From Octopus sinensis (lineage: Eukaryota), in assembly GCF_006345805.1 (NCBI RefSeq), contig NC_043004.1, forward strand, positions 64,418,001-64,482,000: a stretch of 64,000 nucleotides of DNA. The letters are read 5' to 3'. Shown piece after piece: positions 1 to 64,000 of this stretch. The position numbers and the translations under genes are program-made. The notes under the pieces are model-generated. The model saw nothing but the letters and a program-made list of their open reading frames with translations. It did no database searches and was not told the DNA's origin. How positions within the stretch are numbered: position 1 is the first letter of the stretch; each line of letters opens with the position of its first letter.

Positions 1-749
1 TGTGTGTGTCTGTATGGTTAGATGGATTTGTATGTGTGTGTATATATAACGTATATGTGATATATAGATACCAGCAGAAGTACTCCCATGCATGTATTTA
101 CATTTCTTAACACAGAAAAACACCCCCAAAAAATGCAGACATGCAAGCCCACCCACCATGCACATTCCACACATCTATATATAATATACACACATATAGA
201 GACAGGTAATCACCTAGATGCGTACACTTACATGTGCATGCATGGGTGTAAACGTGTATGTGTTTGTGTGTGCACTCATATACATGTGTTCATGTGTTCA
301 TGTGTGTATGTGTGTATGAAAGCATGAGTGTGTGTGTGTGTGTGCATGTTTATATAGGTCTGCGCAAAAACGTGTATGCATCTGTGTATGTGTGTGCGCA
401 TGCGTGCCTGCAAATGTGAAAAACTCTATAGAGAGAAAATGAAGAAATTTGAAAGAAAAGATGAAGTGAAGAGGAGGAAGTAGGAGAGAGACAGACAGAC
501 ATACAGAGAAAGCAAGGTGGTGGTGGTAGTGGTGGTAGTGGCGGTGGCGGTGGCGATGGTGGAGGTGGTGGTGGTGGATATGGCTTGTGAGATGATATAT
601 GAGGCCTTAGAGAGGGAAAGAGAAAGGAGACTAGAGGAAGGAGTGGGAGAAATTATAGGGTGAAATGTACCTTTGATGTAAGCCCAGGCAAAAAGGAGTG
701 GGTACATATATATATAGCACAAGGCTGAAGTATTGATAGTTATTTCCTG

Positions 750-1230
750 ACTTGGGGTAAAATGGGGATTAGGGATGTAGCATAGGTAAGAAATGTGGGG
801 ATAGTTAAGTTTTGGTATTTGGTATAGACATGGGGTGAATTGCGGGTAAGGGTTGGAAAATTGGGAATGAAATGTTGCTAAGTAATGTTGAGTTTAGAGG
901 CAAAGTTTGGGGTGAAGTGTAGTTAAGGTGAAGTTTGGGTAGTTGTTGTAGGATTGGGGTGAAATCTGGGTAGATGTTGTAAGAGTTGGGGGTAAAGTAT
1001 GGCTAACTGCTTGCAGAGTTTGTGAGAAGTATCACCAAGTATTCTAGTATTGGGGTGTGATAATGGTGGGTATTGTGGAACTAGAATGTTTCTGTGAGTA
1101 GGTATTGTGAATTAAGGGTAGCATTGTTAGTAGGTGTTGTGAATGTGGGATAGCACTAAGAGTAGATACTGTGAGTTAAAGGAATCTTTGCTGGTAGATA
1201 TTTTGAATTAGGGGTAGCATTATGGGTATG
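750..1230. repeat. Degenerate ~31-32 bp G/T-rich minisatellite
   Basis: Recurring units such as ttggggtgaaatctgggtagatgttgtaagag and ttaagggtagcattgttagtaggtgttgtgaa; C-poor on + strand. Confidence 0.6.
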
Positions 1231-1729
1231 TAATCTGGTTGGATATGACACTATGTATGTGTGCATACACTGGAGGGAGGTAAGAGTGAAACGAGGTTGT
1301 TTTAGCTGCTATTGATGGTGATATTAAAGGTAACGCCACTATTACTACTACTAGTGTTGCTGATGGTGGTGGTGGTGTCATTAGTGAAATTACACTGCTG
1401 CTGTCACTGGTACAAAAGAAGTATTGCAATGTAATTTTAAGGATCAGGAATGGAAAGGAGAAAGATGGGGAGTAGACGATGGATAGCCTGTATGGCGAAG
1501 GAAGAGGAAAGAGAGGGTGGTGGTAGTGGTGGTGGTGGTGGTGTAGTGTCTGCAAAAAATACATCACTGTGCAGTGATGAAGGCATGCAAGGGAAGAGGA
1601 ATGGTTGACTTTCAGCTTCTTTAAGCAGACTAAACATTAACTGTGAGTGTAAGCGTCTTCTAACTAGACGTACACATAGACATGCACACACACCCCTCAT
1701 AGAATAGACATGCATGTACATATGCATAT

Positions 1730-1863
1730 ACAAGCATGTATGTATATGTATATATGATATATAATATATAATATATATATATAATATAATATATATATAT
1801 ATCTATCATCACATCATCATCATTTAAAATGGAAGCGGACGTTAAATGATGATGATGATGATG

Positions 1864-1896
<33 letters not shown>

Positions 1897-2290
1897 GACA
1901 CAAATATACACATACACATGTACACACATATGCAAATATGCATACACAGACATATAGATACACACACACACACAGATGTACGAAGATGGACACACACAGA
2001 CATACATGCACACACATGCATCGATACACACATACATACACACATGTACATACATACGCATATAAATACATATACACACACACATGTACATACATACACA
2101 TACACATACATACACACACACATGTACATACATACATATACATATACACACACACATGTACATACATACATATACATATACACACACATGTACATACATA
2201 CACATACAAATACATACATACAGCATGTGTGCATCACTCTGTATATGTCTAATATACATGGACATATACATGTAGACATACATACACAGA
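1730..2290. repeat. Compound (TA)/(CA)/(CATA) microsatellite with ~38 bp higher-order units
   Basis: Repeated cacacatgtacatacata blocks; source of several spurious ORFs. Confidence 0.9.
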
Positions 2291-2294
2291 CATA

Positions 2295-2692
2295 GGCGCA
2301 GGAGTGGCTGTGTGGTAACTTGCTTATGAACTACATAGTTCCAGGTTCAGTCCCACTCTGTGGCACCTTGGGTCGACCAAAGCCTTGTGAGTGGTTTTGG
2401 TAGATAGAAACTGAAAGAAGCCCATCGTATATATGTATATATGTGTGTATATATGTATGTATGTGTGTGTGCAAATGTTTGTGTGTCTGTGTTTGTCCCC
2501 CTAGCATTGCTTGAGAACCGATGCTGGTGTGTTTACATCCCTGTAACTTAGCAGTTCGGCAAAAAAGACAGATAGAATAAGTACTAGGCTTACAAAGAAG
2601 AAGTCCTGGGGTTAATTTGTTCGACTAAAGGTGGTGCTCCAGCATGGCCACAGTCAAATGACTGAAGCAAGTAAAAGAGTAAAAGAGTAAAG
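2295..2692 (+). mobile_element. SINE family A (tRNA-like head, CR1-like 3' tail), near full length
   Basis: Head ggcgcaggagtggctgtgtggtaa...ggttcagtccc (A/B-box-like); tail ggtgctccagcatggccacagtcaaatgactgaa + (gtaaaaga)n; many copies in window. Confidence 0.85.
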
Positions 2693-2929
2693 ACATGCAC
2701 ACACACACACACACACACACAAGCACATACTCAGAAGGTTCACAGTGTTGTTGTTTAGCACTAGATTAGCTCTGAGGAGACCTATGATAAAAATATTCCA
2801 GTGGTGACCATCCCTCAAGTATTAAGGTCTGTGCTTGGAGAAGAAATGTTCAGCTAAGTAAAATTGTGGTTCTCCATGCATACAGGCATGTCCCCTACAT
2901 TCCTCTTCAGCAGAGTGATCCTAATCTTG

Positions 2930-3090
2930 CATGGATGTTGGTGCCACATAAAAAGCACTCATATCTGTAAAGTGGTTGGCATTAGGAAGGGCATCCAGCC
3001 ATAGAAACCCTGCCACCCTCTGTCAAACTGTCCCCCATCCCATGCCATCATGGAAAACAGACATTAAATGATAATGATGATGATGATGCA
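2930..3090 (+). mobile_element. Family B short retroelement 3' part (RTE-type tail)
   Basis: gttggcattaggaagggcatccagcc...catggaaaacagacattaaa(tga)n. Confidence 0.75.
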
Positions 3091-3112
3091 TGTATGTAAG
3101 TATGTATGTATG

Positions 3113-3179
<67 letters not shown>

Positions 3180-3286
3180 TGAGGGAGATAAATTAATTTT
3201 AATATCAATTTAAAACCAGTAGTCCAGCATTCAAAAAATCTGAGGAGTCAGAGAAAATTCAAATATATGTGTATATTGGCAAATAT

Positions 3287-3324
<38 letters not shown>

Positions 3325-3326
<2 letters not shown>

Positions 3327-3460
3327 TTTTTTTCCTTTCCAATGAAGAGCTATGCTTAAAACATCGAAAACTCCCTCTATTTACTGAGCATCAAACCAAA
3401 AATGCCATGTGCACATCCTCTTGTTTGTTATTGTTATTTTTAATGTTCATTTATTTAATT
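3325..3460 (+). mobile_element. Degenerate copy of minimal-hammerhead element (sibling of 22835-23000)
   Basis: tttccaatgaagagctatgcttaaaacatcgaaaactc is a decayed tttCTGACGAAGAGCTATGCTCGAAACGTC; downstream sequence matches the reverse complement of 22850-22925. Confidence 0.55.
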
Positions 3461-3476
3461 TAACTATAGAATATAT

Positions 3477-3785
3477 GTGGAGGCGCAATGGCCCAGTGGT
3501 TAGGGCAGTGGACTCGTGGTCAGAGGATTGCGATTTTGATTCCCAGACCGGGCGTTGTGTGTGTTTATTGAGTGAAAACAACTAAAGCTCCACAAGGCTC
3601 CGGCAGGGGGTGGTGGCGAGCCCTGTTGTACTTCTTGCCCTGACTTTCTCTTACTCTTTGTTCCTGTTATTTTGAGTAACGCTGCAATGGACTGGCATAC
3701 CGTCCAGCTGGGGGGAACACATACGCAGAAACTGGGAAACCGGGCCCTTGAGCCTGGCTAGGCTTGAAAAGGGCGCATAAATAAT
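3477..3785 (+). mobile_element. SINE family D, variant with V-domain-like 3' body
   Basis: tRNA-like head gtggaggcgcaatggcccagtggttagggcag shared with 15616 and 55482; 3' part gcaatggactggcataccgtccag differs from those copies. Confidence 0.8.
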
Positions 3786-4157
3786 AAAATATACATATAT
3801 ATATATACACAAATATATATACATACATATGTTTTTATGTATGTATATCTGCATGTATGCATATGTGGATATATTATAATGTTTATATATAATATATATA
3901 TATATATAATATTTATATGTATGTATACCTGCATGTATGCAGATGTGTCTGTGTGTGTATATACATATATATATTTATATATAAATTCAAATATATACCA
4001 TACAGAATTAAAAAAAAGCCACTATCCATATAAAAGTTTTTTGCTGGCAAACTTTGAGCTTGCTTCTTTCCCACTTTATAAAGATGACTACAATTGTGTA
4101 CGCTTCCTTCTGTCAGACATTATTTCTTGACAAATACACATTTAATTTAATTAGAAC

Positions 4158-4290
4158 GTGCATATGTATATAATAAAGAGTACATATAAAGAGTACATAT
4201 GTATGTAATAAAGAGTACATGTGTATGTAATAAAGAGTACATATGTATGTAATAACAAGTACGTATGTATGTCAGCATACATGTATGTAA
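4158..4290. repeat. ~22 bp tandem repeat (gtacatatgtatgtaataaaga)
   Basis: About 5 imperfect copies visible. Confidence 0.8.
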
Positions 4291-5412
4291 ACATATCCGT
4301 CTGTGAGCGTGTGGGGCTTACGCAGTTCCTGGTTTAACAACAACCACACATGGTCTTCGGCTGCTGTTTTTTTTCTCTTTTCAAAGTTCTATCTGCTACA
4401 GGAATTTATACCAAACATCCGGTTCTTTCTCTGCTTGCATCTTGCCTATAGACATTAACCTTAACCTGCAGATGTTTAGGTTGGGCATTGACCACATCTC
4501 TCTCACCTGTCTGAGAGTGCAACATGCAAAAGTTCATACCAAAATATAAAAGTATATGTGTGTATGTATGTATGCATGTAGATATGGATATGTACCAACA
4601 TTTGAATACATGTAGAGATGTGTGTGTATGTGTGTATGTGTGTATATCTGAATGTATACATATACCAACACTTAAATACACATACAGATGTGTGTGCGTT
4701 TGTGCATAAATAGATATAAATATATACATACTCATGCATTTATAGATAACTACATAAAAACGTACACATACACATACACATATACTGCCACAAAAAGACA
4801 CACTGAAACAAATACACACACACACATACAAATAACCATGACAGCTATTGCATAGATACACATACATATGCACAATTATGCACACACACACACACACACA
4901 CACACAACATGCATCGTAGCAATTTACAAAATAATAAATTACAACTCTGGAAGCCAGTAAAAACAGCCAACCCTCCCTCTTTCTGTTTCCTGTTTCTGTC
5001 TCTCCCTTTCTCTACCTTCTCTTCATCATTCTTCACAACTCCCTCTAATCAGTCCTCACCCTTAAATCAGCCTTCCCCCCCCCGCCACCGCCACCACCAC
5101 CACCTCTACTGTTCTTTACAATCTTGAGGAGAGGGTTGCACTCGTTTATCATTGGTTGTCAGTCTCATTTAAGGAAAGCCAAGCAGGAGGTTCACATTTA
5201 ACTAATTATAAGATTAAAACTATACATACACTCACTCATATACTTATACACACACACGCACACACACACACACGCACACACACACACACACACGCACACA
5301 CGCACACACATGTGTATTTTATATTTCAATAAATAAACCTAAAGGCAAAAGAAAGATTGTAGCCAAGATAAAAATACAAATGAAATATCTGATTTATAAA
5401 CCACAGGGAGCA

Positions 5413-5460
<48 letters not shown>

Positions 5461-5472
5461 CAATAATAACAA

Positions 5473-5760
5473 CGGTATAAGGCCAGCAATTTCAGAGGAG
5501 GGATGACCCCAAAAGGATAAAAGGCAAATTCAGCAGAATTTGAACCCAGATAGTAAAGACAAACAAAATGCTGCACAAGGCTTGAAATTTGGGAGAAGGG
5601 GACAATTGATTACACTGACCCCAATAACTGACAACTACTTTATTTTATTGATCCCCTCCAAAAGAATGAAAAGCAAAATTAACCTGAGCAAGATTTCAAC
5701 TCAGAATATAAGGAGGAGATAGAAACAAATATAAAGCAGGGCATTTTGTCCATTGCTCCA
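5473..5760 (-). mobile_element. SINE family E (Nin/Deu-domain-like), two partial copies after (AAT)n
   Basis: gaccccaaaaggataaaaggcaaa...gaatttgaac is the reverse of gcctttcatcctttcggggtc. Confidence 0.65.
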
Positions 5761-6114
5761 CTAAGTTTATCAATCCACTACAACATTGTCCAGTGTTCTG
5801 TCACTTCTAACAAGCCATTGCTACCTTCATTAATGCTTGATTTTATTTTGGACTGGATCAGTCTCAATACAAATAGCTGTCTTGTTTGTGCCATCATTCT
5901 ACTACCTTTAAATGTACGCACACTTGTGTATTTAAAGTATATGTATAAAATAGAGGCAAACACTTTTTCTCCATGTGATCAGCTTGAAAAATTGTTAAGA
6001 CACTGGGATATTTTCCTACCTACATGAAACTAATGGTAGCCTTAATTCACAAATAAAGAAATCATATCCACCAATGTGGTATTGAGTACTTATTTTTATC
6101 ATTCATTTTTATCA

Positions 6115-6456
6115 TGCCTCCACCAATAACACCAACGTCCTCTCAACGATTACCCAGAAATAATTTTTAAAATATGAATATCTGAAATAAACTCGACTGC
6201 TCTCACAAATGAAAATACCAAAACTCAACAACTCTCAAAAATTAAGTAAAAAAACAGGAAAAGTAATCCAGAATCCTTGTCTGGTATCAGATCGATCCCA
6301 AAATCTAATCAGTTTGTGCCAGTTATGAGGCCAAACATTCCTGGAAATTTCATCAGAATCCATGCAGCAGTTCTTGAGATATCTTGTCCACGAACAAACA
6401 AACAAACAAACATGACTGAAAACAATACCTCTGCCTTAGTGAAGGCAGAGGTAATA
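6115..6456. mobile_element. Helentron/HINE-like non-autonomous element
   Basis: Homologous to 51611-51973 and 63515-63690; terminal hairpin acctctgccttagtgaaggcagaggt preceded by (aaac)n. Confidence 0.65.
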
Positions 6457-6557
6457 AGGAGTGAATATTCAAAAGCAAATATTTATAAAAACATTATTAT
6501 TATTGTTACTACTATTTACAGTAAATATAAATTGATAATAACAACAACAATAATATA

Positions 6558-6915
6558 GGTCACTAGCGGCCATGCTGGGGCACTACACTGAAGAATTCTT
6601 TTTATAGCCAGATGAATCAACCCTAATACCTTTTTTAAAGCCTGGTATTTGTTCTATTGGTCTCTTTTGCTGAACCACCAAGTTACAGGAATGTAAACAC
6701 ACCAACACCAATTGTCAAGCAATGGAGGGGACACACACACACACACAGATATATATATGATGGGCTTCTTTCAATTTCCATCTACCAAATCCACTCACAA
6801 GGTTTCGGTCAGCCTGGGGCTATAGTAGAAGACACTTGACCAAGGTGCCATGTAGTGGAACTTGAATCTAGAACCATGTGGTTAGGAAAGAAGCTTCTTA
6901 CCACACATCCTCACC
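6558..6915 (-). mobile_element. SINE family A, degenerate
   Basis: gcggccatgctggggcac...ctaccaaatccactcacaagg...accatgtggtt. Confidence 0.8.
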
Positions 6916-6919
6916 TGCA

Positions 6920-7205
6920 TCATTATCATCATCATCCTCATCATTTAATGTCTGTTGTCCATGCTGGCATGGGTTGGACAGTTTGACAGAAGCTGGCATA
7001 TGCAGGAACGCTGCACCAGACTCCAGTCTGATTTGGCATGGTTTTCTGTGGTTGCTTGCCCTCCTTAACGCCAACCACCCTGAGAGTCTAATGGGTGCTT
7101 TTACTTGCCACCGACATGGATGTCATTTGCGTGACACTAGGGTGCTTTTACGTGCCAGCAGCACAGGTGCCAATTTGTGTGACACTGGTATCTGCCACGA
7201 CTGTG
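6920..7205 (-). mobile_element. Family B element
   Basis: (cat)n-tttaatgtc..ccatgctggcatgggttggaca...ggtgcttttacgtgcca. Confidence 0.75.
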
Positions 7206-7242
7206 ATATACACACACATACGCACATTCAACTGCATGTATA

Positions 7243-7280
<38 letters not shown>

Positions 7281-7513
7281 CACACCATACATACATACAT
7301 ACATACATGTATGCATACAGACACACACACATACATGCTGAGGATCAGATAGGACACACATACATACACCCAAACACACAATGTTCCAGAAGCATCTGTT
7401 TATTGAACAAACATCTTTGATATAGGAGATGAGGAGAGTGGAGTGGAGGTAGGTAGATGGAGGATATATATATAGAATATATATATATATATATATATAA
7501 TATATAATAATAT

Positions 7514-7655
7514 TAGGGAGTATAACTCCAAACTTACAGGGAAAAATTCAATTTAGTATTAAATCAAATTTCACAATATGAATATATAATTATATTAATA
7601 TATTGGTTTATGTCTATCATTGTTTGAATTACATAATAGTGGTTTTTCTCTAATT

Positions 7656-7688
<33 letters not shown>

Positions 7689-7880
7689 AGTAAAAATATA
7701 TGATTACAAACAAACATATATGTACGTACCTACATGTATATATACATGCATATATAAATATATATACGTGAGTACAGGACACCACAACTAGATGTAGAAC
7801 TCAACGAGAAACGAAAACGGGAAAGCCATTTTTTTACAACAGAAAAACAGAGATGTGGAACTCAACAAGAAACATCTTTA
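7514..7880. mobile_element. TA-embedded unclassified repeat, related in opposite orientation to 41210-41460
   Basis: gagtacaggacacca and gtacgtacctac are reverse complements of tggtgtcctgtactc and gtaggtacgtac at 41370-41425. Confidence 0.5.
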
Positions 7881-9314
7881 TTACCATCTAAATTTTGGGA
7901 GATAAGGTTTTTCTCTCTCTCTCTCTCCTCCTATCTAAAAGGCCATCAAATGTATATTAAAGCAGCTGACCATACTCTACAGGAACCCAGTGTTCTGCCA
8001 AAATATGCAAAGATATACTGATTGTGGTGCATTCAACAATGAGCCACATGCACAAGTGTGCATGCACTCAAGCATGCTGAATAAATCAAAATGCCACACC
8101 ATGTTTGAGACCCCCTCCCCTCCCCAAAGAAATAAACGTTACCTTCCCTTTCACCATCCCCTCTTCTACCTTCCAGTTCTCTCTCAACACCACTATCTCC
8201 CACCCCCTCTTTCACCCCCTCTCTCCCCTCTCTCTCCCACTCTCTTCCAGTCTTAACCATCCTTATATATAAATAGTGGGCTGGTGGGGCACATTAGCTA
8301 AAGTTCCCTTCTGTATTAAAATGGTAGGGCATAATTTGAGGAAAATTTGACTGTTATTTCTAGCAGGTTGAAAAACTATCGATGCTGTCTTGTTGGTTCA
8401 TTGGTAGGGGAAGGTAACCGAGGTGGTGTTAGTGATGAGAGTAACGAGTAATCATAGAGGTGGTGGTGGTGGTGGTGGTGGTGGTGGTGTGGTGTGGTGG
8501 TGGTGTGGTGGTGTGGTGTGGTGTGGTGTGGTGTGGTGGGGGTGGTGGTGGTGTCCTCTGATGCTATGAGAATAGTATGATGGTGTTGTAATGTTAGTGT
8601 TAGTCTAGATGATAATAATGTGGTACTGTTGTTGTTGTTGTTGCTATATTTTTTAGTCAGGATGATGGTGGTGGTGATGATAATGATGATGATGGTGGTG
8701 ATGATAATGAAGAAAGATGAGTGAATGGACTAAGAAATAGATAACATCCCTTTGCTAATAAATTACTCAAAATCACACACAAACAGCCACACACCCAGAT
8801 GCGGTTTTTGCATCTTTCTTCTCCTTCCTGCATTCCTTTCTTCTTTCCCCCCCCCCCCACCAAACTCTATTCACTCTTTGCAACAACACCATCATCTAGC
8901 CATTCCATCGCTTCATTTCTTCCATTCTATATTATTTCTATATTCCTACATACATCATCTCTCACATCTTCGAAAACAAATTTTTTTTTTTAAATCTTTA
9001 ACTTAACATTCCATTGCCTCTCATTTCTGCTATTCTACACAACCATATTCCATTTATATTTCTAAACACATTTACTCTTCTGGAAGACATCAGTTTTGAA
9101 TAGTATTCTATACTTCTGGTTTTTTTTTTTTGTTTTGTTTTTTTCTTATTTTCTGCCTATTATTCCATTCATCAAAACAACACACAATAAATTTTTCCTT
9201 TTTCTTTTCCTTGAGCACCGAGACTCCGAAGGCCAGTTTACCCAGTTTTCATGACATATAAATGGACGAGATCACAATATTCTCCTAAACAGGTTGCCAG
9301 ACCACTGATAGATT

Positions 9315-9480
9315 CAAGGTCAGCAATTTTGAGAGAAGGTGCATGTCATTTCTACCACCCCCACAACCTGCATTTCATTGGTACTTTTATTGACCCTGAA
9401 GAGATGAAAGGCTAAATTACCCTAAACAGGGATTTAAGCTCAAGATGTAAAGGACTGGAAGAACTGCCTTTAAGCATTTC
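9315..9480 (-). mobile_element. SINE family E, degenerate
   Basis: ggtacttttattgaccctgaagagatgaaaggc. Confidence 0.6.
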
Positions 9481-9644
9481 ACCCAACATGATCACAATTC
9501 TGCCAGCTCGCAGCCTTCGTACAATAAATATCTGATCTATACTGACCGTGTGATAAAACAGATATCACATGATACAGTACATTCATATTTAATGTCATCA
9601 TTCTGTGATCATTTTCATAATTAAATTCGCCACTACCTACATCA

Positions 9645-9965
9645 ATATCATCATTTACTATCCATCTTTCATGTTGGCATGGGTTAGACAGTTTGATTGC
9701 TACCGGTAAACAGGAGAGCTGCACCAGGCTCCAGTATGACGTTGGCTTGGTTTCTATGGTCAGATGCCCTTCCTAATACCAACCACTCCACAGAGTGTAT
9801 CTGGTGCCCTTTACATGTCACTGGCATGGGTAACTCTCATGTGTCCCCAACACTGGCCACCACTATGATTCCTCTTAGCCTGACATGTCTTCTCAAGCAT
9901 AGAATATTGCTAAAAGTCTCAGTCACGTGACATTGCCTCCATCAGACTCAACATCTGAAGATGTG
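9645..9965 (-). mobile_element. Family B element, degenerate
   Basis: catgttggcatgggttagaca...gatgcccttcctaataccaaccactcc. Confidence 0.7.
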
Positions 9966-9979
9966 TGTTTTAACCAATC

Positions 9980-10390
9980 TTTTATCTTTTTACTTGTATT
10001 AACCACTGGACTTTGGTCATGCTGGAGCACTGCCTTATAGGGACTATTCTATGGGGCTCTTTTGCCAAACTATGAAATTATGGGGAATGTAAATATACCA
10101 ACACTGGTTGTCAAGTGGGGACGTTAAACACAAAGATGCACACACACACACGTCAACTGAGTATATACACACACACACACGTATGTATACACACACACAC
10201 ACATGTATGTACACACACTCACTCACAACAGGCTTCCATACAGTTTCCACCTAGTTTCCACCTACCAAATTCACTTATAAGGCATTGGCTATAGTAGATA
10301 CTTACCCAAGGGGCTGTACAGTGGAAATGGACCCAGAACTTTTTGGCTGCAAAGCAACCTTCTTAACCACACAGCTATGCCTTTGCTTGT
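9980..10390 (-). mobile_element. SINE family A, degenerate
   Basis: ggtcatgctggagcactgcc...ctaccaaattcac...aaccacacagcta. Confidence 0.75.
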
Positions 10391-10529
10391 AAAATAAATT
10401 TCTAAAAATTCTAGGAATAAAATTCCCTTTTTTTTTTATTAGATTCCAAATACCAGTTTGCTAATATATCTTAACACTAGGTTCTTCCTTAGGCACCTTT
10501 GATTTAAATATTGGGTTCAAATTTTAGCA

Positions 10530-10655
10530 CAAGGCTTTGGTCGGCCCGAGGCTATAGTAGAAGACACTTGCCCAAGGTGCTACACAGTGGGACTGAACCC
10601 AGAACCATGTGGTTCGTAAGCAAGCTACTTACCACACAGCCACTCTTGCACCTAT
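10530..10655 (-). mobile_element. SINE family A 5' half
   Basis: acaaggctttggtcggcccgaggctatagtagaagacacttgcccaagg...accacacagccactc. Confidence 0.8.
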
Positions 10656-10688
10656 AAAATATGTCCCAATATTTCCAAGAGGATCACA

Positions 10689-10874
10689 TTAACCATTTAG
10701 CTTTCAGATTACTCAATCAAAAAGAATTCTAGTTTACTCACACTGCTCTAAACCACTGATGCGTTATCCTGTCCCAATCCCTGAGTTAATAACAACGAAG
10801 ATACTTTACTAAATTCTTTGTTATTTCTATATTTAATTTTGTTTCAACAGAAATATGATAACGTAAAGGTTAAA
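10689..10874. mobile_element. TTAA-flanked MITE-like remnant
   Basis: ttaaccatttag...aaaggttaa termini; interior similar to the 30430-31080 elements. Confidence 0.4.
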
Positions 10875-11957
10875 TGTTCAATTTGCAACTGACCTTGTCT
10901 ATCCGCAGCTGGTCTCAAATCAAAGCTAGTCAATAATATATTCATTGCCACTTGAAAGTAAACATACCTGCCAATCTTGTGATAAATGTCGTCTTTCTAA
11001 TAGTTGTCTGGGGAGACATATGCCTGTAAACAACGCCAGTTGTTATGATTCTGTGTGTCCTTTAATTGAGAAGAGACATTTATGAGATAATTATAGTAAA
11101 AACTGCAAATTCTCAGCTGAGCAAAAAAAACCTATCTTTGCTCCGTGGCTCATTAAAAAGCAATGGTTATACACATTACTGAGTTTGCTTCCATCACATA
11201 AAGAATTCTTGGATCTATTGAATGATCTATGGAGAAAAGATTCTTAATGAATTGAACATTTTTTAGTAATTGAATAAAAGAAGCAAAAACCTAACAACTT
11301 TGTTAGCAACTCACAAACCGCCATTTATCATTTATCAGACATGATGAGTGTCTCTTTTCCAAAAATTCCTGAGAAAGAATTTGCGCTTATGTCAACAGTT
11401 CAAAATTAGTTCACTGCTTTTTGTTTTTCTGATTGGCCCATTAAGTGCAAATATTTGTGGCCATCTGCCTTTGATAGAAATGATATTAATTATTATGATG
11501 ACAAAAGTCGTTGCCACTGGGATGGAGCGATTACAACAACATACAGTATTTGTTTGCTAATTAGATAAAGGGAAGAAATAAAGCAGGCTATATCTAGTAA
11601 ATATAAATGTTCCTTAGTTGCATCAATGCTGCTCAATGCCACTGGACAGAATAAGAGAGTGATACTGTTGGAAGGTAACAAAATTACTGTGATCTGTGAT
11701 TGACAGCTGATGAAGACAATGTCCTGCAGTTCATGTTGTATGTGATTTCCCTCTTTCTCATCTGCTTACACATTATGCATGCGCGTGCGTGTGTGTGTGT
11801 GTGTGTGTGCGCGTGTGTGTGTGAATTTGCTTTGCAACCACATGTTTGCCATTGCAGTTCTGTAGAACAGTAATTTGAGCATCTTCTGCTACTGCTCCAG
11901 CCTAACCAATGCCTTGTGCATGAATTTTGTTGCCAACATTTGTATAAAGCCCATTGG

Positions 11958-11967
11958 AGATAGATAG

Positions 11968-12052
<85 letters not shown>

Positions 12053-12124
12053 ATAATGAGATTGCTAGATAGATTGATTGATAGATAGATTGATAGATAG
12101 ATAGATATATAGATAGATAGATAC

Positions 12125-12213
<89 letters not shown>

Positions 12214-12380
12214 CAGAGAGAGAGATATAGATAGATAGATAGATCGATAGATAGATAGATAGATAGGTACAGAAAGATATAGATAGACAGATAGATACAG
12301 ACAGATACAGACAGATACATACAGAGAGAGAGATATAGACAGATAGATGTAGATAGATTGATAGAGAGAGAGAGAGAGAG
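11958..12380. repeat. (GATA)n/(GACA)n/(GA)n microsatellite
   Basis: Direct inspection. Confidence 0.95.
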
Positions 12381-12439
12381 ATGCTTGTAAGTGTTTACAT
12401 TCTGTGCTTAGCTTGAAAAATCCCAGAGCCTCAGATGGT

Positions 12440-12630
12440 AATGTTTATTGATATTTTCTTGTCAACAAATCATCCCATAGCTGTGCATGTTCAAAGGCAA
12501 GGAGAACAAAAACTCCCTCACTTGGAAAACAGATAAAGGTTAGAGACAGGAAAGGCATCTGACTGTAAAACAATACCTTGACACCATGTTTGTCTAAACC
12601 CATGATAGCATGAAAAGAAAACTTGAAGTA
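12440..12630 (+). mobile_element. Family B element, old copy
   Basis: gacaggaaaggcatctgactgtaaaa...aacccatgatagcatgaaaa. Confidence 0.55.
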
Positions 12631-13564
12631 CACAAATAAGTGTGCATATAAGTGTGTGCATGAGGATTATTTATATATGCATGTGTGTGTATGTTGCATA
12701 CATATATATGTATTACTTGGGTGTGCATACATGTGAGTGTTTGTGTATGGGTTTATTCAGAGAGAAAGGTATGACTGCAAAAGCTGCTGCTGCTGCTGGT
12801 GGTGGTGGTGTTGCAAACGTGATTATCTTGCTAGAGTGATCTCTGTTCGTTACTAGGCTGTAATCATTCCCGTTTGACGTTCCGTTACTACATCCCAACA
12901 TCCTCACTGAGATAATACACAACATTTTAGTTAGCTGGAAATGAAGAAGAAAATTCTAATTAATTCATTAATTGGAATTTATTTATATTTCTTGTCCATT
13001 TCTTTAGTTATACATGTGTGTGTCTGTATTTGCATGTCTGTGTGTGTAAGGGTTATGTGATCTCACACAAAATTCACATTGTACAGCGTGTTTCTGTAAG
13101 CATAAGGACCAGTGTGTGTGTTTTAATATGGGTATAAAGGTTATCATTTTGCACAATTCTTCTTGTACAGGGCATTTGTGTCAGCACAAGAACATACATT
13201 GTGTGTGCATATGTTTGCTTATGTATGTACCTATGTGTATGCAGGGGTGTATGTATGGCCATGCTTGTGTTTGTGTGCATGTATATGTGCTTCTATGGAT
13301 TCAACCGTTCGTATGTGTGTCTATGTATATGCGTGCATAAATATATTAGTCTGTGTTTGTGTATGTGTTTGTGTGTGGAAATTTTCTGGAGGTTTATATT
13401 TCTATTTGTCTTGCTGTTGTTGCTGCACCTTAATTAAAATATTTCTCTATTTACCACATTTATTGTCAAACACCTGCTGTATGGTCCTTACGCTGGTTCA
13501 GTCGAGTCAGCAGGAACAGCTGAAACACATATGCATGCACATTAATACGCATACCTTTTGTGTG

Positions 13565-13603
<39 letters not shown>

Positions 13604-13904
13604 TATATATATATATATATACCTACACACACACACATATATATAAATCAATTTAGCTCTAAAGTTATGATAATTCACTCAAGACCTAAGAGTTTCATGT
13701 GTTGCATTTATTAGACCTTGAGTCAGTTATCTAACTTTACAGCTGAATAAAAAGATGTGAGTGTGTGTATATATCTATTGAGTTCTATTTTTCCTGTTTG
13801 TATCAAGAAACCTATATATACATATGTATATGTGTGTGTATGTGTTTATAGATAGATAGATACATACATACATATGCATATCTATATCTATATCTATATC
13901 TATA

Positions 13905-13947
<43 letters not shown>

Positions 13948-14469
13948 ATATATACACACACACACACACACACATGCATCATCTGTGTGTATAACATAAC
14001 AAAAATGTATTATTCTGATCAATGACAAAGAAACAAGAATATCTAGCCACTCTCCCACCCCAGTCATCTTTTGACACCGCCTCTAGGGCAGGTATTTCTG
14101 ATAATTCCAATATCAGCATGGTCTCTCACCTCTCTCTCTTTCTCTCCTATCCTCTAACTTCTCCTCTTCCTTCTCTACATGAAATTCAATCAAAGCCAGC
14201 AATTTCTTTTCATAATGTTTACAGTATTAATTTCCTTATATTTAATGTGTAACTGTTTTGTTTGTGTGCGGCTCTGGCGTTTTGTATGCATATGTTTGTT
14301 TATGAGTGAATGTGTGTGTGTGTGTGTGTGAGTGTGTGTGTCTACTGCTTTTTGTGTGTTTAAGATCATTATAGTTAGTGCATCTATATGGATGTGTCTG
14401 CGTCTGTATTTTTATTTCTATTTATTCCTGACCCTTTTTATCTAACATAGGCTATCGTTACAAACATAC

Positions 14470-14781
14470 ACATGCATGTATGGCATGTGTATAAATATAT
14501 ATATATATATACATATATATATACATATGTATGTATATATGTGTATATATGTATGTATATATAGATATATATGTGTATATGTATATATGCATATATGTAT
14601 GTGTGTGTATATATATATATGTATATGTATGTGTGTATATATATATGTATATGTATGTGTGTATATATATATATGTATATGTATGTCTGTGTGTATATAT
14701 ATATGTATATGTATGTATATATATATATGTGTGTGTGTATATGTATGTATATATATGTATATATATATATATATGTATGTA

Positions 14782-14812
<31 letters not shown>

Positions 14813-14865
14813 GTATGAATATGTGTGTATATGTATGTATATGTGTGTATATATATATACATGTA

Positions 14866-14918
<53 letters not shown>

Positions 14919-14960
14919 ATGTGTGTGTGTTGTATATATATATATATATATATATATACG
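14470..14960. repeat. (TA)/(TATG) microsatellite tract
   Basis: Direct inspection. Confidence 0.95.
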
Positions 14961-15615
14961 AATCAGTAGACAAATGAAAGAAGGGCACTCAACACATTTA
15001 TTGTGAGTTATATTTATGGATCAAAACAGTTTGTTATATTGAAACTCATTAATGCAGAGTGTACTAATTGTAATAAGCCTACAACGTCAGCCTCATTGTT
15101 ATTAAGAGTACTCAAAGCAGTTAGTCTCTGGGTTTCTATACTCCACAAGTAGAAAAGAAGGGGAGATCAATCTGAGTAGGTTTGCATTCCTGTTTATTTT
15201 ACAATCAGATTTAAACTCTACTTATTACAATTTGTTACAGAAGACATAACTGACAATTGAGATTATCTTAGAACTCAGTGTAACACACTATGTATTAAGA
15301 CACACAGACGAACATACACACACACACACACACACACAAATATATATATGTATAGTCTTATATAGGTTTTTATTGGTTTTAGCCAGAGGCTCTAACCATA
15401 CTTGGACACCAGATATATAAATGTACATATATGTATATATATATATATATATATGTATATGTATGTATGATGATGATATATATATATATGTGTGTATATA
15501 TATATATATGTGTATATATGGATATATATATATATGTATATATATATATGTATATGTATATATATACATATATGTATGTATATATATATGTATGTATGTA
15601 TGTATATATATATAT

Positions 15616-15888
15616 GTGGAGGCGCAATGGCCCAGTGGTTGGGGCAGCGGACTCGCGGTCGTAGAATCGTGGTTTCGATTCCCAGACCGAACGTTGTGAG
15701 TGTTTATTGAGCGAAAACACAAAAAGCTCCACAAGGCTCCGGCAGGGGGTGGTGATCCCTGCTGTACTCTTCTGTTGGCCTGCTCACTTAGCCAGCGGGG
15801 TGGCGTCATTCAAAGGCTAAAACAATGCGAACGCATTGTGACCAGCGATGTGTAACTACATCTGACGGACTGGTCGGTCACGTGATCA
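15616..15888 (+). mobile_element. SINE family D
   Basis: tRNA-like head (tggcccagtggtt; ggtttcgattccc); ends ggtcacgtgatca; close to the 55178-55482 copy. Confidence 0.85.
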
Positions 15889-15898
15889 TATATGTATG

Positions 15899-15932
<34 letters not shown>

Positions 15933-15952
15933 TGTATGTATATATATATATG

Positions 15953-15996
<44 letters not shown>

Positions 15997-16247
15997 TGTA
16001 TATATATATATACATATATGTATGTATGTAAATATATATATATGTATGTATATATATACATATATGTATGCATGTAAATATATATATATGTATGTATATA
16101 TATATATGTATGTATGTATATAATATATACATATATATATACATATATGTATGTATATGTATATATATACATATATATATACATATATGTATATATATAT
16201 ATATATATATATACATATATGTATGTATATATAAACATATATGTATG

Positions 16248-16279
<32 letters not shown>

Positions 16280-16640
16280 CATATATGTATGTGTATGTAT
16301 ATATATACATATATGTATGTATATATATATATGTATGTATATATATATATACGTATGTATGTATGTATATATATATTATATGTTATGTATATATATATAT
16401 GTATATATATATGTATGTATATATATATATGTTATGTATATATATGTATGTATATATATATGTATGTATGTATGTATATATATATATATGTATATATATA
16501 TGTATGTATATATATATGTATGTATGTATATATATATATACATATATGTATGTATATATATGTATGAATATATATATATGTATGTATATATATATGTATG
16601 TATATATATATATATGTGTATGTATATATATATATATGTA
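15889..16640. repeat. (TA)/(TATG) microsatellite tract
   Basis: Direct inspection. Confidence 0.95.
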
Positions 16641-16823
16641 GATGAATGAATTATCTTATTAAGGATAATTCGGTTAACCGATACCTGGGTAGCAAATTCA
16701 CGTCAGAAAAACACTGTTGAAGCTACATGCCAAGGGCAGAGATCACGTGCTTTTGTGGAAATTTGTGTGTATTTTTAATAGAAATAAATGAAGGAATGGA
16801 GTTGAATGACGAATTAACAAAAT

Positions 16824-16920
16824 TCCTTTATTCTCGACATATGTTTCGAAGGCTGCATAATCCTAATTTCGAAGGAATAAGGGGTGCATTATGCCGCCTT
16901 CTCATCAGGAAAAACAAGGA
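16824..16920 (-). ncRNA. Type I hammerhead ribozyme, canonical core
   Basis: Minus strand: UCCUUGUUUUUC-CUGAUGA-GAAGGCGGCAUAAU..AUUAUGCAGCCUUC-GAAAC-AUAU-GUC^GAGAAUAAAGGA; 13/14 bp stem II closed by G-C, palindromic stem III ACAUAUGU, bipartite stem I. Confidence 0.85.
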
Positions 16921-17072
16921 ACTTATGTCAGCATCAAGATGAACAAAAACTTTTAGATGACTGCCCACACGGAGCCCATAGTGATAATGAGTGTTTCTTT
17001 AAAATATATATATGTATGTATATATATATGTGTATGTGTGTGTATATATATATATATATATACATATATGCA

Positions 17073-17225
17073 TTGGGCCCCAATTTCGCCAATCTTTTTG
17101 TTGGCTACATTGGGGCCCAAGTATTCTCCCAATTCTCCGGGCCGACCCCTGAACTATACGGTCGCTACATAGACGACTGCAATACCTCTGTTAACTTCCG
17201 TGATATCTCTCTTAGCATCAACCAC
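17073..17225 (+). pseudogene. Penelope-like element reverse transcriptase fragment (internally deleted)
   Basis: LGPNFANLFVGY...PELYGRYIDDC fused to SVNFRDISLSI; matches PLE motifs MGPxxANLF, YxRYIDD and FLD. Confidence 0.8.
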
Positions 17226-17227
17226 CC

Positions 17228-17260
<33 letters not shown>

Positions 17261-17291
17261 TAGGTATATATATATATATTATATATATATA

Positions 17292-17336
<45 letters not shown>

Positions 17337-17921
17337 GTGTGTGTATATACGTATATATATGGGGAAAGTAAGAAGAAAAAAAAATTCAATGAGATAGAGA
17401 GAAGGATTTCCGTCAAAGACAACATCATCAAATAATTAAGTTTGTGAAATAAACAGATCTATTTTTGCTGCCAAACTAGATAAATTCTTTAAATACCGAC
17501 ATCTTCCTATTTGGTGTTTGGTTAGACTTCTTCATTTCTTTGGAAACGGTGAGAGGAAGAATCATGGAAAGAGAGAGAAGAGGGCGGCAGCTTGGGAAAG
17601 AGGAGGAAACAGGCTGATGTAAGGTAAATGGGACAAAGAAAGTAAAAATGGAACCTCTCTCTCTTCTTTCCTCACTTGAAAAATAAATTTTAAAAAATTT
17701 AACACACATATACACACGTTTATGTACTCTTAAAACTGGCATATAAACACTCAAAGAACAACATACGCAATTAAGGAGATCTATAGACACATTCATAGCC
17801 ACATTGGGATGTACATATACACACACATTAATAAGTAACTAGTACACACACACACACATAGATTGACATGTGCAGATACAGATTTTCATATTGACATACA
17901 TACACATGTTTTTAGCCACTG

Positions 17922-18037
17922 ACACACACATGCTTGTATTCACACCAACACATACACAAATGCATGTATTCACACCAACACATACACAAATGCATGTATT
18001 CACACCAACACATACACAAATGCATGTATTCACACCA
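17922..18037. repeat. 30 bp tandem repeat x ~4
   Basis: catacacaaatgcatgtattcacaccaaca repeated near-perfectly. Confidence 0.9.
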
Positions 18038-18344
18038 GCCTGCATGGAAACACACACGTTTTCATACTAACCTACATACATACATACATACATATATATA
18101 TACATACGCACATTCATACCGATACATACATGTTCAGACATATGATCACACAGATGCATACATACACACACATGCACATGTGCACAATGTGACATGCACA
18201 GATATACACATTATCCAACAGACACACACACAGTTACACAATCACACATATACATGCAATCACACTCACACACACAAACACACACACGTTCTTACTCCAC
18301 TGAAACAAATGAGAAATTACCTAAAATAACAACAACACTACACA

Positions 18345-18512
18345 ACCACCACCACCACCACCACCGCCACCACCACCACCGCCACCACCACCACCACCGC
18401 CACCACCACCACCACCACCACCACTACCACCACCGCCACCACCACCACCACCACCACCACCACTACCACCGCCACCACCACCACCGCCACCACCACCACC
18501 ACCACCACCACT
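18345..18512. repeat. (CAC)n trinucleotide tract
   Basis: Direct inspection. Confidence 0.95.
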
Positions 18513-18697
18513 GCCATTTGTGCTAATCTGACACTAGATTTCAAGACTTTCTCCAAATGAAAGTTTACTTCTGTTAGTAACCCAAACCTTGCAGCCACAT
18601 TTTGACTCCGTGATCTGTAAACAAGAGAATACATTAACAAACACAAAGACAAAAGATAAAAATACATAAACATGAAAATAAATAAATCTGTGAGAGT

Positions 18698-18729
<32 letters not shown>

Positions 18730-19009
18730 CAAAGACAGAGGGAGAGAGAAGGAGAGAGAGTCGGGGTGAGTAGATGGGAGTATGAGAGACGTGGGGAGGG
18801 ATTGTTGTTGTTGAACGAGGAGTATATAAATGGTATTAGATTGACATGTCAATGTCGGTTTGGATTTAATATAATGATGTTGTTGTTGTTGTTGTTGTAA
18901 GTGGTGGTGGCGGCGGCGGGATGGGAGTGGTGATGGTGCACTTCCCAGTGGTGGCTGATGTTTGAGGTGTGCAGGAAAGTGAAGTGTAAAACATTGCAGT
19001 GTTTTAAGA

Positions 19010-19182
19010 ATGATGAGGATGATCATAGTGATTGTGTGGTGGTGGTTGTGGTGGTGATGATGGTGGTGGTGGTGGTGGTGGTGATGGTTGTGATGATGGT
19101 GATGATGGTGATGGTGGTGGTGGTGGTGGTGGTGGTGGTGGTGGTGGTGGTGGTTGTGATGATGATGATGTGATGATGATGA

Positions 19183-19265
<83 letters not shown>

Positions 19266-19510
19266 GATAATAATGATGGTGATGGTGATGATGGTAGTTG
19301 TGGTGATGGTGGTTATGATGATGATGGTACTGATAGGGATGTTGATAGTGATGACTGGTGGTCATCATGATGAATATGGTGGTGGTGGTGGTGGTGGTAG
19401 TAGTGATGATGGTGGGGGTGATTGTGATGACTGTGTTGATGATGGTGCCATTTTGATGGTTTACCATGCTAATGCTTTACGTATGAAGGTTGGTGATGGT
19501 GATGACAATG
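19010..19510. repeat. (GGT)n/(GAT)n trinucleotide tract
   Basis: Direct inspection. Confidence 0.95.
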
Positions 19511-19694
19511 ATGGCAGTTTCCATGAAGCTGTTTGCAAAGAACTTATAGTCAATTATCATCACATGTTGGACAGGTTTTCCGAGGCAGTGTTTTACAGCT
19601 GGGTGCTCTTCCAGCCACCAACACCTTACTCACCTTTGACAACATGCAGGGGTCACAGTGCACCTGTTCTAAAACAGGGACATACACTATTAGA

Positions 19695-19870
19695 GGCACA
19701 TGGCTCAGTTGCTAGGGTGTAAGACTCATGATTGTAAAGCTGTGGTTTTGACTCCTGGACCAGACATGTGTTCTTGAGCAAAACACTTCATTTCATATTA
19801 CACCAGTTTACTCAACTGGTAAATGTGGATAATTCTATGACAGACAGGCAACCCATCCAGGGGAGCTGGT
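19695..19870 (+). mobile_element. SINE family C (tRNA head + CORE-like domain), degenerate
   Basis: gtgttcttgagcaaaacacttcatttca...cagtttactcaactgg. Confidence 0.6.
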
Positions 19871-19929
19871 CCTATGATCCTTACAGAGTAATGTAGGCTA
19901 ATCATTATATACACTTCAATATATTATAT

Positions 19930-20660
19930 ATTCTTTCCTACTCTAGGTACAAGGCCCAAAATTTTGGGGGAGGGAGCCAGTCGATTAGATTTACCCTGGT
20001 ACACAGCTGGTTCTTAATTTATCGACCCCGAAAGGATGAAAGGCAAAGTCGACCTCAGCGGAATTTGAACTCAGAACATAAAGACAGGCAAAATACCGCT
20101 AAGCATTTCACCTGGCATGCTAACAATTCTGCCAGCTCACTGCTTTACTATTGTTAATAATAATAATAATGATGGCTTCAAACTATGGCACAAGGCCAGA
20201 AAATTTGGGGGAGGGGATAAGTCGATTACATCCACCCCAGTATGAAACTGGTACTTATTATATTGATCCTGAAAGGATGAAAAGCAAAGATGGTTTTGGC
20301 AAAGTTTGAACTCTGAACATAGAGATAGATGAAATACCACTAAGCATCTTGTCTAGTATGGTAACAGTTCCGCCAGCTAACTGCCTTCCCACTATTAATC
20401 ATGATGATAATAATAATAATGATGATGATGATGATGATGATGATCCTTTCTAATATAGGCGCAAAACCTGAAATTTTAGCGGGAGGGGACACTAGTCGAT
20501 TATATCAACCCCAGTGTTTCACTGGTATTTAATTTTCCAACTCTAAAAGAATAAAAGGCAAAGTCGACCTCGGTGGAATTTGAACTCAGAACGTAGCAGC
20601 AGACAAAATAGCGCAAAGCATTTCGCCTGGCATTCTAACAATTCCGCCAACTCACTGCCA
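19930..20660 (-). mobile_element. Three head-to-tail SINE family E copies separated by (AAT)/(GAT)n
   Basis: atcgaccccgaaaggatgaaaggcaaagtcgacctc..gaatttgaactcagaac-type block at ~20020, ~20260 and ~20540. Confidence 0.85.
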
Positions 20661-20662
20661 TG

Positions 20663-20694
<32 letters not shown>

Positions 20695-21327
20695 TTCAAA
20701 GACAATAGATTTTGGTGAATAGAGACAGAGGGAATTGAACCGAGAACTAATTAAATAAAGAGCTGTGAAAATGACAGCTGAGTGTGAAAAATATTGAAGA
20801 CTAGTGAAAGCATATAGTGTTGTTGCTGTTGTTGTTACAGTTGTTGCTTACAGTGTGGGGGGGGGAAGCATTGGGGAGAAAGGGAGAGAGAGAGAGGCGG
20901 GATGGGAGGTGAAAATAAACCAATATAGCAACATTGAATATAAACCTCCGTTCAATTGGAATGGTCCACTTTCAGCTGTTTGCTTCTTGTTTTCTTTCTT
21001 CTCTTTTCTTTCTACATCATTCCTTCCACTGCCTGCTCCTGCACCCCACCCCCCACCTTCCTGTTTCTTCTTCTTCTTTGCCTCCTTCTTCTTTAGTTTA
21101 TTTCTTTTCTTTGGTTTTTGCGGGGTTTTTTGTTTTGTTTTGCTTTTCGTTTTCCCTGTTCTTCTTGTAAATGGAATTATTTTTTGATTTATGTACGCAT
21201 TTATGAATATCTAAAATATGTATGTACAACTGTAACATATATGTGTGTGTGTGTGTCCATATGCATGTGTTTAAAAATTTACATTGATACATATTGGTGT
21301 GTGTGTATATATATGTGTATATATATA

Positions 21328-21387
<60 letters not shown>

Positions 21388-21399
21388 TGTATATATATG

Positions 21400-21435
<36 letters not shown>

Positions 21436-21949
21436 ATGTACAGACATACATGTACTTACATATCACATGTCACTTCGTATTTGTGTAAATTTGCTCAGTT
21501 TTGAATATATTAGTCAAAGTGATAAAAAGTATTACAATGTTTGAAACGAGACAAGAATTAAATGGGAAAAGAATAGAAGCTAGATATGTCCAATAATAAA
21601 GAACAACAACAACAAGGTCTACAACAATTTTAACAATGCCAACTGCAACAACAATATCACGAAATCTTTTTGTTACTGATATTGAGTGGAATCGTGAAAT
21701 GTAACCTGCATAGTGGTTGGATTGGCTGTTTGGGGAGTACGGAGTGGTTTATGGAAAATTGGAAAACCTTTCCTGGGAATTCTGGTTTTTATAAGACAAA
21801 ATGGTTTAGTGCTTTGGTTTAGGTTGATTTTAAGATAACTTTGGTTGGTTTTCGCCCATCTGTGGTGTAGTTATGAGAGATACAGAATCACATGATCTAG
21901 GTTTGGTTCTCCAAACTGGAACTAAATTTACTTAGGTTATTGATGGGTA

Positions 21950-22170
21950 TCATAATCATCATCATCATGATTTAACATCCATTGGTCATGCTGGCATGGG
22001 TTGGACGGTTCAACCAGAACAGGTAAACTGAGGCGCTGCACCAGACCCCAGTCTGATTTGGCATGATTTCTACAGCTGGATGCCCTTCCTAACACCAACC
22101 ACTCCAAGAGTGTAAGGGGTACTTTTGTGTGCCACCAGAATGGGCAGGTACAAGTTGCATGACACCAGGA
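21950..22170 (-). mobile_element. Family B element
   Basis: catgctggcatgggttggacgg...ggatgcccttcctaacaccaaccactcc. Confidence 0.8.
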
Positions 22171-22439
22171 TATATATATATATATATACTATTTAAAACA
22201 GTTTTATTTGGCTCCATGCAGCTTAAAGTTTCACAGGCTTCTTGAAGAAACCTAGATCATTCAGGCTCAGATTACTGATTCAGTAATTTGAGACTAAACA
22301 AGCTAGGTTCCTTCAAGGAGCCTGCGAAACTTTAAATCGTATTGAACCAAATCAAACGGTTTTAAATGATAATAAATGTAATTCCCACTAAATGTGTGGT
22401 TTTTTCTTTTGTTTATCCACCCATCTGTATGTATATATA

Positions 22440-22562
22440 TCAGGGTAGATGGTGTAAGAAGGGCATCCAACCATAGAAAAACCATGCCAAAACAGATGCC
22501 GAAGCCTGGTGCAATCTTCTATCTGCCAGCTTCTGTCAAACTCCATCAAAGTGGATGTTAAA
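22440..22562 (+). mobile_element. Family B element fragment
   Basis: ggtgtaagaagggcatccaaccatagaaa...gtggatgttaaa. Confidence 0.65.
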
Positions 22563-22564
22563 TC

Positions 22565-22610
<46 letters not shown>

Positions 22611-22613
22611 ATA

Positions 22614-22803
22614 TAGGGAGAGTTTACAAAAAAAACAAAAGACGAAGACAGGTGGTGTACAAAACAAACAAATGTATTAGTATAACGCTCAGGAATAGAA
22701 AAAGTCTTTTACATTTCGAGCCTACGCTCTTCTACAGAAAGGGACACAGAAAAAACAAGGAGGTAAAAAAATGTGTGTAGTGGCTAAAGATCTATCATGG
22801 CGA
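22614..22803 (-). mobile_element. ~190 bp element with minimal hammerhead motif, TA-flanked
   Basis: Minus: ccttt-CTGTAGA-A-GAGC gtag GCTC-GAAAT-GTA-aaag; whole element homologous to 56520-56716. Confidence 0.7.
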
Positions 22804-22834
22804 CATATATATGTGTGTGTGTGTGTTTGTGTAG

Positions 22835-23000
22835 TCAAATCTAAAAATGGAGCATTGAAAATAACAAAGAAGAAGATGTGCACATGGAATGTATTAGTGG
22901 GATGTTCAGTAAAAAGAGAGAGTTTTTGACATTTCGAGCATAGCTCTTTGTCAGAAAGGAAGACACAAAAGTCCAGAGAAGGGAAAATATCACCAACAGC
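22835..23000 (-). mobile_element. Second (sister subfamily) minimal-hammerhead element in tandem
   Basis: Minus: ccttt-CTGACAA-A-GAGC tat GCTC-GAAAT-GTC-aaaa. Confidence 0.65.
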
Positions 23001-23334
23001 ACATGTGTAGTTACATTGCTGAAGTGATCGGAAGTGGAAAGAGATGATAGTACAGGCCATGAAAGGGAGAGTAAGCTATCCCTTTCATCTGTAGACTGAG
23101 GTGGCACTTTGGGGCAGTGCTAGTAACTCCTTAGCTTCCTGTGCCAGGATTGCAGTGAAGACATTGGATAACTGACAAAACAGAGGAGTCCTAGACCAAT
23201 AGCTTGAAGGTTATTGCAGCCAAGAGGAATATTTATACCATCAGACAATTGTTGGGCATCAGCTAACTAGTGAGCTGCTACAGCTGGGCACCCTCATCAT
23301 TGAACATGCTCATTGCACTCGTGTACATCACTTG

Positions 23335-23790
23335 GTACCTAGGATCTTCATTGTGACCTTCTTGGGATATCATTAGTCCTAAATACTGAAACAATTGTAA
23401 GCCATGGCATATATATAACACCAATGGTTCCATTCCACACTTATACATCAGAATGAGACATTATTGGTGCATAAATAGTAACAATGGTAAGAAACCTACC
23501 TTTTGTCAGTTTTATACAGTATGACATGGTTTGTTCAGATACACTACTTGGAAGTTCTGCAATGGAGGATACTAATGTATTCTTGAGAGCAAACCCAACA
23601 CCAGATTCTCTCTGCTGACCCCCAGGTAAGCCTCTCCTAAAAGGTAGTATATCTATAAGTAGGTTCATTTATTTGACCTTCACCAGAGAGACGAGTTTCA
23701 GAGAGCACAACTATATCAAGGGAGTATTTCTTAAGCTCACATGCAATTAGTGCAGTACACACCTGTCTGGCGGCCTCTTGTTGAAATTAT
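23335..23790 (-). pseudogene. RTE-clade LINE remnant: AP endonuclease N-terminus plus small RT C-terminal piece
   Basis: TALIACELKKYSLDIVVLSETRLSGEGQINE, frameshift, GLPGGQQRESGVGFALKN...TIYAP; nearby LFQYLGLMISQEG at 23400-23350. Confidence 0.8.
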
Positions 23791-23794
23791 CAAT

Positions 23795-23831
<37 letters not shown>

Positions 23832-23834
23832 TAT

Positions 23835-24216
23835 CTTACTTGTTTCAGTCATTAGATTGTGGCCATGCTGGGGCACTAGCTTGAAATTTTTATTTTATTT
23901 TTGTAGAACAAATCAACCCCAATACTTATTTATTTATTTATTTATTCATTTCAAGACTGGTACTTATTCAATCAGTCTCTTTTGCTGCACCGTTAACTTA
24001 CACAGACATAAACACATCAATACCAGTTGTGAAACAGTGGTGGGATACACACACATGACGGGCTTCTTTCAGTTTCCATCTACCAAATTCACTTATAAAG
24101 CTTTGATCAGCCTGAAGCTGTAGTAGAGGACCGTTGCCCAAGGTGCAACACAGTGGGACTGAACCCAGAACCATATGTTTGAGAAGCAACCTTCCTACCA
24201 CACAGCCACATCTGCA

Positions 24217-24220
<4 letters not shown>
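23835..24220 (-). mobile_element. SINE family A, full length
   Basis: ttacttgtttcagtcattagattgtggccatgctgggg...accacacagccac. Confidence 0.85.
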
Positions 24221-24260
<40 letters not shown>

Positions 24261-24299
24261 ATTGGTTCGTTTTGTTCTCTTACTTTATTATCATCTTAT

Positions 24300-24585
24300 A
24301 ATCATCATCATCATCATCGTTTAACGTCCGTTTTCCATGCTAGCATGGGTTGGACGGTTCAACTGGGGTCTGGGAAGCCAGGAGGCTGCGCCAGGCCCAG
24401 TCTGATCTGGCAGTGTTTCTACAGCTGGATGCCCTTCCTAACGCCAACCACTCCAAGAGTGTAGTGGGTGCTTTTTATGTGCCACCTGCACAGGTGCCAG
24501 ATGAGGCTGGCAAACGGCCATGATCGGATGGTGCTTTTTACGTGCCACCGGCACGGGGGCCAGACAAGGCTGGCAACGGCCACAA
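24300..24585 (-). mobile_element. Family B element, young
   Basis: (cat)n cgtttaacgtccgttttccatgctagcatgggttggacgg...ggtgctttttacgtgccaccggcacg. Confidence 0.85.
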
Positions 24586-24901
24586 AAAGAAAATGACTCT
24601 CCCCAGACACAATATAATTATTGTAATGTGTTTAAAGAAAAAATGAAAAACATCTACAATGATATCTTAGCTAAGATAAGGGAAAACCAAATGCTAAGAG
24701 AGAGTTATCATCTCATAATAATGACCTTTATGACTCGTATTACTACCTCAGTCAATCTAAATGTATATATTTGTCGTTACCTGTCATAAATAGCCTTTTT
24801 CTATTTGCAATATGCATTTTCGTTGATTTCTTGTATTTTACCCTTACAGTTCCATGTGTATTTTATATTTTCTTTTCGTAACATATTTCTACTACATATA
24901 T

Positions 24902-25092
24902 ATCATCATCATCATCATCATCATCATCATTTAGCGTCCGTTTTCCATGCTAGCATGGGTTGGACGGTTTAACTGGGGTCTGTGAAGCCGGAAGGCTTCA
25001 TCAGGCCCAGTCAGATTTGGCAGTGTTTCTACGGCTGGATGCCCTTCCTAACGCCAACCACTCCGTGAGTGTAGTGGGTGCATTTTACGTGC
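24902..25092 (-). mobile_element. Family B element, young, truncated
   Basis: Same consensus as the 24300 copy. Confidence 0.85.
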
Positions 25093-25139
25093 AAATTATA
25101 AATTGATTAATTAATTTTACCCTTTATTATTATTACATA

Positions 25140-25638
25140 TCTTTATATATAAAAGAGAAGTTGTGTGTCTGTCTCCTACGATTTAGATTCCTAACTACTC
25201 CCACATTTTGCGGTGCAGTTTAACCAAAACCAGGTATCTTATAGTCGTGATTCGTATCGAGCCCATCTGGGTATTAGCGCGCGTCTACGATGAGTCTACG
25301 ATTTAAAAAAAAAATTTACCATAATTTTTTTCCATTTTAATGCATTTTTTCGCTATTATATAAGGGAAGTAACTCTCTAAAAATGTCTAAGATGAGTCAA
25401 CGATTTAAAAAAAAATTTACCATAATTTTTTTCCATTTTAATGCATTTTTTCGCTATTATATAAGGGAAGTAACTCTCTAAAAATGTCTAAGATGAGTCA
25501 ACGATTTAAAAAAAACTTTACCATCATTTGTTTTCCATTTTTAATGCATTTTTTTGTTATTTTTTGGCTATAACTCTCTAAAAATGCTTATATAGTTATT
25601 TCCCTTACAAACCCGAGCAACGCCGGGCGATACTGCTA

Positions 25639-25639
<1 letters not shown>
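25140..25639 (+). mobile_element. Non-autonomous Helitron with internal ~100 bp tandem repeats
   Basis: A|TC start, CTAG|T end, subterminal hairpin cccgagcaacgccggg; about 3 internal repeats at 25288-25590; second copy at 40020-40508. Confidence 0.9.
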
Positions 25640-25676
<37 letters not shown>

Positions 25677-25826
25677 GTAGAAAGGTAAAGAGTACTGTTA
25701 GATGTGTTGTGTATGTGTAGAGCTGAAATGTGAGCGGTGCATGTCAGTGCACAGGTGTCCTCTGTGAAGCAAGTATATGTTGAAGTAAAGCTGACTCACT
25801 ATATACATATATAGTATATAGGTAAT

Positions 25827-25950
25827 GCAGAGCAATCTTCAGCTGCATAAAGACATAGAATTTAATTAATTAGGTATAATGATACTATTGTGTCCATCTG
25901 TTCTAATTTAATTAAATTCTATGTCTTTATGCAGCTGAGGATTGCTCTGC
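25827..25950. repeat. Near-perfect 47 bp inverted repeat, 29 nt loop
   Basis: 25827-25873 vs 25903-25950; one G.U pair and one bulge. Confidence 0.9.
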
Positions 25951-26016
25951 TTTTAAAATGATGTAATGATTGCATTTTTGAATTAAATGAAGTTGCATGA
26001 AACGATCGTATTGCAT
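25929..26016 (+). ncRNA. Type I hammerhead-like motif (weak stem II)
   Basis: AUGCAG-CUGAGGA-uUGC...GCAu-GAAAC-GAUC-GUA^UUGCAU; palindromic stem III ACGAUCGU; 6 bp stem I. Confidence 0.6.
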
Positions 26017-26166
26017 TACCTCTGAATATCCTTGTTCCTTATTTTGATTTTAATCACCTTACTTTGAAATTGTATGGATAATACCGTACTAAATTGTGGT
26101 GCCTCAACTGAAGTACCATATTCATCTGAATCTAAATTTTTACATACATACATATATATACACACG

Positions 26167-26222
<56 letters not shown>

Positions 26223-26946
26223 ACACTATACGTTGAATGTTAGTCACCTTAAGGTTTATGTTAGTATATTTACATCACAGACACAGCTCTAGTTCTCAGC
26301 ATATGACTTCTCTCTCTCCAGTCTCTGTTACATCATACACACTAAGATATATGTAAACATTGTATGTTTTTTTTTCTGTCTATTTTTAATTTTATTATCT
26401 TGAGTTTTTTTATCACCTTCACATCTCCAAGAACCTTTCTGTCTCTTTCTTGTGTGTCTCCTTATCACAGTACACCATCTCATTTACTCTGTATGTATGT
26501 ATGTCTTAGCTTGTCTGTCTCTCTCTCTCTGTGTCTGCTTAAGTCCTGTTCACAAATGAGCACACATTTGTACAAAGCACATTTTGGTATGTGTGTGCTT
26601 GCGTATGTTCGTTTTACTCTGTGTATGTATGTGTATTAGTGCTTAGTTAGTATATATATATGTATGTGTGTGAAAGAGAGAGAGATAGAGAAGAAGATTA
26701 TTTCAGTCATTTTTGCTTTGTTTGTTATTTCTTTGTCATATCCCGAAACTAAAGGGCGAAAGAAGAAAATAAACTGCATACATGGCTAATTGCAAGTGTT
26801 AATTATTTAACCATTTAAATTTCATTGAAATTGGAGATAGCAGAAGATGGAAAAATAAAATATACAATAATAATTAGAACAACTACAACATCAATAATAA
26901 TGATACATAGAAATGCAATAATAACAGTGACAAGAACAACTCCAAC

Positions 26947-26980
<34 letters not shown>

Positions 26981-27189
26981 GTGATGATGGGGATGATGAT
27001 GATACATAGAAATAATGAGAATGAAGACCAAAGTGTATGTAGATGGAGAAAAAGATAATTTCAAATCCACAAGTCAAAGAAAATGGTAAGCAAACATGAG
27101 TTAAGTATAAGTTTGCGAAAGAAATATTTGCAGAAATACGTCTCTGGAAACAAAATTCTTGTGTTTGATGTAAATGTAGAATGTTGTGC

Positions 27190-27194
27190 GCACA

Positions 27195-27232
<38 letters not shown>

Positions 27233-27289
27233 CTCTCTCTCTCTCTCTCCTCTCTCTCCCTCTCTCTCTTTCCCTCTCCCTCTCTCTCC

Positions 27290-27336
<47 letters not shown>
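27190..27336. repeat. (CA)n-(CT)n compound microsatellite
   Basis: Direct inspection. Confidence 0.95.
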
Positions 27337-27338
<2 letters not shown>

Positions 27339-27643
27339 GCTCTGTTTTTGTGGGGTTTTTTAGGTGCCATATTTGGTTTTTCTTTTCTCTTTTTACATTA
27401 CTTTTCCACTTTTTTTTTAATTTTTAGTTCTTTTAAAATTCCTGAAAGAAAATAAAATTCAAAGGGGGTAAAAATAGTATGAAATAATAAAAAAAAATGC
27501 TGTCTTTGAGTTTCCTGTTACGTAATTAGTTTTAAATTAGTTTAAGGCAGTCTTTTTTTTCTCTTTTCTTTGATTTTTTTTCTTTTTTTTGCTTTACTGA
27601 ATTTTTAAAAAAATCTTTCTGTTTGCCCACACATCTGTGCAAG

Positions 27644-27661
27644 ATTCTTTTCCTTTGTATG
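27644..27661 (+). other. Candidate 18-nt micro-exon
   Basis: ~90 nt AG-free pyrimidine-rich tract with TGC motifs; aag|ATTCTTTTCCTTTGTATG|gtgagt. Confidence 0.3.
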
Positions 27662-27953
27662 GTGAGTGAAAAGAACTGAAAAGAATTAGTGATAAAATTT
27701 CAGTACACCTGGCGCTGACTCTGGTTTTCTGGCTCACACAGAGACTGCGTTGTATACCAGAATGTTCTCTACAGTTTATACCTGTGCTTCTGTAATATTT
27801 TTTGACTTTTTGGCACATGAGAAATCCAATTTTTTTTTTAAAAGAAGGAAAATATATATATATATTGGCACACTTCATATGGAATGGTAAAAGAAAAATA
27901 TAAACACTTCAAAGTTAAAGATTGAGAAAGAAAGAAATTATACAAACATAGAC

Positions 27954-29593
27954 ATGGATTCCCGGCAATCCTTCTAAAAGTATGTAAGAGAGTCCTAGCA
28001 AGACCACCGCAGTCTCTCTTTCAGAGCTTCCTTGCAACTGGCAAACTTCCAAGAAAACTGAAGGAAGGTAAAATATGCCCTATTCATAAAGGAGGTAGCA
28101 GAGCAGAGGCCAAGAACTACAGACCTATCTCTCTGACCTCACACATCAGCAAGGTCATGGAACGAATAGTCAGAAGGAAACTGATCACCTTCCTTGAAGA
28201 AAATGACTTGCTGCCTGACACCCAACATGGTTTCCGACCAGGAAGAAGCTGCTTAACTCAGCTCCTACAACACTATGACTGGGTGCTGAAACGACTGCTC
28301 AACCACTCAAATGTGGAAGTGATATATCTCGACTTTGCAAAGGCCTTTGATAAAGTCGATCATGGAATGATATGTCACAAACTGCGTGATCTTAGCATAG
28401 TTGGAAAACTGGGAGAATGGCTTCATGACTTTCTGAAAGATAGAAGTCAGGTGGTAGTAGCCAATGGGACCACTTCCATTAACACGCAAATAGTGAGCGG
28501 TGTTCCGCAGGGCACTGTTTTGGGACCACTACTGTTCATAGTGGCCCTCTCAGACATGCCCTCAGCCACGCAGAGAGCCACAATCACAAGTTATGCAGAT
28601 GATACAAAAGTTTCACAGGCAATACAGAACCCTGAGGACACTAAACGCCTGCAATGTGAGCTGGACAAAATATACAAGTGGGCTGAAAAGAATAGCATGC
28701 AGTTCAATCCTGAAAAGTTTCAAGCTTTATGCTATCAGCATGCAAAACTAAATGCAATACCCAATGAATACACTGGACCCGGAGGAATTGCAATCCCAGA
28801 GGCACAATCAGTGCGTGACCTGGGTATTTACATGAGTGATGACACAACCTTTCGTGTACATGTTGCTAAATTGGCAATGAAATGTAGACGACAGGCCGGA
28901 TGGATTCTTAGAACCTTTAGAACAAGAGAACAAGAAACCATGATGGTCCTCTGGAGGACACTTGTCCTAAGCCACTTTGACTATTGCTCTCAGCTATGGT
29001 CACCATCCAGTGTCAAGCTGATCACAGAACTTGAGGCGATCCAACGTAGCTACACGAAGAAGATAGCCTCTGTGCAGCATATAAGCTACTGGGAAAGACT
29101 CAAGAGATTAAAACTCTATTCCTTGGAGTGTAGGCGAGAAAGATATGCCATAATATACATCTGGAAGATCCTGGAAGGACTTGTCCCAAACTTTGGCATC
29201 GAGAGTTACACAAATGCCAGAACTGAGCGCCACTGCGTGGTGCCAAGGACTCCAAATTTGCCATCAAGATGTAGGACAAGATTCTGTGATAGCCTGGGCT
29301 TCCGAGGCCCACAGCTCTTCAATATCCTCCCGAAGAACCTGAGAGACCTGCATGGGGTGGATGCAGATGTCTTTAAAATGAAACTGGATCTCTTCTTGTC
29401 AGGTATCCCAGATGAACCAACTTCACGGCAGGAGGTGCAGATGAGGGCAGCTGCATCAAACTCTCTCATGCACCAAATGGCAGTTGCTAAAAAGCATTCG
29501 TGAAGTAAAACCATGTAGCAACACCAAATGGTGGTGCCCCAGCATGGCCACAGCTCGTGAGCTGAAACTAGAATCAATCAATTGAATCAATCA
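27954..29593 (+). mobile_element. 5'-truncated CR1-type LINE with 3' UTR and (AATC)n tail
   Basis: RT frame, short 3' UTR with hairpin cagctcgtgagctg, aatc repeats; possible catg target duplication. Confidence 0.92.
27956..29503 (+). CDS. LINE ORF2 reverse transcriptase and C-terminal domain (5'-truncated; frame open upstream of track Met 28157)
   Basis: GFPAILLK..PIHKGG..NYRPISLTS, QHGFRPGRSCLTQL, YLDFAKAFDKV, GVPQGTVLGPLLF, YADDTK, RDLGI, LKLYSLECRRER; no stops or frameshifts. Confidence 0.92.
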   Translation, partial: GFPAILLKVCKRVLARPPQSLFQSFLATGKLPRKLKEGKICPIHKGGSRAEAKNYRPISLTSHISKVMERIVRRKLITFLEENDLLPDTQHGFRPGRSCLTQLLQHYDWVLKRLLNHSNVEVIYLDFAKAFDKVDHGMICHKLRDLSIVGKLGEWLHDFLKDRSQVVVANGTTSINTQIVSGVPQGTVLGPLLFIVALSDMPSATQRATITSYADDTKVSQAIQNPEDTKRLQCELDKIYKWAEKNSMQFNPEKFQALCYQHAKLNAIPNEYTGPGGIAIPEAQSVRDLGIYMSDDTTFRVHVAKLAMKCRRQAGWILRTFRTREQETMMVLWRTLVLSHFDYCSQLWSPSSVKLITELEAIQRSYTKKIASVQHISYWERLKRLKLYSLECRRERYAIIYIWKILEGLVPNFGIESYTNARTERHCVVPRTPNLPSRCRTRFCDSLGFRGPQLFNILPKNLRDLHGVDADVFKMKLDLFLSGIPDEPTSRQEVQMRAAASNSLMHQMAVAKKHS

Positions 29594-29740
29594 TGACTGT
29601 GTGGTTAAGGATCTTACTTGGCAGCTATGTGCTTTTGGGTTCAGTCCTATCCTAGACAAATGTTCTTTTATTATAGCCACAGTTTCATTCAATGCCATGT
29701 GAGTGAATTTGGTAGATGGAAACTAAGGGAAAGACCCTAT
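29594..29740 (+). mobile_element. Old SINE family A 5' part (LINE target)
   Basis: tgactgtgtggttaagg..gggttcagtcc..gtgagtgaatttggtagatggaaact. Confidence 0.65.
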
Positions 29741-29749
29741 TTATTTACG

Positions 29750-30185
29750 AATGCCTATGGGATTGCACCTAGAAAGTTCCCCTCTGAGGCACAAGTCCAA
29801 GCAAGGTTATTTAGGGGGAAAACCAGCAGTCACCCATGCATACCAGCCTTGCCTCTCCATGTCACTAATGTTGTCCAAGGAAAAGGCCGATACAAGGCTA
29901 CCCTCCAAGATAAAGTCCAAGCAAGGTGGTTTATGGAAGACCAGCAGTCACCCATGCATACCAGCCTCCCCTCTCCGTGCCACCGATGTTATCCATGGAA
30001 AAGGCAATGACTGATACAGCTTGGCACAAGTGACATTGCAACTCATTTTTGCCAGTTGAGTGAACTGGAGCAACATGAAATAAAGTGTCATGCTCAAGAA
30101 CATAACACACAGCCTGGTCCTGGAATTGAACACACAACCTCATGATTGTGAGCCTGACACTATAACCACTGAGCCATGTGTCTCC
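29750..30185 (-). mobile_element. SINE family C with internal duplication
   Basis: gattgcacctagaaag..aagtccaagcaagg block twice; gagtgaactggagcaacatgaaataaagtgtc; tRNA-like head near 30180. Confidence 0.85.
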
Positions 30186-30187
30186 TG

Positions 30188-30392
30188 ACTACATGGTTTC
30201 AGATTCAGTCTTGCTGTGAAGAAATTTGGGCAAGTGTCTTCTATATCCCTGGGCCAACTAAAGCCTTATAAGTGAATTTGGCACACAGAAACTGAAAGAA
30301 GCCCTGTGTGCATGTGCATTGACTGATGTTCCTGCAACTTAACGGTTCAGCAAAAGAGACCAATAGTATAAGTACCAGACTTTAAAAATAAG
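30188..30392 (+). mobile_element. SINE family A, degenerate
   Basis: ggcaagtgtcttct..gaaactgaaagaagccc..gcaaaagagaccaatagtataagtacc. Confidence 0.7.
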
Positions 30393-30896
30393 TAATGCAC
30401 CTGTATTCTCTTATTAAATCTACCGAGCATATTCACCTTGTCACATGATTTAACCCTCTTGTGACCAGATTCCTTCGTGAAATAAACTCCCTATGTATTT
30501 TAATTAATTTTGAAAAATAAATTGGTTTGGTTTGGTTTAATTTGTAGAAACAAAACAAAATGGAATCATCAATTCAGAAGTAATTAGTAATATAATTAAC
30601 TTTTTTTAATTATTGACCCCCTTGACACCAACCACAAACAAGACAACACTTGTGTTAGGAGACAAACTTTCTGTTTAAAAGTGACATGAATCAAAACCTT
30701 TTATCCAAATTCCTAGATTAGTTTGTTTCACACAATCAGATTTAGAATGACAAAGTTTGTTTACTAAATTTTCATTAGTTTTTAAATTAATTCAAACATT
30801 CAGTGTATTTTAACACAAATATTTTAAAGGGTTAAACCACTGTTTAAAACATGACTCAATGAAAATGTTTTTATATGAATTTAGAAGGTTTTAATT

Positions 30897-31191
30897 ATTT
30901 TGATACCAACTCACCTGAGACTGCCTTTGGTTCTATGATACAAAATTCCTGTTTTAAAGTAATCAAACCTTCTATTGAAATCTCCAGGTTGATTTATGGT
31001 CCAGATACCAGTTTAATAATGACAGTTATTTTACTAAATTCATCACTATTTTCAAAATTAATTAAAACAAACGTAATGTGTCTCAATAGAAATATAGTAA
31101 TGAAAGGGTTAATTTTAAAACGAACATTTTAAAGCTGGTTGTGTTGTATTCTAAAAGCAGTCGCAGTCTCAGGTGGATTGCTATCAAAAGG
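30897..31191. mobile_element. MITE with ~27 bp terminal inverted repeats, within a cluster of TTAA-type remnants (30430-31345)
   Basis: ttttgataccaactcacctgagactgc ... gcagtctcaggtggattgctatcaaaa. Confidence 0.7.
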
Positions 31192-31689
31192 TTTGAACTG
31201 ACGTTTGAAATATAATTTAGCAAAGTTCCTTACATAAATTTATGAATGAAGGTTTTGATTTAAACACTTTAGAAGCAGAGGACTTAGTATGATAGAAATG
31301 AGAGGTAGTGGTCTTGGTCTGACATGTTGGCATTAAAATGGTTCAAAGGATGGCAATCTAGCAAATTAAAGTATTCTCTGCCATTGATTAAATAATAAAT
31401 TTCCTCAAACCTAGAAGATGGATCACTTCCTAACAAAAGAGACTACTTTAACATGAGCAGGTGTTTTCTGAACGTTGCGTCTGAATTAATTGGACTTCTG
31501 GCTCCTTGTAGCGTCTCTTTTTACTTCAGCCATCTTTGGACATGCTGGAACCAACAACATAGGGTTTATGGAATTGCTGCTGCTGCTAATTCCTCTTTTT
31601 CTTCTCCTTTCACTCCCCCACTCTCTCTCCCTTTCTCTCTTTCTTGCACAGACACGTGTGTGTGTGTGTGTATGCATGTGCATGTGAAT

Positions 31690-32103
31690 AATTGGAGAGA
31701 AAAACTGGGTGTAAGAGGCATCAAAAGCAGCATGCAAGAAAGAAGGCTGCGCTGGTTCGGACAGTTGCATCAAGAGGAACAGCTCTCCAATTGCAGAGGG
31801 AGCATGTGGAAATGGTGGACCCAGGAAGACATGGCATGAAGTGGTGAAAAAGGATCTACAGATTTCGAGACTTACAGAGGAGATGCCAAGGGACCGAGAC
31901 TCCTGGTGGTTTGCAAGCTAAGTAAAAGCATGGTTGCCCTTAGCATACAGGCTCATCCCCTGCAACCCTGTAGAAACTCTGCCAGATCAAGACTGGAGCT
32001 TGGTGCAGCCATCTGGTTTGCCATTCCTCAGTCAAATCATCCAACCCATGCTAGCATGGAAAGCGGACGTTAAACAATGATGATGATGATGATGATGATG
32101 ATG

Positions 32104-32105
<2 letters not shown>
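31690..32105 (+). mobile_element. RTE LINE 3' remnant followed by family-B-type tail
   Basis: REKLGVRGIKSSMQERRLRWFG; then ctgtagaaactctgccagatc...catgctagcatggaaagcggacgttaaacaa(tga)n. Confidence 0.75.
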
Positions 32106-32138
<33 letters not shown>

Positions 32139-32593
32139 TGTATGTATGTATGTATGTATGTATGTGTGTATGTATACAACACACCAATATAATTTATGTA
32201 TGAACTTACACACAGATACACTCTACTTCTATTAGAACCCTTCTCCTTCCCTTAAATATAAAAATTTCCAGAGCCACTAATGCATCTATTTATATCAGTA
32301 AACCATTACTCCCTCCTCCAAAAGAGCATTATTATTCACATACTGTTATAACTACTTCAAACACCAGCCTCACTTTATGTACAGCCACCACCACTGGTTC
32401 TGCTATGACCACCACCATCTATGGAAATGCCATATAAATGCAACTGACAGAAATGTACAAATATTGTCTGTAGAAATCATAGGAAAAGTTTAGAAACATA
32501 ATTGAAATGTGGTGTATATAAGAATATGTGTATGTGTGCTTCACTACATATATATGTAAGCGTTTTTATCAAGAACCTATATATAGATACTTG

Positions 32594-32664
<71 letters not shown>

Positions 32665-32940
32665 GTATATATATATATAGGTCCCTGTATGTTTGTATAC
32701 ATGTGTGTGTATACACTTACAAACACACATTTACATGCATACAGGAACCTTATATATATATATATACACATATATGTATGTATATGTGTGTGTGTGTGTG
32801 CGTATGTGTATATATATATATATTATGTTAGATTGGAATGATGCATGTGTAAATATTTGTATGTATATGTGATATACATGTAATAATATATGTATGTCCT
32901 TTTTAAATATGTACTATGTATGCATTAAACCAAAATATGT

Positions 32941-32976
<36 letters not shown>

Positions 32977-33228
32977 TCCATGTCTGTGTTGTATATAAGA
33001 TAAATGGAATGTGTGTATATGTGTATAATGTATTTGTGTTGTTTATGTATGTGAAAAAAAAATTGGGCATTTTGATTTATATATGTATGTGTGTGTGTTG
33101 TGTGATTTAAATTGCACAATATATAACCAGAATTATGAACTTCCTGTGCATCCCTAAACATCAAAAGAGAAAACTTTGAAAAGAACTCGTGTATTACAGT
33201 CAAAGTTTTCTTTCTCTGGTCTCCATAG

Positions 33229-33252
33229 TTACAAAGATCACAGATTAAACTG
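33229..33252 (+). other. Candidate 24-nt micro-exon
   Basis: ttttctttctctggtctccatag|TTACAAAGATCACAGATTAAACTG|gtgagt; open in phase 0 (LQRSQIKL) and phase 2. Confidence 0.35.
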
Positions 33253-33464
33253 GTGAGTTATTTCTGAAATCATCATCATCATCACCATTATTTTACATTC
33301 ACTGTCTCCATATTTGTATAGGTTGGATAGGTCTTGTACTCTCTCACCTGAATCCTGCTACCTCCACTAAGGTGCAGTCTGCAATAGGATAACTAACAAA
33401 TCCTTTCTACTCTGCATCTGTTCTCACATGGAGTGATTCCAGTCCTACATGGTAATCATAAAAG

Positions 33465-33770
33465 CACATGGCTTAGTGGTTAGGGTATTCAGCTCACGAC
33501 TGTAAGTTCATGAGTTCAATTCCCGGTGATGCATCGTGTCCTTGAGCAAGACACTTTATTTCACATTGCTCCAGTCCACTCAGCTGGCAAAAATTAAATA
33601 ACCCCTGTAATTTCAAAGGGCCAGCCTTGTCACATTTGGTGTCTCTCTAAGAACTACATTAAGAGTACATGTGCCTACAGAGTGCTCACATGTTAATTTC
33701 ACAAGCAGGTTGTTCCATTGATCAGATCAACTGGAACCCTCATCACTATAATCAACAGAGTGCCACATGT
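33465..33770 (+). mobile_element. SINE family C (alternative 3' body)
   Basis: tggcttagtggttaggg..gagttcaattccc..gtgtccttgagcaagacactttatttcacattgctccagtccactcagctgg. Confidence 0.8.
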
Positions 33771-33939
33771 TAACCACAGCAACATGCAGCATCTATTTCT
33801 GTAATCCTGCTTCTTGACAATTTGTCTTCAGCTTTTCCTCTCAGCTTTCGTCATTCTTCTCTATTCCTCTGCCGTACTCATTCAGAAACATCCTTTGCTT
33901 TTTCTTTGCATTTTGGGTATCTCAACTTTGGCAGTTTTC

Positions 33940-34385
33940 CTAATTTCAATTCCAATTATCTTGGACATTGAGAATCTGATTAGAAAGCCAAGACATGAAG
34001 TGTCCTCTGTGCAGTGCCAACATGAATTCTGATGCCATTTTCTAAGTTCATTTATCTTAGGCACTTTTGATAGAAATTCAAGATGTCAAGCCTTTACAGG
34101 AAGCACTCTCCATATGCTGCCATCCTTATGCCTCATACCTTTCTCAAAGTCCATCTTCTGAGGGACTTATTTTAGGCCATTTGGCAAGAAATCCTAGACA
34201 TGCCACCTCTACAGCAAATACTCTTCAAGTACTGTGATCATGATGTTTCATACATTTCTTCAAGTCCAATTATTTTAAGCCCTTCCATTAAAATTCCAAG
34301 TCATCGTACTTCTACAGGAAGCACCCTCATGCACCGCTTTCCTCATGCCATTCTCTAAGTCCATCATATTTTAGACACTGTTCCT
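33940..34385. repeat. Highly degenerate ~90-120 bp tandem repeat
   Basis: Recurring anchors ttctc/aagtcca..att(c/t)tag..agaaa..caag..tctacag. Confidence 0.5.
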
Positions 34386-35707
34386 TATTATACCTGCTCC
34401 ATATTGCCAATCAGTTCAATATATTTTGTATGTATGTTTCTAATGTCTTGGGAGTACAAGCATTTCCTTGAAATTCACCTGTACCTTCTGGTTAATAGCC
34501 CCATGCAGAAGTCTACCCTCTGTTTTAACTCTTACATTTGTCCATTCTGAACCTTCCTGTAGAAAACGCGAGGAAAAAACTTGATGTTGGTTCTCTTTGC
34601 AAAGATTCTGTTGCATTGGTGCTTTGTTGCATCAGAGGTATGAGTGCATGTGTATATGTACGCATGTGTATACATATACTTATATGTGCATGTATGTATG
34701 TGAGTGTGTATGTATATACATTTATGTATACATGTGTGCACATATATATATATATAAGTGCAAATAAATGTGTATGTATACATGCATGTGCACATGTGCA
34801 TATGTGTATATTTATGAGAGTATATATGTGTGCATGCATATATGTATATTTATATGTGTGTGTGTGTATGTATGTATGTTATGTAGGTGCATGTGTGCAT
34901 GTATATATGTAGATGTGTGTTTGTATATGATCGACAGTAGCACAAAACAAAAACGATTTTATTTGAAATTGTTGAAGAGAAAAAAAGTCTGCTAAGAAAG
35001 AAAAGAAACTAAAATATTTCTAGCTATATAATGAGAAGGTGAGTGGGGGAGGGTTATATGGAAGATGAAGGCAGGGAGAAGGAAAAGAACTGCTAATTTG
35101 GTCTTTGAAGTGTATTGTGTATGGTTGTATGTGTGTGGCTTGTAAATGTGTGTACATACACACACACACTATACATAAACATATATACATATATATATAT
35201 GCATTTATATAGAGATAGATAGGTAGATAGACAGAAAGATAGATAGATAAATAGATAAATGCTCATATAATTTAATAGATGCATTTCCTTAAACACATAC
35301 TGTCTATTAATTTGTTATTTCTAAGTGTATGTATGGATATATGAACTTGTATGTGAACGCAATTGTGTTCACATGTGTTTGCATAAAAATGTAGTGAAAT
35401 ATGTACATGCATACGCACAAGCCCACATGCACAATTCATGCCACATTCACAAAATATAAACACCAAACAGTTTTCAAATTTATGTACTATAATCACGTGA
35501 CATTAACATTTTCTAAAATATTTTTATTTAATTGCTATATAAGAAACTCACTTTTTGACAATTTTTATTTGGTTCAAAACAATTTTTTTTTGGGAAACTT
35601 CCATGCTTTTCCAACAAATAATATATATATATACATACATACAATTATATATGTACACACATTCAAACACACGCACACACACACACACACGCGCACACAC
35701 ACACACG

Positions 35708-35738
<31 letters not shown>

Positions 35739-36140
35739 GCAGGGGTGGCTGTGTGGTAAGTAGCTTGCTAACCAACCACATGGTTCCGGGTTCAGTCCCA
35801 CTGTGTGGCACCTTGGACAAGTGTCTTCTGCTATTGCCTCGGGCTGATCAAAGACTTGTGAGTGGATTTGGTAGATGGAAACTGAAAGAAGCCTGTCGTA
35901 TATATATGTATGTATATGTTTGCCCCCCCCCCCCACACACACACACACACACCCTCACTTGACAACCGATGTTGGTGTGTCAACATCTCCATAACTTAGC
36001 AGTTCAGCAATATAGACCGATAGAATAAGTACTAGGCTTACAAAGAATAAGTTCTGGGGTCGATTTGTCTGACTAAAGATGGTGCTCCAGCATGGTCGCA
36101 GTTAAATGACTGAAACAAATAAAAGAATAAAAGAGTAAAA
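35739..36140 (+). mobile_element. SINE family A, full length
   Basis: Head, internal microsatellite, tail gcagttaaatgactgaaac. Confidence 0.88.
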
Positions 36141-36173
36141 TATAGGAGCCCATCCATACATATATACATACAG

Positions 36174-36213
<40 letters not shown>

Positions 36214-36460
36214 TATATATATATATATATATGCCAGTATGGAAGACAGATATTAAATGACGATGATGATGATATATACAGGCATGTATGTGTGCACGGA
36301 CAGGCACACACATGTCCAGTTTAAATAAATAAATATAGAAATACTGTTCAGACTAATTTGTTGAAGAAATAACACAAGACAAAGCTACAATAAAAAGAAG
36401 TGATAAAAACAAATAAAAAAATACATATGCAAAACCAATTAATAATAATATTAATAAAAA

Positions 36461-36500
<40 letters not shown>

Positions 36501-37799
36501 AGCAATAATAATAAAAATAATAATAATAAAAGCAAAAATAACAATAACATAAAAGCAATAATGAAAATAGAATACCTTTGATAAAGGTAAGAATAATAAT
36601 AATAATAATTTTAAAAATATAATAAAAATCATAAATAACAATGAATTTATTTTCTTTCTTAAAATATTTTCCTTACTGCATCTTCATTCAATATTTGCAT
36701 TTTTTTCCCTCCTTTATTCCAGAATTTTTTTATTAATTTATTATTATTATTTTTTTCTTTTTTTACCATTCTTCCTTATTCTTCCTCTTCAGCTAATTCT
36801 CGTTTGATATAGTTTGATAATGTCTGTTTACTAATTCGAAGACACAGGTATTGAGTATGAATGCCACAGTGGATTGGCAAGTTCCCTTAATGCCATAGTT
36901 GAAGGTACCATTCTTGTTCGGTGTGGGGTTTGTTGGGTTTGTTTTTTATAATCGAGGATATTGTTGATGTTTTGCTGGAATGTAGAGAATTTATCATAGA
37001 ATGTATGTGTACATATACATGCATACACACACACGCACACACACACATATGTATATGTATAAACATGTAGAAGAAATCTAAACAAATTTATGTACATGCA
37101 TATATATACACAAATACATCACATATTAAAAAACACACTTTCATTTATATATATACGTTTAGTGTGTGTGTTTGTGTGTGTATTTCAGCATCTCTGTAAA
37201 AATATATATACAGTTTTAAACAGTATGGTACACATTTATAAATACAAAAGTAAGACGATACATGATTCAACATACATAAAAATTAATGTATACTTGCATG
37301 TGTGTACACACACACACACACACACACACCTCAATCAATAGCCCAGCAGTTTTGCTTGATTTGATTGCATGAGGTTGTGTCTGTGATTATAGTATTTTTT
37401 AACCATTTTCCTGGCACAGAATCTATGGCTAATGAATGAATTATACATATGTCTGTATACACAAAGGTATATATGTCTGTCTTACATGTATATAACCTGT
37501 ACACATACAGATGTTCTCCATATACGCTCACAAACATTCCTATTCTCTCACTGGCACATAACTATCTATTTTATTTTCCTTTCACAATTCTGAAATTTTA
37601 ACAATTGATATACATGGATATATTTTTTCATTTCTTTTTTGTATTTGGTTGGCAAGATTCTTTAATTTGAACTCATGTGTTGAAACATATTTTTGTAGTA
37701 ACTTGGGAGGGTCATTATACCAACAATAAACACATACACTGGTTCTATTTCACTTCATTTTTTGTCAATTGATTAGCTATTTAACCAATTAACTAATCC

Positions 37800-38198
37800 A
37801 GGAGTGGCTGTGTGGTAAGTAACTTGCTTACCAACCACATGGTTCTGGGTTCATTCCCACTGCGCAAGTGTCTTCTACTAGAGCCTCAGCCAACCAAAGC
37901 CTTGTGAGTGGATTTGGTAGACGGAAACTGAAAGAAGCCGATCCTACATATATATGTATATATATATATATGTGTGTGCGTGTATGTTTGTGTGTGCGTG
38001 TTTGTCCCCCTAGCATTGCTTGATAACCAATGCTGGTGTGTTTATGTCCCCGTCACTTAGCGGTTCAGCAAAAGAGACCGATAGAATAAGTACTGGGCTT
38101 ACAAAGAATAAGTCCCGGGGTCAAGTTGCTCGACTAAAGGTGGTGCTCCAGCAGGGCCGCAGTCAAATGACTGAAACAAGTAAAAGAGTAAAAGAGAG
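37800..38198 (+). mobile_element. SINE family A, full length
   Basis: Same consensus. Confidence 0.88.
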
Positions 38199-38598
38199 AT
38201 ATGAGCATAGTTTCATGGTTAAAGTGTTTGCTTTGCAATGATGCCTTTGATGCCAATCGATTTAAGCTACATCTTTTTCTTTAACTTCAGCTTGATCCAA
38301 ATTTTGTAAGTAAAATTGATGAGACAATTGTGCAAAAGCCCTTCAGATGGAAAATGGATTGAAAAGGATTACTTTTGTCTTCCGCATACTGTTATGGGTT
38401 GATTCTCTCTGAAGTGTGCAAGTATATATGGAATACTCATCCACTTTATAATTCAAGGAATAGTTAGGTCTTTTGATCAAGCACCTTGAATATTCAACAT
38501 TGAAATTGATAAAAAAAAAACATTTAGTGTGTGTGTGTGTGTGTGTGCTAATATCAAACAATGAGTATGACTGCTCAGTACTGCACTGGGGCATAAAT

Positions 38599-38770
38599 AT
38601 TCTTTATTTGTGAATTAACAATGCTACCAATGGTTTCATATGAAAACATCTTCACAATTGTTCAAGTGTGCCACAAATGATACTTATCAACACCTTCACA
38701 TGCTAAGACAATTGGGAAGATCCCTTCACATCGAATCATTGGTAGCTTTGTTGACCCATGAATAAAGAAT
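38599..38770. repeat. Imperfect foldback (~72 bp arms)
   Basis: attctttatttgtgaattaacaatgctaccaatg..catcttcacaattg vs caattgggaagat..cattggtagctttgttgacccatgaataaagaat. Confidence 0.8.
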
Positions 38771-38814
38771 GTGTGGGTGGGTGCATGTGTGTGTGTGTGA
38801 GTACTGGATTAAAG

Positions 38815-38930
38815 ATGGTAAACTAGCAGAACTGTTAGCTCACAGGACAAAACGCCTAGCATTTCATCCATCCTTACAATCTGAGTTCAAATTCTGCTGA
38901 GGTCAACTTTGTCTTTCATCCTTCTGGATT
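38815..38930 (+). mobile_element. SINE family E 5' fragment
   Basis: ctgagttcaaattctgctgaggtcaactttgtctttcatcctt. Confidence 0.7.
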
Positions 38931-38991
<61 letters not shown>

Positions 38992-39107
38992 CTTTTCAAC
39001 AATGGAACTGATAACTGCTAATATCTTTTACTCAGGATATTCTTTAGTTCTTCAACAATGGAACTAAGAACTACTACTATCTTTTATTAAGACTATTCCT
39101 TAATCCT

Positions 39108-39204
39108 TCCCTCTGAAGACAGTATAGTTGGCTTTTATACGGATATCTTTGCTCAAAGAGATATGCATCATATATACAGCTATTCTAGAAACAGCTGTAA
39201 GAGA
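39108..39204 (+). ncRNA. Type I hammerhead-like motif, long stem II, partly decayed
   Basis: UCCCU-CUGAAGA-cAGUAUAGUUG...CAGCUAUUCUa-GAAAC-AGCU-GUA^AGAGA; palindromic stem III ACAGCUGU. Confidence 0.7.
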
Positions 39205-39329
39205 CTTCATGCATAACTTCTTAATCTCTTATTTACTCTAAGAACTCTGCAGTTATGTTTGAATTATAAATTACATGCTCAAATGATGATACCACATATT
39301 TTGCTTGTTCATTCTTTCTTTCTATTATT

Positions 39330-39570
39330 CACTGTTGCTAACTCCTCTTTTATTCCCACACCTTCTGGTCAATATATTATTGTCTGCTGACCTTACAACA
39401 GTCTGTTGCTAATTCATCTTCTGTTCCTTCATTCTCTTCCTCCTACACAATATATGGTTTGCTATTGACCTTATGACAGTGTGTTGCTAACTCGTGTTGT
39501 TAACTCATATCTTACTTGCCCTCTCTGTCCGGTATATTGTTTATTGACCTTATAGCAGTCTGTTGTTAAC
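39330..39570. repeat. ~75 bp degenerate tandem repeat x3
   Basis: Anchor tgacctta...cagt(c/g)tgttg(c/t)taa at ~39388, ~39466 and ~39545. Confidence 0.7.
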
Positions 39571-40019
39571 TTCTCACACCATGTGACTGTGTGTGTGTGT
39601 GTATGTGTATGTATGTGTATGTATGTATGTCTGTTAGTATAGTTGTTTTTATGTGGAAGCCTGTGTCATGCAGATCTTTCTATATGTGTGTCAGTACTTC
39701 TGTGAGGCAATAATGCATTCATTTTAATATATACTTTATGACACATGTGCATACAGAGCTATGTACGTGCATGTGGTGTTTAGGTATGATGCATGTGTGT
39801 GTGTACTTGTGAGAGGAGTCCATGTTTGTAAAAGGCAACTGGACTAAACTTACCCAGATATTTTAAGCTCGCTGTACATCTAAAAGAAAAAGGAAAATGA
39901 ACTACACCATGAATATATTATATATTCTTCATACAACTAAACCTGACTGTCATAGCTTTTTATTTTACTGTTTCTCAGCCTTCATTATCATACAGTATTA
40001 GTAAGTAAGCTTATATATA

Positions 40020-40508
40020 CTAGCAGTATCGCCCGGCGTTGCTCGGGTTTGTAAGGGAAATAACTATATAAGCATTTTTAGAGAGTTACTTCCCTTATAG
40101 ATGCCAATTCGGGCTTTCTTAGCCATTTCTGTTTTGGTGTCTTCAAGCCATGAAGTCGTTGTTCTAAAAGAACGCTGGTCTCCTTGACAACGCATTACGA
40201 CGTTGATTTCCTTACACTCCCTTCCCCACAGCTTCACGAGGGAGGGAAGAAGGGGGAGAAGCAACACAGGTGCAGGTGTGAGCCCTTTATTTAAAAAATA
40301 TGCGTTAAAATGGAAAAAAATTATGGTAAATTATTTTTAAAATCGTAGACTCATTGTAGACGCGCGCTAATACCCAGACGGGCTTGATATGAATCACGAC
40401 TATAAGATACCCGAATTTGGTTAAACTGCACCGCAAAATGTGGGAGTAGTTAGGAATCTAAATTGAAGGGGACACACACTCACACAACTAGAGTTTTATA
40501 TATATAGA
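40020..40508 (-). mobile_element. Non-autonomous Helitron, second copy with a different interior
   Basis: a|ctagcagtatcgcccggcgttgctcggg...ttttatatatataga|t; reverse of the 25140-25639 termini. Confidence 0.9.
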
Positions 40509-40530
40509 TATATATATATATACATATATA

Positions 40531-40915
40531 GGCTGTGTGGTAAGTAGCTTGCTTACCAACCACATGGTTCCGGGTTCAGTCCCACTGCGTGGCACATTGG
40601 GCAGGTATCTTCTGCTATAGCCTCGGGCCAACCAAAGCTTTGTGAGTGGATTTGGTAGACGGAAACTGAAAGAAGCCCGTCGTATATATGCATATATATA
40701 TGTGTGCATGTATGTTTGTGTGTCTGTGTTTGTTCCCCTAGCATTGCTTGACAACCGATGCTGGTGTGTTTATGTCCCCGTCACTTAGCGGTTCAGCAAA
40801 AGAGACCGATAGAATAAGTACTGGGCTTACAAAGAATAAGCCCCGGGGTCGAGTTGCTCGACTAAAGGTGGTGCTCTAGCATGGCCGCAGTCAACTGACT
40901 GAAACAAGTAAAAGA

Positions 40916-40917
<2 letters not shown>
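40531..40917 (+). mobile_element. SINE family A, young
   Basis: Same consensus with CpGs retained. Confidence 0.9.
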
Positions 40918-40954
<37 letters not shown>

Positions 40955-41170
40955 CATGTGTGTGTTTATATGTTTCTGTGTGTACCACAAGACTTGTTGA
41001 CAACATAAACAGCAATAATATATTGACTAAGTTTTCCATTGTGCTTTTCAAGGGTTCTCTTCATTTAATGGTGGTTGTGCTCAAATGAACAATTGAACTA
41101 ACAAGTTTTTCGCAATACCTCATGTTTTGAGTAACCTTCAGTTATTTCCAAAGGTTTTTATTGAACTTTT

Positions 41171-41211
<41 letters not shown>

Positions 41212-41620
41212 TTCGAAACGTAGAGTAGATGAAACCATAGCGACTGAAGAAGGGGTTTTTTCGTTGTGTTAATTGTCCTGTACTCCATTTTTGTTGTTTT
41301 TAAAAAAATGTCCAGTTCCTTTGGTGTTTGTGTCTATGTTTTTCGTCTCTCTATGTGTTCGACGTCCTTTTGGTGTCCTGTACTCATATATGCGTGTATA
41401 TGTACATGTAGAGGTAGGTACGTACAGATATGTTTATATATGCATATGTTTATTCATTTTATAATATATATATATTATATATATATATATGTATATATAT
41501 GTATGCAATGCTGTTGTAACCATTTTGTCTTGGTAAACTGTTGTGTATTTTGATTGGTTGCTGGTAGTTCACATGGACAGTATTACTTTTTTCCTCCATC
41601 AGCCATTTTTCTTCATATAT

Positions 41621-41667
<47 letters not shown>

Positions 41668-42674
41668 CATACACACACATTTTGAGAGGGGTTTTCTATT
41701 TCCTAAGCAAAATTTGGCATTAATTATGATAATTAAATCAGTACTAATTTTTTTTAAATTTCAGTTATAACTATATATATTAAGAAAGCGTTCCTTACAA
41801 AAAGAAAAATGTCTATATATCTAAAGGCAAAAAAAAAGCATGCAGTTTTTCCTTCATTTCTGATTCTTACCCCCATCATCACCACTCACAATATCTACCA
41901 ATCTATCCATTTTTATTCCTCCTCCATTCTTTATCTCTCCCTCTATATCTATCTCTCTACATTTTTTCTTTTCTTGACCTCATTGTCCGAGACACCCCGT
42001 GGAACTTTGCTAGCACAGTGACCACCGTTACAATCACCATGACAACCACAGACACTACCACCACCATCACCACAATGCAACAAAATCACCACTGTAACAT
42101 TAACTACCACAGTCCACCTTCGCTACTACTTCTACCACAACAACAATAACAACAGCTAAGAGTAAATGAGAATCAATCAAAAATTAGTGCAGATAAATGT
42201 CAACAAAGATCAAAGAGTTTATATAATATATCGGGCTTTTTTTTTCTTTCTATTTAGCAAGATTTGTTTGAAGGAGTAACTTGCCCTCTATGTATACTGC
42301 CATGTGTGGAGTGGGGGAAATTGGGGGGGGGGCAACTGACTATATATGCAGGTATGAATGTGTGTGTATATGTGTGTGTGAATACATATATGCATATATG
42401 TGTGTGTGTGTGTATGTATATATATATATATACACATATATATATATATTCATATATATGTACACACACACATATATATATACACACATATATGCACACA
42501 CACACACACACACATACATATATACATATATATATATATGTATATATGCATGTGTTTATGTAAATACACGTATTTGTATATATATACACATATATATATA
42601 TATGTATATATGCATGTGTATATGTATATACACATGTGTTTATGTATATACACATGTATATATACATGTATGTG

Positions 42675-42743
<69 letters not shown>

Positions 42744-43624
42744 ATATATATATATATATTTATGTGTGCATGTGTATGTTTGTGCGTAAATACACACACA
42801 CACACCTACACTCTAAGTATGTATGTTATAGGCAAACAATCTGTGTCTATTGTACAGTTACTTGTCAGATGAAAGGTTATGAACTTTTGCATGGAGAACA
42901 TAACTATTGCGACTGTGGTGATTCTTTGCAACTACGAACAGTTCCATGAACAGGGTTTCCTCTCCAAATATTGATCACTTGCCAATCTTCCATATGTATA
43001 TTTATGAATGTGTGTATATATGCATGCATATATATGTACACATGTGTGCATATATGTATGTGCATATATGTATATATATATATGTGTGTGTGTATGCATG
43101 CATGTGTGTGTTTATATTTATCTATGTATGTGTATGCCTGTATGTGCATGTGTATGCGTCCATGTTTATAAACGTATGTGTGTATGAATTTGTTAGTAAT
43201 TTTGCTTTATTTCTGTTAATCTCTATGATTTATTAGACTTGCTTTACATAAAGCCATTTATCTATTCAAATGTGTCTGCAGTATTTGATATATATATATA
43301 TATTATATATATATAGATATATATATATATATATATACATACACATACATTTTTTTTTTGTGAGGAACTATTTCAGACACATACACATAAATTAGGATAA
43401 CCAATATAGTAATGATGCCTGCTGAGACAGAAATGTGTGTCTACAGCCAGACAATCAAACTGTCTTTTCCTGAATGTCATGTCAGTCATGAAGAACTGTT
43501 GAGTCTCCAAATTATCTCCCCTTGTCATTTGAAGTTGCGTCCAGTTGCCACAAGGCATTTGTTTGTTTTCTCTCAAAGGAATTTATGTTGTATGGTATTC
43601 ATTATACTACTGCTTGTATATATT

Positions 43625-43830
43625 TTTATTCTTTTACTTGTTTCAGTCATTTGACTGTAGCCATACTGGAGCACCACCTTTAGTCGAGCAAATCGACCTC
43701 GGGACTTATTCTTTGTAAGCTCTATTGGTCTCTTTTGCCGATTCACTATGTTATGAGGATGTAAACATACCAACATTGGTTGTTAAGCAATGTTGCGAGC
43801 ACAAACACAGACACACAAACATATACACAC
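43625..43830 (-). mobile_element. SINE family A 3' half
   Basis: ttacttgtttcagtcatttgactgtagccatactggagcacc. Confidence 0.8.
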
Positions 43831-44714
43831 ACCACTTATGTATATGTGTCTATGTGTAATCATGCATATTTATATTCACTTCTCAGTTTTGGTTTGTCTA
43901 TATTTGAGTATTTATTGTCTATTTTATCCCTATAAATTCCATTAAGCAGTACTAAATAGTAAACGGTACCATAACCCCAATCTGAATTCTTTGATAGACA
44001 TATATTTTGGTTATTCCTTTAGTTTCTGAGTATTTAATTAAATTTTTAGGATTTACTGAAAAAAATGTCTTGGATATTTTATCTATTTATTAGAAATTTA
44101 ACAAAACATTTATTTTGTTGTTTATAGAGCGTAAGTTAATTCTTTTCTGGTTAGTAATAAAGAAATTAATATTTTTAACTATTAAGGCTAGTTAATTTTA
44201 TTTTAACTGTTAAGAGTTAGTTTTCTTTTTCTTTTTTTTTTTTGTCAGTTCATCTGGAAAGATTTATACTTTTCACAATCTAAAAATGGGAGTCTGTATG
44301 TGGCTGTCATACCTAAAAGAAATAGTGACCAAATTTGGCCTAAACGAAAAAGATGCACAGAGAGAATGAAAGTAAGAGAAAAGGAGGTAGTGAAAGAAAA
44401 AAATGGGAGTACCTGAAATATATTTCTAAAAATTGCATTCTTCTATTTTCTACTTAAATTCTAAATCTAATATTTTTGGAAGTTTGATTAATGAATATGT
44501 CGTTGGTTAAGAATTCAGGATTCAATTGAAGAATTTACAATGCTTCATTGCAATGAATATTGTTGAGTTTGATCAGAGGCAGGAATATACGGTTCAGAAG
44601 TTTGCTTTCTAGATTTGCTTAGTTTTTTTTTTTTTGAGATCTTCTGGCATGGCTTCTGATTGACCAATGCCTTGTGAGTGGATTTTGGTGGATAGAGACT
44701 TAGTAGAAAGCAAG

Positions 44715-45152
44715 GCAGCGAGCTGGCAGAAACATTAGCATGCTGGGTGAAATACTTAGTGGTATTTCGTCTGCCATTCAAATTCCGCCAAGGTCGACTT
44801 TGCCTTTCATCCTTTCAGGGTCAATAAATTAAGTACCAGTTACACACTGGGGTCGATGTAATCGATTTAATCCCTTTGTCTGTCCTTGTTTGTCCCCTCC
44901 ATGTTTAGTCCCTTGTAGGCAATAAAGAAATAAGAAATATTAGCACACTGGGTGAAATGCTTAGTGGTATATCGTCTGTCTTTACATTCTGAGTTCAAAT
45001 TCCACCGAGGTCCACTTTGCCTTTCATCCTTTCAGGGTCGATAAATTAAGTACCAGTTATGCACTGGGGTTGATGTAATCGACTTAACCCCTATGTCTGT
45101 CCTTGTTTGTCCCCTCTATGTTTAGCCCCTTGTGGGCCATAAAGACATAAGA
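44715..45152 (+). mobile_element. SINE family E tandem dimer
   Basis: gactttgcctttcatcctttcagggtc..aagtaccagtt..ggggtcgatgtaatcga block twice. Confidence 0.88.
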
Positions 45153-45481
45153 GATGAAGCGGAAGGCCATTGTTTCAAGGAGTTAAAGGAAAGCTGTATT
45201 CTTAAAGAAAGGTATTGCAATTATTAATCCTAGCTAGCTAGGTAGGTTATGTTTAGCTGAGAAATTGCTGTTGATGTTACAATCAAGATACAGGAGATCT
45301 GTGAAATAAAAAACACCAAAGATTATGAAAGGCAAGTTCATATATATGTATAGGCACATAAAATATTTAATATACTGGTATGTGTGTGAGTGTGTGTGCG
45401 TGTGCATGCATATGTGTGTATGTATGTGCATATATATACTTTTACTGGTTTTGGTTTTTTGAGGATTAGAGTATAAAATAT

Positions 45482-45905
45482 ATCATCATCATCGTTTAAT
45501 GTTTGCTTTCCATACTAGCATGGGTTGGATGATTTGACTGAGAACTGGTGAACCAGATGGCTGCACCAGGCTCCAGTCTGATCTGGCAGAGTTTCTATAG
45601 TTGGATGCACTTCCTAATGCCAACCACTCCGAGAGTGTAGTGGGTGCTATTACATGCCACCGGCACGGGGGCCAGTCAGGCGGAACTGGCAATGGCCATG
45701 CTCAAATGGTGCTTCTTATGTGCCACCTGCACAGAAGCCCGTCCAGCAGCACTGACAATTACCTCGCTTGAATGTTTTTTCACATGTCACCAGCACAACT
45801 GCCAATAAGGCAAAGCAGGTAACGATCACGCTCGAATGGTGCTTTTTATGTGCCACCGGTAAGGAAGCCAGTTTGTTGCTCTGGTAACGATCACACTCGA
45901 ATATT
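45482..45905 (-). mobile_element. Family B element with internal sub-repeats
   Basis: Tail plus three ggtgct..ta(c/t)gtgccacc-type modules. Confidence 0.85.
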
Positions 45906-46516
45906 GTATTTGTAAAAAGACTTATTATACAAATATGACTTATTATACAAAGAAATGAATTTAGTATTTCACAGAAGTAAAAATAATACAAAACATTAAA
46001 AATTTAAAATAGCTATGAGGCTCTGTAGTGGAAGTGGTATAATTCTCGTGTGTGTGTGTGTGTGTGTGTCTGCATGCATGCTAAAAAGTGTGTGTATTTC
46101 ATGTCAAAGTCTTTATTAATTTATATTGTGCAGTCATGGTTTGTTATATAAAATAATGAATTTTCAATTGTGAATTATATTGTGATCCATGGAAAGGTAT
46201 GATGTATATTTAATGTATAGATAAATACAGATGTATTAAAACAGTTTTTAAAAACATGTGACAAGTTTTGTAGAGTTATTCTTTTCTAACCAACGAAAGC
46301 AGTCTCTCCCAGCCAACCATAATTGTCAGTGGAGTGAAAATAAAAACAGATTGGAGTTTAAAAGTTGTAATAAAACAGCCAGCATCTTAGGACATATGTA
46401 ACTTATAATCTTAGACTGTGTCATTCATTAAATTATTTGAGAGAAGGTTTGGTTTGAACATTTAACTGTGTTTGATTTTAAATATGTTTCTGTATGTTGT
46501 GTGCGTATATATATAA

Positions 46517-46583
<67 letters not shown>

Positions 46584-47082
46584 TGTGTGTTGTGTGGGTA
46601 CAAATGTATGTAAATATGTATGTGCTATCATCATCATCATTGTCATCGTTTAATGTCTGCTTTCCATGCTGTCATGGGTTGGATGGTTGAATGTGTGTAT
46701 GTGTGTGTATATATATATATGTGTGTGTGTAAATATAATACGTGACAATTATTTGACCAAAAAATTGTCACATATTACATTTACAGATAAATTCCTCTAT
46801 TTACATAATATCAAGGTCTCTTTCATTCTTTTGTCGTTTTGCCATTTCTATCAATATATATAAATGTATGTATATATGTGTTGTGTCAGTATATATAAAT
46901 GTCTGTATATATATATATATATATAGCTGTGTATATGTATACATGTAGATATATATAGATATATATGAGTATGTATGTGAAAGAATTGTGTGTGTGCATA
47001 TGTGTGCATGTTTGAGAATTATATATATACATATAGCTGATTGTATATGCACAAATGTATATATATAATAACGATGATGATG

Positions 47083-47124
<42 letters not shown>

Positions 47125-48035
47125 GAGATTTTAAAACCTACCAGTGTTTTGATAACTACGTTCACTGATGCTGCCCTGTATTCCTTAGTGGACATTGACA
47201 AAAGTGGATGACTTGTGTGGTAGATATAAATCTTACATACGCATGCATATATGTATCATTCATTTTCTTTGAAGAAGGGAGATGTGTTTATCCTCCTGGG
47301 AGATGTGTTTATCCACCCTTCACTATGGCACAAAATGTCTTTTTTTGTTTTACAAATTTTTATGAAACTGTTTTTCTGCCAATGGAAATCATCACTATTT
47401 TCCCTTGATTCTGAGTTGTTCTTCATCTACATCAGTAAAATGTGTGAGTCAAAATGTGTTTGTGTGAGTGTCTGTATGTGTATATATAGAAAGTATGTAT
47501 ATATATGTATAGAGAGAGAGAGAGAGTGTATGCATATATAGATATATATATATATAAGTATATATATATGCGTACATATATGTGTGTGTGTAAAATGTGT
47601 GTATATATATATATATATATATATGCAAAGAGAGAGAGGGGGGAGAAGGTATATGTGTATATATATATAGAGTGTGTGTTTATGTGTATATAATATTATA
47701 TATATAGACACATAAACACACACTCTCTCTATACATATATACACATATACCTTCTCCCTCTCTCTCTATATATATATGAGAGAGAGGGTGTATGTGTGTA
47801 TATGTGTGTGTGTGAGAGAGAGAGAAAGAGAATGTATATATGTATGTATGTATGTATCTATTCATACTACCAACTGGTTTCTAACCCTGTTTCAGAAAAA
47901 ATAATAACATTAGTCATTATTCACAAATGCAAGTAATTATGATTTCATATATATATATATATCTGAACAAATGAAAGTAGCAACCAAGGATTTTCGTTGG
48001 ATTAATATGTACTTAACAACAGTTTGACTCAATTC

Positions 48036-48085
48036 CTTATAACTTAGTTTCCTGTGTGTAGAACATGTCCACATCATCAGATATT
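48036..48085 (-). ncRNA. Hammerhead-like motif, left arm
   Basis: Minus: AUAU-CUGAUGA-UGUG..CACAg-GAAAC-UAA-GUU^AUA. Confidence 0.5.
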
Positions 48086-48656
48086 CTGAGTCAGAGAAGA
48101 GAATTCAAAAAAAATTTTAAATGGGTTCAAGGTGAGCACATTTCAGCCTCTGTTGGTCAGTTCAGACAACATGGTCGATTTAGCTATCTTAGAACACACC
48201 AGTTATTTGAACAGAAGCCCCATGTGGTAAAGCAGACAGAATGTTGCTGTCAATTAGCTGAAACTCTGCATTTGTGAGATTTCAATGATGTCAGTTCTTA
48301 CACTGGATGCTACATGTGGTTAGTCAACATTCTGTAGCAAAGTGTGATATTTCAGTAACAATAGTTCCCATGTGGGAGAAGTAATATATGAGTATATATA
48401 ACCCACATGAATCTCTACAAGCAATTCCTTGTGTGTGGGTTAACTGGGCCTACTGTGTCACTAGGATATTATGCCCTGCAGAATCTTGATTAACATCAAT
48501 ATCCAGTCTACTTTAATACATGAACCTTCTTACTGAAGAAACTGATGTCTCTAAGATAGCTAACAGTCATGTAACATGGACTGATTGATGGAGGCTTGAA
48601 TACTCTCTCTTGGAAACTTTTTTTTTCCCCATAAATTCCCTTGTTCCTTGCTCTGA

Positions 48657-48706
48657 ATATCTGATGATGTAGATGTGTTCCATGTGCATGAAACTTTAAG
48701 TAATGT
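48657..48706 (+). ncRNA. Hammerhead-like motif, right arm
   Basis: AUAU-CUGAUGA-UGUAGAUG uguuc CAUGUGCAu-GAAAC-UUUAA-GUA^AUGU. Confidence 0.6.
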
Positions 48707-48983
48707 GGTGCTGAGTTAAACTGTTATTACAAACACACATATATATATGATGATATGCATTATATTTGTATGCACACAGACACATATGTGCACATATTCA
48801 GTATACAGACATACGTACAGAACACATATATAGGCATATTTTAATTTTTTGTTTTTTGTTTTTTTATTTTTTTACCTTTTTTCTGTTGTTAGAAACAAAC
48901 AAAGCAACATATACAATGGGTGTATATTTGCAAGACATTAAGTTTATTGTTGTTATCTTATTTCTTCTGAATTCTTCTTCTAG

Positions 48984-49042
48984 GCATGGGAGTGAACCCA
49001 CAACCCACAACTCACTACATGTAGGTAGGTTGTGCACATCTG
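48984..49042 (+). other. Candidate exon with two in-frame alternative donors (after 49024 and 49042)
   Basis: ttcttctgaattcttcttctag|GCATGG...GTAG|gtaggt...TCTG|gtaagc; phase 2 reads HGSEPTTHNSLHV(GRLCTS). Confidence 0.4.
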
Positions 49043-49244
49043 GTAAGCGTTGTTGGTCTTTGTGAACTAAAACCAAAAAAAAAAAGAACTATTAACTCTT
49101 CTCTATCCTGTCATTGCCTCCTATATATTATATATACACTTGGTTTTTTGGTCAGTGAGCTTGGGGTATTGTTGTGGAATTCTGTCTTTCTATTTTTTTC
49201 TTCTTCTTTTCCTTCTCAGTAAAACACACACATACAATAATATA

Positions 49245-49292
<48 letters not shown>

Positions 49293-49364
49293 TATGTATA
49301 TATTATATACATATATATATATATGTATATATATATATAATATAGTATATATATATATATATAT

Positions 49365-49397
<33 letters not shown>

Positions 49398-50400
49398 CAT
49401 GTGTGTATGTGTGTGTATATATAAGTAATGTATTATACGTGCGTGTGTGGTGTTCTCTTTTTTGTGTTATATATATATATTAACACATGTAATTGTGAAT
49501 AATAGAGATATTTACTTGTATCAATGTATACATATGTATGTTGTATGTTCACAGATCTATATACATATTTGTATAGTTATATATACATGTATATATACAT
49601 ATATGTATATATGCACATGTATTTATGTATGCATATGTATGTTTACATGTATAGATATAAACCTATACAAATATATATATATATATATATGCATATGTAT
49701 ATATACACATTTACATACATACATATGTGCGTACATGTCTACACAAGCATATATCAATATCTGTGTACAAAGGAATCTTTTGTTTTGTTTTTTTATCTTC
49801 GTGTGTTTCTTTGTGAGTATGTCTTTGAGTTTTCAAACATTGGTACGAGATAGTCCTTTTGCCATTAGTTGGAAGCTTTTCTCGTTCCTTGGCACACCAA
49901 TTCTACTGCCACTCTTTCTTGCTTGTTGCATTTTGTTTTGATGTTATTCCTTGGTGCCTTGTTCTTGACCATAGCTGCTGGAATCTGTTGTTCTTGGTGT
50001 ATTGAATTTTAACATTTTCTCTGTCTCTCTCTCTTTCATATTCTCTCTCTCTCTCTATCTATCAATCAATCTATCTATCTATTTTATGTTCTCTCTTTTC
50101 CTTTAATGATCTAATTAACCCTTTCACTCTTTCTTTCTAACGAAATGTATGTATTGAAAATCCCCATTGGCAGTAAAAAAGAAAACAGCTTTCCTTACAA
50201 AGAACCTTGCTAAAGAAGGCCGAATATTCTCATCTGTTCCGACCATTCTCTTTTTGTCTCTTTCTCACCATTTGTGTATGTGCATCTGTGTTTATATATA
50301 TATATATATATATACACATATGCAGGTGTGTGTGTGTGTGTATGTATGTTTGTGTGAGCGTGTCTGAATTTTTTTCTCTGTGTGTGTATGTGTGTACATA

Positions 50401-50435
<35 letters not shown>

Positions 50436-51005
50436 AGAGAGAGAGAGAGAGAGAGATCTGTTTTTTTCCTTCTTGTTTCTCCTTAACCTTGTGAAACACA
50501 CTACTATTAGAAATAGCACCCAAATCTCCCTCATAAAACCCTGCCTTTTTAAGACAACACAGTCCTAGATACCCAGCATTAAATGCACAAGATGGTCATG
50601 GCATAAAGACTTAGAATCGCAGATGTAAGCAACAGCAACAACACTTGTTAAACTATCCTCCAATCACTATTAGCCTTCAGCCATTTCAACTGACTCTGCC
50701 TCATACCAGTTGCATTAGAACCATCAGTGATTAAGTTGCAGTTGGTGCAATGAACATTTTGACACCAAATAATAAATCTTTAAGTGAAGTTTAGCCTTTG
50801 CACATTTTTAGATGACCAATATTTGTCCTTCGTGCTGTAATTATTTCAGTTCCAATACATGGTCTTGGAGATCATATCACTTGCCAGACAAGCACATATC
50901 TGAATATTTTTTATGTTGTCCTAATAATAATTGCCTCCCACCTTCTAATTCATTGTTACACTTAAGCCTTCCACTCACCATCCCAGTTAGATGCATTCTC
51001 TATAT

Positions 51006-51185
51006 CAGTAGTTCCCAACTAGGGTTCATGTGATTCTTGGGGGCCCATAAAACCTTTGAGGGTCATGTGACATTTGAGGGTGGGGGTGTCCATATAAGGT
51101 TTTGTTGAAATATATGTCAATAAACTGATTATAATTATTTAATACACAAAATATTTTAACAATTTTCTTAAAACATTCCTAATAA
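51006..51185 (+). mobile_element. hAT-like MITE end fragment
   Basis: Starts cagtagttcccaac, resembling the CAGTGGTTCCCAA hAT/Charlie TIR; other end not seen. Confidence 0.4.
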
Positions 51186-51189
51186 TATA

Positions 51190-51598
51190 GGCGCAGGAGT
51201 GGCTGTGTGGTAAGTAGCTTGCTAACCAGCCACATGGTTCCGGGTTCAGTCCCACTGTGTGGCATCTTGGGCAAGTGTCTTCTGCTATAGCCCCGGGCCG
51301 ACCAATGCCTTGTGAGTGGATTTGGTAGACGGAAACTGAAAGAAGCCTGTCATATATATGTATATATGTATATATATATGTGTGTGTATGTGTTCATGTG
51401 TCTGTGTCCCCCTAGCATTGCTTGACAACCGATGCTGGTGTGTTTACGTCCCCGTCACTTAGCGGTTCGGCAAAAGAGTCCGATAGAATAAGTACTGGGC
51501 TTACAAAGAATAAGTCCCAGGGTCGATTTGCTTGACTAAAGGCGGTGCTCCAGCATGGCCGCAGTCAAATGACTGAAACAAGTAAAAGAGAGTAAATA
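51190..51598 (+). mobile_element. SINE family A, full length, young
   Basis: ggcgcaggagtggc...ggcggtgctccagcatggccgcagtcaaatgactgaaacaagtaaaag. Confidence 0.9.
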
Positions 51599-51610
51599 GT
51601 AATATATATA

Positions 51611-51973
51611 AAACAAGAGCACTCAGAGAGTGCAAACCTCTGTCAAGACAACACCAACGTCCTCTCAACGATTAGCCGGAGATGATTTTTAAAATGTGAA
51701 TATCTGAAATAAACTTGATTGCTCTCACAAACAAGAATACAAAAAATGAACTCAACCACTCTCAGAAATTAAGTAAAAAGCAGGAAAAATAATCCAAAAT
51801 CCTTGCCCGGTACCAGATCGATCCCAAAATCTAATCAGTTTGTTCCAGTCTCGAGGCCAAACATCCCTGAAAGTTCCATCCGAATCCATCCAGCGGTTCT
51901 TGAGATATCCACAGACAAACAAACAAACCCGACTGAAGACAATACCTCTGCCTTCGCTAAGGCGGAGGTAATA
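51611..51973. mobile_element. Helentron/HINE-like element, most complete copy
   Basis: aacaagagcactcagagagtgc, subterminal aacctctgtc, terminal hairpin acctctgccttcgctaaggcggaggt. Confidence 0.7.
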
Positions 51974-51994
51974 AAAAAAAAGACCCCCTGCGTT

Positions 51995-52263
51995 CATAAA
52001 TGACCATGAGATTGCACCTAGAAGGTTACCCTCCAAGGTACAAGTCCAAGCAAGGTGGTTTATGGAAGACCAGCAGTCACCTATGCATACCAGCTTCCCC
52101 TCTCCGTGCCACCGATGTTATCCATGGGAAAGGCAATGACTGATACAGCTTGGCACAAGTGACATTGCAACTCATATCTACAGCTGAGTGAACTGGAGAA
52201 ACGTGAAATAAAGTGTCTTGCTCAAGAACATAACACACAGCCTGGTCCCGGAATTGAACACAC
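51995..52263 (-). mobile_element. SINE family C running into the gap
   Basis: Very similar to 29912-30134. Confidence 0.85.
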
Positions 52264-52363
52264 NNNNNNNNNNNNNNNNNNNNNNNNNNNNNNNNNNNNN
52301 NNNNNNNNNNNNNNNNNNNNNNNNNNNNNNNNNNNNNNNNNNNNNNNNNNNNNNNNNNNNNNN
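52264..52363. other. Assembly gap (100 N)
   Basis: Run of exactly 100 n. Confidence 1.
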
Positions 52364-52520
52364 CTTTGCCTTTCCCTTGGACAACATCGGTGACATGGAG
52401 AGGGGAGGCCGGTATGCATGGGCGATTGCTGGTCTTCCATAAAACAACCTTGCCCAGACTTGTGCCTCAGAGGGTAACTCTCTAGGTGCAAACCCATGGT
52501 CAGTGTCTGACCGAAGGGGG
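52364..52520 (+). mobile_element. SINE family C 3' half
   Basis: ctttgcctttcccttggacaacatcgg...ctaggtgcaaacccatggtca. Confidence 0.85.
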
Positions 52521-52541
52521 TCACCACCACCATATATATAC

Positions 52542-52666
52542 TTGGCGTTAGGAAGGGAATCCAGCTGTAGAAGCACTGGTGCAGCCTTCTGGCTTCCCAG
52601 ATCCCCAGTCGAACCGTCCAACCCATGCTAGCATTGAGAACGGACGTTCAACGATTATGATGATGA
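52542..52666 (+). mobile_element. Family B tail
   Basis: ttggcgttaggaagggaatccagctgtagaa...ggacgttcaacga. Confidence 0.8.
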
Positions 52667-53074
52667 TATATATTTATGCATGTATGTGTGTGTATGTGTA
52701 TATAAACACACAGACACACAGACACACATACTGGTGTGAATGAGTGAACATGGCATGTTTTTATCACTTTATAATTACTTTTTGCATTGTAATTAATACC
52801 AGGTTCTTTACCCAAAGGCTATTGTTGTGGCTTTTCAAATACAGTTTTGTTGTAGTTGTTGTTGCTGCTTTTAATCTTAATTATCAATGTTTTTGTTAGA
52901 TTTCATTAATGTGTAATGAACAAAAATTTTATTTCAATTATTTATGAATTTCAATGAAATTTCAATGGAAGTACTTCAACAATGATAGTGTGTATTTGTT
53001 GTAGCTGGTGTTGTTATTGTTGTTGTTGGCTGTTTATAACCCTTGGTCTGGTCTAATCAAGTAGACTTACAATT

Positions 53075-53378
53075 AAAAGCAGTCCATCTTTGGCCTTCTC
53101 TCATCTTAGCTTTGTACTGCTTTCAGTGGACCTAGGATAACTTTAGCCAAAAAAGCAGTCCATCCATGGCCTTCTCTTGTCTCAAGTTTGGCCTGCATTC
53201 AGTGGACCCAGAATAATATTAACCAAAAAAGCAATCCGACCATGGCTTTCCCTCATTTCAGCTTTGTTCTGCTTTCAATGGACCCAGGATAACATTAGAG
53301 AAAAAAAACAGTCCAACTATGGCTTTCCCTTATTTCAGATTTGTCCTGCATTCAGTAGACCCAGGATGAAATTAGCCA
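53075..53378. repeat. 76 bp tandem repeat x4
   Basis: aaaagcagtcca..tggc..tttg..ctgc(t/a)ttcagtggacc.aggataa at ~53075, 53149, 53225 and 53301. Confidence 0.88.
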
Positions 53379-53647
53379 ATGTTTCCCTTTCTTTGATAGA
53401 AGGGTGTCTTTTAAGGAAGATTCAGCTGTCTTTTTTTTATATATATATATTTTTTTTTGGCATGTGAAGGGACCATCGAAAGGTTTTCTCATTGGCCCCA
53501 TTATTCTTGTCATAGCTAGTGCTAGGGGTGTTGCTAGGGGTGTTGCTAGTGATGTTGCCAATGGAGATTTCTTTGTTGTTGGTGTTGGCTGTGGTAATGT
53601 TGTCATTAATGTAGATTTTGTTATTATTATTATTATTATTGCTATGT

Positions 53648-53820
53648 AGGCACGTGGTCTAGTGGTTAGGGTGTTGCACTCACAATTGCAAGGTCATGGT
53701 TTCAATTCCCAGATCAGCCATGAATTATGTTTTTGAGCAAAACACTTCATTTCACATTGCTCCAGTCTACTCAGTTGTAAATAGATAACCTTGTGATAGC
53801 CTGGCATACAAGGGTGAGAT
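53648..53820 (+). mobile_element. SINE family C head
   Basis: tggtctagtggttaggg..ggtttcaattccc..tgagcaaaacacttcatttcacattgctccag. Confidence 0.75.
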
Positions 53821-54457
53821 GCTAACTCAGAAAAATCGCCCAAACAGGGGCCTCATGAGCCACATTTTGTATTCAGTGATCAAAAGGATGAATAGTCCAC
53901 CCTGTACTGTTAATCCCAACTGACTGGGGTTGATTGTTCAACCACATCCAAATAGGATAATGACTATAGTTGTTGGTGGTGTTGTCGGTGGTGTTGCTGA
54001 TGTAGATTTCATTGTTGACATTGTAATAGCCAGCATTGTTGTTGATGGAAGTGGCAGGGTAGTTTTGTCATCAATATAGATTTCATTGTTGTTGATATTG
54101 TTGTTATAGCTAGTGTTCCTGTTGTTTTTGAATGTATGAGATAAGTGATTATTCTATAAGTGACTTCCCACAGATACAAACTGACAGCAGACAAACACAT
54201 TCCCCTGTTACTTATTTATTTGAAGGAGCAGACATTAATGGTGTTCCTTGGTGAGACCTCCTGATGTGAGAGCAGTGACATGACAACAGAAATCACAATA
54301 AATTAGTATTGCAAATGGTTGAGTTTGATCGACAGATGGCAATAGACTATCATCATAAGGTTTTACAGTTAAGACTTATACTGCCACCAGTGCTGGAACT
54401 TGTCTGCTGTTGTCTCCCTTACTTGTTGAAATAATAGTTATTAATTTAGGTGCATAA

Positions 54458-54655
54458 GGTGACAAGCTGGCAGAATCATTAATGTGTTGGACAAAATACT
54501 TAATGGTATTCCTTCTGGGTCTTTATGTTTTGAGTTCAAATCCTGCTAAGGTCAACTTTGCCTTTTATTCCTTTCGGGTCGATAAAATAAAGTATGAATC
54601 AAGTATTAGGGTAATGTAATTGACTAGTCCCCTTCCCTCAAAATAACTGGTCTTT
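54458..54655 (+). mobile_element. SINE family E
   Basis: agctggcagaa..tgagttcaaatcc..gccttttattcctttcgggtcgataaaa. Confidence 0.75.
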
Positions 54656-54799
54656 GAACCCTGCAACAGATAGTGTCCCAGTCAGGGGAACATGGTGATC
54701 TTGGTGACCATCCTTCTGAGTCTTAAAGCTTTAAAAAAATAAATAATTTTAAGTACATAAGCAAACAGTTTTTGAAGGAAAGGGGTTACATTAAAATCA

Positions 54800-54935
54800 C
54801 TGATGCCAGTACTTGACTGGTACTTTATTTTATCAACCCCAAAAGGATGAAAGATAAAATGGACATCAGCAGGATTTGAACTCAGAACATAAAGAATCAT
54901 AAATACCACAAAATATTTTTCCTAATGTTCTGCCA
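54800..54935 (-). mobile_element. SINE family E fragment
   Basis: ctggtactttattttatcaaccccaaaaggatgaaag..gatttgaactcagaac. Confidence 0.7.
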
Positions 54936-54944
54936 GGTCACAGT

Positions 54945-55135
54945 TTTTATCTTTTACTTGTTTCAGCCATTAGATTATGACTATGCTGGCATATAGTCAA
55001 ACAAATTGACTCTAGTAACCTTTTTTTAAAAGCCTGGTATATATTCCATCATCACTTTTACCAAATCACTAAATGATGGGGACACAAACACACCAACACC
55101 GGTTGTCAAGTGGTAGGTGGGGGAACAAACACATG
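54945..55135 (-). mobile_element. SINE family A 3' half
   Basis: ttttacttgtttcagccattag..acaccaacaccggttgtcaag. Confidence 0.7.
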
Positions 55136-55152
55136 CACACACATACACCTTC

Positions 55153-55177
<25 letters not shown>

Positions 55178-55184
<7 letters not shown>

Positions 55185-55480
55185 ATCACGTGACCGACCG
55201 GTCCATCAGATGTAGTTACACATCGCTGGTCACAATGCGTTCGCATTGTTTTAGCCTTTGAATGACGCCACCCCGCTGGCTAAGCGAGCAGGCCAACAGA
55301 GGAAAGAGTGTGAGAAAGAGTGGTGAAAGAGTACAGCAGGGATCACCACCCCCTGTCGGAGCATCGTGGAGCTTTTAGGTGTTTTCGCTCAATAAACACA
55401 CACAACGCCCGGTCTGGGAATCGAAACCGCGATCCTACGACCGGGAGTCCGTTGCCTTAACCACTGGGCCATTGCGCCTC

Positions 55481-55482
<2 letters not shown>
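55178..55482 (-). mobile_element. SINE family D, full length, young
   Basis: tcacgtgatcacgtgaccgacc...aaccactgggccattgcgcctccac. Confidence 0.88.
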
Positions 55483-55520
<38 letters not shown>

Positions 55521-55521
55521 C

Positions 55522-55552
<31 letters not shown>

Positions 55553-55586
55553 CATACATACATATATATATATACGACATACATAC

Positions 55587-55649
<63 letters not shown>

Positions 55650-55651
55650 AC

Positions 55652-55727
<76 letters not shown>

Positions 55728-55887
55728 CATAATATATATATATATACATATATATATACATATATATATATACATATATATATACATATATATATATATA
55801 CATATATATATTATAGATACATACATATATATATATATATATACATATATATATACATACATATATTATACATATATATATACATAC

Positions 55888-55920
<33 letters not shown>

Positions 55921-55923
55921 ATA

Positions 55924-55992
<69 letters not shown>

Positions 55993-56015
55993 CATATATA
56001 TTACATATATACTAT

Positions 56016-56046
<31 letters not shown>

Positions 56047-56401
56047 TACATATGTCATCATCATCATCATCATCGTTTAGTGTCTGTTTTCCATGCTAGC
56101 ATGGGTTGGACGGTTCTACTGGGGTCTGTGAAGCCAGAAGGCTTCATCAGGCCCAGTCAAATCTGGCAGTGTTTCTACGGCTGGATGCCCTTCCTAACGC
56201 CTATATATACATATATATGTATATATATACATATATACATATATATGTATATATATACATATATACATATATATATACATAATACATATATATATATATA
56301 TATACATACATACATACATATATATATATATATAATACATATATATATATATATATATCATATATAATATATATATACATATATACATATATAATATATA
56401 C

Positions 56402-56441
<40 letters not shown>

Positions 56442-56510
56442 CTATATATATATATATACTATAATATATACATATATATATTATATATATAATAGTATAT
56501 ATATACACAT
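55483..56510. repeat. Long (TA)n-rich tract interrupted by a family B fragment (56055-56201, minus)
   Basis: Direct inspection. Confidence 0.9.
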
Positions 56511-56519
56511 ATCATCAGA

Positions 56520-56716
56520 ACGCCATGTTGAATCGTTAGTAGCCCCTACGCAATTTTTTTCTCTCCTTGTTTCTTTTCTGTGTATCTTTCTGTCGAAGAG
56601 CGTAGGCTTAAAACGTAAAAGACTTGTTTTATTTCTATTCCTGAGCGCCATACTAATACATTATTTGTTTGTACTCCACCTGCCTTCATCTTGTTTATTT
56701 TCGTAAACCTCCCCGT
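56520..56716 (+). mobile_element. ~195 bp element with minimal hammerhead motif, TA-flanked
   Basis: tcttt-CTGTCGA-A-GAGC gtag GCTT-aAAAC-GTA-aaaga; homologous end-to-end to the reverse complement of 22614-22803. Confidence 0.7.
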
Positions 56717-56749
56717 TATATACATATGCTTGCACTTGGTTTCCAGTTT

Positions 56750-56960
56750 AGTCATGAAACCAGCAATTTTAAGAGAAGGATATTAGTCAATGCCATCAAC
56801 TCTATTGCTTCACCAATACTTTATTCCATTGACCCCAAAGCAATGAAAGGCAAAGTTAGCCTCAGCAGGATTTGATCTTTCAACTCAGACCATAAAGAAC
56901 AAGAAAAAATACTCCAAGGCCTTTTTATTTTCTGAAATGCTCTAAAAACACTGCCAACCT
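56750..56960 (-). mobile_element. SINE family E, degenerate
   Basis: ttgaccccaaagcaatgaaaggcaaagttagcctcagcaggatttga. Confidence 0.6.
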
Positions 56961-57902
56961 ATTGCATTTACAAAAATAATGAAAATAGTTTTAGCCAGTG
57001 TCCAATTTAATTTTCTTTCCTTCCTCAACACATAATTATTCCCAGTTAACTTTGATGGTTTTCCTGCAATGAAAAATGCTAACACTACCTTAATTAATTA
57101 TGTCTCTAATGCACCTATTTATTCATCTATGTCTCTTTTTCTATATATCTGTCTTCCTATGTATCTCTCTGTCTCTTCATCAGTGTCTATTTGTCTGTCT
57201 GTCTCACCTCATAATTATTTCTTGTTAACTTTCTAACACATCTCGTTTTAAATCTGTTAACTTTAACTTCTTTACCTGTCTGTCTTTATCTGTCTATCTA
57301 TAAATCTATATATCTATCTCTCTGCCTCTATATACATCTAAATATCTGTCTATGCATCTCTCAATCTGTCTATGCATCTCTCTGCTTGTCTATGTAGTAA
57401 CTATTTGTCTATTTATGTATCTCTCTTCACCATATGATTGCTTCAAGATAACTTTTTCAATATGTTAACTCTAATTTAACCGTCTGCCTGCCTATCAATT
57501 TACCTTCCTCCCCATATAATTATTTTTAGTTAACTTTCTAAAACTCGTAACATTAAATATTTTAACATAATTTAATTATTGTTATAAGTTAAAGTAATCA
57601 TTTGCAATCATCCGCCCACAGACAAATGGATATTTATTTGAAGAAGAGCCTGTAATCAAGGCAAATCTTGCATTTCTGACTGCAAGACTGAGAAGGGACA
57701 AAGCTCTTTTCTCACTTTTCTTACTGATACTTATATTTTTCATCAGTCTACAATGATAAAAGATCTCCCTCTCATGCACACACGTGTACCTACATGGTGA
57801 TATTGCTTGTCTGGAAGAAAGCAGACCATGACATACACACGCAACTCCACCTAGTCTTTGAAAGGATTCTACACCTGTTGCAATCAACATTTTCCCAATA
57901 TG

Positions 57903-58110
57903 TTCATCATCATCATTTCATGTCCATGTTCCATACTGCCATGGGTTGGATAGTTTGACAGGATCTATTGAGTCCAAGGACTGCATTTTGCTCAAGTGTC
58001 TGCTTTGCTTTAGCTTCTATGGCTGGATGTCTTCTTAAAGCCAGCCACTTTACAGCATGTACTGGGTATGTTTTTGCACAACTAGCATGTAGTTTGCAAG
58101 ACTACAAACT
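57903..58110 (-). mobile_element. Family B element, old
   Basis: ccatactgccatgggttggatag..ggctggatgtcttctt. Confidence 0.6.
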
Positions 58111-58619
58111 CTGAGGGGACAACTGTATACTAAGAGATTAGGAGCAAAAGTGGGGTAAAAGGAGCAAAAAGGGGGTAAAACAGGTTTCTTGTTGTGGATG
58201 ACCTAAATGACTACTCATATTTTAGAAGAGAAAGTGGGAGTGATCAAATGAAGCCAGATAGTGATGGGGAAAGTAGGAGATGACTGGCAGTGCTGATCAG
58301 CAGAATAACAGTGATAGAACAGTAGATAGGAGAAGGACGAGAGATGGATAATGTTGGGCAGTTGGCAGCGGTGGGGTGGAAAGCGAGAGAAGTGTAGTGC
58401 AGGGGGAGGGGGAGAGATGTATGGTGATGGGAGAGGATAGCTGCTGATTCAGTGGGTGGGGCTGATCAATGAAAGTGTGGGTAGATAGAACAGCATTATT
58501 GGATGAAGGGTGGGTTGTAAGCAAAGTAAGTGGTATCAAGGAAGAGCTGTAGAGAGGTGCTGGTGTTCTCAAGTGGAGCAAAGAAAAAGCACAACACCCA
58601 CATACACACACACACAACT

Positions 58620-58780
58620 ATCTTTCACACAGTTTCTGTTTATTAAACTCCACTCACAAGGTACTGGTCGACCTGAGGCTATGGTGAAGACATTTATCCA
58701 TGGTGAGATGCAGAGGGATTGAACCTGAAACCACATGGTTGTAGAGCAAACGTCTTAACCATACAGCAATGTCTGTGCCA
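58620..58780 (-). mobile_element. SINE family A 5' half, old
   Basis: ccactcacaagg..ttgaacctgaaaccacatggttg. Confidence 0.65.
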
Positions 58781-59305
58781 GAGTACAAGAAGTGATGAAG
58801 ACTGATATAATTAATACAAGTCGTTTTATATTACATGTTGCTTGTCTGACAAAGATGATTCATTAATTAATTCCCAATTCTTGTGTTCAGTGACTTACTA
58901 ACTTCCTCTTGTGTAATATTTCCATCTAAACTCTGAAAATTCTGCCAAGTTCGACAAACATAGAAACACCAGAATCCTGCCAGTCATCCATACAAAGAAT
59001 ACGGATGACTAAATTACATCGAACATGATGCAACAAACGTTTATAAAGCAGCAAGATTTCATTGGAAAGGAATTATAGAATCCATATCAAGTGGAATTAT
59101 TTACTGAATTGTGTTGACTCAAATGATGACTAACCAATTCTAGATGAGTCTGTGATAAATATTTGTAGATATATTCTATTGGAACACCATTTTTCATATA
59201 CTAGAAATGGTTTCTTATGTAACAAACAAATCAGTGTTGAATGAAATGCTTCTCAGCTTTTATAACCAGGAAAGCACAAATATACATATGAATATACGTG
59301 TGTGT

Positions 59306-59342
<37 letters not shown>

Positions 59343-59375
59343 TCATGGGTGTGTGATTATGAAGTTCGCTTTTCA

Positions 59376-59790
59376 GGCAAGCTGGCAGAAATGTTAGCAC
59401 GCCAGGTGAAATGCTTAGCGGTATTTCATCTGCTGTTACATTCTGAGTTCAAATTCCGCTGGGGTTGACTTTGCCTTTCATCCTGTCGAGGTTGATAAAT
59501 TAAGTACCAGTTTCGCACTGAGGTCGATATAATCGACTTAATCCCTTTGTCTGTCCTTGTTTGTCCTCTCTGTGTTTAGCTTCTTGTGGGTAGTAAAGAA
59601 ATAGGTATTTTGTCTGTCTTTACATTCTGAGTTCAAATTCCGCCGGGGTCAACTTTGCCTTTCATCCTTTCGGGGTCGATTAAATAAGTACCAGTTTCGC
59701 ACTGGGGTCAATATAATCGACTTAATCCCTTTGTCTGTCCTTGTTTGACCCTCTATGTTTAGCCCCTTGAGGGTAATAAAGAAATAAGAA
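59376..59790 (+). mobile_element. SINE family E dimer with 15 bp target-site duplication
   Basis: Two units; flanks gaagttcgcttttca (59361-59375) and gaagttcccttttca (59788-59802). Confidence 0.88.
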
Positions 59791-59964
59791 GTTCCCTTTT
59801 CAGTCATATGATTTTAAGTTTAGACCTATGTATAATATCTTGGGTAACAGCCTTTTGCTATAGATTTGAGTTAAGCAATAGATCATAAGGGAAAATTGGT
59901 AAACAGAAACTGTACTGAGAACCATTGCGTGTATGTTTGTGTGTGTGTGAGTGTGTGTGACCAG

Positions 59965-60200
59965 CATTTAATGTCTGTTTTCCATGCTGGCATGGGTTGG
60001 ATGGTTTGATGGGAGCTGGCCAACTGGAGAACTGCACAAGGCTCCAGTTACGGTTTCTACAGCTGGATGCCCTTCCTATTACCAACCACTTTGCAGAGTG
60101 TACTGGGTGCTTTTTACATGGCACCAGCACCAGTGCTTTATATGTGATACTAGCTCATGTGCTTCATACATGGCACCAGTACAGGTGCTTTTTACATGGA
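59965..60200 (-). mobile_element. Family B element
   Basis: ttccatgctggcatgggttgga..gctggatgcccttccta..ggtgctttttacatgg x2. Confidence 0.8.
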
Positions 60201-60599
60201 GCCTACAGCCTCTATAGGCCAAAGCTTACCTAGGTTTCTATGTTGTATAAGCAACCTAAAGCACAATACTCCCCTCTGCCAGTCCATCAAAGGGTTAATT
60301 CCACCACCAACAAATGCTACTAGTGTTTTGCTCAAGGAAACTATACACCATCCATTCTAGGAATCAAAATATTGACCTTACAATCATGAACCCAGCACCC
60401 TTACCTCTAATATTTAAGTATTTCTTTCTTTTCTCTTTTTCTTTTCATTTGTAGCAGCTCTGTGTTTGATATTGGCTTACATGCGAATATACATTTCTCC
60501 ATTTCAAAGTTTGCTCAGTCGACTTTGTGTGGTTGCACCTTTTGTGTCGTTCTTTGTCGTTACTACTTTCATCTCATATGCACACACACACACATGCAA

Positions 60600-60765
60600 A
60601 GGGCTTCCTCAGTTTCTGTCTACCAAATCCTCACTCAAGGCATCGGTTGGCCTTGGGGTTATTGTAGAAGACACTTGGCCAAGGTGCCATGCTGTGGGCC
60701 TGAACCTGAAACTACATGGTTGCAATGCAAAGTTAGCTTCTTAACCACACAGCCATGGCTGTGCA
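60600..60765 (-). mobile_element. SINE family A 5' half
   Basis: ctaccaaatcctcactcaagg..gtagaagacacttggccaaggtgcca..aaccacacagcca. Confidence 0.75.
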
Positions 60766-61012
60766 AATATGCAAATGAGAAATATGTCTTTATTCAATAT
60801 TATTTTAAATTAGTAAATATTTTTAATTTGAAAGTTACAATTCATTGAATTATCTTGCATATGAAGTATGAAATTTCAAAAAAAAAAGCAAAAAAGCATG
60901 CAAAATTTTAATTATCTTACCTATGTAAAATCATGTGATATTACCTGTAGTGACAAAATTATTTTCCAACAATACCTTTTACATGAGGGTACCTTTCCAG
61001 TGTAGGTATGCA

Positions 61013-61062
<50 letters not shown>

Positions 61063-61574
61063 ATGTGTGTTTCTGTGTGTGTGATGAGAAAATAAATAAG
61101 TTCTGAAATTAGATTGTAATTTTTTTTTCACCTCATAATGACACACAGAGAGGTGAGGATAGGAAATTAAATTTAAAGCTTTCTGAAAAAGAAATATTGA
61201 TTCAAATAAAAATGTGATAAAGTATAATAAAAAAGTATTTCCAAAAAAATGATAAACTTTAAATGAAATCCCATAAAAAAAATTAAAATTGTACAATAAA
61301 AATATAGAGAGAGCAATATTAAAAAAATAAGATTAAATTATGAAAGATTCTGTATGCATGTATGTATAAATCTTATTTTAATGCGGATATTGGAAATGTC
61401 TTACACACCTCTATTTTCAAACATTTCTTGTTTATTCAACCATTCATATACATATATACGTGTGTGTGTGTGTGTGTGTGTATGTATGTGTATATATATA
61501 TTCTCTATATATGTATATATTTATATATGTATATATACATACATATATATATGTATATATGTATATATACATAC

Positions 61575-61606
<32 letters not shown>

Positions 61607-61624
61607 ATAGATAGATATATACAT

Positions 61625-61656
<32 letters not shown>

Positions 61657-61723
61657 ATATATATACATACATATATATATACATACATATATATATACAT
61701 GCATACATACATACATATATATA

Positions 61724-62026
61724 AGACCATCCGAACGTTGCCAGCGCCACCTTGGCTGGCTTCCTTGCCGCTGGCACGTTAAAAGCTCCAACCGATCGTG
61801 ACCGATGCCGGACCCCCTCCCCTGGCACCTGTGCAGGTGGCACGTAAAAAGTACCCACTACACTCGCGGAGTGGTTAGCGTTAGGAAGGGCATCCAGCCG
61901 TAGAAACTCTGCCAGATCAGACTGGAGCCTGGAGCAGCCCCTGGCTTCCCAGACCCCGGTCGAACCGTCCAACCCGTGCTAGCGCAGAAAACGGACGTTA
62001 AACGATGATGATGATGATGATGATGA
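61724..62026 (+). mobile_element. Family B element, young
   Basis: ggtggcacgtaaaaagtacccactacactc..aggaagggcatccagccgtagaaac..ggacgttaaac(gat)n. Confidence 0.85.
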
Positions 62027-62079
62027 CATACATATATATATACATACATATATATATATATATAGATATATATACATAC

Positions 62080-62110
<31 letters not shown>

Positions 62111-62154
62111 CATACACATATATACATATACATACATATATATACAAACATATA

Positions 62155-62190
<36 letters not shown>

Positions 62191-62191
62191 C

Positions 62192-62235
<44 letters not shown>

Positions 62236-62236
62236 T

Positions 62237-62411
62237 AACTGGCAGAATTGTTAGCATGCTAGGCAAAATGCTTAGCTGGATTTCGCCTGTTACAACATTC
62301 GGTGTTCATCGACTCAGGATCAATAAAATAAGTACCAGTTGAATACTGGGGTCAATGGAATTGACTCATCCTCTCCTTCAAGACTGCTGCTCTTGTGGCA
62401 TAATTTAAAAC

Positions 62412-62415
<4 letters not shown>
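62237..62415 (+). mobile_element. SINE family E followed by (ATT)n
   Basis: aactggcagaattgttagca..aagtaccagttgaatactggggtcaat. Confidence 0.7.
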
Positions 62416-62466
<51 letters not shown>

Positions 62467-63201
62467 TCTTTTTAAGGGATGGGGTGTTTGTTATTAGAGG
62501 GGTAGGTCACATATTTTGTGGTTATTTTCTCTAAAATGTCTTCGGAAGTTTCTCTAAAAATTTAATACAATATTTTTGAGTCTTTTTTTATTTAATTCTG
62601 AAAAACATATTTCTATTTACCTATGTGTCTATATCTTTGTATTCTTGTATGAAATATTGAGTGGTTCTAAGTGTAACATTGTATGTGTGTTACACACATC
62701 CGTACAGTTTTGGTATGTTTGTATACTTTTGCATATTTTTGTATGAATTTTTGAAAGTGTATATATTCGAACAAATTTTTGAAAGTGTGTATATTTTTGT
62801 CTGAAAATGTTTTTATGCACATATTTTTCGTGTATGTTTTTGTGTACGATTTTGTATGTTTGAATATTTTTGTATTTGTACGCATTTTTGTAAATATTTT
62901 TGTCATTTTTTTTTCTTTATATGTGTCTTTATTTAAATTTAATCGATATTGTTAACCAGCGGCAATGTAAGTTGTAACTGGTGGCAGTAAAATTTCTAGC
63001 AATGTTTTACATTCTACTTCGAGTCAGCCATTGGTACTCTGTGTGTGTGTGTGTGTTTGTGTGTGAGTGTGTGGTTGTTGTGTTTATGTGAGAAGAGGAA
63101 GAGAATTATTGAAGCTGAGGTGAATTGAACCAACAGACAGTAACAGCAAGAACTGCTACTTCCACCACAACTAAATTACTACATTATTACTAACACAATT
63201 A

Positions 63202-63509
63202 TTGGGTCATCCCATAAATAATGCGGTTTTTTTTCAATTGCATGAACTAAAAGGTGGAAGAGGACGGGATTAACTACCTGCATCAACTTGCTATAAAAGC
63301 AGGTAGTAATTTTACCTTGTCCTTATTCTTAGTGTAAGTTTTGAAGAGTGCAGTTCAATTTTAACAGTTATCTTTTCAAAGCTATAATGGAAGTAGCAAA
63401 GGAGCATATTCAGCATATTTTGCTTTATGAGTTCAACAAAGGCAACAACACAATGGAAAGTGCAAGGAATATTAATGCAGTATATGGGGTTCAGACAATA
63501 AGTGTAAGG
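63202..63509 (+). mobile_element. Mariner transposon 5' fragment (TIR + transposase N-terminal HTH from 63387)
   Basis: TA|ttgggtcatcccataaataatgcggtttt; MEVAKEHIQHILLYEFNKGNNTMESARNINAVYG resembles the Mos1/SETMAR HTH. Confidence 0.85.
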
Positions 63510-63514
63510 AAACT

Positions 63515-63684
63515 GTACTGGATCGGTCCAAAAATCTAATTAGTTTGTGCCAGTCATGAGGCCAAACATCCCTGAAAGTTCCACCTGAATCTATTCTGTG
63601 GTTCCTGAGCCATCTTGTCCGCAGACTAACAAACAAACAAGCAAACACAACTGAAAACAATACCTCCACCTTAGCAAAGGCGGA

Positions 63685-63690
<6 letters not shown>
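63515..63690. mobile_element. Helentron/HINE-like fragment
   Basis: Homologous to 51815-51973; hairpin acctccaccttagcaaaggcggaggt, then (AAT)n. Confidence 0.7.
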
Positions 63691-63736
<46 letters not shown>

Positions 63737-64000
63737 GTTCTTCAACAGCCTGTACAACTACTACTGAAAATGTTATAAGTGTTAAGATGGTTGTTACAGA
63801 AGTTGCTGTTGTTGTTCTTAGTCTTGTTGTTATTGTTGTTACTGTTGTTAAAAAATTTCTGTGATAATAGTTATAATAATTGATAAATAATTGCCACATG
63901 GATGCACCCTGGTCAAATGGTCAAGCAGTTTGCTTTACAATCACAAGGTCCTAGACTCAATTTCAGTGCATGACGTCTTGAGCGAGTGTCTTTCACCACT

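Follow-up and report, generated by a model that had tools for sequence, protein, structure and literature searches.

A hammerhead-bearing repeat of probable Penelope-like origin next to a reverse transcriptase fragment in a TA-rich microsatellite of Octopus sinensis

The window analysed here, a 64-kb stretch of the Octopus sinensis genome, is rich in microsatellites, varies between 27 and 46% GC and contains a LINE reverse transcriptase (RT) frame as well as SINE-like repeats. One copy of an abundant repeat, referred to as the island, carries a hammerhead ribozyme motif and is placed head-to-head with an RT fragment of a Penelope-like element (PLE). Both are embedded in TA-rich sequence (Table 1). 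The original prediction of a TA-flanked island of ~360 bp was borne out, with its left edge corrected to nearer 16638, the family end observed in read contigs. Self-comparison showed that the island is present as a single copy in the 64-kb window. Its TA array is shared by a SINE-like repeat of ~270 bp at 15618-15890 (+), the head of which has what we take to be a tRNA-derived look; ARAGORN found no tRNA for this repeat. Other SINE-like copies, 85-86% alike, are located at 55481-55183 (-) and 3479-3632 (+). The LINE-type RT is encoded by an open frame of 525 aa at 27926-29503 (+; RVT_1, E 6.4e-32). Its exact sequence is absent from the protein collection searched, and the frame possibly represents a young non-LTR element. 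An assembly gap of 100 N is found at 52264-52363.

Table 1. Coordinates of the island, its hammerhead and the neighboring RT fragment within the window.
Feature	Position	Strand	Details and basis
TA-rich microsatellite array at island 3' end, likely target site	15891..16640	.	750 bp, 88% A+T
Island, one copy of an abundant ~360-bp repeat	16638..17002	-	5' end right, 3' end left; read-contig alignment
Type I hammerhead motif with extended helix I	16815..16930	-	Sequence, fold z -4.32, pair map
GAAA, palindrome and C17	16836..16847	-	GAAA 16847-16844 (G12 = 16847), palindrome ACAUAUGU 16844-16837, C17 = 16836; sequence
Helix II arm	16848..16901	-	14 positions, asymmetric loop, apical stem 16882-16874/16862-16870, UUC cap; pair probabilities, variants
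Core C3-A9, CUGAUGA	16902..16908	-	G5 = 16906, G8 = 16903; sequence, no variant at ≥10%
TA-rich tract from island to RT piece	17003..17073	.	Sequence; 17001-17073 (73 bp) is 85% A+T
Internal PLE RT fragment, putatively Neptune-type, head-to-head with island	17070..17228	+	Translation, phmmer, gap relative to P0003
TA-rich tract enclosing the end of the RT piece	17229..17349	.	121 bp, 92% A+T

All 15 core nucleotides of a hammerhead are present on the minus strand of the island in a type I topology, open at helix I, and the characteristic elements of this type (CUGANGA, GAAA, UH, the G10.1-C11.1 pair and three helices) were all identified. Helix I pairs 16909-16921 with 16835-16823 and consists of 5 bp, a 2x2 internal loop and 6 bp; the MFE fold lengthens it to 16930/16815. 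Helix II pairs 16901-16888 with 16848-16861, with 13 pairs and one G.A mismatch at 16895/16854, and is closed by G10.1-C11.1. Every structural element named in the original prediction, specifically the complete core, a 14-position stem II with one mismatch, a palindromic stem III and the 2x2 loop of stem I, could thus be found in the sequence. The cleavage site that it proposed, between 16836 and 16835, likewise agrees with the position of the GUC at 16838-16836 (-), for which the predicted cut is 16836^16835. Its description of the hammerhead as canonical is accurate for the core. It does not extend to the periphery, where helix II occupies 14 positions and is followed by an apical stem, and Rfam gave no match. 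Canonical metazoan type I hammerheads have been defined by a helix I of 6 bp, a helix II of 4 bp and a tertiary contact between loop 1 and loop 2 (PMC4209133).

The motif is not a chance occurrence, because its fold is more stable than those of shuffles (z -4.32) and shuffled windows rarely if ever match the descriptors. The 116-nt hammerhead piece folds at -34.2 kcal/mol, and 0 of 200 shuffles were as good. A strict descriptor was satisfied by none of 60 dinucleotide-shuffled whole windows and a relaxed one occurred 0.05 times per shuffled window, while the hammerhead was the sole site recovered from the real 64-kb window. The island as a whole also folds better than shuffles (z -3.43), a signal which was attributed to the hammerhead because the flanks alone gave z values of +1.67 and -0.98. 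Rfam returned 0 matches at the gathering threshold across the 64-kb window, and no hammerhead family was among the 46 weak matches in 16600-17300, nearly all of which were microsatellite.

The helix II arm, including its apical hairpin, forms a rod of about 20 bp, based on variants that outline the apical stem. Pair probabilities in helix II are 0.98-1.0, with 0.81 for the last pair, and helices I and II retain 0.84-1.0 even inside the whole island. At this length, helix II cannot place loop 2 at the canonical 4-bp distance. Across contigs of the island family, 29 places vary at ≥10%, and 14 variant rows fall inside the hammerhead. Six of these 14 rows keep or create a pair (16833, 16852, 16869, 16881, 16895 and 16914 U>A), four break one (16860, 16897 G>U, 16898 and 16913) and three lie in loops. 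The 16860 variant shortens helix II and accounts for 98-99% of depth, so most family copies have a helix II of 12 positions; the pair-breaking 16913 variant accounts for 35-55%. By itself 16897 G>A breaks a pair. If phased with 16852 C>U it would be compensatory, and although the variants here are unphased, the frequencies of the two are alike (20/18, 27/15 and 56/39%). None of the 15 core positions shows a variant at ≥10%, an absence expected by chance with a probability of 0.28. The variant pattern is consistent with selection on the fold and is no proof of it. No conserved loop contact is visible, since the helix I internal loop and the helix II loops differ between copies. It should be noted that the helix II loop at 16862-16882 repeats CCUUCGAAA, so that a different helix II of 5 bp, with GAAA after it, could form; the common 16869 variant abolishes this alternative.

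The RT piece consists of 53 stop-free residues. A phmmer search with this piece against a protein library clustered at 50% identity yielded 270 PLE RT homologs at E ≤ 0.001 (best 1.7e-12). Translation and homologs thereby confirm the predicted PLE RT fragment about 150 bp from the hammerhead on the opposite strand. Pfam gave nothing on the 53 residues and a word-indexed search found no match among 5 candidates. The fragment is internal, spans motif B' to YIDD, has lost 32 codons in frame after YIDDC compared with P0003 and ends in (TA)n. Among 48 relatives of 750-1000 aa, 38 contain a Cys linker, a GIY-YIG domain and a terminal PxG[LIM]N. By this domain order and by the RT motifs of 17070-17228, which are presumably those of Neptune, the piece appears to be a Neptune-type PLE RT, a clade name to be read together with the fact that the layout is common to Neptune and Nematis. 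The combination of Cys linker and GIY-YIG is the one described for Neptune/Nematis EN+ PLEs (PMC8557442). None of the 6 closest decayed relatives is named, and a profile built from 7 close relatives matched 29 longer proteins, again none of them named. When 269 PLE proteins were compared with the window by tblastn, the RT piece (17073-17180) was the only region found apart from the LINE, which was hit through one chimeric protein. Window self-comparison, tblastn and HMM searches detected no EN and no second island or pLTR copy after the RT piece. At its start (17073-17121, +) the RT piece has a 12-bp inverted repeat without mismatches that would fold into a strong hairpin (-30.3 kcal/mol for RNA and -17.3 for DNA). 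A Gly in the RT piece, where its relatives have Glu, completes this repeat and the breakpoint lies at the foot of the hairpin, hinting at template-switch correction.

Parts of the island were found in 20 of 24 sequencing runs, 4 of which contain half of its words or more. Contigs were counted at 80% likeness in four of the 24 runs (X1, X3, X12 and X21); the rows of organisms C and D, with shares of 0.34-0.42, and a further 16 lie outside these counts. Matching contigs numbered 2911 in X1 (organism A), 1860 in X3 (organism B) and 112 in X12, a run only presumed to be RNA and used for sequence variants alone. Most of the family contigs are 90-99% alike. None of 12.9 million raw reads in X21 fit the island, though this run has the same species label as X1; this was rated no test. 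Exact DNA patterns gave 0 matches in either of two scans of metagenome contigs and 0 in prokaryote genomes. The 11 exact-pattern matches in viral contigs were rejected as chance, since they were not homologous and their helix I did not exceed 2 bp. Summed contig depth, which is no copy number, peaks at 16665-16700 and 16809-16844 and drops more than 100-fold at 16773-16784 (X1 and X3). The 3' block and the 3' half of the hammerhead are common to several subfamilies, which differ in between. The 3' block at 16665-16700 could be an RT recognition or start site. A small hairpin is located at 16645-16668 near the island 3' end, and an inverted duplication at this place may have given rise to it. 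The sequence there differs in another subfamily, with loose ends at 16663 in 23, 19 and 5 contigs, and a Helitron-like 3' hairpin was rejected because it is not common to that subfamily.

The ends of family copies are informative about how they were inserted. At the 3' (left) end, copies run through a short fixed end into (TA)n in 38 (X1), 27 (X3) and 4 (X12) contigs, which together with the TA flanks at this locus indicates the microsatellite 3'-end insertion of Neptune-like targeting. Four contigs contain opposite-strand joints (16729/16981, 16730/16980, 16821/16987 and 16913/16988), the first two of which probably represent one event, giving about 3 independent events. The joints are head-to-head, given that no more than 20 letters remain to the right of 16980 while their shorter sides comprise 35-51, and each combines a truncated inverted copy with a copy starting at 16980-16988. 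An inverted 5'-truncated copy at the 5' end, as expected of a PLE pseudo-LTR (pLTR), is therefore seen in the island family. Three independent joints within 9 nt have a rough chance of 0.0024 if joints were uniform over 300 nt, which suggests a preferred 5' start near 16980-16988. No head-to-tail joint was present among the 6 joints listed, although contigs show presence and not absence and a further 183 loose ends lie beyond this listing.

Taken together, we consider it probable that the island is a hammerhead repeat likely representing a Neptune-type PLE pLTR or a pLTR-only derivative, that the lone copy is a slow cutter and that the RT piece is separate. PLE parentage of the island is likely in view of its kind of hammerhead, of family copies that end in (TA)n and of the inversion joints. 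The argument was built on these three features because protein likeness to PLEs is not significant. HMM searches of the island gave a best E of 0.19 for a full-length PLE profile and 0.074 or worse for an N-terminal profile. Two resemblances noticed by eye were examined with frameshift-aware tests and rejected: taken as a decayed EN C-terminus, the island 5' 65 nt scored no higher than 11 of 250 background windows and 22 of 200 shuffled sequences, and the ATG at 16840-16838, taken as the start of a decayed PLE N-terminus, no higher than 29 of 300 background windows and 48 of 300 shuffled sequences. Further points against PLE parentage are that none of the copies was found attached to a PLE ORF, in contigs gathered with the 360-bp island alone, and that the inversion evidence amounts to 4 contigs. 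A PLE pLTR would lie at the 3' end of, or flank, a same-sense RT-EN ORF, which is not the case for the island at this locus. We hypothesize that a PLE protein with RT and GIY-YIG domains would reverse-transcribe minus-strand island RNA at a nicked (TA)n site, starting from the 3' end. It would stop in the region of 16980-17000 and occasionally attach a second copy that is truncated and inverted. Hammerheads in pLTRs, inverted 5'-truncated copies beside the pLTR and insertion into microsatellites have all been described for PLEs (PMC8557442), whose pLTR may comprise the end of the ORF, the hammerhead and the start of the ORF (PMC11167929).

The original prediction had likened the arrangement of island and RT fragment to the inverted pLTR of PLE insertions. 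The Penelope connection itself gained support from the (TA)n ends, the inversion joints and the putatively Neptune-type RT, whereas joining the two parts into one insertion did not fare as well. Such a single event, in which an inverted pLTR was inserted head-to-head with a 5'-truncated ORF copy, the 3' part was later deleted and the TA tract grew at the junction, seems to us possible if somewhat unlikely. It would account for the head-to-head orientation, with the inversion joints of the family found at the same end, and for the fact that the window, with its 79 microsatellite tract pieces, contains a single hammerhead and a single PLE RT piece, which nonetheless lie only 73 bp apart. Deletions do occur here, as the RT piece is already without 32 codons. 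There is published precedent for a truncated PLE that carries a hammerhead on the opposite strand at its 5' end (PMC4209133, legend of Fig. S4A, for Cotesia bracovirus; PMC8557442, legend of Fig. 2). However, a 73-bp TA tract separates island and RT piece while the four inversion joints are listed without intervening letters, and everything 3' of the RT piece, including any EN or second pLTR, would have to be lost. In addition, the SINE in the same array indicates that the array collects separate insertions, and PLEs tend to insert into or beside earlier copies (PMC6765202). We infer that a separate PLE insertion into this microsatellite, now decayed, is the likelier origin of the RT piece.

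Helix III has a pairing probability of 0.01-0.02 in the monomer, and its 8-nt palindrome ACAUAUGU favors a duplex (-7.0 kcal/mol) over a hairpin (+2.4). As helix III barely forms in the monomer, cleavage likely needs a dimer or a protein, judging from modeled folds and from published analogues. A cut at the predicted site would occur mainly when two copies exchange their palindromes and form an 8-bp helix III, or with the aid of a PLE protein. A lone island copy would then likely cut slowly and be a dead end. No head-to-tail joint that would supply a partner in cis for dimer cleavage was among the six listed. Monomers of metazoan PLE hammerheads have been described as inactive or weak and their dimers as weak (PMC4209133), axolotl hammerhead monomers were cleaved to 6% and 22% in an hour with far more cleavage for dimers (PMC7229834), and the Anolis PLE hammerhead cuts with protein only (PMC11167929). 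A dimer or protein requirement of such hammerheads is also reported in PMC6765202. Calling the island the best candidate for an active ribozyme was thus an overstatement, considering a helix II without canonical placement of loop 2, the low helix III probability and analogues that need a dimer or protein. An ATG at 16840-16838 (-) lies inside the helix III palindrome, and its frame closes after 8 codons. The Anolis PLE ORF begins inside its hammerhead (PMC11167929).

The need for a partner is weakened by two observations, namely that the active monomer fold lies just 2.2 kcal/mol above the MFE and that monomers with a short helix III do cleave in the case of mussel and coral, at ~0.1 and ~0.8 per minute (PMC7229834). 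An efficient stand-alone monomer is nevertheless unlikely in our view. In such a monomer, the helix II rod and the extended helix I would take over the role of the loop 1-loop 2 interaction, either by pre-organizing the junction or through an unrecognized tertiary contact. The high pairing probabilities of helices I and II within the whole island, the low cost of the active fold and the intact core would all be compatible with this, as would the mussel hammerhead, which cleaves at its measured rate without the usual tertiary nucleotides (PMC7229834). Helix III, however, is almost unpaired and its palindrome prefers the duplex, the loops of helices I and II vary among copies without a visible conserved contact, and only 1 of 9 Xenopus retrozyme dimers was cleaved while 8 of 9 tested were not (bioRxiv 10.64898/2026.07.22.740005). 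A further reading, which we regard as doubtful, would make the family an ORF-less, SINE-like Penelope parasite with a fixed 5' start at ~16980-17000 and thousands of dispersed (TA)n monomers without arrays. In this new hammerhead architecture the ~20-bp rod would replace the loop-loop contact, and single copies would cleave themselves, or pair in trans by way of the helix III palindrome, within host transcripts across the genome.

The island could also be a monomer of a tandem non-LTR retrozyme, whose arrays would be transcribed, cut to ~360-nt units, circularized and reinserted by PLE proteins. We consider this quite improbable. In size and in having a type I hammerhead it does resemble the retrozymes of mussel (350-390 bp) and axolotl (330-350 bp; PMC7229834), retrozymes derive from pLTRs and often occur as solo monomers (bioRxiv 10.64898/2026.07.22.740005), and the island folds well as a whole. 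That fold signal, however, comes from the hammerhead and not from the flanks, no head-to-tail joint was among the 6 listed (with contigs unable to show absence), copies end in (TA)n rather than in the next unit and the island copy does not begin at the cut site. Slightly less probable still is a non-PLE mobile class (SINE, MITE or Helitron-like) carrying a hammerhead, which would fit the TA flanks, the 3' hairpin at ~16645-16668 and the lack of significant protein likeness to PLE ends, but is at odds with a hairpin that differs in another subfamily, with the absence of a tRNA gene and, by self-comparison, of a long terminal inverted repeat, and with head-to-head inversion joints that suit PLEs.

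The preferred reading of the island as a PLE pLTR or its derivative places it among systems that are already well described, specifically PLE terminal-repeat hammerheads and hammerheads of pLTR-derived retrozymes. No description of the island family was encountered in searches of the literature on octopus or cephalopods, and Repbase, Dfam, subscription papers and bioRxiv supplements may contain one; for the giant squid genome, 235 hammerhead-1 loci were counted without description (PMC6962438). The island hammerhead, with its helix II of 12-14 bp, escapes Rfam, so families of this kind are probably undercounted. A clean, abundant family with natural variants is well suited to the question whether PLE hammerheads cut as monomer, as dimer or with protein, and also to the question whether cutting matters for mobility, which it did not in vitro in a study on Anolis (PMC11167929).

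The closest known counterparts are the PLE pLTR hammerheads with small palindromic helix III (Cervera and de la Pena 2014, PMC4209133). The island shares with them the type I topology, the intact core and G10.1-C11.1, a short palindromic helix III combined with a helix II that exceeds the canonical length, flanks rich in U on the 5' side and in AU on the 3' side, and an occurrence mostly as single dispersed copies. It differs in its helix II of 12-14 bp plus apical stem, a helix that is nowhere longer than 8 bp among the 56 motifs shown in Fig. S3 of that paper, and in a long helix I (5+6 bp and more), unlike the PLE hammerheads described there. The unpaired nucleotide between A9 and G10.1, part of the PLE consensus, is absent in the island as it is in 2 of the 56 (Marsupenaeus and Saccoglossus(2); PMC4209133). 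Fungal and protist motifs have been reported with diverse helix sizes (PMC4209133). Non-LTR retrozymes (PMC7229834; bioRxiv 10.64898/2026.07.22.740005), such as the mussel repeat of 350-390 bp, are similarly ~360 bp long, non-coding, low in GC, abundant, equipped with one type I hammerhead and likely pLTR-derived. They are, however, defined by tandem arrangement and circular RNA, whereas island copies end in (TA)n and form inversions. Compared with Neptune-type EN+ PLEs (Craig et al. 2021, PMC8557442), just a 53-codon internal remnant is found here. Canonical metazoan type I hammerheads, as in the satellites of Schistosoma, newt and axolotl, have the same core and likewise a helix III of 1-2 bp with a palindromic loop, but possess a 4-bp helix II with loop 2 placed for a loop 1-loop 2 contact, which the island lacks; the Rfam hammerhead models do not score the island. 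The island is thus a further PLE pseudo-LTR/retrozyme-type hammerhead that is unusual mainly in its helix II and constitutes no new class.
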